From a virus, in IMG/VR virus record IMGVR_UViG_3300008448_000012, positions 1 through 64,000 of that record: a DNA stretch of 64,000 nt, one strand, 5' to 3'. The notes beneath the pieces are model-generated. The model was not told where the DNA came from and ran no database searches. It saw nothing but the letters and a program-made list of their open reading frames with translations. This document shows positions 1 to 64,000 of this stretch, in pieces. The position numbers were made by a program, and so were the translations under genes. The stretch's first letter is position 1, and every line of letters starts with the position of its first letter.

Positions 1-1
1 A

Positions 2-217
2 CAACTCGTCACAGTCTTCTAAAACATCAAATATAAAGTGTTCTTCTCCATATTTATTAAAAGAACTCTGCAGATGAACATTATGATGAATGTTTCCTCT
101 AAGAGCAACCTTGTGATCACAAAGTCTTTTATAAGTGTCTTTTGAAGCACCTATATAAACCTTATTGTTTATCTTATTCTGGATTATGTACACACCAGGA
201 CTACCTTTCTTTCTCAT
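2..217 (-). CDS. GIY-YIG homing endonuclease, N-terminal part (runs off window start)
   Basis: Manual translation: MRKKGSPGVYIIQNKINNKVYIGASKDTYKRLCDH...LQSSFNKYGEEHFIFDVLE; GVY/YIG, Arg and Glu motifs. Absent from the ORF track because truncated. Confidence 0.88.
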   Translation of the reverse strand, partial: MRKKGSPGVYIIQNKINNKVYIGASKDTYKRLCDHKVALRGNIHHNVHLQSSFNKYGEEHFIFDVLEDCDEL

Positions 218-237
218 TATGATATTATCTTAATGAG

Positions 238-269
238 CAAATCTATAACAAATAATTGAAACTACCAAA
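238..269 (-). promoter_or_regulatory. Bacteroidota sigma-A-type promoter
   Basis: Minus strand TTTG-N20-TAGATTTG, matching the -33 TTTG / -7 TAnnTTTG consensus, upstream of the HEG. Confidence 0.65.
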
Positions 270-279
270 TACATTTTTG

Positions 280-423
280 TTACATTTGTAGATATTCCTT
301 AACCCATTCCTCAACATCATCAACCTCATCCAAATCAAACTGACCTTCTGTAATAAGCAAATTACGATCTTCTGTAACAAGCAGTATTTCTTTATTGATT
401 TCTTCTAGAATATTTCTCTGCAT
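280..423 (-). CDS. hypothetical acidic protein (47 aa)
   Basis: Manual ORF MQRNILEEINKE...EYLQM; fits operon packing. Confidence 0.55.
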   Translation of the reverse strand: MQRNILEEINKEILLVTEDRNLLITEGQFDLDEVDDVEEWVKEYLQM

Positions 424-568
424 CTTTCAAAATTAAAGCAATTGTCCATTTAATCCAAACAATTTCCATGTATAAATAGAGAAAAGAACGGTTTCTTCTC
501 TCATAATAGAACCTAATGGAAGGAAGTAGATAAAGATTATTCAGCTCTTTAAAGAATACTATTCTCAT
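392..568 (-). CDS. hypothetical protein (58 aa)
   Basis: Manual ORF MRIVFFKEL...; ATGA overlap with the upstream gene. Confidence 0.5.
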   Translation of the reverse strand: MRIVFFKELNNLYLLPSIRFYYERRNRSFLYLYMEIVWIKWTIALILKDAEKYSRRNQ

Positions 569-756
569 TTTATGCTGTTTATGAATTCATCTCCTCTGCA
601 TATCAATTCCATTAATGTAGAAATTGATTTTGATTTGAGAACACCTTCCACCTCATCATTATCCCAGTATTTGACATAAAGCTCCCTGGGAATAGCACTC
701 CATAGCTCATCATAATTGTTCCAATGGAACACATAATTGTACAATTCTTGGCACAT
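565..756 (-). CDS. hypothetical protein
   Basis: ORF 565..840 trimmed to MCQELYNYVFHWN, just after the upstream stop. Confidence 0.65.
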   Translation of the reverse strand: MCQELYNYVFHWNNYDELWSAIPRELYVKYWDNDEVEGVLKSKSISTLMELICRGDEFINSIK

Positions 757-760
757 AGTG

Positions 761-997
761 TTATTGTTTATAATTGTTATTGTAATATCTCTCAGCACTG
801 AACTCTGTCCTGTTGATTTCATGCATTTCATCAAACTCATAACAGGTGAATCCTGTTTGCCATGCTTCCATTATCTGTTCTTTTTCCATTGCTTTGGCTT
901 GTTCCAAAATCTGTGTGCCATTAAGTTCACTATTACCATTGATGAACTTATGCAATTCGTTATTAAACCACTCTATTGCCGTTTGTTTATTTTCCAT
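761..997 (-). CDS. small phage protein, QTAxEW / QAKxMEKEQI family
   Basis: Paralogous to 987..1187. Confidence 0.8.
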   Translation of the reverse strand: MENKQTAIEWFNNELHKFINGNSELNGTQILEQAKAMEKEQIMEAWQTGFTCYEFDEMHEINRTEFSAERYYNNNYKQ

Positions 998-1187
998 ATG
1001 TTTCGTTGTAGTATTGTTTTGATATTTGATTTATATCCTCATCTTCTGGAAGTATCCATGCATTACCTAAAATAAATGATTCAATAATCTGCTCTTTCTC
1101 CATTTCTTTTGCTTGTTCAAATACTTCTTTGATATCTTCTGCTAATATCCTTTGATAAAACCATTCTACTGCTGTTTGATGTGCCAT
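987..1187 (-). CDS. small phage protein, QTAxEW / QAKxMEKEQI family
   Basis: MAHQTAVEWF...EQAKEMEKEQI. Confidence 0.8.
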   Translation of the reverse strand: MAHQTAVEWFYQRILAEDIKEVFEQAKEMEKEQIIESFILGNAWILPEDEDINQISKQYYNETYGK

Positions 1188-1190
1188 AGT

Positions 1191-1427
1191 TTATCTGTTT
1201 CTTATATTACTCATATCTAATATACTGTTGTTAGTCCCATTTGGTTCTAAACTAATTTCATGCATAATTTGTTTTACTCCTGCACTCTTAACCGCTTTGA
1301 AATAAATATTTCTTTTGTTTCCAATATGAATTGTAAACTCTTTTGAACCATCTGTTGACTTTGTTATTAAAATTGGTTCATTTTCGTCAAATTCAAAAAT
1401 CAAATCATTTTCTATTTGTTGTGCCAT
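1191..1427 (-). CDS. hypothetical protein
   Basis: ORF; 3-nt spacer junctions on both sides. Confidence 0.7.
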   Translation of the reverse strand: MAQQIENDLIFEFDENEPILITKSTDGSKEFTIHIGNKRNIYFKAVKSAGVKQIMHEISLEPNGTNNSILDMSNIRNR

Positions 1428-1430
1428 AAT

Positions 1431-1808
1431 TTATTTGTTTTTAACGATTTCAATTAGCTTCTTGAGACAAGCAAGTTCTGCTTCTTCGTAGCTGAGTAGA
1501 CCATATTCAAACATTAAGTTTTGAATAATAGTCATGTGTGGAACTTTACCGTAGTCCTTGTATAGCAATATGCTATATTTATCCCTAAACCATCTAAGTG
1601 CTTGAGAGTAGGTTGGAGCAGTAATACAATCCAAATTAAATACAATAATTATATTGGAATTATCACATGGATTAGATGTCCATTTCTTATAAACGTCAGG
1701 AGCAATTTGTAAATTTTTGTCTTCTGCATACCAAGCTAAACATGGTTCATCAAATCCTAATTCTTTAAGTTCTAATGCTTGTTCGTATGGTATAAATTCT
1801 TTGTTCAT
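1431..1808 (-). CDS. hypothetical phage protein (ALELKELGFDEPC...APTYSQALRWFR type)
   Basis: ORF, tight operon packing. Confidence 0.8.
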   Translation of the reverse strand: MNKEFIPYEQALELKELGFDEPCLAWYAEDKNLQIAPDVYKKWTSNPCDNSNIIIVFNLDCITAPTYSQALRWFRDKYSILLYKDYGKVPHMTIIQNLMFEYGLLSYEEAELACLKKLIEIVKNK

Positions 1809-1811
1809 AGT

Positions 1812-2387
1812 TTATTTGTATTTACCTACCCATTGTACGCCTTGGGCAGTGGTGACTGTTTTAGGAAAAGTTGATGTCGTTACATCTCCAACACTCCAAT
1901 CTGTATCTACAACTTCCATCTCACACTCAAACTCTGTTGGGTATTGGTGGAGGTATTGAATAATCTCTTCTGCATTAAAAAAGATTAAAGTAGAATCATG
2001 TTTGGAAGTAGTTGCCATATCAATAGCCTTCCTAATATCCTCCTCTGTGTACTTATACTTTTCACGGGCTTTGTTGTAGCCTGACTTGTAACCCGTTACC
2101 AACCATTCCTTATACAATTTATTACAAGATTTTGCATACTCATCTACACCATCTTCCTGATGTAGGGAATATGGTGGTAATAAGTCTACACCTTCAAGTA
2201 TTGGTGAATCATTAAGTGGGAGGTGGGCAATTATTTTCTTTACCGCATAAGAATCATAAGCCAGATGTTCATCTGTATTATATTTCATTATCTTATAGTC
2301 TCTATTAACAGCATAACCTTTTCCAATAGTAAGTGAATCATCTACCACCAAAATATAATCCGTGGTTTTAATTAGTTTGTGTGTCAT
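1812..2387 (-). CDS. hypothetical protein
   Basis: 191-aa ORF in the operon. Confidence 0.8.
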   Translation of the reverse strand: MTHKLIKTTDYILVVDDSLTIGKGYAVNRDYKIMKYNTDEHLAYDSYAVKKIIAHLPLNDSPILEGVDLLPPYSLHQEDGVDEYAKSCNKLYKEWLVTGYKSGYNKAREKYKYTEEDIRKAIDMATTSKHDSTLIFFNAEEIIQYLHQYPTEFECEMEVVDTDWSVGDVTTSTFPKTVTTAQGVQWVGKYK

Positions 2388-3292
2388 CTTAATTTTTTAT
2401 ATGTTTCTATTAATGATGATAGTGATGTTTTTATCGCTCTCCAAGAATTGTAATCAGACTTCTTAACGTCTAGCGATGATATGTTCCTTTCTAATCCTAC
2501 AAGCTCATTCATTAAATGACCTAACGTCCCTTTGTCTAACACCTTCTGAGATTGTTTTGCAAGATGGATAGACAAGATGTCAGAAAGACGCTTCTTGATT
2601 CCATTCATTCTCTCAATGCATTCTTCGTATGTGCCAATGAATGAAAAGTTGCTCTTCTCAAACATTTCTATTCCATATATGTACTTGTCGTCAATCTTGG
2701 CATAAGTTAAACCATTATGATTTGGGATGTCTATTCTTGACTTGTCTATACCGAACTCACTACAAGCTTCATATAAAAGAGTTGGTTTGCTCATTACGAG
2801 CTTGCACTTTGTTTCAGATATATCACTAGCGTTGAACGCTTGCATAGGAACGATACATTTGTACTCACTCACGGGATAGGTGACAAACTCTATTTCTAGA
2901 TTGTGAACAGTCTCTTGTGTTTCGTACACCCCAGAATAAGTCTTTATGAACCTAATCGCCCTAATTTCATCCTCTAGAGTATCATACTCAAAGTCTTCTA
3001 AGTCATCATTCCATTTTCTAGTTTTACCAATCTCATGTAGCTCTGTATTATAATCTATTACAGATATCCTCTCACCATTCTCTTTAGTATATCCAACAGT
3101 TACTCTACGAGAAGTCTTATACGTTGCCGTAACTGGTTTCTCTTTAGTTACAACCAGTTCACCACTCTTGAACCCAAGAATGGGGTCTGCTACAGGCTTT
3201 CCGTTTATCTCCATGGAATTATTATATCCAGTCTTGAATGTGTAGAATCCTGTCTTGGGGTCATGCGCTACTACTAGTTTGTTGTTGTCCAT
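2384..3292 (-). CDS. hypothetical protein
   Basis: 302-aa ORF, 4-nt overlap with the next gene. Confidence 0.85.
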   Translation of the reverse strand: MDNNKLVVAHDPKTGFYTFKTGYNNSMEINGKPVADPILGFKSGELVVTKEKPVTATYKTSRRVTVGYTKENGERISVIDYNTELHEIGKTRKWNDDLEDFEYDTLEDEIRAIRFIKTYSGVYETQETVHNLEIEFVTYPVSEYKCIVPMQAFNASDISETKCKLVMSKPTLLYEACSEFGIDKSRIDIPNHNGLTYAKIDDKYIYGIEMFEKSNFSFIGTYEECIERMNGIKKRLSDILSIHLAKQSQKVLDKGTLGHLMNELVGLERNISSLDVKKSDYNSWRAIKTSLSSLIETYKKLR

Positions 3293-3295
3293 AAT

Positions 3296-3538
3296 TTATT
3301 TTTTAGGTAGACTTTCTTTAAGCATTTCTCTATCCCATATATTGGTATTCCCTACAGCATACTGAGCAATCATGCACATTGTCCACTCAATCATCTCCTC
3401 AGATGTGAATAGCTTTTGTTTTGCTGTGTTGTAGCCAAGTTTCCAATAGTCAAGTCTTTCCAAGTTCTTTTTGAGGTCATCAATATCTTTATCTACCATT
3501 TTGTTGGTATCACCAATATGGTCTGTTTGTTGTGTCAT
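3296..3538 (-). CDS. hypothetical protein
   Basis: ORF starting MTQQT. Confidence 0.7.
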   Translation of the reverse strand: MTQQTDHIGDTNKMVDKDIDDLKKNLERLDYWKLGYNTAKQKLFTSEEMIEWTMCMIAQYAVGNTNIWDREMLKESLPKK

Positions 3539-3547
3539 AGTTTATTT

Positions 3548-3778
3548 TTATTTATTATCTGCATCCCATAGCCCTTCATTATACCCTTCACCAAACTTAT
3601 CCATTAGTTCAGTATCATACATTATTTTTGCTTGATTGCATTTAAATAATAATCCTTTTAAACAATTGTGCATTACAAGCATTGACCATACTACATCATT
3701 ATTATAATCCATTTCTAATATATCCATTTGTTCATTTATTGCTAATATTATTTCATCAAGTGCTGTTTGTTGTGCCAT
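3548..3778 (-). CDS. small phage protein, MAQQTA family
   Basis: MAQQTALD...QAK. Confidence 0.75.
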   Translation of the reverse strand: MAQQTALDEIILAINEQMDILEMDYNNDVVWSMLVMHNCLKGLLFKCNQAKIMYDTELMDKFGEGYNEGLWDADNK

Positions 3779-3781
3779 AGT

Positions 3782-3973
3782 TTATTTGTTTATTTCTATT
3801 AAAAGTTTGAACAGTAAAGTGCTTATCATGAATGTAACAACGAGTACAGCAGATGCTGGACCATAACTATATTCGCCAAGCTTATCAAATATTCTCCTGA
3901 TGAACCAATTGGACAAATGCTGTATAAGTACGATGAATAAGCATAGAGATATTGTTGCGATTGTTACTGCCAT
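3782..3973 (-). CDS. small membrane protein
   Basis: Two hydrophobic stretches. Confidence 0.65.
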   Translation of the reverse strand: MAVTIATISLCLFIVLIQHLSNWFIRRIFDKLGEYSYGPASAVLVVTFMISTLLFKLLIEINK

Positions 3974-3976
3974 AGT

Positions 3977-4234
3977 TTACAGTTTTTCTATTTCTTTTTT
4001 TACTTCTTGCCAACCAACGAAAGAACCTATAATAAGGCCTCTAGCATGAAGGTGTAAATCTTCTGCTACTTTGAGTGATTCTTTTAAGTCTTTTATTATC
4101 TCATCCACTGCTATTAATGCACATTGTTTGGAGCAATACTTTTTATCAAACCCTCTTCCATTATCTGATATCCGTGATTCTGCATACTCATCGAATGCAT
4201 CTATTAGCTGGAGAGCTTTTTCTCTTGGTGTCAT
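3977..4234 (-). CDS. hypothetical phage protein (MTPREKA...CALIAVDEII...WQEVKKEIEKL type)
   Basis: ORF, operon packing. Confidence 0.8.
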   Translation of the reverse strand: MTPREKALQLIDAFDEYAESRISDNGRGFDKKYCSKQCALIAVDEIIKDLKESLKVAEDLHLHARGLIIGSFVGWQEVKKEIEKL

Positions 4235-4237
4235 AGT

Positions 4238-4570
4238 TTATTTGTTTAGTTCATCCAAGTCTTCATCCAATCTTTCAAGAAACGTTTCCTCACCATCATC
4301 TCCTGACAATAGCCAATCTATTCTTTGTGCATACACTTGTGCTATTCTTAAAATGTTGACAGCATCCTTGAACTTAGCAATAACCTCATCAGGATATTTA
4401 TGGTGGTATAAGTCTTCTGGGTATTTCTCATACCAATCAGTACCATGCCATGATTCTTCTCTAAGTTCTCTATCTGTTTTCTTTCTACCATTTGTTTCTA
4501 TCTCTCTTTCAATGGATTCAGCTATATTGCCTATAGCGTATTGCTGATAATCAAATCTTCCACCCGACAA
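4238..4570 (-). CDS. hypothetical phage protein (MSGGRFDY... type), TTG start
   Basis: ORF 4238..4636 trimmed to TTG TCG GGT GGA, preceded by AAGGAGGT-TACT; the N-terminus matches a stub at 5313. Confidence 0.75.
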   Translation of the reverse strand: MSGGRFDYQQYAIGNIAESIEREIETNGRKKTDRELREESWHGTDWYEKYPEDLYHHKYPDEVIAKFKDAVNILRIAQVYAQRIDWLLSGDDGEETFLERLDEDLDELNK

Positions 4571-4583
4571 AGTAACCTCCTTT

Positions 4584-5279
4584 TTATTTTTTATGTTTTT
4601 TAATAGTTCTTGATATAGCTGATTGACAAACTCCAAAAATTCTAGCTATATCATTTTGACTGATTCCAGACTCGTGCATAGTTATTATTTTGCATATATC
4701 TGAACTACATAACTTTACATATACTGGTTGTCTTTTTTGATTCACTCCTGCATCTACATAAGAATATGATTTACCATTTAATACATTACCTATTGTCTTC
4801 CTGTCAACACCATACATTTTACTTATTTCTTTTTGAGTCAACCTACTTTCTGCTAATAGTTTTTTAATTTCAATAACCTGTTCTATTGTTAACTTTTTTA
4901 GAGAAGACTCATAGTAGCCTCGTTTTTCTCCCTTATACTTGTTTTTATTTGCTTTTGAAATATTCATTTTAGTTTCTTCTGACATATACGAATAGCTTTC
5001 TCCAGCTTTAGGTAACCTGCAATTTAATCCAACCTTTGAATCAAGAACATTGAACTTTAGACCATAAAACAACTCTCTTTCAAGTAACACATCTTCAGAA
5101 CATTCTTCAATAATTTCTAACACATGCGCACTCCATGTATATTTCTTTATAGAATTATACAGCTTTGTTTGGCTTTTACAATTCAATCCCTTATACGAAC
5201 AAACTCTGTTAGCTATATCATTAGATGAACCTATATACACCTTTCCACTAGGTGAAGTTATTTTGTAAATACCCATCAT
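4584..5279 (-). CDS. free-standing GIY-YIG homing endonuclease with NUMOD3-like and C-terminal HTH repeats
   Basis: GIYKITSPSGKVYIGSS, ERELFY, MSEETKMNISKANK, two HTH-like repeats. Confidence 0.92.
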   Translation of the reverse strand: MMGIYKITSPSGKVYIGSSNDIANRVCSYKGLNCKSQTKLYNSIKKYTWSAHVLEIIEECSEDVLLERELFYGLKFNVLDSKVGLNCRLPKAGESYSYMSEETKMNISKANKNKYKGEKRGYYESSLKKLTIEQVIEIKKLLAESRLTQKEISKMYGVDRKTIGNVLNGKSYSYVDAGVNQKRQPVYVKLCSSDICKIITMHESGISQNDIARIFGVCQSAISRTIKKHKK

Positions 5280-5313
5280 TTTGCAAATATACGTCAAACA
5301 TTCCTCCTGACAT
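5248..5313 (-). pseudogene. orphaned 5' stub (MSGGMFD...) of the gene now at 4238..4570
   Basis: ATG TCA GGA GGA ATG TTT GAC versus TTG TCG GGT GGA AGA TTT GAT; stops after 21 codons inside the HEG. Confidence 0.7.
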
Positions 5314-5317
5314 AATA

Positions 5318-5668
5318 TTACATTTTACAAGGTTTCTCTTTTCTTTTACCCTTCTGCATAGCCCAATTGACAATCTTTGCACTGACAAACCCACCTAATG
5401 TAGTGAGAGCTATATCAGTTACAGAAGGTTTACCACCATAATATAAATCATATCCTTCTTTAGCTACACCAGCAACAGCAGCACTGAATGTACCTATCAT
5501 GATTCTCTCTCTTGGGGTTTTGCCATACAGCATAGACGCTCCTGTACCTACACCAAATCCTACAACAAAATGTGCATAGCTATGTACATGATTCACACGA
5601 ACATTATACTGTGCATTGCTTGTTTGCATTTTCAGGAGAATAACCACTAACAAAATTACCTTTTTCAT
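5318..5668 (-). CDS. membrane protein, YfiM/VanZ-like
   Basis: Signal peptide, HFVVG...GVAKEGYD...SVTDIALTTLG pattern. Confidence 0.55.
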   Translation of the reverse strand: MKKVILLVVILLKMQTSNAQYNVRVNHVHSYAHFVVGFGVGTGASMLYGKTPRERIMIGTFSAAVAGVAKEGYDLYYGGKPSVTDIALTTLGGFVSAKIVNWAMQKGKRKEKPCKM

Positions 5669-5913
5669 TATTTTACGTATAAAAGTTTAGGAATCAATTC
5701 TTTAGGCTTTTCCTCTTTCCCATACATGAATTCATATATATCATCTATATGAAATGTATCTACTATTTTCTTTATATAATCAATACTAGGCAGACGTTCT
5801 CCTGACTCCCATCTTGCAAGAGTTCTGGAAGTGACACCAGCAATTTTTGCAAACTGCTCATATGTCATTCCATACTCTGTACGCAAGATTTTGATGTTCA
5901 ATCCAATTTTCAT
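5668..5913 (-). CDS. XRE-family HTH transcriptional regulator
   Basis: IKILRTEYGMTYEQFAKIAGVTSRTLARWESGERLPS. Confidence 0.9.
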   Translation of the reverse strand: MKIGLNIKILRTEYGMTYEQFAKIAGVTSRTLARWESGERLPSIDYIKKIVDTFHIDDIYEFMYGKEEKPKELIPKLLYVK

Positions 5914-6050
5914 AGGAATTCGCTTAAATAATCATCTTTTTCCAACTCACATTTAGCACATTTACATTTAACTCTGATCCCGTAAATGTACAAAATGTCC
6001 CATTTGTGTCCAAACAATTTGCATTTGAGCTTTGTTACAATCTTTTTCAT
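5910..6050 (-). CDS. small Zn-binding phage protein (DUF1660-like, 46 aa)
   Basis: Manual ORF ...LKCKLFGHKW...KCAKC. Confidence 0.65.
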   Translation of the reverse strand: MKKIVTKLKCKLFGHKWDILYIYGIRVKCKCAKCELEKDDYLSEFL

Positions 6051-6073
6051 TCTGGTTTAATTGATGTGTGTGT

Positions 6074-6110
6074 AAATAAAAATGCATGAACACCTTAATT
6101 CATGCATTTT
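6074..6110 (-). terminator. intrinsic terminator after tmRNA
   Basis: AAAATGCATGAA / TTCATGCATTTT 12-bp stem followed by a T-rich tail. Confidence 0.75.
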
Positions 6111-6111
6111 G

Positions 6112-6488
6112 TGGAGGTATTGGGATTCGAACCCAAGTCCAAACTAGAAGTCAATAAACAAATTCATTACATGCTTAGATCTGACAAGCTGATCAGTAAG
6201 GGATGACCGCATGAGGTCAAATCTCCACCACTTAGTTTATTTGTCAGAAAACTAAGAAACCTAGGAAATTTAATCCGTGTGTCATTTTCTGTTTCCAGGT
6301 ATGACTACCCAGTTGCTTATGCAGCGATTGCTACATCAGCGAAGAGAGAAGCAAGGATTGCTTCACCTTCAGCAACACGCTCAGAAGTTGTCTTAGCGTT
6401 TATTTGTTGTACACAGTTTAAAGAGATGTAGTACCTATCTCTGCATGTTTGTTTACCACTCACAAGTCTGTCAAAACCTGTTACCCCC
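6112..6488 (-). ncRNA. ssrA: tmRNA (one-piece, 377 nt)
   Basis: Acceptor GGGGGTA/TACCTCC-A with G3.U70, T-arm TTGGG-TTCGAAT-CCCAA, resume context ATAAAC-GCT, tag AKTTSERVAEGEAILASLFADVAIAA* (6397..6317); CCA not encoded. Confidence 0.95.
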
Positions 6489-6544
6489 ATATGTCCGTTA
6501 TTTCATACATTTTGGACTATTTTGTCTGAAATAACAAACATTTG

Positions 6545-6614
6545 CAGGACAGTGGGTATTCGAAACCCATCTTTTAGAGCCTAACCCTCTAACTGCAATA
6601 CCCTGCTCTGTCCT
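6545..6614 (-). tRNA. non-canonical tRNA-like element, anticodon-position TTA
   Basis: Acceptor AGGACAG/CTGTCCT, short D-arm GCAG-GGTA-TTGC, stem TTAGAG/CTCTAA with loop GGTTAGG, T-arm TGGGT-TTCGAAT-ACCCA; lacks U33 and G53-C61. Confidence 0.55.
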
Positions 6615-6696
6615 ATTTGCTCGTCTTTCCGAGCTGTCAGATAAGTTCTCCAGATTAATGGACTGGATGCCATGTAGGAAGATTATCATTTCTTCG

Positions 6697-6784
6697 TAGT
6701 CAGGACAGGATTCGAACCTGTAATTGTTTTGGGACTACATTACTGCGTCATACCTCCACCTTGATACCATTTCAGCACCTGACT
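6697..6784 (-). tRNA. tRNA-like element with no canonical anticodon arm
   Basis: Acceptor AGTCAGG/CCTGACT-A, D-loop AATGGTA, T-arm ACAGG-TTCGAAT-CCTGT; central region irregular. Confidence 0.6.
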
Positions 6785-6879
6785 GTTTGCTGTCTCTCCA
6801 AGCTGTCATACCACTTTGTATTCTGTTCTGGGGTATACCCGTTCCTAACGGTAAAACGGTATCAAAAACCAGTATGAGT

Positions 6880-7119
6880 TTAATCCAATATCTTCCTCCA
6901 CTTCTCTTGTTCTTCTTTAGGATTTGCTACATAAGCATTAATTGCAGACATGGCTTCATCTATATTTTGAAATGGAATATGCTTACATCCCACCTCAACA
7001 ACACATCCTATAGATAAGAATCTAATAGTAATTGGATACTCTCTAAGAAAATACTGCCTACTAGGAGTTTTTGGTCCTAATTCGATTGGTCCTTCTTGCA
7101 TTACCTGTTCTGTATACAT
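6880..7119 (-). CDS. hypothetical protein
   Basis: ORF with AAAACCAAT leader. Confidence 0.75.
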   Translation of the reverse strand: MYTEQVMQEGPIELGPKTPSRQYFLREYPITIRFLSIGCVVEVGCKHIPFQNIDEAMSAINAYVANPKEEQEKWRKILD

Positions 7120-7130
7120 AATTATTGGTT

Positions 7131-7514
7131 TTATAAATCTGCTATACCTAATCTTCTTTTGACCCTATCACAACCTTTTCTGAATAAATCATCACTCTTA
7201 TATAGATTGTCATAGGCTCTTTTTGCATGAATTACGTCAGAATGGTCATATTGAAATATGGTTTTAGCCAATTCTACTGTTCCTACACGCAATTCGTTTG
7301 TACAAATCTTGCAATATATCTTTTTAGCATCTGCATATCTCCTTCTCCTGCATTTTATATCAAGAAAGTCTGGAGGAGCATCTGTTTCAAAAATAATTGC
7401 CTCTTTCACATCTTCGATGGTAAAATTACGATAATTTTCCAAATATGGATGTTTTTTCTTATTTAGCATCCAATGTTTTAGTATTGGAAACACGTATGGT
7501 GAAATCAAATCCAT
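7131..7514 (-). CDS. DnaA C-terminal (domain IV)-like HTH protein
   Basis: R.R.YADAKKIYC...ELAKTIFQYDHSDVIHA resembles the DnaA DHxTVxHA signature. Confidence 0.7.
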   Translation of the reverse strand: MDLISPYVFPILKHWMLNKKKHPYLENYRNFTIEDVKEAIIFETDAPPDFLDIKCRRRRYADAKKIYCKICTNELRVGTVELAKTIFQYDHSDVIHAKRAYDNLYKSDDLFRKGCDRVKRRLGIADL

Positions 7515-7521
7515 AAAAATA

Positions 7522-7553
7522 TTTGGTAGAATCAAAAATAATATTTAAATTGC
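7522..7553 (+). promoter_or_regulatory. sigma-A-like promoter for the holin
   Basis: TTTG-N20-TAAATTGC (variant -7 box). Confidence 0.5.
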
Positions 7554-7573
7554 ACCCATTAAATTACTGAATC

Positions 7574-26717: not shown

Positions 26718-27851
26718 ATGGCAGATTTCTCTCTAACTACGCTCTTTGTGGTGCCAGTTGGCAGTTCTATTGCTAGTGCTGACTCCACACAAGACCTCTC
26801 TGCTGGTCAGGTTGGTTTTTTCAACGCTGACTACAGTGTAATTGCTCCTGGTGATTCTCCTTCAGGAAACTATTTCTATGTTGCTCAAGGTAGGACTAAC
26901 ACCTATCTGCAAGGTTCCAAGCGTTCTGACAAGATTGCAGGATGTTCTGGTATCAATGCTGGTTGTAGGTCTAACGTAACTGAGTGGTACAAAGTTTATG
27001 GCTGTCCTACAGCTACAACTCAAATCACTGAGGTTGACAACTGGAATGTTAAATGTGGTGACATCATCACTGTAACTCTCCGTGCTCACTCTTCCTACAT
27101 TGACACCCTGTACTTCAATGGTTTCACTCGCAGTGTGACTATTCAAGCTCCTTGTTGTGAGTGTGGTGCTGATCCTTGTACTGAGGTTGATTATGAAGCT
27201 CTTGTTGACCAATTGATTGCTGCTTTCGAAGCTCAAGCTCCTGGCATCAATCCTGACAACATCTCTTTCAACACTTTCTACGAGTTCTCTCAAGATGCTC
27301 CTGGTGTTTTGACTATCACTGGTAAACCTCTTACCAAATATGGTCAGCCTTGTGATGTTGCAGCTTTCCCTTATGAGTATGACAGGATGTACTTCCGTAC
27401 CTTCGTGTACAGTGGTCCTGCTACCACAGCTGATTTCATTGTTGCTGATGCTTGTAATATTGTAGCTGAAGCTAATGTTGTTCAAACTTCTAACTATCCT
27501 TCAGGTACTTCTGATGAGATTGCACAATTGGAGAAGAACTACTACAGCTATCAAGCTGGTTACCTGAAGCATTTGTACAGGATGGCTGGTTACAATCAAA
27601 ACTTTGAGTCTTGGGTTTCTGCAGGTACTACCTACGATACCTACTACATCAAGTTTAATGAGTATGACAGGTCTGGTTACAACTGGGGTGATTACATTCA
27701 CGAAGATTCAATGGTGATCATTGCTGTTCCTCAAGGAACTGCTGCTGGTGCAGATGTAGAAGAAATTCTTTCTGACGCATTGGGATCTCCTGAAGATAAG
27801 AGTGCTTGTGTAACTACTACTACCACTACTACCGCAGCACCTATTCTCTAA
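26718..27851 (+). CDS. abundant structural protein (auxiliary capsid-like), Thr-rich tail
   Basis: MCP-like codon bias, followed by a terminator-like hairpin. Confidence 0.6.
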   Translation: MADFSLTTLFVVPVGSSIASADSTQDLSAGQVGFFNADYSVIAPGDSPSGNYFYVAQGRTNTYLQGSKRSDKIAGCSGINAGCRSNVTEWYKVYGCPTATTQITEVDNWNVKCGDIITVTLRAHSSYIDTLYFNGFTRSVTIQAPCCECGADPCTEVDYEALVDQLIAAFEAQAPGINPDNISFNTFYEFSQDAPGVLTITGKPLTKYGQPCDVAAFPYEYDRMYFRTFVYSGPATTADFIVADACNIVAEANVVQTSNYPSGTSDEIAQLEKNYYSYQAGYLKHLYRMAGYNQNFESWVSAGTTYDTYYIKFNEYDRSGYNWGDYIHEDSMVIIAVPQGTAAGADVEEILSDALGSPEDKSACVTTTTTTTAAPIL

Positions 27852-27876
27852 AGAATAAAATAAAGATCATATAACC

Positions 27877-27928
27877 TGTGCCTGAGGGTGAGAGAGGATA
27901 TTCTCAAGTCCTCGGGCACATTTATTTT
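27877..27928 (+). terminator. terminator-like hairpin
   Basis: TGTGCCTGAGG...CCTCGGGCACA-TTTATTTT. Confidence 0.6.
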
Positions 27929-27935
27929 AAACAAC

Positions 27936-28490
27936 ATGGCAGACGTACTAGATATACTTGTTATTGATACACATGATGTACAAACTCTTGGTATAGCTGA
28001 TGCTTCAGTTTATACAGGAGTTCCTACATCACCAACAATAACAATCACTGTACCTGGATTTGATCCTATATCACTTCCTTTTGTTCCCGAAGATTTCAAT
28101 TTGTTCAATTCAACAACTTTGGGATTATCTGCTGTTGGAGATCCTTTGCTTCCTCTTCCTGATGGTGTTTATTATCTGACATACACAATTGCACCAGCAA
28201 ATGTGAACTTTGTTAACAAGAACATCATGAGAGTTGATCAAATTCAAGAAAAGTTTGATAATGCTTTCATGAAGCTTGATATGATGCAATGTGATCTTGC
28301 CATCAAACAACAATCAAAGGTGGAACTGAATAGCATTTATTATTTCATCCAAGGATCAATTGCAGCAGCTAATAATTGTGCTATTGATACAGCTACAAAG
28401 CTTTACCAACAAGCAGACAAAATGTTGAATAATTTTATTAGAAATAACTGTGGTTGTTCTGGCACCAACTACTTTAATAATTTTGTATAA
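27936..28490 (+). CDS. structural protein
   Basis: ORF trimmed to MADVLDILVID. Confidence 0.75.
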   Translation: MADVLDILVIDTHDVQTLGIADASVYTGVPTSPTITITVPGFDPISLPFVPEDFNLFNSTTLGLSAVGDPLLPLPDGVYYLTYTIAPANVNFVNKNIMRVDQIQEKFDNAFMKLDMMQCDLAIKQQSKVELNSIYYFIQGSIAAANNCAIDTATKLYQQADKMLNNFIRNNCGCSGTNYFNNFV

Positions 28491-28633
28491 TGGCAACTTG
28501 TAGAAATTGCGGAAGAAATGTTGGCTGTGGATGCCAACTTACAAATGGGCTCTGTGGGGCTTGTAACGCAGCAATTAAAAAAGGACTAAAAAAGTTTAAA
28601 GATGTTATCTCCAAAATTAGTCAACTGTATTGA
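28490..28633 (+). CDS. small Cys-rich protein (47 aa)
   Basis: Manual ORF MATCRNCGRNVGCGCQLTNGLCGAC... Confidence 0.7.
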   Translation: MATCRNCGRNVGCGCQLTNGLCGACNAAIKKGLKKFKDVISKISQLY

Positions 28634-28868
28634 TTGTACAACTCCACAGGCACTCATATCTGATATTGATTGCAGGTTGACAGAGTTGGCAAACAACCAG
28701 TACAATAACATTGTATTCATCCTAAATCTTCCTTTCCCTGGACAAGTGATAGATGATTTGCTGAATTACAAAAGAATATTAACCTATAAGTTGTGTAATC
28801 CAAATTACGCATCAGCTTATACAGTTCAAATGATCGCTAGTAGAGTTAAAGTTTTAATTCATAAATAA
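28602..28868 (+). CDS. structural protein, hypothetical
   Basis: ORF in the operon. Confidence 0.7.
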   Translation: MLSPKLVNCIDCTTPQALISDIDCRLTELANNQYNNIVFILNLPFPGQVIDDLLNYKRILTYKLCNPNYASAYTVQMIASRVKVLIHK

Positions 28869-28875
28869 TTATAAA

Positions 28876-30000
28876 ATGGCTTGTAATAATTGCTATAACG
28901 GATGTGTAGAAACAACATCTGATAAATGCGTAAGATATACAGGTGAGAATGTTGAAGCACTCAGCATCGCAAATGGTGACAATCTGTACACTGTAGAACA
29001 AGCATTGATTAATGCTGTAGTTTCTTTCCTTGATGGAACAGGTATAGATATTACAATTGATCCAGCTGCATACTGTGCTCTTGTAACATCCTATCTCCCT
29101 GAATGTAAACCTATATGTGCTCCTCCTACAGCTGTAGAATTGTTTGAAGCCCTTGTAAAAGCTGCTTGTGATCTTCAAGTACAAATAGAAGATGTTGCTG
29201 CAGATATTGCTACATTGAATGCTGATTACGATGTTGATTGTCTTTCTGGTGTAACAAGTAGCTCAGACACACATGCTGTTCTCCAAGCTGCTATTACTAA
29301 GATATGTGAACTTGGTGTAGATCTCAGTGCTCTTGCTCTTGATGTAGATACAAACTATGTTAAGATTGCAGACCTAAACACTCTTATTCAAGACTATCTT
29401 GATAGCATATCTGTATCAACAAAATACTACAACAAAATGGTTCCATACACTGTTGTAGAATACTATGGTCCTCTCACAGGAAATTTTGATGCCACTGGTG
29501 CAGGTCTTGGTGATTGGGAGAAAATCTATCTGTGTAATGGATTGAATGGAACTCCTGATAAAAGAGGTAGGGTTGGTGTTGGTGCTATTGTAGGAGTTGG
29601 TGGAGGAGCTTTGAATCCTTCAGTAGATCCTTCCACTCCAGGTAATCCAAACTATAGTTTGTTGCAAATTAGTGGTGCTAACACAATTACACTTAATTCT
29701 ACACAAATTCCTGCACATACGCACACAGCTACAGCATCAATCACTGATCCTGGTCACAGACACGATATATGGGGAATTACAGGAGGTGATAACCAAGACA
29801 ATAGTAACACTGTAAGGTTTGCAGGTGGTGATAAAGATCAAGGAGAAACAGCTTTCTATTTTACAAATACACAAGCTTGTCAAACTTCTACAACAGGAAT
29901 TAGTGCTTCTATTTCAGTTAATGCTAGCACTGGTGGTGGTGCAGGACACGCCAATATACAACCTGTACTGGCTTGTTACTATATTATGTACATACCTTAA
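28876..30000 (+). CDS. tail fibre protein with collar-like domain
   Basis: LCNG.NGTPD.RGR, PAHTH, HANIQP...YIM collar motifs; Cys-rich N-half. Confidence 0.8.
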   Translation: MACNNCYNGCVETTSDKCVRYTGENVEALSIANGDNLYTVEQALINAVVSFLDGTGIDITIDPAAYCALVTSYLPECKPICAPPTAVELFEALVKAACDLQVQIEDVAADIATLNADYDVDCLSGVTSSSDTHAVLQAAITKICELGVDLSALALDVDTNYVKIADLNTLIQDYLDSISVSTKYYNKMVPYTVVEYYGPLTGNFDATGAGLGDWEKIYLCNGLNGTPDKRGRVGVGAIVGVGGGALNPSVDPSTPGNPNYSLLQISGANTITLNSTQIPAHTHTATASITDPGHRHDIWGITGGDNQDNSNTVRFAGGDKDQGETAFYFTNTQACQTSTTGISASISVNASTGGGAGHANIQPVLACYYIMYIP

Positions 30001-30010
30001 TATTTAAATT

Positions 30011-30343
30011 ATGGCTTGCGTACCTGGAATGCCTTGTTATAACGTTCCTGTAGTGGTTTACACTACATATCCCTCAACATGCACTGTTCCTATATTTGCA
30101 GGTTATCCCATCAGTTCTGATTTGATAACCTATGTAGGACCAAACCTACCATGTTCAGGAACTCTCAACAACGACTTTCTTACAGTTGCTCTTCAAAAGA
30201 TAGATGAGAAGATTTGTCCTCAGACAATGGCTCAAGCTATTATTGATGCAATTACAACAAACTCTGAATTGTCTGCAGCATTTTGTGAATTAGTTAGCAA
30301 TTGTCAATTCTTAACTAGCACAACTACTACTGTAGCACCATAA
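30011..30343 (+). CDS. Cys-rich tail-fibre-associated protein
   Basis: Shares a YxG motif with the upstream fibre N-terminus; Thr tail. Confidence 0.7.
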   Translation: MACVPGMPCYNVPVVVYTTYPSTCTVPIFAGYPISSDLITYVGPNLPCSGTLNNDFLTVALQKIDEKICPQTMAQAIIDAITTNSELSAAFCELVSNCQFLTSTTTTVAP

Positions 30344-30381
30344 TACTAAAAACCCTGTTTTTGTTGGTTTTACAGGGTGGC

Positions 30382-30412
30382 ACCCCTGCCCTTTCTAGGG
30401 TGGGGGTTTTTT
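30382..30412 (+). terminator. intrinsic terminator
   Basis: CCCCTGCCCT-TTCT-AGGGTGGGGG-TTTTTT. Confidence 0.8.
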
Positions 30413-30454
30413 AATTATATCAGTTAACCTATATAATTACATTAGTTAAAATAA

Positions 30455-30487
30455 TTTGGTATATTTCAAATTTATTTCTTACCTTTA
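30455..30487 (+). promoter_or_regulatory. sigma-A-like promoter variant
   Basis: TTTG-N21-TACCTTTA. Confidence 0.5.
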
Positions 30488-30513
30488 CATCAATTTAACC
30501 AATCTATTTCTAA

Positions 30514-31767
30514 ATGGCTGATAATCAATATCTTCTCAACGAATTGCAGCAATTGCTAAGTTGGAAAAAAAGTAAAAAATTCTACGCTGAGAAGCTAGGG
30601 ATTTCAGAAGAAGAAGTGAGTGAGTTGTTAAAGGAATTGAGGTCAGGAAATGAATCAATAAGAACTGAAGCTGAAACAGCTAGCTACATTGACGAACTTG
30701 AAGAAGCTATTGTCAAATATGTAGAAGATGTTCAGAAGGGTGTTGGTGAGGTGACATTTAACTCTCCTGAAGAGATAAAGTCTTTGGATGATCTTGTTGA
30801 GAAATGTAAAATTGATATTACCAAGTGGGATGTAACTAAATATGTTCAAAACTATTGGGGAAATTCTAAAACTCCTCATTGGCAAGTGAAAGCTTGGCTT
30901 AGCAAGAAAACAGTTGAAGACAATTTCAAAAATGAATTCATCTCTTTTCTTGAGACATACAAACCATTTTCAGATTTTGTAGAACCTCCTTTCTACGATG
31001 GTTGCAAACCTATCGCTTGTATGATTGTAAACAAGCAGGATTCCCATTATGACAAATATGATACAGATGGGAACAATGCAATCTACCATAGGTTTGATAA
31101 TATTATCTCCAAGATTAGTACAATCCTTACACAAGCATCTCTGTCCAACTATTTGTCTGAAGTTTATTATGTTGTTGGATCAGATGAGTTTAATAGTGAG
31201 TTTACAGGAACAACTACAAAAGGCACTCCTCAGCAAAACATTCTAACACATCATGGTTCATTCGAACTGATATGTAATCATGAGATTGAAATGATTAACT
31301 TGTTGCTGGGCAAATGTGATTCTGTTAATGTTATTTATGTTCCTGGAAACCATGATGAATATGTTGGATGGCATCTAATCAAATGGTTGGAAGCTTATTT
31401 CAGACATGATGAAAGAGTGAGTTTTGACACTTCTGCAAACTATAGAAAGTATATAAGTTTTGGAAATACAGCAATGATGCTCAATCATGGTGATGCTATG
31501 AAACCAGCTAAACTTGCTGGCATATTTCCAATTGAGTTTAGAGAAGATTGGTCATACCATAACAACTTCTATATATTCACTGGAGATAAGCATCACGAAT
31601 TGAGTCAAGACTTTAATGGAATTAAATTTTATCAAATACCTGCATTTTCTAATGCAAAGAGTTCCTGGGACAATAAGAATGGGTATGTTGGATCAAAAGG
31701 TGAAGTGACTGGATTTCTTATTGAATATCACAATGGAATGACGAATATATTCAAACAATACTTATAA
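30514..31767 (+). CDS. calcineurin-like metallophosphoesterase with N-terminal HTH
   Basis: DSH, GSD, GNHD, HGD, GDKHH motifs. Confidence 0.8.
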   Translation: MADNQYLLNELQQLLSWKKSKKFYAEKLGISEEEVSELLKELRSGNESIRTEAETASYIDELEEAIVKYVEDVQKGVGEVTFNSPEEIKSLDDLVEKCKIDITKWDVTKYVQNYWGNSKTPHWQVKAWLSKKTVEDNFKNEFISFLETYKPFSDFVEPPFYDGCKPIACMIVNKQDSHYDKYDTDGNNAIYHRFDNIISKISTILTQASLSNYLSEVYYVVGSDEFNSEFTGTTTKGTPQQNILTHHGSFELICNHEIEMINLLLGKCDSVNVIYVPGNHDEYVGWHLIKWLEAYFRHDERVSFDTSANYRKYISFGNTAMMLNHGDAMKPAKLAGIFPIEFREDWSYHNNFYIFTGDKHHELSQDFNGIKFYQIPAFSNAKSSWDNKNGYVGSKGEVTGFLIEYHNGMTNIFKQYL

Positions 31768-32492
31768 TGGCAACATTAAGAAAATTGGTTTCAGATGTAC
31801 GTAGTATGCACAAGTTGCTTTCTACAGATTCCCTTATTACAGATAGGGCAATTGCTTCTGAGATTAAAAATAATTCTCTTCTTCTTATAAAGAGAGAAAC
31901 TAACCTAAGAAAACTTTGGGCAACAGATACATTGTTCACTACCCTTCCTTGTTTGGAAATGGTAGAAGTTCCTATTTCAGAATGTTGTGATTATGTAGAT
32001 CCATGTTCTATAGGAAGAAGTAAATTCAAGCTTCCACGTATTGCTGAGGGAAACTATCAATACATTATTCAAGGTGTCTACTCAATCAATGCAATGAGTG
32101 GACAAGGAAAGAAACTTAAAGAAATTACAGTAAACAGATATATAAATCTTTTGAAACTTCCAATAATAAAGAACGAACAATACTATTGGATTCAAAATGA
32201 ATATCTGTATGTCAACAATCCATATCTTAAGGCAATCAGAATTTCTGCTTTATTTGAGAACGATGTTCCAAATGAATTGCTTTATCCAGAATGTTGTTGT
32301 GGAGAGGATATAGTTGTAGAAGATTTCTGCAAGAATCCTCTTGATAAACCATATGCTCTTCCTGGATATTTGCAATCACAGGTTTTGGAACTTACAACAA
32401 AGAAACTGTTGTCTACTTATTTTGCTATTAAAACTGACCTTACAGAAGATGGATTGGACGGACAAGCTCCGAATGTTAAACCAACCAGTTAA
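31767..32492 (+). CDS. putative tail ring protein
   Basis: Synteny with the crAss-like tail module. Confidence 0.55.
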   Translation: MATLRKLVSDVRSMHKLLSTDSLITDRAIASEIKNNSLLLIKRETNLRKLWATDTLFTTLPCLEMVEVPISECCDYVDPCSIGRSKFKLPRIAEGNYQYIIQGVYSINAMSGQGKKLKEITVNRYINLLKLPIIKNEQYYWIQNEYLYVNNPYLKAIRISALFENDVPNELLYPECCCGEDIVVEDFCKNPLDKPYALPGYLQSQVLELTTKKLLSTYFAIKTDLTEDGLDGQAPNVKPTS

Positions 32493-32965
32493 TGAGGACA
32501 AAGATTGAATGGCGAAGTGCAAGTAAGGAAAACTATCAAAACTTCTGTAAGAAGCATCCAGACATAAAGTTGAACTTTGATGAATGGAAAGATATTATCT
32601 ACAGATTCAACGAAGCATTTAGAAACTACATTCTTGAGACAGGTTATAAGGAAAAGCTTCCTTATGGTTTTGGTGAGTTTTCAGTTACAAAGAAAATAAG
32701 ACGAAAGAAGAAAGGACTCAATGATGAGTTTGTAAATCTTGCTGTTGACTGGAAAAGAACAAAGGAAAGAGGAAAGATCACCTACAATTTTAATTACCAC
32801 ACAGAAGGGTATTTCTTTGGTTGGTTATGGTTTAAAGAAACTGCCAGACTAAAGGGTACACAATTTTGGTATTTCAAAGCTTCACGTGTAACGTCAAGAA
32901 TGATAGCACATTATATTAACGCTGATGAAAAATATCAGTATTTGTATCAAGAATGGAGAAAATAA
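32492..32965 (+). CDS. IHF/HU-like protein
   Basis: LPYGFGEFSV...VDWK.T; basic protein. Confidence 0.6.
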   Translation: MRTKIEWRSASKENYQNFCKKHPDIKLNFDEWKDIIYRFNEAFRNYILETGYKEKLPYGFGEFSVTKKIRRKKKGLNDEFVNLAVDWKRTKERGKITYNFNYHTEGYFFGWLWFKETARLKGTQFWYFKASRVTSRMIAHYINADEKYQYLYQEWRK

Positions 32966-32971
32966 AAAATA

Positions 32972-33907
32972 ATGAGTTATTATTACAAATATAATTTCGT
33001 AAGCCCTGAACCAGTTTATTCTACTATAAAAGAAGAACTGAAAAGCTATTTTGATACAGGGGCAATCGATGATTTGCTTTTCCCCACTTATACAGACAAA
33101 TGTCTTAGGAAGTTGGGTAAATCGTCTTATGAAATTCAAGAAACCTATCTTGATATCGAAGACTTTGAAGCAAGACTTCCTGATAACTTCTTTGCTGTAA
33201 GAGAAGCATGGATGTGTACAACTGTAAATGGTTATCCATATCAATCAGCAAACTCATTCTATTCTCAAGCTTCTACAGAGACAACTATTCAGGTGAGCCC
33301 TGTTATATCTGGAGGAACACCATGTACAAACCCAAGTTGTACAACTCCTGGTTGTGATGGTCACACATGCATGCCTGAATTGATACAAGCTGTATACAAG
33401 ACCAACAATTCACTCAATCGTTCTGTACAAAGACAATATTTGCTTAAACCAGGAAACATTTCTGTAAAAGCACATTGTACATTGGATTGTGCAAATCTTG
33501 GAAGTTCTTCTCTTGATAGCTTTGATATCAGAGATAATAAGTTTGTTACAAACTTTAGAAATGGTGTTGTTCATTTGGTATTCTATGCATACGAATATGA
33601 CAATGCTGGCAATCAAATGATTCCAGACAACTTTCGTATCAGGGAATATATTGAGCACTTTATTAAGTTTAAAGTTTTTGAAACTCTTGCTAATCAAATA
33701 AATGATGAAACATTCAATCAGATTCAACAGAAGCTTGCTTATTACAAACAGTTGTCTGAAGAAGCATACATCATGGCTGATATAGAGGTGAAGAAACAAG
33801 ATGTCTATGCTAAACAAAGAAGGATAGTTCAAGACCTGAACAGATTCAATATGTATGAACTTCCAAACAGAACCAATAGGTATGGTTGGAGAAGAAATGG
33901 ACAATAA
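32972..33907 (+). CDS. putative tail tubular / ring protein
   Basis: LPDNF, G..MIPD motifs; synteny. Confidence 0.6.
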   Translation: MSYYYKYNFVSPEPVYSTIKEELKSYFDTGAIDDLLFPTYTDKCLRKLGKSSYEIQETYLDIEDFEARLPDNFFAVREAWMCTTVNGYPYQSANSFYSQASTETTIQVSPVISGGTPCTNPSCTTPGCDGHTCMPELIQAVYKTNNSLNRSVQRQYLLKPGNISVKAHCTLDCANLGSSSLDSFDIRDNKFVTNFRNGVVHLVFYAYEYDNAGNQMIPDNFRIREYIEHFIKFKVFETLANQINDETFNQIQQKLAYYKQLSEEAYIMADIEVKKQDVYAKQRRIVQDLNRFNMYELPNRTNRYGWRRNGQ

Positions 33908-36900
33908 TGGCTGAACAAGAGCAATCAAACATAAGACAAGAGAGTAATGTAGCTACTACTGGCTTGAACATGGATCAAACCGTGAATCAAGTTAAGAAGG
34001 GACAGCTTACGTATGCTCTTAATGCTGCTGTAGAAAACTTTGATGCAACATCTGTAAACTATCAAAATGAACCAGGAAACGAACTATGTTTTGAGTTTCC
34101 TCAAGGATATCATTTGATTGGTGAGCATTTTATAAATGAGAAGAACAAGCATATATTCTTTCTTACAAATCCTGAAACAGGAGAAAGTGAGATTGGATAT
34201 ATGGATAACAATGATTGTGTCTACAGAACATATGTCAATGCTAATTGCTTAAACTTCAATATCGATTATCCAATTCACAAAGCTGTACATAAGATTACAA
34301 ACTGTACAACAGAAATCTATTGGACAGATGGATTCAACTCACGCAGATATCTGGATCTTGAGAATCTTCCTTATAAGATTCAAGAGGGCACTGATGTTTG
34401 TGACAACAAAACAACCACTGAAATAGACTGCAATAAACTGAACATCCAACCAAATTTTAATATTCCTAATCTTGAGATTACGAATGTTATCAATGGAGGA
34501 AATCTAATTGCAGGAACTTATCAGTTTGCAATTCAATACTGTGATGCAAATGGAGGTGCTTACACATCGTATTATTCTGTAACCAATCCTACACCAATTG
34601 CAAATCCTCAGTTCACCACTCCTGATTTTAACTACCCTGTAGGAAGATCTATTGTAGTGGATATCACTAACATAGATGTAACTGGTTATTATAAGTATTA
34701 CAATGTTGCAGTGATAAAAACTGTAAATGATATTACATCTGTTGAGCTTGTTGGAACTTATTTCATAGATGACTCAAGTAATCAAATAACGTACACTGGT
34801 CAAAATCAAACTCAGATCAGGCTTACAATCAACGATATATTTGAGAAGTTTCCATATTACGATATTGCACAAGACTTGACAGCTGTTCAAGATGTTCTTG
34901 TTTGGGATAATCTTACATCTATCGATAGAATCAACTATCAGCAGATTGCCAATCAAATAGATCTTAAGTGGCAAACTTATAAACTCCCTGCAAACGAAGA
35001 TTATTCAGATGAGTTGAATGCAACAAATCTTAGAGGTTATCTAAGAGATGAGGTGTATGCATTTGAAGTTGTATTCCTTCTGAGGAACGGTAAGCAAACA
35101 GATGGTTTTCATATTCCTGGTAGGGAAATATCCTACAGCGAGCTTATACAACCAGATGTTCCTAACACCAATCCTGACTTTATTGGAGAAGGAACAAGTG
35201 CTCCATATTGGAAAATATATAACACAGCTTCTGTAATTGGAGCTGCTACAGGCCCAAACATTGGTAATGCTACACCATACGAATATGGTGAATTTGCATA
35301 TTGGGAATCTACAGAAGTGTATCCATGTAATGATGCTGTTTGGGGAAGCCTTGCTAATCAACCAATCAGACATCATAAGTTTCCTGATGTTCTTGTAAGT
35401 CCTATATTTGAAAGTGGTACACCCACAATCAGCTATAGTGGTACATACACAAACTTAAAAATGGAAAATGCTGCCATCTATCCAATAGGACTAAGGATAG
35501 ATGTTCCTCAAGTTTATCAAGCTATAGCAGCATCCAATCTTACACAAGAACAAAAAGAAAGTGTTATTGGATTTAAAATAGTTAGAGGAAACAGAAGCAC
35601 AAACAGTTCTATCATAGCAAAGGGAATTCTTAGAAATATCGGTGAATATGAAAGAGAAGGAACTTCCTATTATTTCCCCAACTATCCATACAACGATCTT
35701 AGGAAAGATCCATTTCTTCTTCAAGAAAACAATGCATTTGATGCTGTATGTAGGGAGTACCAAGTAACAATCACTGCTACTGGTAAACTTAATTATTACA
35801 GTTGTGATACAGGATTGCCAGTAGTAGATGATGTTACTATTGGAGATGTTGTTAATATATGTTCTACAAGCTTTCCAAAATTCTCAGACTCTGCCACTGG
35901 TACAATCACTGCGACTAACTATGGTACATACAATCTATGTACAATTGTTGGTAATGCTGGTAATAGGTTTTCCTATTTTCCACCAGATGCTGATAAACCT
36001 ACAGTTATTTGGGTTCCTGGTAATTTATTCACTACCAATTGCGAGGTTGTTGATTCAATAACAAAACCTATATTCATTGAAGGAAGTGACAGATATACAA
36101 TCACTTTGTTATCTGAAAACACAGGAGTGCTGAACTGTACAGTGAGTGTTGATCAGTTGGATGCATTCGCAACTGATAAATCTAAATATAGGTTTGTATT
36201 CAACTCTCCAGAAACTTCTTTTGGAAAACCTTTCCTTGGAAGTGTATTGAAATTGGAAAATGCAATATACGGTGCTGGTTCTGGTCATTTTGTACAAGTG
36301 AACAAGAACGCAATGTATAAACTTATTACTGAAGAAGCACAAAGAGATGCTTTGAAGTCAAGTGAAAAGATTGCAGATATAACATCTCCGTTTAGTCCAA
36401 CTGCAATGTTCACTGCCTATCAGGCATATCTGCAGATTTACATAAATGGAATTACTAGAAGAAATTACGCCAAGTCATATAACTCAATAGCCAAATATAA
36501 CTATTCAGCATCTATAGACAACAACTTGGGAGTTAAACAAAGAGAAATTGATATAACTCAATATCTCAGTCCTGGTGTTCAAAATGTTGGTGACGATCTG
36601 AATGTAAATAATTTCAATAGAGAGTCTTCTGTTTACATAAAGACAATTCAAGAAAAAGAAGGACTTCCTGTAGTCAGTCTTCCTTATCCTAGCTATACAC
36701 CAAATTTGCTTGTAGGAGGAGGAACCACACCTGCAATTGAAGATAAATCAAGATATACTATTTCTGAAAGAGGTAACTGTCTTAAGCCTGAGAAACAGTT
36801 TGATATATCTACAGTGACCTATTATGGATCTATAAAAAATATATTTGTAAATCAGTGGGGTCAAATGTATTCTTATGAAACAATTGACACAGGGTTTCAA

Positions 36901-38886
36901 AATCTATTAAATGAGAATACATCAGTTGGGATAATTTTTGGAGGAGATGTATTCATTAACAAGTTCTCTTTTAAAACTAAACTTCCTTTCTTTATTGATA
37001 ATAGGGTTGGAGCTCCTGATGATAGTGACATTTTTTATGATGAAATAGGTAATGTTGCATATCCTAAATACTGGCACTCAGCTAGGTCTATTCTAAGCAG
37101 TTATACAACAACAGTTACGCCTGTAAAAACCATGGATAATATTATTTCAGTCAAGGCTCACAACTTTGATTGTCCTAATAGCCAAGCTGAGGGTAGCCCT
37201 GGAAGAACATTTTATGACGGAAGTTTTTATCTTTTTGCCTATGGGATTCCTACATTCTATTGTGAGTCGACAGTGAATGTAGATCTTAGGCAAGCTTTTA
37301 ATAATAGAGAGGGTGATTTCTACCCACACGTGAGCACGGGTATTCCTGATCAATGGTTGCAAGAAAGTTTTGTAACAATTGCTCAAGACAATACCTATTA
37401 TTACAATAGTACATTCTCTAAGCAAAATAAAGAGAACTCTTTCTCCCACTTACCTATCAACTGGAGTGAGGATATTTGTTTGACAAACTATCCATTTAGA
37501 GCAATCTATTCAGATAGGCAAGAAAGTTATGTTGATAATAACACAAACAATTGGCTCATCTATAGACCAATATCATCATTTGACTTTCCACAGAACTACG
37601 GAAAGCTTACATCTCTTGATGGTATTCAGAATAGGGCTATTCTTGCTAGGTTTGAGAACAAGAGCTTGTTGTACAACACAATGTTGACAATCAACACAAG
37701 CAATCCTCAAGCTGCCTATCTGGGAAATGATACATTGTTTAAAAGCTCTCCTCCCATTGATTTTGCAGAAACAGATCTTGGATATGTAGGAAGTCAGAAC
37801 AAGATGCTTCTGAAAATTCCTCAAGGACAGATTACAGTGGATGCTAAACGTGGACAAGTGTTTCTTATTGCAGGAAACCAAGCTACAGATTTGTCAGCAT
37901 TTGGTTCTGGATTGAATAGGTTCTTTACAGATCATCTTGCATTTGAGATTCTTCGTCACTATCCAAACGTACCTACAGATAACCATTTCAATGGTGTAGG
38001 ATTGCATGGCGTATATGACAGTAAGTATGATAGGGTGATAATTACAAAGCTTGATTACATCCCATTGACAAACAACATCAAGTATGATGCTGCAACAAAT
38101 GAGTTCTATGTAGAAAATACATTTGGTCAAACTGTTATAAAAACTGTTGTTTATTTAACAGATAATACTTATTTTTGTAACAAGTCTTGGACACTGTCAT
38201 TTAATATGAACACCCAGTCTTGGGTAAGTTTCCATAGCTATATTCCAAATTGGTATATCGCTGAGAATAACTTCTTCTATTCTGGACTGAATGAAGGTTG
38301 TGATCTTGAACTGATTGCAGCTCAAGAAGTTCCAACAACTACAACTACATCCACTACAACAACCACTCCTGTTTATGATTGTACATTGACAGGAGAAGCA
38401 AGAACAATAAACTGTGAATTGATAGGAACAGCAGAAGTAGTAGGAAATTGTACATTTACAGGAACTGCTCAATTGTATCTATCATTTACAGTGGGTGCTC
38501 CTAGTGGTCAGGCTAGTGCAACTTGTCCTGCAAGTTTGATTGGATGGAGGGTTGACACATGGTATGTTGTAAATGGTGACATATATTCATTTGGAACTAC
38601 AGAGACATTCTCTGTTCCTGCTGGAAGTCTTGTAACAATAGAATCTGTTGTAGCTGATGATTACTACATCTACAATCCTGGAGCAGGTTTCCAATATTGT
38701 GACTTGAGATTCAAACCTTACATAGACGCTACAATCAATGGTTCAACAACTACCACTTATGGTACAGAGATTGTTCAGGGTCTTACAGAAGGCACATCAA
38801 CACCTCACTCATCAACACTTACATATACATTTAATCCAACACAAGGCAACACATACAGCTTTGTAGCGTATTCAGTTCAAGCTTAA
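33907..38886 (+). CDS. tail stabilisation / muzzle-like protein
   Basis: ~1660 aa starting MAEQEQS; GLNMD, YWTDG, GxYQF, WVSFHSY motifs; Thr linker and C-terminal appended domain. Confidence 0.7.
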   Translation: MAEQEQSNIRQESNVATTGLNMDQTVNQVKKGQLTYALNAAVENFDATSVNYQNEPGNELCFEFPQGYHLIGEHFINEKNKHIFFLTNPETGESEIGYMDNNDCVYRTYVNANCLNFNIDYPIHKAVHKITNCTTEIYWTDGFNSRRYLDLENLPYKIQEGTDVCDNKTTTEIDCNKLNIQPNFNIPNLEITNVINGGNLIAGTYQFAIQYCDANGGAYTSYYSVTNPTPIANPQFTTPDFNYPVGRSIVVDITNIDVTGYYKYYNVAVIKTVNDITSVELVGTYFIDDSSNQITYTGQNQTQIRLTINDIFEKFPYYDIAQDLTAVQDVLVWDNLTSIDRINYQQIANQIDLKWQTYKLPANEDYSDELNATNLRGYLRDEVYAFEVVFLLRNGKQTDGFHIPGREISYSELIQPDVPNTNPDFIGEGTSAPYWKIYNTASVIGAATGPNIGNATPYEYGEFAYWESTEVYPCNDAVWGSLANQPIRHHKFPDVLVSPIFESGTPTISYSGTYTNLKMENAAIYPIGLRIDVPQVYQAIAASNLTQEQKESVIGFKIVRGNRSTNSSIIAKGILRNIGEYEREGTSYYFPNYPYNDLRKDPFLLQENNAFDAVCREYQVTITATGKLNYYSCDTGLPVVDDVTIGDVVNICSTSFPKFSDSATGTITATNYGTYNLCTIVGNAGNRFSYFPPDADKPTVIWVPGNLFTTNCEVVDSITKPIFIEGSDRYTITLLSENTGVLNCTVSVDQLDAFATDKSKYRFVFNSPETSFGKPFLGSVLKLENAIYGAGSGHFVQVNKNAMYKLITEEAQRDALKSSEKIADITSPFSPTAMFTAYQAYLQIYINGITRRNYAKSYNSIAKYNYSASIDNNLGVKQREIDITQYLSPGVQNVGDDLNVNNFNRESSVYIKTIQEKEGLPVVSLPYPSYTPNLLVGGGTTPAIEDKSRYTISERGNCLKPEKQFDISTVTYYGSIKNIFVNQWGQMYSYETIDTGFQNLLNENTSVGIIFGGDVFINKFSFKTKLPFFIDNRVGAPDDSDIFYDEIGNVAYPKYWHSARSILSSYTTTVTPVKTMDNIISVKAHNFDCPNSQAEGSPGRTFYDGSFYLFAYGIPTFYCESTVNVDLRQAFNNREGDFYPHVSTGIPDQWLQESFVTIAQDNTYYYNSTFSKQNKENSFSHLPINWSEDICLTNYPFRAIYSDRQESYVDNNTNNWLIYRPISSFDFPQNYGKLTSLDGIQNRAILARFENKSLLYNTMLTINTSNPQAAYLGNDTLFKSSPPIDFAETDLGYVGSQNKMLLKIPQGQITVDAKRGQVFLIAGNQATDLSAFGSGLNRFFTDHLAFEILRHYPNVPTDNHFNGVGLHGVYDSKYDRVIITKLDYIPLTNNIKYDAATNEFYVENTFGQTVIKTVVYLTDNTYFCNKSWTLSFNMNTQSWVSFHSYIPNWYIAENNFFYSGLNEGCDLELIAAQEVPTTTTTSTTTTTPVYDCTLTGEARTINCELIGTAEVVGNCTFTGTAQLYLSFTVGAPSGQASATCPASLIGWRVDTWYVVNGDIYSFGTTETFSVPAGSLVTIESVVADDYYIYNPGAGFQYCDLRFKPYIDATINGSTTTTYGTEIVQGLTEGTSTPHSSTLTYTFNPTQGNTYSFVAYSVQA

Positions 38887-38896
38887 AATAAAAAAT

Positions 38897-39376
38897 ATGG
38901 CACTTACAGTACTTATAACATTAACTTCAGCAGGATCAGATACAGGACCCTTCGACTTATATTCAGATGTTGATGGGTATATAGTACCATTTGAATCTGC
39001 TGTTCCAAAAGCATCTCTTCTTGCAGGATATAGCTCTACAGTGGTTCCTGATGGAACAACTATAATTAGGGTGAAGTCTGTAAGTGTCCTTTGTACAAAT
39101 TATATAGATTTGCCTGTTGCAGGTGCAACCACTACAACAACTACCACTACCACTGCACCTTTCTCTTGTGCTGATTGTAGAAACTGGCAGTATGTAGGAG
39201 AGACTATTCCTGTAGAAGGTGGTGTGATAAATTACTACAGGTGTAGTGATGGTGCTCCTCAAACAATTGTTTTGAGTAGTGGTGATCCTAGTGGATCTTT
39301 CTGTAACTGTAACTCTTCAGGAACACCTACTGGTGGAGGCATCACTCTTACAGAAGTGGGCATTTGTGTACCTTAA
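38897..39376 (+). CDS. virion decoration-like protein, Thr linker and Cys-rich domain
   Basis: VLITLTSAGSDTGPFDLYS, T9 run. Confidence 0.7.
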   Translation: MALTVLITLTSAGSDTGPFDLYSDVDGYIVPFESAVPKASLLAGYSSTVVPDGTTIIRVKSVSVLCTNYIDLPVAGATTTTTTTTTAPFSCADCRNWQYVGETIPVEGGVINYYRCSDGAPQTIVLSSGDPSGSFCNCNSSGTPTGGGITLTEVGICVP

Positions 39377-39387
39377 TAAGATTGTAA

Positions 39388-40260
39388 ATGGCTAAGACAA
39401 TTATCATAAAGTTAAAAAAGGCTGGCAGCAGACTTACAAAATTTTCAATCTCTGATAATTTTGGGAATGTGCTTGCAACAGATGTGGGTAAACCACAGTT
39501 GATTAATGGTCTTGCATTAAGTGTTGCAGATGATGTCACTGTAATTGTTGTTACATCAACTGGAGCAGATTGCTGTTCAAAATCTTGGAATATTCCTGTT
39601 ACAACAATCACTCTTCCAGAACTTGCAAGTATTAAGTATGTTGAATCAAACACATCAAGTTTGTGGACACATCTGCTTAATCCTGTAACATACAACAAGT
39701 TTTATGGATGTATACAACCTTATATAATAGAATATCCTTTTGCCTATCAGTATTATGATGAGATTTTGCAGAACGTAAAGGATTATACAAAGGTTTACAG
39801 ATACCTTCCTACAGACGATGGTATATTCAATTGGAACAGGAAGGTGGAAACAGACAATCAGTATTTCAATAAAGCAGTGTTGTACAATGGGCAACAGTCT
39901 TCAGGTGTTCTTGAACTTGTTCCCAAGCCAATGAACAATCTGAGTGAGTATTTGAAATACCCAATATACAATACAGAGAGTAAAACTATCACATTCACAA
40001 AGAGTGATAATTTCTATCAGTATAACACATTCTGGGGATTGGTGAAAGATAAATCAGTTCCCCTGTTTACAAAAAGCTGCGAGAGTCTTTCTATAGACAA
40101 GATTGTAAACCAAGCAAACATGGACTATGGAAAGAGGTCATTTAAAAAAGAACCTCTCAGAGCTAAAGAATTAAAGGTGAGACATATATTAGATAACAAA
40201 TCTGATATACATTTGACAAGCCAATTTATCATTGCTCCTGCACAAATCTCCTACAAGTAA
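39388..40260 (+). CDS. tail protein, possibly the separated C-terminal part of the muzzle
   Basis: LWTH...YNKFYG...PYIIE...FNKAVLYNGQQSSG. Confidence 0.6.
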   Translation: MAKTIIIKLKKAGSRLTKFSISDNFGNVLATDVGKPQLINGLALSVADDVTVIVVTSTGADCCSKSWNIPVTTITLPELASIKYVESNTSSLWTHLLNPVTYNKFYGCIQPYIIEYPFAYQYYDEILQNVKDYTKVYRYLPTDDGIFNWNRKVETDNQYFNKAVLYNGQQSSGVLELVPKPMNNLSEYLKYPIYNTESKTITFTKSDNFYQYNTFWGLVKDKSVPLFTKSCESLSIDKIVNQANMDYGKRSFKKEPLRAKELKVRHILDNKSDIHLTSQFIIAPAQISYK

Positions 40261-40261
40261 G

Positions 40262-42316
40262 ATGGCAAAGAAGAAACAACAACTAGGTGGTTATGTTTAT
40301 CCTGTAAACTACGTTCCTCAAAAGAAGAACGGTGGATGGCTTGATGAGTTTGAGGATGTTCCTCAAGCTCAATTTGGCATAAATTCTTTTCCTACAAACG
40401 TTATTATAGAAAAAGTAGCAGGTCTTTTTGGTGGTGACAAATATTCTCGTCCAGATGAAATTGATATAAAAGATTTTAGGAAAATAAGAAAAACAACAAA
40501 TAAAAAAATTGATCCAAATTCAGATCTTGTTTCTGGAAAATATGATACAAGGTTAATTGGTGAAATGTTGGACCAAGCAAAAGAGTTTGGAATAAGCAAA
40601 GAAGATGCTTGGAATCTTGCTGCAATAGGACTTCAAGAATCTGGATGGGGAAAAACTGATAGTAATCTAGGACACGTAATTGGAGATATTTCACAAGGAG
40701 ATACAGAACATCCTTTTATCAATGCTTATTTAAATAAGATGAAGGATGCAGATAGATTGAAAATTACAAATCCTGAGTTGCGTTTGCAGGTTTATAATGG
40801 TCTTGGTGTAGTTAAACCAGAAACAGAACAAAACTATCATGGATTTAAGATGAAGAAAATCTATGGTGTACCTGTTCCAAAGGAAGGAATAAACATGAAG
40901 AAAACTCCTTTGTATGGTAGACAGATAATTGACATCAGAGACAATGTTTTGAAAAAGAATCCAGAGGTAGTTAAATTTGTAGACTCCTACTATCCAGAAG
41001 AAAAACAATATGGCGGTAGTGTAGAATCCACTATGGGTGGATTGACAGATAAAGGATTTAATTACAATGGTGCATGGGGTGGTCCTTCTATGCAAATGGG
41101 TGGTTCTATGCCTGGTGCTGTAGGATTCACATACGCACGTACAATTAATCCTGCTCCTAGCAAGGGTAAGTATGCAAAGAAGACAATGGCTAGTGCACAG
41201 AATGGACAGGAGATGAAATTCTACCAAGAAGGACTTGATTGGACTCCAAAGAATATTAGTAGAGATGGAAGTGAAATTCCACAAGCTCAATTTGGAATAC
41301 AAGGTATACTTCCTACACCAGCTCAATATCAAAAGTTTGCAGAAAATGTAGGAGAGTTGTTATCTGTTCCACAGAAAGCTATAACATCCCTTTTCTCTGG
41401 AAAGTATCAAGCTCCTTCAGAGGCATTAGATATTAAGAATAAAGCTGCTGCAATTGCTACAGATATAGCCCTTGATCCTTTAAATTTAATACTTGGTGGA
41501 GGAGCTGCTTCAAAAGCTACTAAAGCTAGTATGAAATCTGGAGCACTAAGTAAAGCTTATGAAATAAATCCTTGGGCAGTTAAAGAGAACCCTGAAATGT
41601 TTCTTTATAGGGCAAGACCAGTAGGTCAAGATGTTAATATGAATATGGCAGCTCAATTAAAAGCTAAAGAAGCAGCTGGCGAACCTCTTACTTGGTGGCA
41701 AAAAAACCTATTAAATAAACAAACCAATCCACAAATGACCGCTAGAGAAAAGTATTACGGTCAGTGGTTTGAAAAAGATCCTTCAAGATTAGATTTTTAT
41801 ATAGATCCTTCTACAAGAAACTTTGCAGATAATGATGCTATAGAAATACTCAGAACAAAATTACCTAAATCAGAAGCAGATAAATTAAATGTTTCTCAAT
41901 TTTCTGATGCCAAGATTTTGTCAGCATCACCTGAAACAGAATTTATTCTACCTAAAGACATGATAGAATCTGCTGAAAGATTTCCTGAAAGTTCTTGGAA
42001 ACAACTTATACAACAAGATAAAGAATTTAATACTCCTCATTGGCTAAAAGGATATAAAGAAGTTAAATCTCCAAAGAAAAAAGAAAAAGGTGGAGAGATA
42101 AAGAAAGATGACATGGGTTATTGGAACCCAGAGAATTGGGGAGAGCCTGTAGAGATAGGAAGTAATGAAATAACAATGCAAGGAGTGTATCAACCTCTTC
42201 TTGGTATATCTGATACAGGAGATGTACAAATGATGTATCCTGGGGAAGATTATACATTTAATGGAAAAAAAGTTACAGAATACCCTGTAACAAATTGGTT
42301 AGATGAATTTGAATAA
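40262..42316 (+). CDS. modular cargo-like protein with lysozyme/transglycosylase-like and ART-like modules
   Basis: AIGLQESGWG...YNG; LYR...GQWF...ETEFIL; repeated xQxG(G) linkers. Confidence 0.6.
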   Translation: MAKKKQQLGGYVYPVNYVPQKKNGGWLDEFEDVPQAQFGINSFPTNVIIEKVAGLFGGDKYSRPDEIDIKDFRKIRKTTNKKIDPNSDLVSGKYDTRLIGEMLDQAKEFGISKEDAWNLAAIGLQESGWGKTDSNLGHVIGDISQGDTEHPFINAYLNKMKDADRLKITNPELRLQVYNGLGVVKPETEQNYHGFKMKKIYGVPVPKEGINMKKTPLYGRQIIDIRDNVLKKNPEVVKFVDSYYPEEKQYGGSVESTMGGLTDKGFNYNGAWGGPSMQMGGSMPGAVGFTYARTINPAPSKGKYAKKTMASAQNGQEMKFYQEGLDWTPKNISRDGSEIPQAQFGIQGILPTPAQYQKFAENVGELLSVPQKAITSLFSGKYQAPSEALDIKNKAAAIATDIALDPLNLILGGGAASKATKASMKSGALSKAYEINPWAVKENPEMFLYRARPVGQDVNMNMAAQLKAKEAAGEPLTWWQKNLLNKQTNPQMTAREKYYGQWFEKDPSRLDFYIDPSTRNFADNDAIEILRTKLPKSEADKLNVSQFSDAKILSASPETEFILPKDMIESAERFPESSWKQLIQQDKEFNTPHWLKGYKEVKSPKKKEKGGEIKKDDMGYWNPENWGEPVEIGSNEITMQGVYQPLLGISDTGDVQMMYPGEDYTFNGKKVTEYPVTNWLDEFE

Positions 42317-42337
42317 AAACCTTTTCAATAATATAAA

Positions 42338-45259
42338 ATGAAAAAAGACATTCTGAAAATTGCTGGTGTTAAGTCCGAGAAGGAATTCTACAAGAAGTTC
42401 CCTACCAAAGAAGCTTTTATGGCTAAACATGGTGGTGCTTTTAAGAAAGCTGCCATGGGTGCTTCTATGGTTAAGAAACAATTGACACAGCTCACTGATT
42501 TTGCAAATCCTCCACAAGCTCAAGTAGGACGCAATATAAATGGTATACCTTCTCAATATCAACTTCAAACATATAATCCTTATTCTGGAAATGTACTAAA
42601 TTCTGCTACATACAATAACCAAACTGGAATGTTTAATTCTAACACAGGTCAGGTAAGTATGGCTGATACGCAAGCTGCTGGATTTAAGAATAGTGGTAAC
42701 AAAACACTTGATAGAACTATAAAAGATTTGAGTGCTAGTGATATACAATCAGGTGTTCAAATGACATCAACCATAGGATCAAATGTGCAAAAAGTAAGTA
42801 ATGCAATTAAACAGAAAAAAGAAGCAAAAAGATTAAATGCTTTAGCTCCTGTTATATTGCAAGCTTCTGGAACAAGACCAGAAGAAACAAGACGTAGGTA
42901 TGTTCGTCCTGAAGATAATCTTGTAAATCCTGGTGAACTAGCTCCTTCTTATGGAACAGGGACAAACTTCCTTGCCAAAGATGGTATGCAAATAGGAGGC
43001 AATCTTACAGAGATTCAAAACATGTACAATCCTGGAGACATATATTCTGATATGGGATATGAACCTCTTAGTGAAAGTGACGTAGTTAAGCAATATAAAA
43101 AAGGTGGATTTATTCCAAAAGCTCAATTAGGTATAATTCAAGAAGCAGTTAATACAGCAGGAGATTTAACTGCTGGGCTTATAAGTATAGGTACCAATAA
43201 ACTTAATAAGCAAAGTGAACAGATTCTTGGTCAAGCTGGTTTTCAATCAGGAATGCAGGACTTACAACAGAATCAATATTCAGGATTTATGGAAGATGGT
43301 GGATGGGTTAGTCATGATTGGCAACCACAGGTTATTGCTAAGTTTGGTGATTATGATCTGAAAGATCTTCTGAAACCTGACCCAACAATGGACACTCTTA
43401 GAACTGGTGGTAGCATCAGGAATAACTATATGGGCTATGATGAGAATATGTCAATGATGCAAATGGGAGGAGAACTCGAAACCCATTGGGGTGGTGAGGC
43501 TGAACCTATTTCATACAATCCATATCTTCCAGATGGTGGAGAAACTGTAATGTTCAGAGGACAATCTCATGAAGAAGCTGATGGTAAAGGAAGAACAGGA
43601 ATAGGTATTACATTTGGTGATAACCCTGTAGAAGTGGAAAGAGGTGAACCTGCTGTAAAGCTTCAGGATGGTGGTAGTGATGAAAGTCTTGTTGTGTTTG
43701 GTGATATGAAGATTCCTTCTTATGGAGTTAGTGAGATTGGTGATGATAAAGCTAAAAGTATGAAATTCAAGCATTACGGTAAACATTTGAGCAAGTTGGA
43801 AGATAAGCAAAATAAAACTATCAATAAATCACTTAGTCTGATTGACTCTATAGATAGCGATAGTCCTTTTGATCTTCTCAAGCTTAACTCAGGAAAAATG
43901 TCATTGGTTGGTGCAGACATGAAGCTTAAGGATTTGGCTATGAAGAAACAAACATTGGCAAATGTTCAGAATGCAATTCTTGATACAGCAGATGAATATG
44001 GTTTGGAAAGTGCTGAGCTTGCTAAGGGTAATATTAAACAAGCCAAGCTTGGTGCTAAATTGAAAACTGCACAATTTGGATTTCAATCAAACACTCCTCC
44101 TTGGCAATCTCCAGAACCTCTTCCTTTCTTTAGAGGTCCAGGTTATGGTATCACTCCTTCAGTTGATGTGAAATCAGCCTCTGCAAAAACAGCTACAAAA
44201 AGCTCAAGTACTAAATCAAGCAGTTCTACAAAAGGTGGTTCTAAAAGTTCAACTAAAGAAGTTTCAACTAAATCACCTGAACCAGTATCTTTAATGCGTA
44301 ACCCTTCAGATAATGCGTATGAGGCATTTACTAAAAGATGGGATGCATATGCACAACCAAAAGCACCATTGATAACAGTACCTTACAAATCAGCTGAAGC
44401 AGAAAAAAGATCTACAGAAGCAATTAAGAAAGAAGGTGAAAAGAAATCAGATAAGTCAACTAGTTCTTCAGAAACTGCTAAGAAAGATAAATTTGATTTG
44501 AATAATCTTTTGGATATGGCTGCTCCATATCTGAGACATATGATTAAGAACCCTTTTGATCCTACTCAAATTATGGCAGAAGCTGCTTCTTTTGCACTGC
44601 TTGATAAAAATGGTGTACAAGCACAAACATTCCAACCACTATTGGAACAAATAACAAGCATATCATTACAAGATCAATTGAATGAAATCCAAGCTGATGT
44701 AAATGCTTCAAAAAGAATGGTTGGAAACAATCCTGCTGCTCTTGCTATGATTGATGCTCAAGCTGCTGCTGCCAAGAATAAAGTTCTGGGAGAGCAATTC
44801 AGAACAAATCAAATGCTTCAAGCAGAGACCAGAAGAAGGAATCTTGGATTGTTGAATGATGCTACATTGAAGAATATGGCTATTCTTGATCAACAATATG
44901 TTAGGGGATCTGAATCTGAGTCTAGAAGAAAAGCACAAGCAATTACAGCACTTAGTTCTATTGCTGATAAGATTGCAAAGAATAAGGCTGAGACACTCCA
45001 AGCCAATGTTATGGCAAATATGTATCCACAATACACATTTGGTCCTAAGGGAAGAATCTATAACACTGGATTGACAAGGTTTAATATTCCTGACGATGTT
45101 GGAGCAGATGAACTTACTGATACTCAGAAAGACCAAATAAGAAAACTGAACGAAAAAATAGTTACTAAATCAGGTACTGGAGAAGTTAAAAGTATTAAAG
45201 AAAAAGAACAGACTAAATCCAGGAATGGTTCTATTGTAAAAGCACTTAAAAACTTCTAA
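42338..45259 (+). CDS. cargo / ejection-like protein with xxxGG repeats
   Basis: 973 aa, GQSHE...G..VEVE.GE segment, about 11 motif repeats. Confidence 0.65.
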   Translation: MKKDILKIAGVKSEKEFYKKFPTKEAFMAKHGGAFKKAAMGASMVKKQLTQLTDFANPPQAQVGRNINGIPSQYQLQTYNPYSGNVLNSATYNNQTGMFNSNTGQVSMADTQAAGFKNSGNKTLDRTIKDLSASDIQSGVQMTSTIGSNVQKVSNAIKQKKEAKRLNALAPVILQASGTRPEETRRRYVRPEDNLVNPGELAPSYGTGTNFLAKDGMQIGGNLTEIQNMYNPGDIYSDMGYEPLSESDVVKQYKKGGFIPKAQLGIIQEAVNTAGDLTAGLISIGTNKLNKQSEQILGQAGFQSGMQDLQQNQYSGFMEDGGWVSHDWQPQVIAKFGDYDLKDLLKPDPTMDTLRTGGSIRNNYMGYDENMSMMQMGGELETHWGGEAEPISYNPYLPDGGETVMFRGQSHEEADGKGRTGIGITFGDNPVEVERGEPAVKLQDGGSDESLVVFGDMKIPSYGVSEIGDDKAKSMKFKHYGKHLSKLEDKQNKTINKSLSLIDSIDSDSPFDLLKLNSGKMSLVGADMKLKDLAMKKQTLANVQNAILDTADEYGLESAELAKGNIKQAKLGAKLKTAQFGFQSNTPPWQSPEPLPFFRGPGYGITPSVDVKSASAKTATKSSSTKSSSSTKGGSKSSTKEVSTKSPEPVSLMRNPSDNAYEAFTKRWDAYAQPKAPLITVPYKSAEAEKRSTEAIKKEGEKKSDKSTSSSETAKKDKFDLNNLLDMAAPYLRHMIKNPFDPTQIMAEAASFALLDKNGVQAQTFQPLLEQITSISLQDQLNEIQADVNASKRMVGNNPAALAMIDAQAAAAKNKVLGEQFRTNQMLQAETRRRNLGLLNDATLKNMAILDQQYVRGSESESRRKAQAITALSSIADKIAKNKAETLQANVMANMYPQYTFGPKGRIYNTGLTRFNIPDDVGADELTDTQKDQIRKLNEKIVTKSGTGEVKSIKEKEQTKSRNGSIVKALKNF

Positions 45260-45300
45260 CTCATTCAGTTATACCAACTTACCAAGTTTCGTTAGGATGT

Positions 45301-45332
45301 CTTGGTTATTATAATATTTTAAATTACATTTG
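45301..45332 (+). promoter_or_regulatory. Bacteroidota sigma-A promoter
   Basis: CTTG-N20-TACATTTG. Confidence 0.65.
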
Positions 45333-45347
45333 CTAACTTAATCTATC

Positions 45348-45965
45348 ATGGCTTCATTTACAGGAATAATTTATCTCACTATTAACCAAATAAACGGAAA
45401 AGTTTATGTTGGACAAACTGGTGTTGATAGTAGTTCCTATATAGGAAGTGGTAAAGCAATGTTAAAAGCTATTAAAAAGTACGGAAAGTCAAACTTCATT
45501 AAAACAATACTTAGAGATAGCATAAAATCTTTAGAAGAATTAAATTTCTGGGAGGATTTTTATATAAGATTATTTGATTCTAGAAATCCAAAAATTGGAT
45601 ATAATATTCGTCCTGGTGGAAAGAATTCTAAATTTAAACACACTCCTGAATCTATTGTAAAAATTAAAAAAAGAAGTAATCAAGAAGATAACAGATTGAG
45701 AATCAGACAAATACAAAAAGTTGCAGCTGATACCAGAAAAGGGACGCATCATTCTAAAGAAGCAAAATTAAGAATAATGTCTACTAAATTTGGGCATGTT
45801 AAAGAAATAGAAATATATAAAAAGGATGGTGAGGTTTTATATACGTGCAATTTTTCAACTGAAGCTTCTGATCTTACTGGAGTAAAAAGAGCAGCAATTG
45901 CCAATAATCTTGCTGGTCTTTCTAAATCCGCAGGAGGATATATTTTTAAATATAAAAACAATTAA
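45348..45965 (+). CDS. free-standing GIY-YIG homing endonuclease (NUMOD3/NUMOD1-like tail)
   Basis: IIYLTINQINGKVYVGQ, YIGSG, E.FYI, GYNI..GG, HTPES, SAGGYIFKY. Confidence 0.92.
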   Translation: MASFTGIIYLTINQINGKVYVGQTGVDSSSYIGSGKAMLKAIKKYGKSNFIKTILRDSIKSLEELNFWEDFYIRLFDSRNPKIGYNIRPGGKNSKFKHTPESIVKIKKRSNQEDNRLRIRQIQKVAADTRKGTHHSKEAKLRIMSTKFGHVKEIEIYKKDGEVLYTCNFSTEASDLTGVKRAAIANNLAGLSKSAGGYIFKYKNN

Positions 45966-45967
45966 CA

Positions 45968-48568
45968 TTGGCAAGCTTTACAGATACCATAATGCAATTT
46001 AACCCCTACGTTCAGCAATTGCCTACAGAGGCAATGGCTCAAGTGGGTATGTATAAACAGCAGAAGTATGAGGAGGGGGTACAAAAAATCCAGTCTGAAA
46101 TCGATAGGGTTGCTGGATTGGATGTTATACGAGATGTTGATAAACAATATCTCCAATCAAAACTTAATGAACTTGGAGGTAAATTAAAAACTGTAGCTGC
46201 TGGTGACTTCTCAAACTTCCAATTGGTCAACTCTGTAGGAGGAATGGCTACGCAGATTGGTAAAGATCAAAATGTTAGAAATGCAGTTTCATCTACAGCT
46301 TGGTATAGAAAGCAGGTTGCTGAAATGGAAAAGGCTATTTCTGAAGGAAAATCTAGTCAATCCAACATTTGGGATTTTAATCAAAGAGCAGATGCTTGGA
46401 AAAACTCAACAGATATCAAACAAGGATTTAGTGGTAGGTATACACCTTACGTAGATGTAAATAAAAAGTTTCTTGATGTATTGAAGACATTAAATCCAAA
46501 TGCCACTCAAGAAGATATTGCTTATGAAATTGATCCTGTCACTGGTAAAGTAGATACTAAGCAGATTGCTGCAGCAATGGCTAGAAAAGGATATGAAGGA
46601 GTTAGTGCTGCAAAAATTGAAAATGCACTGAATGCAACATTGACTCCTGATGATATCAATCAGCTTTCTATAGATGCAAGATATAGGTTTAAAGATTATG
46701 GTGTTCCTGATTTACAAAACTATGCAAAACAACAAGTTAAATCAAGAACAGATAACATAGATACAAAAATTCAAGCTTTAGAAAAGTTTTCAAAGCTAAG
46801 TTCTTCTAGCCCAGAAGATGTAACTACAGCATTACAATCTATACAGGATTTAAAAAACAAGAGAGCAAAAATAGAAAGTGAACTTCCTTCTCAACTTGAA
46901 GCTATTGCAAGAAACCCTGACGGAACAAAGTTCAATATTTATAAAGAAGGATATTTAGATAGTTTTTCAGAAGCATTTTCTTGGGAAAAACAAAAGCTTG
47001 AACTTCTTACAAATCCTGTTCTTGCTGCTGACCATTGGGCAAAAGAATATAAAATAACTCAAGCTAGATTAAATCTTGATGAACGACAGTTTAACTGGAA
47101 ACAGTATGTAGAGGGAGAAGGTCTCAAGATGAGAAGAGAAGAACTTGATTTGGAAGTTGCCAAAACTTATGGAACTGCTGGATTTACAACATATGGAGGT
47201 GAAAGCACTAATGTAAAAAATCCAGTAGTTGCAATGAAGCAAGATGCTAATGCTAAAGATCAAATGGCATTGGATGGAGTTAAACAAATGGCTGTAGGAT
47301 TGTTTGGAAAAGCAACTCCTGAAAATATTGGAGCTATAGAAAGTTCAATTCTTAAATATCAAAATGCAACCACTGATGCTGAAAGAAATGCAATTCCTGT
47401 AGAATGGAGAGAGGTTGCTAATGGTATTATTGAGAACAGAATCAAAGCTAAAAATATAACCAATGCACTTTCTGAATCTGAAAAAAGAGCAATGGCTAAT
47501 CCAGCATTAGCAGGATCTGCTGCTGCAATTGATAATGCTCTTAAATCAAAGAAAGGATTTACTATTACTGTAGGAGGTAAACCTACATATTTTAGCAATA
47601 GAGAAATTCTTGACTATTTAAGCAAAGAAGGACCTAGAGGTATTGCTTCAGGTGGAATTATAACAGGTCCAAACACTGCTGCACAACCAGTAGGAACTCC
47701 TATTGATCCAAGTACACTAAGTCCCAAAGAAAGAATATTGTACGAAGTAGTGAAAAATAATCGTTATGGTTTGGGAAAAGCCACTGCTGCACAGGGTGCT
47801 ATAAACGGTATACTTAATCAATATACAGATCTTGTAAATCAAGGAAAGAGTTTTAAAAATTCAATGGACTCATATGTTTCTCAAGATATGCTCCAAAGAT
47901 CTGGTAAATATATTCCTTCAATTAGTTCTATTTTTGTAGGAGGAGATAAGGAAGATAACCTTGCAAGAAATAGAATGGAATCAATTGTTGGTACAGTGCT
48001 TAGCAGATATGCAAAAGATAAGGGAGGAGCAGAAGGACTGGATGTATCTGGTGCAGCAGCACTTCTTGCTGCAGAAGGTAAAAATGCAATTCAATATCAA
48101 AAAGTTTTGCAAGGGGACAAGGCATATGTAGTTATGAAGAAAGGGAATGATGAATTCATGATTCCTGTAACACCTATGGAAGCTGCACAACTTCCAAAAA
48201 TGAAAGGTGAGCCATCTCCATTGGAAGTTGATATCACTACAACACAACAGTTGAATGGTGGTACAACCAATGCTAGCGGAAATGCTGAAGATTCTTACTT
48301 CCAAAGATTCAATTTTAGTAATGTTAGGAATTTGAATGTTACAGCAGATTTGAAAAGAAATGTTTCCAATCCAGCAATCCAATATATGACTGTTCAATTA
48401 AAAACACCGTCTGGTTGGAAGTCTCTACCACTTACAGACTATCCAATGGATGTAAGTAAAGCAGCTACATTGGTTGGTACGTTTACAGATAACGATATAG
48501 TTCAGTATTTTTTGAATAGTAAGAATGTTCCACAGTCTTGGAAAGACGAAATTAAAACTCTTCGATAA
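45968..48568 (+). CDS. large virion ejection-like protein, TTG start
   Basis: 866-aa ORF upstream of the RNA polymerase. Confidence 0.8.
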   Translation: MASFTDTIMQFNPYVQQLPTEAMAQVGMYKQQKYEEGVQKIQSEIDRVAGLDVIRDVDKQYLQSKLNELGGKLKTVAAGDFSNFQLVNSVGGMATQIGKDQNVRNAVSSTAWYRKQVAEMEKAISEGKSSQSNIWDFNQRADAWKNSTDIKQGFSGRYTPYVDVNKKFLDVLKTLNPNATQEDIAYEIDPVTGKVDTKQIAAAMARKGYEGVSAAKIENALNATLTPDDINQLSIDARYRFKDYGVPDLQNYAKQQVKSRTDNIDTKIQALEKFSKLSSSSPEDVTTALQSIQDLKNKRAKIESELPSQLEAIARNPDGTKFNIYKEGYLDSFSEAFSWEKQKLELLTNPVLAADHWAKEYKITQARLNLDERQFNWKQYVEGEGLKMRREELDLEVAKTYGTAGFTTYGGESTNVKNPVVAMKQDANAKDQMALDGVKQMAVGLFGKATPENIGAIESSILKYQNATTDAERNAIPVEWREVANGIIENRIKAKNITNALSESEKRAMANPALAGSAAAIDNALKSKKGFTITVGGKPTYFSNREILDYLSKEGPRGIASGGIITGPNTAAQPVGTPIDPSTLSPKERILYEVVKNNRYGLGKATAAQGAINGILNQYTDLVNQGKSFKNSMDSYVSQDMLQRSGKYIPSISSIFVGGDKEDNLARNRMESIVGTVLSRYAKDKGGAEGLDVSGAAALLAAEGKNAIQYQKVLQGDKAYVVMKKGNDEFMIPVTPMEAAQLPKMKGEPSPLEVDITTTQQLNGGTTNASGNAEDSYFQRFNFSNVRNLNVTADLKRNVSNPAIQYMTVQLKTPSGWKSLPLTDYPMDVSKAATLVGTFTDNDIVQYFLNSKNVPQSWKDEIKTLR

Positions 48569-51500
48569 TGCCAGATTTTGACAAAGATCTCAAACCTCTT
48601 ATAAACAAAGAAGAACTTCCTGAGCTCACACCAAATGTGAAAGCTCCTAATGTTTATCAAGCTTCTGTAGAGAGGCTGTCAAACTATGCCAATTCTGAAA
48701 ATCCATTTGATAAACTTGCACAGGCATCTCGTTCTTCCAAATTTGATCAGAAAGGTGTATTTGTTACTAATGCTGAATTAGAAGCAAATAAAAGATATCG
48801 TACATACAATCCTACAGTGGCAAATCAAGAAGATTATGCTGCTTATGGACAAAGTGTTGCTGATAAGGCAGCAAATGGTTTGTTGAAAGGTGTTAATCTT
48901 GCAGCCACCACAATAGCTGGTGGTTTTGGAATGTTATATGGTGCAGCCAAATCTCCATTTACAGGAAGACTTGCTGACATATGGGATAATGAGGTGATGA
49001 GAGGTTTGGATGATTGGAACACAAAAGTGGACCAGGAATATCTGCCAAACTATTATACAGATGTTGAAAAGAATGCATCATGGTATTCTAGAGACAACTG
49101 GTTCAAAGCAAACTTTTTATTTGATAAGTTAATTAAGAATACTGGATTTGCTGTAGGTGCTATGGTGAGTGGTAACATAGCTAATGCTGGTTTGTTAAGA
49201 GCAGGTGCTGCTCTTGGTAAAGCTGCAATGGCTGGTGCAACAGCAGCTGAAGCATCTCAAGGATTTAAATTGTTTTCGCCTTTGTTGAGAAATACAGCAA
49301 GGGCTTTTAGTGTTGGTAAGAATGTAGAAGCTGCAACTATATTGGAGAAAGAGATTTCATCAATAGCAGATTTGACAGCAAGAACATCAAAGATTGGAGA
49401 GCTCGCTAAAACTACAAACATGTTTGCTGGTTTTAACGATGCTGCAAGAAGAACAGCAATTGCTGCTTATTCCTCTGCTGGAGAAGCTTCATTTGAAGCT
49501 ATGCAAACAGCTAAGGAATTTAGAGAAAAGCTTGTTCAAGAACATATAGACAGAACAGGAGAAGAACCAATTGGTGATGATCTGAAAAGAATCAACGAGC
49601 AAGCTGATAGTGTAGGTAAAACCTCATTCCTTGGAAACCTTGCTGTGCTTAGTATTACAGAATATATGCAACTTCCTAAACTTTTAGGATCTTCATATTC
49701 TTCTAGTAAGCAAGCTGCAAACAGTTTGCTTGGTAAAGTGGACGATATTGCTTACAAAGATGGTGTGTATTCTGCACTTAAACCAACTACAAAGTTTGGT
49801 AAAATATCAAGTAAAATTGCTGGTGTATCCAGATATGTATTTGATCCAAAAGAAGCTGCTCAGGAAGGATTGCAATACGCTCTCCAAGTTGGAACACAAA
49901 ACTATTACAACAAAGCATTTCGTTCCAATAATGCAGATGCATATGTAGATGGTGTTCTTTACGGATTGTTTGGACAAGATGAGTATGGTGAAGGAGTTGG
50001 TGCATTGAATTCAAAAGAAGGTGCTGAGAGCATGGTGCTTGGAGGACTTACAGGAGGATTAATGCAAGCAAGAGGCACTTACATAGAACAAAAAACAGTT
50101 GCAAAAAATACTCAAGCTTTTATAAATCAACTTAATAGCACTCCTGGATTCAAACAATCTTTTGTTGATAGACTTCAGGCTGCCAATAGATCTAATGTAT
50201 TACAAGAGCAACAACAAGATGCTGTTATTCAAGGAGATAAACTTGAAGCAAAAGATCTTGACGCAGACTTGATGCATAATTATCTTTCATCTCGTATCAA
50301 ATATGGTAGGTTTGATATGGTGATGGATGACATCAATGATTTGAAAATGAACGCTTCCACAAAGGAAGGGTTGAGTGAGCTTAAGCAACAAGGACTTGCT
50401 AATGTAAATGATACAATTGAATCTTATAGAGAGAGGCTGACAAATTTTGAGAAGGTGGCTAATTATACAAATGAATTGTATAAGTCCATAGATCTCAGAT
50501 ATTCTGGTGTAATGAATGAAGATAAGACCAGAAAGTATTCTCCACAGGTTATAGATAAAATGGTTTATGCTGCTTCAAAGATAGCAAACTATGACTTGCG
50601 TATTCCTCAAGTAGAGTCTCCTTTGTCACAAGCTGGAGTAACCACTTTTGATGTTCTTGAAGGAATTATAAAGAACAACAAAGAAAACAAAGAAGCTACA
50701 GCACAAGCTCTAGATGTTATAAATAATCTTAATGTCACTTCAGATATCAAAGACGAACTTAAAACAAATTTGTCTGATATTATTGAATTGTCCCTTCGTA
50801 GAAAAAAGTTCATGGAGGAATATGACGACATTAAAGATAATCCTTCCAAATATGAAGTGATTGATTACGGTGAACTTGGTGCTCTTGAAGAACCAGGAAC
50901 AGTTTCAATCAAACAAGAAGTTCCTGAATCTGAAGAAGAAGGAGCTAAAAAGAAAGTTGTAGATAAGGAAATTGAAGTTGGTAAAGAATACTCTCTGAGA
51001 CAACCTGTAAGAAGAGAAGGTAATAGATTACAATTTGCTCCTAAGGTTGGTGTATTATCCAAAACTCTTGGTGGAGAATATGAAGTTAAACTTCCTAATG
51101 GTAATGTTACATTCTTTACTCCTGAACAGTTTAAAGATTATGAAGTTTCAGATGTAAACCCTGCTTCTCCAAAAATTGCTGAAATTCTTGACAAGGCTAT
51201 TGATTCTGTTCTTGGTAGAAAAAAGTATGAATCAATTGAGAAGCCTACAGAAGATAAACTTGACTACATCAACAATCTTGATAACAAAGAATTGATTGAT
51301 GATATTGAACAGGAGTTCAATGAAAAGGCTGAAGAATATCTTAAAGAGTTGGCTAGTGAAGTGGCTAGAGTTGAGAGGTTGATGAACAACTCTGAACAAC
51401 TTAAAAAGACACAAGAAGATATTGAAAAGCTTTCTGGAGACAATCCTACAAATGATGATGAGTCTGACATTGAGTTAAGTGAGAACTTCTGGGAGGACAT

Positions 51501-54500
51501 GAAGAAGTCAGCTATACGATTGTTCAAGTCTACAATAAATGCTTCAGAAGATTGGGAAAAAGGTCCTCTTGCTCCACACATCACTCGTTTCATTGAGTTC
51601 ACTAATAAAGCAAAAGACTTTACAAACAGGTCAAAGCTTAAGGTTATTCTTGTAACTTCAGCATCTCAGAAAGCACTTGGTCTTGATGGTCTTGCTCAAA
51701 TGTCATTTGAAGCAGGTGGAGATAAATCTCTTCTTGTTGGTAAAGAAGAATTTGATAAGCTTGATGACAACAAGAAGAAAGAAGTTATTACAAATGGTTT
51801 TGTAGGTGCTGTTGTTGTTGAGATGGACAAGAACGGAAATATGTTCTTTGTCAACAAGAATGGAGAACGCATCAAATCTCCTGAAGGCAATGATATCAAG
51901 GTGACAGAACAGGCTCCTATTAATGATGTTGTTTTTTCAACAATGCCTGCTGTAAACCTTTACTATTCAAATGATGAGAAGAGTCCTAGATATAGGAGTG
52001 GTGAGAAAGAAGAAGCTGCAAATTATGCTGCTGCATGGGAGGTTTATCGTAAAGGTCTTTTTGAAGGAAATCCTAAATCTGCTACAATATTTGACTTTGG
52101 TATATCCAAAGGAATTCCTGTAATAAACAAAGAAGCTCGTGAGAAAAACTTTGTAGGAAATACACTTATTGATAATGATAAGCTTGCCACTCAAAACCTT
52201 ATAGTTGTATCTACAAAAGGTGCAATTGCTCATGAGGATGGTAATAACTACAGGTTTGCAAATGGAAGACCTGTATTTAAGAATGCTGATGATTTGGCAT
52301 ATCTTAACAACAATAGGTTTTCAAAAAATAAAGCTAAGGCAATATTTTCTGTTATCAAGAAATGGTCTGATGAAATCAACCAACAGATTGTTGATAACAA
52401 GAACATTGTTGTAAATGAAAACTATTCGAAGTTTCTTCAGAACGTTCTTTATTGGAACTCTAAACCTGGAGCACTTCCTAGTGCAAATAAAATTTATTTA
52501 GATACTAACACAGGTCTTCTCCATGTTGGTACTAAAATAGATGGTGAGATTAGAGAAAACACATATGATTTTGCCAACATAGGAAAATATGAAAATGAGG
52601 TTATAAATGATTTGACAAATGCCTACCACAATGTTAATAACAAAACATTGGAGTTAGGACTTGCTGAACCATTTTTGGAATTCTATCTGGATGAGAATGG
52701 TGATCTTAAAGAAAGAACTTGGACCAACTATCAATCATATTTGCTGTCTAATGTAAATCCTGATGGTAGCAATCGTTTGATTGAGGATGCTCCTTTGTTT
52801 ACAAATATCTCCAAACCAACAGAAAGTGTTCCATATCCATTCAAACAGAAATATCTCTATCTGCAAGGAATGGATCTTCCTGTTGAGGAAGTAAAACCTA
52901 AGGAAGATGAAAAGAAAGGAGACCCTACTCCTGCAGCTCCTTCAAATAAGATTGGAGAATATTTTGTAGATGGCAAAACAGTTAATAAATACAATATTGC
53001 CAGTATCAAAAAGGATGTAGAGCTCACTATAGATATAGATGAGAATGGTGAACCTAATGTAACACTTATATCAAGTGAAGGAAATAAAGACGCAATAGAT
53101 ACAATCCTTAAGCCAGAAAACGCAGCTCTTAAAAATACACTCATAGGAGTTCTGAAAAACAGTAAGGATGCTGATGGGAATTCTTTATTTGAGGCTGATA
53201 AACCTGATGACTATCTTATTGGAAAGGCTATTTCATATAGCATCAAGTCTAAAGTGGTACAGATTAGTAAGGAACAAAAACCAGAACCTTCAACATCAAA
53301 CACACCACCACCTCCTCCTCCACCACCACCTCCTGTTACTCCAAAATTAACTAGGAAAGAAGAAATACTAAATAAGTTAAAAAGTATAAGAGGAAATAGT
53401 TTAGGATTTTCTAGTAGAACAACTCCTGGAACAACTAAGTGGACTGAAGATGGAACTAAGGTGACATTCAATAGTAGTAACAGAGATAAGTATAATAGGG
53501 GTAATGAGATATTTACAATAAATGATAAGACTACAATATCTGTAGATTATAACCAAAGACCTTCAAATGGTTTTAGGGGCATGGAGGAACTTCCTTTTAA
53601 TGCTTATTATTCTGAAAATCCAAAAGCTCTTCTTGATGAATTAGCTGCTTTAGAAAAAGAAGAAGAAGTTAAACCTACTGTAGTAGAAGTTACACCTGCT
53701 GAAGAGACTAAACCTGAGACACAAGCTCCAGTTGATTTTAGTTATATAGATGATTCTGACGATAGCACTGTTTATAAAAGAGTGGGAGTTGATACAGAAG
53801 CTGAACCTATGTCAGAAGCTGAAGTGGAATTCTTTAAGGATTTTGTTGGTAAAAAAGTTCCTGGTATTCCATATGAATTTATGGACAACCTCATTAGAAC
53901 ATATGATAATGAAGATGCATATGGTTCTTTTGAAAAGGGGATGATGAAGATATATAAGAAAGCAGCTAAGGGTACAGCATTCCATGAATTGATGGAAGGC
54001 GTATGGATGGGCTTTCTTTCTCCAGAAAGAAGAAGAGCAATTCTGGATGAGTTCAAATCCAAGAAAGGAAGTTTTGTAGACAGAGCTTCTGGACGAAAGA
54101 TTGATTATAATGAGGCTACAGATCAGGAAGCAAAGGAAAGAATCATGGATGACTTTGCTGAATTCATGGATGGAAAGATTCCTGCTAAGTCTGTATCTGA
54201 AAAAATATTGCAATGGTTTAAGGCAATTCTTGATTACATCAAAGCTATTGTAAACAAAGGATCTTTAAAGGATGAATTGTTTAGAGAAGTGTATAGAGGT
54301 AAATTCAAGAATGCAGTGTTTCCACAAGAGAAAATGGGAGCTGCTGCTGAGTATAGAGAAGTTGAAGGATTGAACCAACAACAAGTTAATGACTTTGTAC
54401 AAGACATCACTGCAAGAGTATTCCAAATAGTATTTAAGACAAAACGTTCTTTGTTCAATCCTGAAGAGATTACATCCAAACAAATATTTGATGATGTAAA

Positions 54501-57500
54501 AGAACAATATGTTCAGAAGGGATACTTCAAGAAAATATCTGATAAAACATTTGATGAACTTGTAGATAGGACAAGAGACTATCTTAGAGTGTTCAATATT
54601 GAGTTTGATAGTGATGGTAATATTAACATCAATGATGAGGGAGCTAATAATAGAGACTATGCTGCTGAAACATTCAGTATAAACTTTAAGAAGTCTTCTC
54701 CTTATGCTGTTAAACTTCTAATTAGTTCATTGATTAGGACAGGAAGAGTTAATCAGGAAAAGATACTCACTCCTAGTGCAGATATTGTTGCTGATAAAAC
54801 TGGGTCTAGTGTTAAAGGATTTATGCTTGTTCCTTTTGGACAATCGTTCAATATATTGATGAACAAGTTGAATAACACTCTTGACAAAGATGACTTTGTA
54901 AGAAAGCTTTATTCTCTTGCTAAAGAGAACTCTGATTATATAGCACTGTTCAAACGTTTGGGTGGTGATTTTGCTACAGGTAAAATCAACTTCAACAATT
55001 ATGAAGATCATGACTGGAGACTGTTTACAAGTTTCTATCAGGTGTTTACAAAACAACTTCCTGATGGAATCACCCAATATGTTGATGGTGGACAGGTTTA
55101 CAGTGGATCAGCAAACCAATCTAGAGCAATAGATCAGATTGGTAAAGAGTGGACAGAGAATATAAAAGAACTTGCAAACAAGAAGGATTCCATAATACAA
55201 TATGATCCAATTGGTAAAGCATACAAAGTTGATAAAAGTTCAGATAAGTATAAATCAATCGATATAGGAAGTCCTTCAAAGATGATTGATTTTCTTAATG
55301 AACTAGGAATCAATTTCTCTATAAGCACATACAATAGACTTAAAGGAAAACAACTAATAAATTTTGCAGAAGCTGTAAGTGGTATTAAGACAGGTCTTGA
55401 TAAGAGTGGTGTATTGATATCCATGAAGATTAAGAATAAAGAACTTGATATTACAGGAAACATCAATACAATTGCTGATCTTTATGTAAAGGCAGAAAAT
55501 CCTACAGTAGAAACAACATTCTTCAATAACTCAGGTAAGCAACAACAAGCTTTCACTGATAGCAATGCTCCTTCTGTATTTGAATCTATATTCAATTCTG
55601 TTGAAACTCTAGAAGAGCTTAAAAAGAAAATGCCTCAATTGAATGATGTATTTTCAACCACTTCCCAATTGCTCAAGCGTGGAGGAGTATTCTTTGATGA
55701 GAAAGGAAATAGAACAGATGCTAATTTGAAAGTGCAATACATTCTTGGAGATAAAGACAAGAATGATAATGATGGAACAACAATTGCAGAACTCAGTCCT
55801 GGAAAAAGAAAGTCTCTTGAGATAAATCAAAATATCAAAGGAAGCTATTACATTGTTATCCCTGGAGATGGTTCTACAGAATGGATGATGAATCTTGGTA
55901 ATCAGATTGATTACAAAGAGTTTAGAAGAGGAGCTGGTTTTGAAAAAGTGTATGAAATTTTCCAAGGATACCTGAAAGATGAAATTGCTTTGGCAAAAGA
56001 TTCTGAAAACAGGAAGAAGTTAAAGAATGTAGGAAGCAAAGCATCTGAACTCAGATTCTTTAAAGAACTGCTTTCTGAAGGTGTTCTTAAAAAAGCAAAT
56101 GATATCATAGCTGATAAAAAAGCTACACCTGCAGATATAGAAAAATTCATTGCAGATAATGCAGAAGCTATCAACTTGTCCATAAAAAATTTCATTGATT
56201 CTAGTGCAAGAAAAACATTGGAATCACTGAAATACAATGGTGAGATTGTTCTGAATAAGAACGGATCATACAGCTACAAAGGACTTGATTCAAACTTCTC
56301 AAGGAACAATGATATAAATCAAAACAAAATGTCAGAAGAACAACTTCTGAACTTGCTGACATTCACAAATGCCAATTTTGCAATAAACAACATAGAGTAT
56401 CACAAGGTTCTCTTTGGTGATCCATATCAGTTCAAGATTGCTAATAAGGACGGTAAAGTGATTTTGGATGAAACCAAACGTATTAAATCATTCCTTTCTC
56501 CAAGAAGAGTTACTCTCAGTTTTGATGAGATGAACAACTGGTATGATAAAGAGTACAATAAAGTTGGTCAAATCAGTCTTACTAAAGATGACTATGGATA
56601 TCATCAGTTTAAGAACTATGCTAAAACATTCACTGCTAAAGATGTAGAGATTGTTGGTAGTCTTGCTTCAAGGTTCCCTGCTTATGCTAAAACCAATGAG
56701 GCAGATGCTGCTTCATGGATTAGTGCAACTGCTTACAGAGAAGTTAAAATTAAAAACGGTCAATGGAGCGAAGAAGCTGAAAGATTCCATCAATGGCAAA
56801 TGGCTTATACAAGACAGAACATTCCTGGATATGTATACACCAATGAAGCATTGAGAGAACTGGATGCAAAGATTATAAGCTATCCAGTTCCCAACTATAC
56901 AATTGAGGTTATTAAACCTATTGTAACAGGAAACAAGTTCCAAAAGAATGATATAAATCTGGTATTGGATAAGTTTTCTCAAATGCCTATTTACTATCAA
57001 GCTGTAAAAGGAACTAATCTTGAAAGTCTTTATATAAAGATGTTCAAGGGTGGATATGATTATGTAGTTGTTGAGAGTGGTAGGAAAGTTGGAATAGAAG
57101 GATTGCAAGAATTGTATAAACCAAATGGTGAATTCAATGATGATGCTGCAATCAACAATACTATCAATGTTCCTTGGTCAGCATACGGTATTCAAGTGGA
57201 GAACAGTTATAATAAAGAAAAACTGCAAACACTTGGTTCTCAGCTTACTAAACTTGGTACAATGGATTTGTACAGGGATGGTGAAGCTATTGGTGATACC
57301 CCAGAAAGAAAAGAAGTTATAAAGAAAGCAGTTGAGCGTAACATCACTGCTTTGTCAGAAATGGCAATGAATGGATATAACGAACTTCTTAATAAGTTGG
57401 GTATTGAAGATCTTGGAGATGGATTTAATATTCTTGACAAAACCACTGTAGCAAATACCCTTAGACAAGAAATGCTCAAAAGGGAAATATCAGATAATGG

Positions 57501-60500
57501 AATTGATAGTGTCACTCTCAATAGTCAAACAGGTGAGTTTGAAATTCCTTTTGAAGCATCTACAAACTACAAACAAATTAAAGATATTCTTTATTCTATT
57601 GTAGACAAATCTATTGCTTCTCCAAAGGTGAACGGTTTCTCTGGTGTACAGGTGGCTGCTACAATGTGGGAAAAGTCTGGCAAAGGAAGACAGCTTGTAC
57701 AGAAAATCTATTTCCAAAAAGTTGGAGAAACTCTAAAAGAGATTACCAAAGAAAAATATGACGAACTTCCAAAATCAGAAAAGTCAACTGATTGGAAGAA
57801 AATCACTTCTAAGGAATATGAAAGTCTTCCACAAGATAGACAAGCTGATGTGCAACTGACAAGTGATGCACTTAAGTTCTATGAAGACAAAGATGGTAAA
57901 AGGTATTGTGAAGTTATGCTTCCTAACTGGTTTAGAAAGAAACTTCCTGCAGGTAAATTTAAGAGTGATGAAGAACTTATCAATTATCTGAACACCACAG
58001 AAGGTGGAAAGATTTTGATGGGTATAGGATTTCGTATTCCTACACAGGCAATTAACTCTGTAGAGGTGTTTAAGGTGAAAGGGTTCCTTCCAGATTTTAT
58101 GGGAAGAACTGTAGTGGTTCCTTCAGAAATCACTACTAAGTCAGGATCTGACTTTGACATAGATAAACTCAACATGTATCTGAAGAATGTGTACATCACT
58201 CCTAGTGGTGAAATTAAACTTGTACCATTCTTTGGATTTGGACAGCAGGCTATTGATAAAATGAAAGACTTCATTTTCCAAGAAGACATCAAGTCTGTAA
58301 TGAGCATCTATGAAGATGTTACAGGTGATCGTGAAGATGATTATGGTGAACTCTCAGAAAAGCTTTATAAGCAATCTCTTGAGAATGAATATTATGATTC
58401 TCTAGAAGAACTGTTGACACTTCCTGAAAACTTTGAACGTTTGGTTGTCCCAAATACAAGTAAGGATTTGGAAGATCTTGCCTCTGAACTTAGTAATCTA
58501 AGAGGTGAAACTGAGGAAAATGTTAAAAACAGGCTCTTGGATAGAGATGTCATGAGTGACCTTAGGCACACATTCATCACTGCAAAAAGATGGGTTGGTA
58601 GGGCAGCTGTTAATATTACAAGTCACTCTTTGTTTCAGAAAAGACTAATGTATATTGCAATTCCAAAGTTTAAAATTGTTCTTCCCCATAACTCTGTAAT
58701 AATAGATGGCACTCCTTTTGTTTCTCTTTCTGGTACATTAGATAAAGCTGGTAAATACATTTCTGATAAACTGTCAATGTATGCCAACTCCTTTGTGGAC
58801 GTTGTGAAAGATCCATACATTATGAAGATCATTTACAGTGACAGATTGGTTAGTACATTCATGTTCTTGGAAAGAGCTGGTGTTCCAATGAGATCCATAG
58901 GACTGTTTATGAATCAGCCTATTATTAGAGAATATGTAAACATCCTCGATGCTAGTGGTGCAAGTAGTTTTTCAATTGAATCAGATTCTTCATTTCTTAT
59001 AATTGGAAAAATGTTTCCAACAAAGAAGGAACTTATTGCAAAAACAAATATTGATGTAAGTAATGCTAGTTTAGCTGACTCTATATCAAAATACTATAAG
59101 GATGGTAAAACGTTAACAGATGCTGAAAATGCTCAACAGCGTTTGATATTAGAACAGTTTATTAGTTATTATAAAATGTCTGATAGCTTATTCAAAATAA
59201 CTCAGGCTACAAACTATGATACCACTAGCTTTAAAAATGCTGATGATCTTTATAGAAAACAAATAGTAACTAATTTAACAAATGAGACAAGTCCTATACC
59301 ATTTGCTCCATTAGAAATATTAAAGTCTTCTCATTTGGGAACTCTTGCTAAAGCTTTAGACAGAGCAGGATTGGCATTAGGTGAGATATTAAAATTCAAT
59401 AAGTCTGAATTTAGAGATGTATTAGAAAGATCAATCTATCAATATGCATCTAATCAATATTTGTCAAAGGATAAGTTCACAAGAGTGGCAGAAAAACTTT
59501 CAGCATCATTCTTGGATTACATTATCCAGACAAACATGAACACATTGGATCTTAAATCTCTTGTTGTTGATTCTGATTCTGTAGCAAACAGAATAGAACA
59601 AGCAAAGGTGCTTTATCCTGAGGTTAAGATATTGAAAGACTTTGTAATGGAATCCAGCGATCTTCCTGGAGGTGCTAAAACTGTAAAGCTCAGGGCAAAC
59701 GTTAAAGAGGTGTATGATGAAAATCTCTACATCGGATACATGAGAGAAATGAAATCTCATCCTGCCCTAAGAGATTTGTATAACGATCTTGTAAAACTGG
59801 CTATTGTACAAGGGACATACCAATCTGCAGTATCCATAAAGAACATTGTTCCTTTGGAAGACTATGCAGCAATTGTTGCTCCTATTATGAAGACATTGAA
59901 TGTCAATGATAACATTAGGCAGTTCTATAAAGAGAACATGTTCCAGAGAAGTAATTGGAAAGATAAGAACATTGTTCCAAGAGTGAAACCTAGTTTTTAT
60001 TTGGATGAAGAAGGTGATTATGATCCGCTAATCACTGTAGATGAAAATGATGTTGAAATCTATCAATATAGCACAAAAGCTTTTCCTGAAATTCTAGAAT
60101 TAGGAATAACATCTGGACAGAGAAAAATAATGTTACTTAGTCCAAGATCTAAAGGTTCTAAAAATAGTGTTGTAATAGTTCCTAGAATTGTTACAGTTGG
60201 AAACACTAGTGAAATGATTGATTTTATTACAGGACAAACTGTTACAAAGAGCGAGTTTGCCATCAGGAAAAAAGCTGGTGATCCAACAATAAATGAGATA
60301 TATGGGTACAAAAGATTGGAAGATAGTAATGGAGAACCTATTACAACAGATAAAGGATATTCTATATACAAGCAAATCAATCTGTTAGGTGATGGTCAGT
60401 ATGCTTCTGAGTATAAGTTATTCCCTACAAAGTCTCCAATTAATAATGGTACAGTGAAGATTGAACAGGAGATTCCTGATAATGACATCATTAGATTTTT

Positions 60501-60747
60501 ACTTAAAGATGTTTCACCAGTTATACCAGCAACATTGCAAACATCTATTTCTAATGAACCTGTAACACCTACACAACCTGTAAGTTTTGATATACTAGAA
60601 GATTTTACTTTTGAAAGAAAACAGGAAATATTGTCTAACTTTGCTACAAAGCATAAAATGACACAAGAGCAAGCCAAGAATTATATCAATGAAGCTCTTC
60701 AAAAGGATAGAGAAAATACAATAGCTAAACTTAAAGAATGTTATTAA
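48568..60747 (+). CDS. giant virion-packaged RNA polymerase protein (crAss/phi14:2 type)
   Basis: GFRIPTQ and GSDFDIDKL (58150-58164) catalytic motifs; hydrophobic Gly/Ala-rich N-region; HELME zincin-like motif; poly-Pro linker. Confidence 0.9.
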   Translation: MPDFDKDLKPLINKEELPELTPNVKAPNVYQASVERLSNYANSENPFDKLAQASRSSKFDQKGVFVTNAELEANKRYRTYNPTVANQEDYAAYGQSVADKAANGLLKGVNLAATTIAGGFGMLYGAAKSPFTGRLADIWDNEVMRGLDDWNTKVDQEYLPNYYTDVEKNASWYSRDNWFKANFLFDKLIKNTGFAVGAMVSGNIANAGLLRAGAALGKAAMAGATAAEASQGFKLFSPLLRNTARAFSVGKNVEAATILEKEISSIADLTARTSKIGELAKTTNMFAGFNDAARRTAIAAYSSAGEASFEAMQTAKEFREKLVQEHIDRTGEEPIGDDLKRINEQADSVGKTSFLGNLAVLSITEYMQLPKLLGSSYSSSKQAANSLLGKVDDIAYKDGVYSALKPTTKFGKISSKIAGVSRYVFDPKEAAQEGLQYALQVGTQNYYNKAFRSNNADAYVDGVLYGLFGQDEYGEGVGALNSKEGAESMVLGGLTGGLMQARGTYIEQKTVAKNTQAFINQLNSTPGFKQSFVDRLQAANRSNVLQEQQQDAVIQGDKLEAKDLDADLMHNYLSSRIKYGRFDMVMDDINDLKMNASTKEGLSELKQQGLANVNDTIESYRERLTNFEKVANYTNELYKSIDLRYSGVMNEDKTRKYSPQVIDKMVYAASKIANYDLRIPQVESPLSQAGVTTFDVLEGIIKNNKENKEATAQALDVINNLNVTSDIKDELKTNLSDIIELSLRRKKFMEEYDDIKDNPSKYEVIDYGELGALEEPGTVSIKQEVPESEEEGAKKKVVDKEIEVGKEYSLRQPVRREGNRLQFAPKVGVLSKTLGGEYEVKLPNGNVTFFTPEQFKDYEVSDVNPASPKIAEILDKAIDSVLGRKKYESIEKPTEDKLDYINNLDNKELIDDIEQEFNEKAEEYLKELASEVARVERLMNNSEQLKKTQEDIEKLSGDNPTNDDESDIELSENFWEDMKKSAIRLFKSTINASEDWEKGPLAPHITRFIEFTNKAKDFTNRSKLKVILVTSASQKALGLDGLAQMSFEAGGDKSLLVGKEEFDKLDDNKKKEVITNGFVGAVVVEMDKNGNMFFVNKNGERIKSPEGNDIKVTEQAPINDVVFSTMPAVNLYYSNDEKSPRYRSGEKEEAANYAAAWEVYRKGLFEGNPKSATIFDFGISKGIPVINKEAREKNFVGNTLIDNDKLATQNLIVVSTKGAIAHEDGNNYRFANGRPVFKNADDLAYLNNNRFSKNKAKAIFSVIKKWSDEINQQIVDNKNIVVNENYSKFLQNVLYWNSKPGALPSANKIYLDTNTGLLHVGTKIDGEIRENTYDFANIGKYENEVINDLTNAYHNVNNKTLELGLAEPFLEFYLDENGDLKERTWTNYQSYLLSNVNPDGSNRLIEDAPLFTNISKPTESVPYPFKQKYLYLQGMDLPVEEVKPKEDEKKGDPTPAAPSNKIGEYFVDGKTVNKYNIASIKKDVELTIDIDENGEPNVTLISSEGNKDAIDTILKPENAALKNTLIGVLKNSKDADGNSLFEADKPDDYLIGKAISYSIKSKVVQISKEQKPEPSTSNTPPPPPPPPPPVTPKLTRKEEILNKLKSIRGNSLGFSSRTTPGTTKWTEDGTKVTFNSSNRDKYNRGNEIFTINDKTTISVDYNQRPSNGFRGMEELPFNAYYSENPKALLDELAALEKEEEVKPTVVEVTPAEETKPETQAPVDFSYIDDSDDSTVYKRVGVDTEAEPMSEAEVEFFKDFVGKKVPGIPYEFMDNLIRTYDNEDAYGSFEKGMMKIYKKAAKGTAFHELMEGVWMGFLSPERRRAILDEFKSKKGSFVDRASGRKIDYNEATDQEAKERIMDDFAEFMDGKIPAKSVSEKILQWFKAILDYIKAIVNKGSLKDELFREVYRGKFKNAVFPQEKMGAAAEYREVEGLNQQQVNDFVQDITARVFQIVFKTKRSLFNPEEITSKQIFDDVKEQYVQKGYFKKISDKTFDELVDRTRDYLRVFNIEFDSDGNININDEGANNRDYAAETFSINFKKSSPYAVKLLISSLIRTGRVNQEKILTPSADIVADKTGSSVKGFMLVPFGQSFNILMNKLNNTLDKDDFVRKLYSLAKENSDYIALFKRLGGDFATGKINFNNYEDHDWRLFTSFYQVFTKQLPDGITQYVDGGQVYSGSANQSRAIDQIGKEWTENIKELANKKDSIIQYDPIGKAYKVDKSSDKYKSIDIGSPSKMIDFLNELGINFSISTYNRLKGKQLINFAEAVSGIKTGLDKSGVLISMKIKNKELDITGNINTIADLYVKAENPTVETTFFNNSGKQQQAFTDSNAPSVFESIFNSVETLEELKKKMPQLNDVFSTTSQLLKRGGVFFDEKGNRTDANLKVQYILGDKDKNDNDGTTIAELSPGKRKSLEINQNIKGSYYIVIPGDGSTEWMMNLGNQIDYKEFRRGAGFEKVYEIFQGYLKDEIALAKDSENRKKLKNVGSKASELRFFKELLSEGVLKKANDIIADKKATPADIEKFIADNAEAINLSIKNFIDSSARKTLESLKYNGEIVLNKNGSYSYKGLDSNFSRNNDINQNKMSEEQLLNLLTFTNANFAINNIEYHKVLFGDPYQFKIANKDGKVILDETKRIKSFLSPRRVTLSFDEMNNWYDKEYNKVGQISLTKDDYGYHQFKNYAKTFTAKDVEIVGSLASRFPAYAKTNEADAASWISATAYREVKIKNGQWSEEAERFHQWQMAYTRQNIPGYVYTNEALRELDAKIISYPVPNYTIEVIKPIVTGNKFQKNDINLVLDKFSQMPIYYQAVKGTNLESLYIKMFKGGYDYVVVESGRKVGIEGLQELYKPNGEFNDDAAINNTINVPWSAYGIQVENSYNKEKLQTLGSQLTKLGTMDLYRDGEAIGDTPERKEVIKKAVERNITALSEMAMNGYNELLNKLGIEDLGDGFNILDKTTVANTLRQEMLKREISDNGIDSVTLNSQTGEFEIPFEASTNYKQIKDILYSIVDKSIASPKVNGFSGVQVAATMWEKSGKGRQLVQKIYFQKVGETLKEITKEKYDELPKSEKSTDWKKITSKEYESLPQDRQADVQLTSDALKFYEDKDGKRYCEVMLPNWFRKKLPAGKFKSDEELINYLNTTEGGKILMGIGFRIPTQAINSVEVFKVKGFLPDFMGRTVVVPSEITTKSGSDFDIDKLNMYLKNVYITPSGEIKLVPFFGFGQQAIDKMKDFIFQEDIKSVMSIYEDVTGDREDDYGELSEKLYKQSLENEYYDSLEELLTLPENFERLVVPNTSKDLEDLASELSNLRGETEENVKNRLLDRDVMSDLRHTFITAKRWVGRAAVNITSHSLFQKRLMYIAIPKFKIVLPHNSVIIDGTPFVSLSGTLDKAGKYISDKLSMYANSFVDVVKDPYIMKIIYSDRLVSTFMFLERAGVPMRSIGLFMNQPIIREYVNILDASGASSFSIESDSSFLIIGKMFPTKKELIAKTNIDVSNASLADSISKYYKDGKTLTDAENAQQRLILEQFISYYKMSDSLFKITQATNYDTTSFKNADDLYRKQIVTNLTNETSPIPFAPLEILKSSHLGTLAKALDRAGLALGEILKFNKSEFRDVLERSIYQYASNQYLSKDKFTRVAEKLSASFLDYIIQTNMNTLDLKSLVVDSDSVANRIEQAKVLYPEVKILKDFVMESSDLPGGAKTVKLRANVKEVYDENLYIGYMREMKSHPALRDLYNDLVKLAIVQGTYQSAVSIKNIVPLEDYAAIVAPIMKTLNVNDNIRQFYKENMFQRSNWKDKNIVPRVKPSFYLDEEGDYDPLITVDENDVEIYQYSTKAFPEILELGITSGQRKIMLLSPRSKGSKNSVVIVPRIVTVGNTSEMIDFITGQTVTKSEFAIRKKAGDPTINEIYGYKRLEDSNGEPITTDKGYSIYKQINLLGDGQYASEYKLFPTKSPINNGTVKIEQEIPDNDIIRFLLKDVSPVIPATLQTSISNEPVTPTQPVSFDILEDFTFERKQEILSNFATKHKMTQEQAKNYINEALQKDRENTIAKLKECY

Positions 60748-60748
60748 T

Positions 60749-63700
60749 ATGGCATGTATAAATCCAAATAGTGCAGAATTTAAAGCTGCTCTTGAGAAAG
60801 TAGGTGGTAATCCATTATTGGCTGAGATTAATCTTTCTAAGCAACAGGAACTTTCTGTAAAGATTGAAAATGAAATGGGTGAATCCTATTGGAAAAATCT
60901 TTATACAGGCAATAGACTATCTAATAGAGAAGATTTCGTATCAGTTGCTATACCTGGAATCCCTAATAAATTCAAGCCTGACTACTATAATGTATATCAT
61001 GGAACAAATGTATACAATATAAGTGATGATGGAAGTTTAGTATTGACTCCTTCTAAAAACTTTGATGACAAAACTACATCAATATCTTTAACTCAGATTC
61101 CTGTAGTTGCTCAAGATTACATGCTTAGAAAAGATGGGAATGTGATTATTAAAATAAAGAATGGAGCATTAGGAGATAATTATGATGTAGAATCTGCAGA
61201 AGAGATAGCTATCAATGGAAACAAACCTTTAGTTGTTCCAAAAGGACAATATGAAATAATAACAGTCCCTACGCTAAAAGAGAAGATGCGTCAAAAGTAT
61301 AGTGCGGAGGTTGATGATGTAGCTGAAGAAATGATGTCAGAAGCTAGTTCTGATATAGAGCTTCTTGATTCAATTTATTCTAACAGAATAGAGGCAGCAA
61401 ATTATTCTGAATTGCAAGAGTTTGAAAGAGGTTCAGAAAATGATACTACTCCTGATTGGTATGTTCCTGATGAATATATTGCATCTAGAGCTGCTGAAAA
61501 AGTTTTTAATAAGATTAAAAATAAAATAGATAAGTCATTTATTGTCAACGGGTTATCTGAAAAGATATTAGACACCATTAGAAAAATTGGAAATAAAGTT
61601 GATGTAAATGAAATGTATTTGTCAAATATTTCCACTTATGGATCAAGAAATTCTCCTCATGGAGGTGACTTGTTTGATTTCCTAGTTCGTGAAATAAATG
61701 CTACAAAGAGTGAGAAAGAGTCTATAATAAAAGAAATAAAAGATATTGTAGACAACAATCAACAAGCAGCTATTGACTTTTACAACTCTCCAGAACAAGT
61801 TCAGAAAAGAAAAGAAGAAGCTAGATTGTATGAAGAAAATTTAAAAAAGTTTAAAGAACTATCAAATGATAAGGATTTAGACTTTCTTCCATTTCAATTA
61901 ATAGGAACAGAAACATCTAAAGCTTCTCCTAAAACAATAAGATTGGTGAAAGACCTTCTTAAAAGAATAGGGGTTAATTATCAATCAGTTAGCTCTATAA
62001 GAGTGAATGGATTAGAGATTGGAGCAAATGGTGTTGCTGATATTACACAGAAGCTTGTACAAATTGTACAGGGTAAGGAAGATGTTGCTCTTACAGAGGA
62101 AGCAATGCACTTTGTTGTTGAACTTTTGGAACAAAAAGACCCTGCTTTGTTCAACAAACTTCTTGGTGAAATAAATGGTTACAACATGTACAAAAGTGTT
62201 GTAGCTGAGTATGGATCTCTTAAAGAATATCAAACAGCTGATGGTAAACCAGATATCAGAAAGCTTAAGAAAGAAGCTATTGCAAAAGTACTCACTGAGG
62301 TTGTTATCAAGAAGAATGAAGGATATACAGAAAAGCCTGAACTTCTGGCTAAGTCTGAATCTTGGTGGGATAGAATAGTTAATGCAATTAGAGGAATATT
62401 CTCAAAATCAGGATTTGATCAAGCAGCAATGCAAGTGCTATCTGGAGAGTTCGAAGGAACTGTAGATGAACTTAGAGGTGATGGTGGAGTGTATCTACAA
62501 GAGTCTAAATCAGTACAGCAAAAGATTATTGACAATTTAAAAGATATACAGTCAAGGATAAAGAAACCTACAACAGATGGTGGAAAATATACCATTGATG
62601 GTAAAGAGATTAAGAATAGGGTGAGTGATTTGTCCAAGACTTGGTATGAGAATAGGTTTGCTGATAAAGATCTTGTAAAGTCTGAATTTGCTCAAGCTGT
62701 AGATGATCTTAAGAAAGAAAAAGGAACAGCAGGACATGCTGACTTTGAACAAATGATGAAGAATCATTTCCTTGATGCTGATGGTAAGTTCATAAAGAAT
62801 GAAGCAGATAGACCTTCTGATGCTAATTATGTTTCTCAAATCAATCCTTATGATAGAGAAATGTATGATACTCTTAAAGCAAACATGGAGCAACGTTTAG
62901 CATCATTTCCTGATGGCACAGTGTTTCTTGCAGAAACAACAATATATGATCCTAAGCGTGATCTTGCAGGTACCATTGACTTCATAGCTGTAGAACCTTC
63001 AGGCAAGACACATATCCTTGACTGGAAGTTCATGGATATTAATATTGATAAAACAGAAGATGTTCCTTGGTATAAGGTTGGAGCTTGGAAAACTCAAATG
63101 AAAAACTATAAGCTTATTCTAAAGAATGCTTATGGTGTTCAGTTTGATGGAACTGAGCAAACAACAATGATTCCTATCAGAGCTGAATACAGTAAAGGTG
63201 ATTCCAAGAAAAAGATTAAGCCTCAATTGCTTAAAATATATATTGGAAATGTCAATGTTAAAGATGAAGAAAGAGCCTATCTACTTCCTGTAGGTCTTGA
63301 AGAACAGAAAACTGGTGATAAGAGAATTGATAAACTCATTGAGCAGCTTAACAATATCTATGAAACCATTTCTTCAAGAAAAGCTACTCCTGATCAAAAA
63401 GGAGTAAAAGCTGAACAACTTAATGAGTTATATAAAGCAATCAGACAATTGCAAGTTAGACAAAACTTTAAACCCCTAGTTCATCAGGCAAAGGTGCTTA
63501 ACAAAGAGATTAGAAGCATAATCAAAGATTATAATGAGAACTGGAAGTCTAAAGATCTCAGTACAATAAGTAGGGCTGAGAAGAATGACTTTGCAAATAA
63601 GATTCTTACATATGAAAAGTCTCTCACTGTATATACAACTCTCTACAAGAATCTAAGAGGTTTGTTTGGGGATACACTTACAGAAGAAGATAAAAAACTT

Positions 63701-64000
63701 AGGGATGATATACGTGATGTAACTGATACAGCAAATGAATTGGAAACAGAGTTGGATGAAGTGCGTGATGATTTTGCTGAAAACATTATAGCCAAGGGTG
63801 AAAATGTTCTTGAATTCTTGAGACCAGAAAAAATCATCAAAGGATTTAGCAAATGGTTTGGATCCACATCTACATTGCAACTTAAGAGTACAGAGGTGTT
63901 GTATAAGATGGCTAACAGAGCATTTGGTTTTGCTGCTCAGGATACAGTTACACAAGGTAACATTCTGCTGGGAATAAAAGAGAAGTATGACAAGTGGGCT
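60749..64000 (+). CDS. giant multi-domain virion protein (ART-like, zincin-like, PD-(D/E)xK nuclease), truncated by window end
   Basis: Manual in-frame motifs: VYHGT..SISLT..AQDY..ESAEEI; LTEEAMHF; GTAGH..AE..AGTIDFIAV..ILDWK. Confidence 0.82.
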   Translation, partial: MACINPNSAEFKAALEKVGGNPLLAEINLSKQQELSVKIENEMGESYWKNLYTGNRLSNREDFVSVAIPGIPNKFKPDYYNVYHGTNVYNISDDGSLVLTPSKNFDDKTTSISLTQIPVVAQDYMLRKDGNVIIKIKNGALGDNYDVESAEEIAINGNKPLVVPKGQYEIITVPTLKEKMRQKYSAEVDDVAEEMMSEASSDIELLDSIYSNRIEAANYSELQEFERGSENDTTPDWYVPDEYIASRAAEKVFNKIKNKIDKSFIVNGLSEKILDTIRKIGNKVDVNEMYLSNISTYGSRNSPHGGDLFDFLVREINATKSEKESIIKEIKDIVDNNQQAAIDFYNSPEQVQKRKEEARLYEENLKKFKELSNDKDLDFLPFQLIGTETSKASPKTIRLVKDLLKRIGVNYQSVSSIRVNGLEIGANGVADITQKLVQIVQGKEDVALTEEAMHFVVELLEQKDPALFNKLLGEINGYNMYKSVVAEYGSLKEYQTADGKPDIRKLKKEAIAKVLTEVVIKKNEGYTEKPELLAKSESWWDRIVNAIRGIFSKSGFDQAAMQVLSGEFEGTVDELRGDGGVYLQESKSVQQKIIDNLKDIQSRIKKPTTDGGKYTIDGKEIKNRVSDLSKTWYENRFADKDLVKSEFAQAVDDLKKEKGTAGHADFEQMMKNHFLDADGKFIKNEADRPSDANYVSQINPYDREMYDTLKANMEQRLASFPDGTVFLAETTIYDPKRDLAGTIDFIAVEPSGKTHILDWKFMDINIDKTEDVPWYKVGAWKTQMKNYKLILKNAYGVQFDGTEQTTMIPIRAEYSKGDSKKKIKPQLLKIYIGNVNVKDEERAYLLPVGLEEQKTGDKRIDKLIEQLNNIYETISSRKATPDQKGVKAEQLNELYKAIRQLQVRQNFKPLVHQAKVLNKEIRSIIKDYNENWKSKDLSTISRAEKNDFANKILTYEKSLTVYTTLYKNLRGLFGDTLTEEDKKLRDDIRDVTDTANELETELDEVRDDFAENIIAKGENVLEFLRPEKIIKGFSKWFGSTSTLQLKSTEVLYKMANRAFGFAAQDTVTQGNILLGIKEKYDKWA

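What the first reader, a model, noticed from the sequence alone, without database searches (positions are those of the whole stretch)
4238..5313. Homing endonuclease inserted into a gene start and followed by a recoded replacement N-terminus (case 1)
Seen: upstream of the GIY-YIG gene, at the normal operon position, is ATG TCA GGA GGA ATG TTT GAC (MSGGMFD), which ends after 21 codons. Downstream of the HEG stop is TTG TCG GGT GGA AGA TTT GAT TAT (M-SGGRFDY), opening the intact gene. The peptide is nearly identical but most codons differ. No flanking intron scaffold is visible. Known: free-standing phage HEGs spread by intronless homing and need a cleavage-resistant allele. Inference: a mobile unit that lands within the first codons of a gene and carries at its 3' end a recoded, non-ATG restart, which both restores the gene and removes the cut site.
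Basis: partly seen in the sequence, partly recalled or inferred. Interest (0 to 1): 0.9.

Follow-up and report, generated by a model that had tools for sequence, protein, structure and literature searches.

The report
Homing endonuclease cassette replacing a gene start
A selfish DNA-cutting-enzyme gene sits seven codons inside a conserved phage gene and keeps that gene working without splicing by bringing its own ribosome-binding site and TTG start, leaving the original start as a dead stub; this design is known from fungal mitochondria but I found no description of it in phages.

Summary
On the minus strand a 21-codon stub opens with MSGGMFD four bases after the upstream gene. An intact GIY-YIG/HTH homing endonuclease gene (HEG) follows, then a strong Shine-Dalgarno site and a TTG that opens a 110-aa gene beginning MSGGRFDY. 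About 2000 relatives of that gene begin MSGGxFDY, so the stub is a real relic of the gene's start.

Three other phage contexts carry a related HEG at the same codon, each with a stub and a non-standard restart (TTG, ATT, ATG plus an extra codon). For one of them, HEG-free relatives show a single ATG start directly after the same upstream gene. The SD-TTG flank is conserved between two cassettes whose HEGs are only 56% identical.

- The "recoding" looks like ordinary divergence between two alleles.
- TTG+SD starts also occur in three HEG-free lineages.
- Loss of the cut site is untested.

The same design recurs at two other genes of this genome and at a terminase gene elsewhere. Earlier notes of this scan report it on other DNA. 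The closest known systems are fungal mitochondrial mORF elements and the T4 MobA element. I rate it a new variant of a known kind.

The parts
5318..5668 (-). Upstream 116-aa gene of unknown function (probably a membrane protein). Its stop lies 4 nt before the stub ATG.
   Evidence: ORF list. No significant Pfam or PHROG match. No relatives in IMG/VR.
5251..5313 (-). Stub: the native start of the MSGG gene. 5313-5293 is the homologous part (MSGGMFD). The rest runs out of frame across the endonuclease start to TAG at 5253-5251.
   Evidence: The family N-terminus MSGGxFDY is seen in about 120 listed relatives. ATG-TCA-GGA-GGA is a common native start in HEG-free loci.
5280..5292 (-). Cassette leader of 13 nt between the stub and the endonuclease ATG. 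In the endonuclease frame it reads ..YICK before MMGIYKIT.
   Evidence: Relatives P0126, P0139, P0146, P0142 and P0144 carry a similar leader peptide (..Y/F-I-C-x-M-x-GIYKIT).
4584..5279 (-). Free-standing GIY-YIG homing endonuclease gene (231 aa) with two C-terminal helix-turn-helix modules.
   Evidence: Pfam GIY-YIG 26.8 bits against a cut-off of 22.6; HTH_38 and HTH_3. phrog_314 homing endonuclease, 6e-20. Residues invariant in 40 homologues are present.
4571..4583 (-). Cassette-borne translation signal: AAGGAGG at 4582-4576 and a 5-nt spacer.
   Evidence: Most genes of the family and of this window lack a Shine-Dalgarno site. Many relatives of the endonuclease end in ..KEG(E)V, which encodes AAGGAGG.
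4238..4570 (-). Target gene: a 110-aa phage protein of unknown function (MSGGxFDY family), restarted from TTG at 4570.
   Evidence: No Pfam or PHROG match. Atlas neighbours are viral hypothetical proteins.
45348..45990 (+). Second instance of the same design in this window. The native start and 5 codons (MASFT) are fused in frame to a GIY-YIG gene (45348-45965). Two nt after its stop, TTG at 45968 restarts the 866-aa gene (M-ASFTD...).
   Evidence: Empty-site relatives L310, L311 and L313-L315, and a second HEG-bearing phage, L316.

Best explanation
This is a splicing-independent homing-endonuclease cassette that sits inside the 5' end of a conserved phage gene.

Shown here:
- A free-standing GIY-YIG/HTH endonuclease gene is inserted after about codon 7 of the MSGGxFDY gene.
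- The resident start (native translation-initiation region plus 7 codons) remains upstream as a non-functional stub.
- The cassette's 3' end supplies a Shine-Dalgarno site and a TTG start codon.
- In this window the stub and the restart differ only at silent or variable positions. They therefore appear to derive from two different functional alleles, so a foreign copy of the first codons probably came with the cassette.

Inferred:
- The endonuclease recognises a long site that spans the start codon and the first 8-10 codons of HEG-free alleles and cuts it in a co-infected cell.
- Repair from the HEG-bearing genome copies the cassette. The long gene body serves as right-hand homology. The short stub, any related upstream DNA, or an illegitimate joint serves on the left.
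- After insertion neither copy is a complete site. The stub lacks the codons beyond the insertion point, and the restart has a changed start codon and a new upstream context.
- The endonuclease is translated from its own ATG at 5279. Alternatively it starts at TTG 5297, which lies 5 nt after the stub's GGAGGA.
For: Anatomy and chance.

The target is a large conserved family with an almost invariant N-terminus: 1971 hits, and MSGGxFDY in about 120 listed.

The endonuclease is intact and there is no intron.

The same endonuclease clade sits at the same codon in four different phage backgrounds, each with a stub and a restart:
- the window;
- L003 (stub at 3244, TTG restart at 4001);
- L327/L333 (stub at 1155, restart at 1921 with ATG plus an extra Cys codon);
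- L328-L330 (stub at 1143, restart at 1934 with ATT).
Two further relatives, P0142 and P0144, begin MSGG in frame with the endonuclease.

Empty sites: L148 and L158 share L003's upstream gene and have one ATG start at the position of L003's stub. L003's gene body is native: it groups with them at SH-aLRT 94.

Non-standard restarts occur in 4 of 4 HEG-bearing contexts against 4 of 103 HEG-free contexts (Fisher p = 1.4e-5). This is not corrected for relatedness.

The SD-TTG flank is conserved between cassettes whose endonucleases are 56% identical.

Recurrence at other genes:
- window 45348-45968, with five empty-site relatives and a second HEG-bearing phage;
- the same genome at about 76.7-77.5 kb;
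- the terminase large subunit in L243.
Against: - No HEG-free close relative of this particular phage could be fetched. The empty site is therefore shown for L003, not for the window itself.
- SD+TTG starts also occur in HEG-free loci L175, L185 and L188/L189, so a TTG start is not diagnostic of the cassette.
- The four restarts share no common synonymous recoding. In L003 only the start codon, one Ser third position and one Tyr third position differ from the native allele. Protection by recoding is therefore doubtful.
- The stub is one base out of frame with the endonuclease here, unlike the in-frame fusions elsewhere, so its present role is unclear.
- Cleavage site, activity, homing and use of the TTG start are all untested.
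Confidence: 0.75

Rival explanations
1. Neutral scar of one-sided, illegitimate homing. The endonuclease gene originally lay between genes, just upstream of a natural SD+TTG allele. It cut a diverged phage near the gene's 5' end. Only the right side had homology, so the left end was joined illegitimately. The recipient's first codons were left as a meaningless stub. The restart is simply the donor allele's own start and has no selected role in immunity.
For: HEG-free alleles with the same kind of SD+TTG start exist. The upstream genes of the four HEG-bearing contexts are unrelated. The differences between stub and restart fit two functional alleles. The restarts differ between lineages.
Against: The junction lies at nearly the same codon in four backgrounds, and a stub is present in all of them. 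A non-standard start occurs in 4 of 4 HEG-bearing contexts against 4 of 103 HEG-free ones. The same design is found at three other genes, including exact in-frame capture of the native start. In L003 the gene body from codon 3 onward is native, so the donor tract is only SD + TTG + a few bases. That is hard to obtain from a long one-sided conversion.
Confidence: 0.17
2. The stub has been retained as a functional leader ORF. It delivers ribosomes from the gene's native initiation region to the endonuclease start, or its GGAGGA codons serve as the Shine-Dalgarno site for TTG 5297. In this way it controls endonuclease expression. This adds to the main explanation and does not exclude it.
For: The stub's AGGAGG lies 5 nt before an in-frame TTG at 5297, the same spacing as the SD-TTG of the restart. 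In L003 the decayed stub ORF stops 8 nt before the endonuclease ATG. In P0142, P0144, window 45348, L143 and L243 the native start is fused in frame to the endonuclease.
Against: In the window the stub is out of frame and ends 26 nt after the endonuclease ATG. L003's stub peptide is decayed, so the peptide itself is not conserved. No significant RNA structure was found.
Confidence: 0.25
3. The insert is removed by splicing: either a group I or group II intron with an endonuclease ORF, or an intein. The stub would then be a first exon.
For: Some phage genes have unannotated short first exons next to endonuclease genes (ICP1 terminase; PMC10055350, read).
Against: Only 13 nt flank the ORF on each side. 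No Rfam intron was found. The downstream gene has its own complete, family-typical N-terminus, so an exon 1 would be redundant. The endonuclease is not in frame with the gene and has no Hint domain.
Confidence: 0.01
4. Chance resemblance: the upstream ATG-Ser-Gly-Gly is only a Shine-Dalgarno-like GGAGGA that happens to read MSGG.
For: GGAGGA is a ribosome-binding motif and lies before a possible TTG start of the endonuclease.
Against: The pattern is expected 0 times in the window and occurs only at these two places. Stubs are also present in L003, L327 and L328.
Confidence: 0.01

Closest known systems
Mobile endonuclease ORFs (mORFs) of fungal mitochondria that create gene hybrids: Allomyces macrogynus atp6; Glomus atp6, atp9, cox2 and nad3 (PMC3630166, read; PMC7487136)
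   Same: A GIY-YIG or LAGLIDADG endonuclease gene inserts inside a coding gene without an intron. It carries a foreign copy of the gene's terminus that takes over. The native terminus remains beside it as an unused duplicate. The two copies are alike as protein but diverged at silent sites.
   Different: There the C-terminus is replaced and the endonuclease lies downstream of the working gene. Here the N-terminus is replaced. The cassette must therefore also supply translation-initiation signals (SD plus TTG, ATT or coupling), and the native start is left to the stub or to the endonuclease. The host is a phage, not an organelle.
MobA element of T4-like phages: HNH endonuclease + CTE/NTE + homR + the gene 60 bypass (bioRxiv 10.1101/2022.08.31.505936, read; review PMC2988022)
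   Same: A phage endonuclease cassette lies inside a coding gene with neither intron nor intein. It brings its own diverged copy (homR, 67-81% DNA identity) of the target segment and a new start for the downstream part. Empty-site relatives exist, and so do 'hit and run' scars.
   Different: MobA splits the gene into two functional proteins mid-gene and needs a 50-nt translational bypass. Here nothing is split: the whole protein is remade from a new start and only 7 codons are duplicated. The nuclease family also differs (GIY-YIG, not HNH).
Free-standing GIY-YIG endonucleases of T-even phages (Seg proteins) and intronless homing (PMC2988022)
   Same: A free-standing GIY-YIG nuclease domain with a C-terminal DNA-binding module, a patchy distribution among related phages, and a position next to a conserved gene.
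   Different: Seg genes are described as lying between genes, and spread needs homology on both sides. The review text found here describes no retained stub or cassette-borne replacement start.
Intron-encoded GIY-YIG endonucleases such as I-TevI
   Same: The same nuclease fold. A long two-part target that is split by the insertion would explain immunity.
   Different: No ribozyme is present. Gene function is restored by re-initiation of translation, not by RNA splicing.

Membership tests
GIY-YIG homing endonuclease (free-standing) | GIY-YIG catalytic domain with its conserved residues | tested here: met
   Pfam PF01541 scores 26.8 bits against a cut-off of 22.6. phrog_314 scores 6e-20. The columns invariant in 40 homologues (G2, Y4, Y14, G16, R24, E68, N85) are present.
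GIY-YIG homing endonuclease (free-standing) | Separate DNA-binding module | tested here: met
   HTH_3 at residues 138-171 and HTH_38/HTH_23 at residues 189-229.
GIY-YIG homing endonuclease (free-standing) | Presence/absence polymorphism at one site among related genomes (empty sites) | tested here: met
   L003 against L148 and L158 for this target. Window and L316 against L310, L311 and L313-L315 for the second target. Not shown for the window's own lineage at this locus.
GIY-YIG homing endonuclease (free-standing) | Site-specific cleavage of the HEG-free allele and transfer in mixed infection | not testable with these tools
   Needs enzyme assays or crosses. The phage is uncultured (an IMG/VR record).
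mORF-type terminus-replacing endonuclease element | The endonuclease gene is accompanied by a second copy of the gene terminus that is the one in use, and the native copy is left as a remnant | tested here: met
   The stub at 5313-5293 and the restart at 4570-4550. The same holds in L003, L327 and L328. Use of the restart is inferred from the intact ORF only.
mORF-type terminus-replacing endonuclease element | The inserted terminus is foreign: it groups away from the native one | tested here: inconclusive
   Differences between stub and restart lie only at silent or variable positions (0.0015 by my count), which fits two alleles. The 21-nt tract is too short for a tree. In L003 the gene from codon 3 onward is native.
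Group I/II intron or intein | Ribozyme core, or Hint domain in frame | tested here: not met
   No Rfam match in 3500-6500 at E <= 1. Only 13-nt flanks. No Hint domain.

The most novel reading that the evidence does not exclude
Phages harbour a widespread, undescribed class of 'start-replacing' homing-endonuclease cassettes. They land a few codons into a conserved gene and take over its native initiation region for the endonuclease. They re-equip the gene with a deliberately non-standard start (TTG, ATT, a shifted ATG, or stop-start coupling). That altered start would be the immunity determinant against the cassette's own enzyme. It could also tie expression of the host gene to translation of the endonuclease. 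HEG-free SD+TTG alleles, and the allele with the cassette's synonymous codons at the second target, would then be hit-and-run scars or selected resistant alleles.
Probability: 0.4. Interest if true: 0.8.

Novelty: new variant of a known kind. Interest (0 to 1): 0.65.

Why it matters
It would show a third way, besides introns and inteins, for a homing endonuclease to live inside an essential coding sequence of a phage. The cassette replaces the gene's start and hands the old one to itself.

Consequences for annotation:
- Short ORFs before endonuclease genes may be relics of the neighbouring gene.
- Non-ATG starts after endonuclease genes are real.
- Endonuclease ORFs may be called with foreign N-termini.

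It also predicts where the enzymes cut, namely the first roughly 30 bp of the target gene. That gives testable enzyme-site pairs from metagenomes. Finally, it offers a source of start-codon and 5'-end polymorphism in conserved phage genes.

Tried and rejected
- INPHARED phages, blastn of 3500-6100: no match.
- Relatives of the upstream 116-aa gene in IMG/VR: none. The window's own empty site could therefore not be shown.
DNA around the closest target relatives (P0004-P0007, 77-86% identity) and the closest endonuclease relatives (P0124, P0142, P0144) could not be read.
- First endonuclease scan with exact peptides missed the true relatives. Alignment-based scans found them.
- Rfam with permissive thresholds: no intron, only a tmRNA nearby.
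- RNA folds of the stub region, the SD-TTG region and the second restart: z-scores of -1.15, +1.62 and +0.55, nothing significant.
- A generic scan for peptide repeats flanking about 100 related endonuclease genes was too insensitive for repeats of 5-7 codons. Scores of 5 or more out of 7 occurred in 20% of loci against 9% of mismatched controls. It recovered L243 but missed known cases.
- The careful tree did not finish. Only the quick tree with SH-aLRT support was used.
- An in-frame or frameshift link between stub and endonuclease in the window was considered. One base (5292) separates the frames. I found no evidence for programmed frameshifting and treat it as decay.
- The fourth GIY-YIG gene of the genome, which spans the record ends, shows no duplication of its neighbour's start.

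Full report
**Observation.** The genes of this region lie on the minus strand.
- The upstream 116-aa gene stops at 5320-5318.
- Four bases later, ATG at 5313 opens a 21-codon ORF that begins MSGGMFD.
- A 231-aa ORF runs from ATG 5279 to TAA 4586-4584.
- AAGGAGG lies at 4582-4576, and TTG at 4570 opens a 110-aa ORF that begins MSGGRFDY and ends at 4238.

A degenerate pattern for the shared seven codons hits the window only at these two places, with none expected by chance.

**The target gene.** The 110-aa protein has no Pfam or PHROG family, and its Atlas neighbours are viral hypothetical proteins. It nevertheless has about 2000 relatives in public data. Nearly all of the roughly 120 listed begin MSGGxFDY, with position 5 free to vary. 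In 104 distinct DNA contexts from IMG/VR and JGI metagenomes the gene nearly always starts with a plain ATG, has no Shine-Dalgarno site, and often has exactly the codons of the window's stub. The stub is therefore a genuine relic of this gene's start, sitting where the start should be.

**The insert.** The ORF has a GIY-YIG domain above Pfam's cut-off and two helix-turn-helix modules. It belongs to phrog_314, homing endonuclease, and keeps every residue that is invariant in 40 homologues. Only 13 nt on each side separate it from the stub and from the restart. Rfam finds no intron. Splicing is not a viable reading, and the downstream gene does not need it.

**Relatives with and without the insert.** Of 160 loci fetched through the target gene, my first motif-and-tblastn pass flagged only L002/L003, two contigs of one phage type, as carrying a relative of this endonuclease. 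It is 56% identical and lies directly upstream of the gene, which starts with TTG. That pass would have missed restarts such as those of L327 and L328.

L148 and L158 share L003's upstream gene and lack the endonuclease. In them a single ATG start follows the upstream stop by 10 nt. L003 has ATG-Ser at exactly that place, followed by a decayed remnant, then the endonuclease, then the SD-TTG restart. From the third codon on, its gene is nearly identical to the HEG-free relatives and groups with them in the tree (SH-aLRT 94).

Scans with an alignment of 40 endonuclease relatives found two more contexts:
- L327/L333, a 217-kb phage: stub MSGGHFN, and a restart with ATG plus an extra Cys codon.
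- L328-L330: stub MSGGTFI then a stop, and a restart on ATT preceded by a GGAG-like site.

Two further relatives known only as proteins (P0142, P0144) begin MSGG in frame with the endonuclease. The upstream genes of the four DNA contexts are unrelated. The element therefore follows the target gene, not the neighbourhood.

**Is the restart part of the mobile unit?** Four results say yes.
- The window and L003 share the 3' flank (A-run, GGAG, two bases, TACTTTGTC), while the last 40 residues of their endonucleases are poorly conserved.
- Many relatives end in ..KEG(E)V, which encodes AAGGAGG.
- In L003 the tract that differs from the native allele is just this flank, the start codon and one or two silent positions.
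- All four HEG-bearing contexts have a non-standard start, against 4 of 103 HEG-free contexts (p = 1.4e-5). That test ignores relatedness, although the four restarts are different solutions in different phages.

**Is it "recoded"?** In the window the two 21-nt copies differ at six positions. All six are the start-codon first base, third positions, or the free codon 5. By my count the chance of that is 0.0015. This is the signature of two alleles that diverged while both were functional starts: a resident one and an incoming one. Fungal mORF elements show the same pattern. The four restarts share no common set of silent changes, so I see no evidence for designed recoding at this target. The alteration they do share is the start codon region.

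**A complication.** HEG-free loci L175, L185 and L188/L189 also have SD+TTG starts. Relative to close sisters with the same upstream gene, they differ by a 6- or 13-nt insertion that holds GGAGGT, plus ATG to TTG. They are scattered among ATG alleles in the tree. They may be the kind of allele the cassette's restart came from, alleles selected for resistance, or scars left by loss of the endonuclease gene. I cannot tell which.

**Recurrence at other genes.**
- *Window 45348-45968.* Here a different GIY-YIG gene begins with the native promoter, leader and first five codons (MASFT) of the 866-aa gene that follows a tape-measure-like gene, fused in frame. Two bases after its stop, that gene restarts on TTG with different Ala and Ser codons. 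Five HEG-free relatives show the uninterrupted start. A second phage, L316, has the same endonuclease, stub and TTG restart. One HEG-free allele, L309, has ATG followed by the cassette's codons.
- *The same genome at about 76.7-77.5 kb.* A third GIY-YIG gene begins with the leader and nine codons of an RQIG-type tail gene, and the gene restarts 2 nt after its stop.
- *L243.* A related endonuclease begins MADIKAIIKQ, and the terminase large subunit restarts MADIKDIIKK with four silent differences.

Earlier first-reader notes of this scan had flagged the two other cases in this genome. Follow-up reports describe the same design in other genomes. Those are unchecked AI notes. I verified only the two in this genome.

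**Mechanism.** The insertion point, the stub, the cassette-borne start signals and the empty sites are shown. The rest is inferred by analogy with I-TevI and the Seg enzymes, on my own knowledge.
- The enzyme has a long two-part site over the start codon and the first codons.
- It cuts naive alleles in mixed infection, and repair copies the cassette.
- The insertion separates the two halves of the site in the stub.
- The restart escapes through its changed start codon and new upstream sequence.

The endonuclease probably starts at ATG 5279, as in L003. TTG 5297 lies 5 nt after the stub's GGAGGA and is an alternative. Elsewhere the endonuclease simply uses the gene's own start.

**Comparison and novelty.** The closest known systems are two:
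- Fungal mitochondrial mORF elements replace a gene's C-terminus with a foreign copy and leave the native one behind (PMC3630166; PMC7487136).
- The MobA element of T4-like phages brings a diverged homR copy of its target and a new start for the downstream half (bioRxiv 10.1101/2022.08.31.505936).

Five keyword searches of the held library found no description of an N-terminal, start-replacing version in phages. That is absence from the library, not proof of absence from the literature. I class it as a new variant of a known kind.

**Limits.** There is no HEG-free sister of this phage and no biochemistry. The tree is a quick one. The association test is not corrected for phylogeny.

Noticed in passing
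window 45348-45990 (+): A second start-replacing cassette. The GIY-YIG ORF begins with the native leader and MASFT of the following 866-aa gene, and that gene restarts on TTG 2 nt after the endonuclease stop. Empty-site relatives and a second HEG-bearing phage were found.
   Followed up: yes
G000:C1 about 76.7-77.5 kb (L143 1480-2306), outside the window: A third cassette. The GIY-YIG ORF begins MGIPNRQIG fused to IYKIT and shares its leader with the upstream 390-aa tail gene. A 46-aa ORF that begins MIPSRQIGW follows 2 nt after the stop. It looks truncated and ends in a Thr run.
   Followed up: partly
window 6109-6488 (-): A phage-encoded tmRNA: Rfam RF00023, 98.6 bits, full length.
   Followed up: no
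L243 1474-2121 and 2114 onward (IMGVR_UViG_3300025769_000090): A related endonuclease is fused to the first 9-10 codons of the terminase large subunit. The terminase restarts with an ATG that overlaps the endonuclease stop. A terminator-like hairpin precedes the stub.
   Followed up: partly
L248 about 1479-1503 and 2170-2194: A 24-nt stretch of 5' leader is duplicated before the endonuclease ATG and before the downstream gene's ATG (about 79% identical). This may be a variant in which only the leader is duplicated. The score is close to chance level.
   Followed up: no
L309 2501 (IMGVR_UViG_3300020159_001521): A HEG-free allele of the 866-aa gene with the native leader and ATG, but the cassette's Ala and Ser codons (GCA AGC). 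It may be a scar of endonuclease loss or a resistant allele.
   Followed up: no
L175 95, L185 581, L188/L189 3001: HEG-free MSGG genes with a 6- or 13-nt insertion that holds GGAGGT and a TTG start. They are scattered among ATG sisters that share the same upstream zinc-ribbon-like gene.
   Followed up: partly
window 2-217 (-), continuing at the end of the 114,470-bp record (114-bp terminal repeat): A fourth GIY-YIG gene (251 aa) spans the record ends. Its stop overlaps the ATG of a gene with a DIET exonuclease-like motif. The neighbour's start is not duplicated.
   Followed up: partly

Follow-up and report, generated by a model that had tools for sequence, protein, structure and literature searches.

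The best explanation for the locus described here, to which a probability of roughly 0.75 can be attached, is that a homing endonuclease gene (HEG) associated with neither an intron nor an intein has become lodged within the 5′ end of the gene that it targets, where it uses the resident start codon and where a duplicated start behind it reopens the target, a virion gene. The DNA concerned comprises positions 1 to 64,000 of the IMG/VR record IMGVR_UViG_3300008448_000012, from an aquatic crAss-like phage; this whole stretch of 64,000 nucleotides is referred to below as the window.

The duplicated start and its setting

All features of the locus lie on the plus strand. A virion-block gene of 973 aa taken from the ORF list (42338..45259), for which no Pfam or PHROG family match was found, ends 88 nt 5′ of the HEG, and between the two lies a promoter-like leader (45260..45347; its promoter function is presumed), conserved in that the last 120 nt are alike in relatives. 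The HEG itself, an ORF of 205 aa of the GIY-YIG (Seg/I-TevI-like) kind, occupies 45348..45965 and ends with TAA at 45963-45965. Its first bases, ATG GCT TCA TTT ACA G (45348..45363), are the upstream copy of the virion gene's start and now serve as HEG codons 1-5. Beyond the HEG stop comes a two-base spacer, read directly from the sequence as CA (45966..45967), and then the downstream copy, TTG GCA AGC TTT ACA G (45968..45983), which restores the N-terminus MASFTD of a conserved virion-block gene of 866 aa (45968..48568), itself directly 5′ of a giant ORF of 4059 aa. The two 16-mers are identical at 11/16 bases and at all five residues (M-A-S-F-T); the five differing positions fall in the start codon (A/T) and in the codon pairs GCT/GCA and TCA/AGC. 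An ATG copy in frame with the HEG and a recoded TTG copy 2 nt past its stop are thus both to be seen in the sequence, just as the initial annotation had described them.

That annotation had further held that such a pattern was unlikely to be fortuitous, and chance can indeed be excluded. Among 603 comparisons of adjacent ORFs over the whole genome, at least four of five N-terminal residues are shared only by the HEG/virion pair and by one trio of tandem paralogues; when HEGs were compared with their own downstream genes at 11 distinct HEG loci of the phage group, none of 5000 permutations reached the observed similarity; and the layout recurs in independent metagenomes. The duplicated start is therefore real.

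What the native start of the virion gene looks like can be read from homologues that have no HEG, which were expected to begin ATG-ASFTD or similarly. Among the best 119 homologue clusters (2563 homologues in all), 110 begin M[AGS]S[FYW]..D, and eight have odd starts resembling that of the public gene call for the virion gene discussed below; in 15 HEG-less IMG/VR loci the conserved leader stands directly before the ATG. Over its last 120 nt the leader shows 75-93% identity in the HEG-less loci L003-L009 and in L010, which carries the HEG, and the leader together with the first 300 nt of the gene is equally conserved at HEG-plus and HEG-less loci. The upstream copy is identical to the native start of HEG-less L005 and L008, and also to the first 14 nt of a HEG-less contig from metagenome run X1. 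As for the supposed recoding of the downstream copy, the differing codons are certainly there, but they need not be purposeful, since the same alternative codons (GCA AGC, GCC AGT, GCA TCG) are found in natural alleles that lack the HEG.

A search of the window at 44900-46300 gave no terminator-like site, and no excess of sigma-70-like promoters was found at the locus. In the RNA run X20 there is one contig ending at 45352, with almost no sampled words, which has no bearing on transcription. A DNA search of INPHARED with 44800-46800 gave no match, and tblastn with the virion protein yielded two distant matches only.

The endonuclease and its spread

The HEG is a free-standing, Seg/I-TevI-like GIY-YIG homing endonuclease, predicted from its sequence and modelled fold to cleave DNA. 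It matches PHROG 314 with an E value of 1.7e-23; its score against PF01541, 17.5 bits, lies under the gathering cut-off of 22.6 bits, and hmmscan of the HEG gave no match at E 0.01 or better, while PF01541, PF19835 and PF07460 are all present in close relatives. In a fold search with its AlphaFold model (pLDDT 89.8) the best PDB matches found by Foldseek were 1mk0 and 1ln0, the catalytic domain of I-TevI (target TM-scores 0.65-0.75, probability 1.0), and 1u3e was matched as well; I-TevI did not come up when PDB sequences were searched by profile, the likeness to that enzyme having come from the fold search. The catalytic domain spans approximately residues 6-91, and the C-terminal, DNA-binding part resembles I-HmuI/NUMOD. 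In the model, residues 1-5 are coil preceding strand beta-1, and the motifs G-I-I-Y (residues 6-9) and Y-V-G (residues 20-22) lie on the first two beta strands (6-13 and 19-24).

In I-TevI the catalytic residues are E75, N90 and R27. In the alignment of relatives of the present enzyme E69 and N86 are invariant, as are Y20 and G22 among 48 relatives, in which Y9 is at least 90% conserved. Past the YIG motif, no conserved Arg that would correspond to R27 of I-TevI could be recognised in the HEG and its relatives; the segment there follows a Seg-type pattern instead, Y-I-G-S-G ... A-I-K-K-Y-G. All five copies at this site are 205 aa long, and dN/dS among them is 0.10-0.32, pointing to purifying selection. 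The clade to which they belong diverges down to about 51-55% identity; 55 of its 64 representatives have the N-terminus MAS, while distant Seg-like relatives start M-[VI]-IYK, without such an extension.

The same HEG stands at the same site in four related metagenomic phages (L010, L021, L045 and L023), so that recurrence, one of the checks proposed at the outset, is found both here and, as described further below, with other HEG lineages. Its distribution is sporadic, with five HEG-plus as against 15 HEG-less loci in IMG/VR. Between phages the HEGs are 62-81% identical; the virion proteins of the HEG-plus phages are 65-83% identical over residues 1-100 and 23-31% over the remainder. That the HEG is so much better conserved than the body of the adjoining protein suggests horizontal spread. 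A degenerate DNA pattern of the HEG C-terminus, searched for in IMG/VR, brought to light no further members of the clade, only HEGs without the duplication.

Both alleles coexist in nature, since in three independent metagenome studies there are contigs that connect the two flanks of the HEG directly. In run X1 the join spans 45361-45989, with flanks identical to the window, and in runs X4 and X5 it spans 45326-45995 and 45339-45998 respectively; in each case the allele rebuilt is ATG-MASFTD. These HEG-minus contigs are short unitigs, not phased to one strain. Depths in X1 are 6.6 for the HEG-minus form, 4.2 for the HEG-plus form and 13.6 for the shared upstream piece.

How the layout would work, and rival readings

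If the insertion is what it appears to be, the target would be the virion-block gene, whose first 100 codons form, with the promoter-like leader, a conserved island among very divergent aquatic crAss-like phages, and the element would be inserted between bases 1 and 2 of codon 6. Promoter, leader, ATG and the five initial codons, all of them resident, would then drive and open the HEG ORF. That the HEG takes over both promoter and start had been claimed at the outset; the HEG does sit directly behind the conserved leader and does have the native ATG, whereas the use of the promoter and the capture of translation are presumptive, being read from this arrangement. The virion gene would be reopened at full length, by way of the second five-codon copy, at the TTG two bases past the HEG stop, most likely by termination-reinitiation (translational coupling), to judge from the sequence. 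Following a double-strand break the element could home into any HEG-less allele in the manner of an intron, because both of its flanks are conserved sequence of the target gene. A HEG-plus genome would be spared by its own enzyme, as the upstream copy would be without the right half of the site, while the downstream copy would be without the leader and would carry differences in the start codon, in the codons for Ala and Ser and immediately past the junction. Where the enzyme cuts, why its own genome is immune and in which direction the layout originated are what we infer from these comparisons. The duplication most likely arose either through one-sided illegitimate repair of a break or through co-conversion of a donor's gene start, in line with what has been proposed for the mobile ORFs of fungal mitochondria.

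There is also a more doubtful suggestion, that the layout both harbours the HEG safely and acts as an addiction device. It is prompted by the position of an essential virion gene behind the HEG stop, with a weak TTG start and without a ribosome-binding site: translation of the virion protein would depend on ribosomes having read the whole HEG ORF, any loss of the HEG reading frame by frameshift or nonsense mutation would kill the phage, and the HEG would be shielded from the decay with which a homing cycle normally ends.

The direction of origin might be the reverse of that just given, though this alternative is rather unlikely. Here the HEG would travel with a MASF tail of its own and insert exactly between the leader and the start codon, so that the downstream copy would be the resident start; the change from ATG to TTG and the other codon differences would then come about only through lineage history or through selection for immunity. 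Retention of the MAS tail by 55 of the 64 clade members fits such an origin. So does L003, which is HEG-less and the closest IMG/VR relative for the virion gene: it spells GCA AGC ... GAT ACC behind an ATG, so that of the two copies the downstream one could be resident. Sliding identity between HEG-plus and HEG-less loci, moreover, gave no HEG-specific tract of co-conversion, for which reason either copy may be the one that travels with the HEG. Against this, TTG and the serine codon AGC are common to the window, L010 and L021 even though their virion genes are 24-26% identical beyond residue 100, suggesting that HEG and restart codons move together; in X1 the allele without the HEG, whose flanks are identical to the window, matches the upstream copy and not the downstream one, its differences from the latter being clustered at the start codon, codons 2-3 and codons 5-7; and the variation among upstream copies (TCA or AGT; F or Y) is of the kind seen among natural alleles.

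It is improbable that the element is an immobile fossil, that is, a single ancient insertion inherited vertically, with the HEG protein maintained for some other reason or for the sake of virion translation. Such a history would agree with the constancy of site, of length (205 aa) and of MAS tail across so diverged a clade, and with the lack of a visible co-conversion tract, but it sits badly with the coexistence of both alleles in three studies (in X1 with identical flanks), with the sporadic distribution over IMG/VR loci and with the far better conservation of the HEG than of the adjoining protein body, and the purifying selection acts at the level of the protein, beyond what a mere open frame would need.

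The preferred reading, an embedded element with a duplicated start, also requires that the TTG be used. Gene callers have chosen otherwise: the public gene P0003, of 858 aa, starts eight codons late, at the internal ATG (45992..45994, MQFNPY), which is probably not the true start, and TTG is a weak start codon. Were the virion protein to begin there, the downstream codons would be untranslated leftovers, as the initial annotation had allowed for. This is very unlikely. At each of the five HEG-plus loci unbroken ASFTD-like residues stand in frame 5′ of the internal ATG, the loci differing from one another by synonymous changes, and position 6 is D in 110/110 of the homologues with the conserved start, which points to a functional N-terminus. 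TTG occurs as the start in three of the five HEG-plus loci (window, L010, L021) as against none of the 15 HEG-less ones, and in L021 it must be the start, because the first in-frame ATG comes only at codon 18, past the conserved FNPY motif. On this sequence evidence the TTG is the real start codon of the virion gene after the HEG.

Removal of the insert at the RNA or protein level, whether as a group I intron, as an intein or by ribosome hopping across the shared TTTACAG, was ranked low from the beginning and is now scarcely credible: although the 7-nt direct repeat TTTACAG flanks the insert and some HEG relatives bear the JGI label 'group I intron endonuclease', a scan of 45100-46200 against Rfam gave no match even at E up to 1, the ORF accounts for all but two of the inserted bases (618 of 620) and so leaves no room for a ribozyme core, the junctions (both, in three genomes) fold no better than shuffled sequence (z -0.23 to +1.17), the HEG ends in a stop codon, TAA, and has no Hint domain or fold by family and fold search, the codon after a take-off at ACA would be GGA rather than a stop, the gap to be bypassed would be 620 nt as against 50 nt in T4 gene 60, and the repeat is not conserved in L045 and L023.

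Other examples, precedents and significance

Two other HEGs of the same genome have a duplicated-start layout. One is the companion GIY-YIG case on the minus strand that had been noticed along with the present locus. Its HEG (4584..5279; PF01541, E 6.9e-6, together with HTH families) follows an ATG relic of the next gene's native start (5248..5313, MSGGMFD..), and the intact gene (4238..4583, MSGGRFDY..) restarts with TTG at 4570 behind a Shine-Dalgarno-like AAGGAGG. Relic and restart are as claimed; the relic, however, is a mini-ORF of 21 codons, opened by the ATG at 5313, that does not share the reading frame of the HEG, which starts at an ATG of its own. L075 has a relic in the corresponding position that has decayed further, and members of this gene family have ATG and MSGG.F.Y in about 46 distinct loci, the exceptions being HEG-plus L075 (TTG) and L118 (GTG). 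The Shine-Dalgarno-like site means that coupling is no universal requirement. The other is a third HEG at 76781-77464; the gene 3′ of it encodes 46 aa.

The layout occurs in addition at two HEGs in related phages (L156, L158), and large phages that are unrelated provide four further cases, all with Seg-like HEGs (L204, L166, L205, L234). Between HEG and restart lie -4 to +4 nt in L010, L021, L023, L045, the third HEG, L156 and L158. An ATG copy first and a recoded TTG copy after it had been proposed as a rule, but this does not hold, the restart codon being ATG in L045, L023, the third HEG, L156, L158 and L204. In the companion case and in L166, L205 and L234, moreover, the HEG starts from a separate ATG, and what is left of the upstream copy is a decaying relic in another frame. 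Of the suggestion that this is a general way to parasitise genes, what stands is the recurrent duplication of the gene's 5′ end, which is the general feature; in-frame capture of the start is only one outcome.

The layout has precedent. Its closest counterpart is found in the mobile endonuclease ORFs (mORFs) of fungal mitochondria, which form gene hybrids, as with Glomus atp6, atp9, cox2 and nad3 (Beaudet et al. 2013, PMC3630166); the atp6 mORF of Allomyces macrogynus (Paquin, Laforest and Lang 1994, PNAS 91:11807) is known here as cited in PMC3630166, where the proposed origin is an endonuclease-driven transfer of the ORF plus a foreign gene end. Like the phage HEG, mORFs are endonuclease ORFs without intron or intein, joined in phase to one end of a conserved gene; in both systems that end is present twice, similar in peptide and divergent in nucleotides, with one copy functional and the other a relic. 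The arrangement is nevertheless a mirror image, mORFs being found at 3′ ends whereas the phage duplication is at the 5′ end. Unlike mORFs, the phage HEG would take the host's leader and start codon, with the host gene re-initiating behind its stop at a TTG or ATG 0-4 nt away, and it is a Seg-like GIY-YIG enzyme in phage genomes. When the copies were compared as for mORFs, the upstream copy proved to be the common HEG-less and X1 allele, L003 has the downstream spelling natively, and there was no discordant tract.

The free-standing Seg and Mob endonucleases of T-even phages (SegF, SegG, SegB, MobE) are known for 'intronless homing'. They are treated, at least in part, in two reviews (PMC3984707, PMC2790892). 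As in T-even Seg enzymes, a GIY-YIG catalytic domain is here joined to a NUMOD-like DNA-binding part, and as with Seg and Mob the gene is free-standing and sporadic, has a conserved target gene as its neighbour and is presumed to owe its immunity to differences in target sequence. To our knowledge, the seg genes of T4 are intergenic and start independently, and the start of the target is neither fused nor duplicated. In Aeromonas phage Aeh1 nrdA is split by mobE, a case of 'genes in pieces' (PMC3045599; also mentioned in PMC10448857). There too a HEG lies within coding sequence without a splicing element, host function being kept through a restart of translation; but in Aeh1 two separate polypeptides assemble, whereas at the present locus the five-codon 'half' is duplicated, giving a protein in one piece. 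Bonocora et al. are said to have described, in PNAS in 2011, a cassette of T4 mobA and gene 60 with a translational bypass of 50 nt; in both instances the HEG travels with sequence that alters the target site while the host gene is still expressed, but bypass features are absent at the phage locus studied here.

Gene callers can misplace the start of the host gene at such loci, and the N-termini of the HEGs carry host-derived residues, both of which matter for annotation. The loci also offer candidate natural pairs of nuclease and target site, the expected target being the region of the start codon in a conserved virion gene, and this one may serve as a model for termination-reinitiation in translation of the Bacteroidota type. 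So far as we are aware, homing endonucleases have been thought to need an intron or intein inside conserved genes and to be confined otherwise to intergenic DNA. The phage locus and its relatives represent a third arrangement, at the 5′ ends of genes, which is simple and recurrent. As a further part of the more doubtful suggestion made above, the element could home like an intron among very divergent phages, because both of its homology arms lie in conserved coding sequence, and it would then be a third solution beside introns and inteins.

Duplicated 5′ end of the virion gene and its native start

The window carries the structural module of the phage, in which terminase, portal and major head protein were recognised. 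The source phage is a distant, environmental crAss-like phage; the closest relatives of its terminase belong to Leptolyngbya, Cellulophaga, Flavobacterium and Bacteroides crAss-type phages, and the runs containing the genome (114,470 bp in full, with a terminal repeat of 114 bp and four GIY-YIG homing endonuclease genes, HEGs) are aquatic, freshwater, lagoon and sediment metagenomes. One of these HEGs (45348-45965, plus strand, 205 aa) opens ATG GCT TCA TTT ACA G and ends in TAA; after a two-base spacer, CA, the 866-aa virion gene follows on the same strand (45968-48568), opening TTG GCA AGC TTT ACA G. Both 16-mers encode MASFT while differing at 5 of their 16 positions, and the HEG frame occupies 618 of the 620 inserted bases.

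The expectation that homologues lacking the insert would start ATG-MASFTD was borne out: M[AGS]S[FYW] opens 110 of the best 119 homologue clusters, residue 6 being D in all 110, and at each of 15 HEG-less loci from IMG/VR, ATG and MASFTD-type codons come immediately after the conserved promoter-like leader that here precedes the HEG. This comparison shows MASFTD to be the N-terminus native to the virion gene. The public gene call in the same genome (P0003, 858 aa) begins at an internal ATG (45992), and odd starts, truncated or non-Met, occur in eight further homologue clusters (P0005, P0009, P0010, P0011, P0013, P0041, P0055 and P0088), which may be mis-called starts in further HEG-plus loci with non-ATG restarts.

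Identity between phages is 75-93% over the last 120 nt of the leader and the opening 300 nt of the gene, as against at most about 50% over the remainder of the gene, so that leader and 5′ end form a conserved island, a typical homing endonuclease target. Every relative keeps an AT-rich motif containing TATAAT (window 45300-45347; positions -48 to -1 in L003-L010), always equally far from the ATG, which makes it a candidate promoter or leader of the phage; a sigma-70 scan of the plus strand did not flag it.

When contigs of four runs were compared with window 44700-46700, HEG-skipping contigs were found in three, from three studies, with joins at 45361 to 45989 (X1), 45326 to 45995 (X4) and 45339 to 45998 (X5). 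All three restore an ATG-MASFTD allele directly behind the leader, albeit on short unitigs unphased by strain. In X1 the flanks of the joined form (30 and 55 nt) match the window without a difference, and the joined form has a depth of 6.6, compared with 4.2 for the contig that carries the HEG; the upstream piece common to both stands at 13.6.

The upstream copy (45348-45363) matches both the common HEG-less allele and that of X1. Differences between the downstream copy (45968-45983 and onwards) and the X1 allele form one cluster, at the start codon, codons 2-3 and codons 5-7; beyond it the two are identical. That TTG and AGC are common to three divergent hosts suggests that HEG and restart move together; counting against this, the ‘recoded’ spelling is native in the nearest HEG-less relative, L003, where ATG is followed by GCA AGC ... 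GAT ACC ATA as in the window's downstream copy (L003:4001-4030). The L003 spelling could be a scar allele left after HEG loss, or that lineage's native spelling.

The inserted protein and its relatives

By sequence and predicted fold the insert encodes a homing endonuclease. Its match to PHROG 314 (‘homing endonuclease’) has E 1.7e-23, and against Pfam GIY-YIG it scores 17.5 bits, which is under the cut-off; PF01541, PF19835 (SegE-type) and PF07460 (NUMOD3) are present in its relatives. In a search with an AlphaFold model built from 48 relatives (pLDDT 89.8), the top structural matches were the I-TevI catalytic domain (1mk0 and 1ln0, probability 1.0), while the C-terminal part resembles the DNA-binding region of I-HmuI. 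Since strand beta-1 of the model starts only at residue 6, the five captured residues are predicted to form an unstructured tail. Residues E69 and N86 are invariant; no catalytic Arg was identified in the protein. Copies from five different phages are each 205 aa long, with dN/dS of 0.10-0.32, and the protein is therefore under purifying selection.

The same HEG recurs at the same site in L010 (on one contig with L022 and L044), L021, L045 and L023. The rule of the initial annotation, ATG copy first and TTG copy after, holds only in part. The layout of the window is found again in L010 and L021 (MAS[FY]T tail, stop, two bases, TTG, AGC serine codon), and in L021 TTG must serve as the start because the next in-frame ATG comes only at codon 18; L045, however, restarts at an ATG overlapping the HEG stop, and L023, which has a different tail (MPDFN), also restarts at ATG. 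Within the clade (at least 51% identity) 55 of 64 cluster representatives start MAS, with F (49), Y (4) or W (2) as residue 4, the same three residues as in the target gene; more distant Seg-like enzymes start directly M-[VI]-IYK. HEG identity between phages is 62-81%, and that of the virion protein past residue 100 only 23-31%, a contrast consistent with horizontal spread.

Alternative readings and precedent

Splicing and ribosome hopping had been thought less likely, and the analysis agrees. A group I intron was rejected, as no Rfam family matched at E up to 1 and the frame fills all but two of the inserted bases; RNA folding at the junctions was no better than for shuffled sequence. Hopping would have to span 620 nt, with the gene 60 signals all absent. 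An intein is dismissed by the HEG's stop codon and the absence of a Hint domain.

Nothing in the literature searched describes a 5′ layout of this kind in phages. The closest precedent is that of the mobile endonuclease ORFs of fungal mitochondria, which insert in phase at gene 3′ ends and bring a foreign C-terminus whose peptide is conserved while its nucleotides diverge, the native C-terminus staying as a relic (PMC3630166, citing Paquin et al. 1994); here, in contrast, it is the 5′ end that is involved. The free-standing Seg enzymes of T-even phages and the mobE-split nrdA of phage Aeh1 share part of the logic.

Other homing endonuclease loci

The companion locus on the minus strand (5313-4238) had been read as having the same architecture. 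The duplicated start and the TTG restart (4570, with a Shine-Dalgarno-like site) stand, but the relic of the next gene's start (5313) is out of frame and the HEG uses its own ATG. Among about 46 distinct loci of this gene family the start is ATG in all but L075 (TTG) and L118 (GTG); L075 carries a homologous HEG and a TTG restart, its relic further decayed. The third HEG (genome 76781-77464, outside the window) starts MGIPNRQIG, and two bases past its stop lies a 46-aa gene starting MIPSRQIG, with a poly-Thr tract at its end (76781-77607; L072); the G of the GIY motif derives from captured host codons. The fourth (MRKKGSPGVY.., window 1-214, minus strand, continuing over the genome end) immediately precedes the DNA polymerase gene, its stop overlapping the next start in ATGA, and shows no N-terminal duplication; because the 114-bp terminal repeat falls inside its frame, the record may have been cut here by the assembly and not end at real termini.

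In related phages the duplication is present at L156 and L158, with no clear pattern at L154, L155, L159, L160 and L161; at L155:1456-2300 a long open frame without a nearby start codon follows the GIY-YIG HEG, and may be a gene split by it. Over 11 distinct HEG loci the observed similarity between HEG and downstream gene was reached in none of 5000 permutations, and among 603 adjacent ORF pairs genome-wide only the window pair and one tandem trio matched, the latter being small paralogues (genome 84283-85235, outside the window) with the common N-terminus MAT[IV]KK. In a survey of distant Seg-like HEGs in unrelated phages (40 usable loci), four lie beyond the 99th percentile for non-cognate pairs, their contigs reaching 362 kb in length: at L204:1126-2416 (the 362-kb phage contig) the HEG has 24 in-frame captured host codons, the Arg and Ile codons not being the same in the two copies, and the restart codon of the host gene is an ATG overlapping the last 11 bases of the HEG, while L166, L205 and L234 retain relics out of frame.

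Promoter use, translational coupling, the cleavage site and the basis of immunity at the virion-gene locus are all putative. The general feature is that the 5′ end of the target is duplicated around the HEG, in-frame capture of the start and restart at TTG being frequent variants of it.
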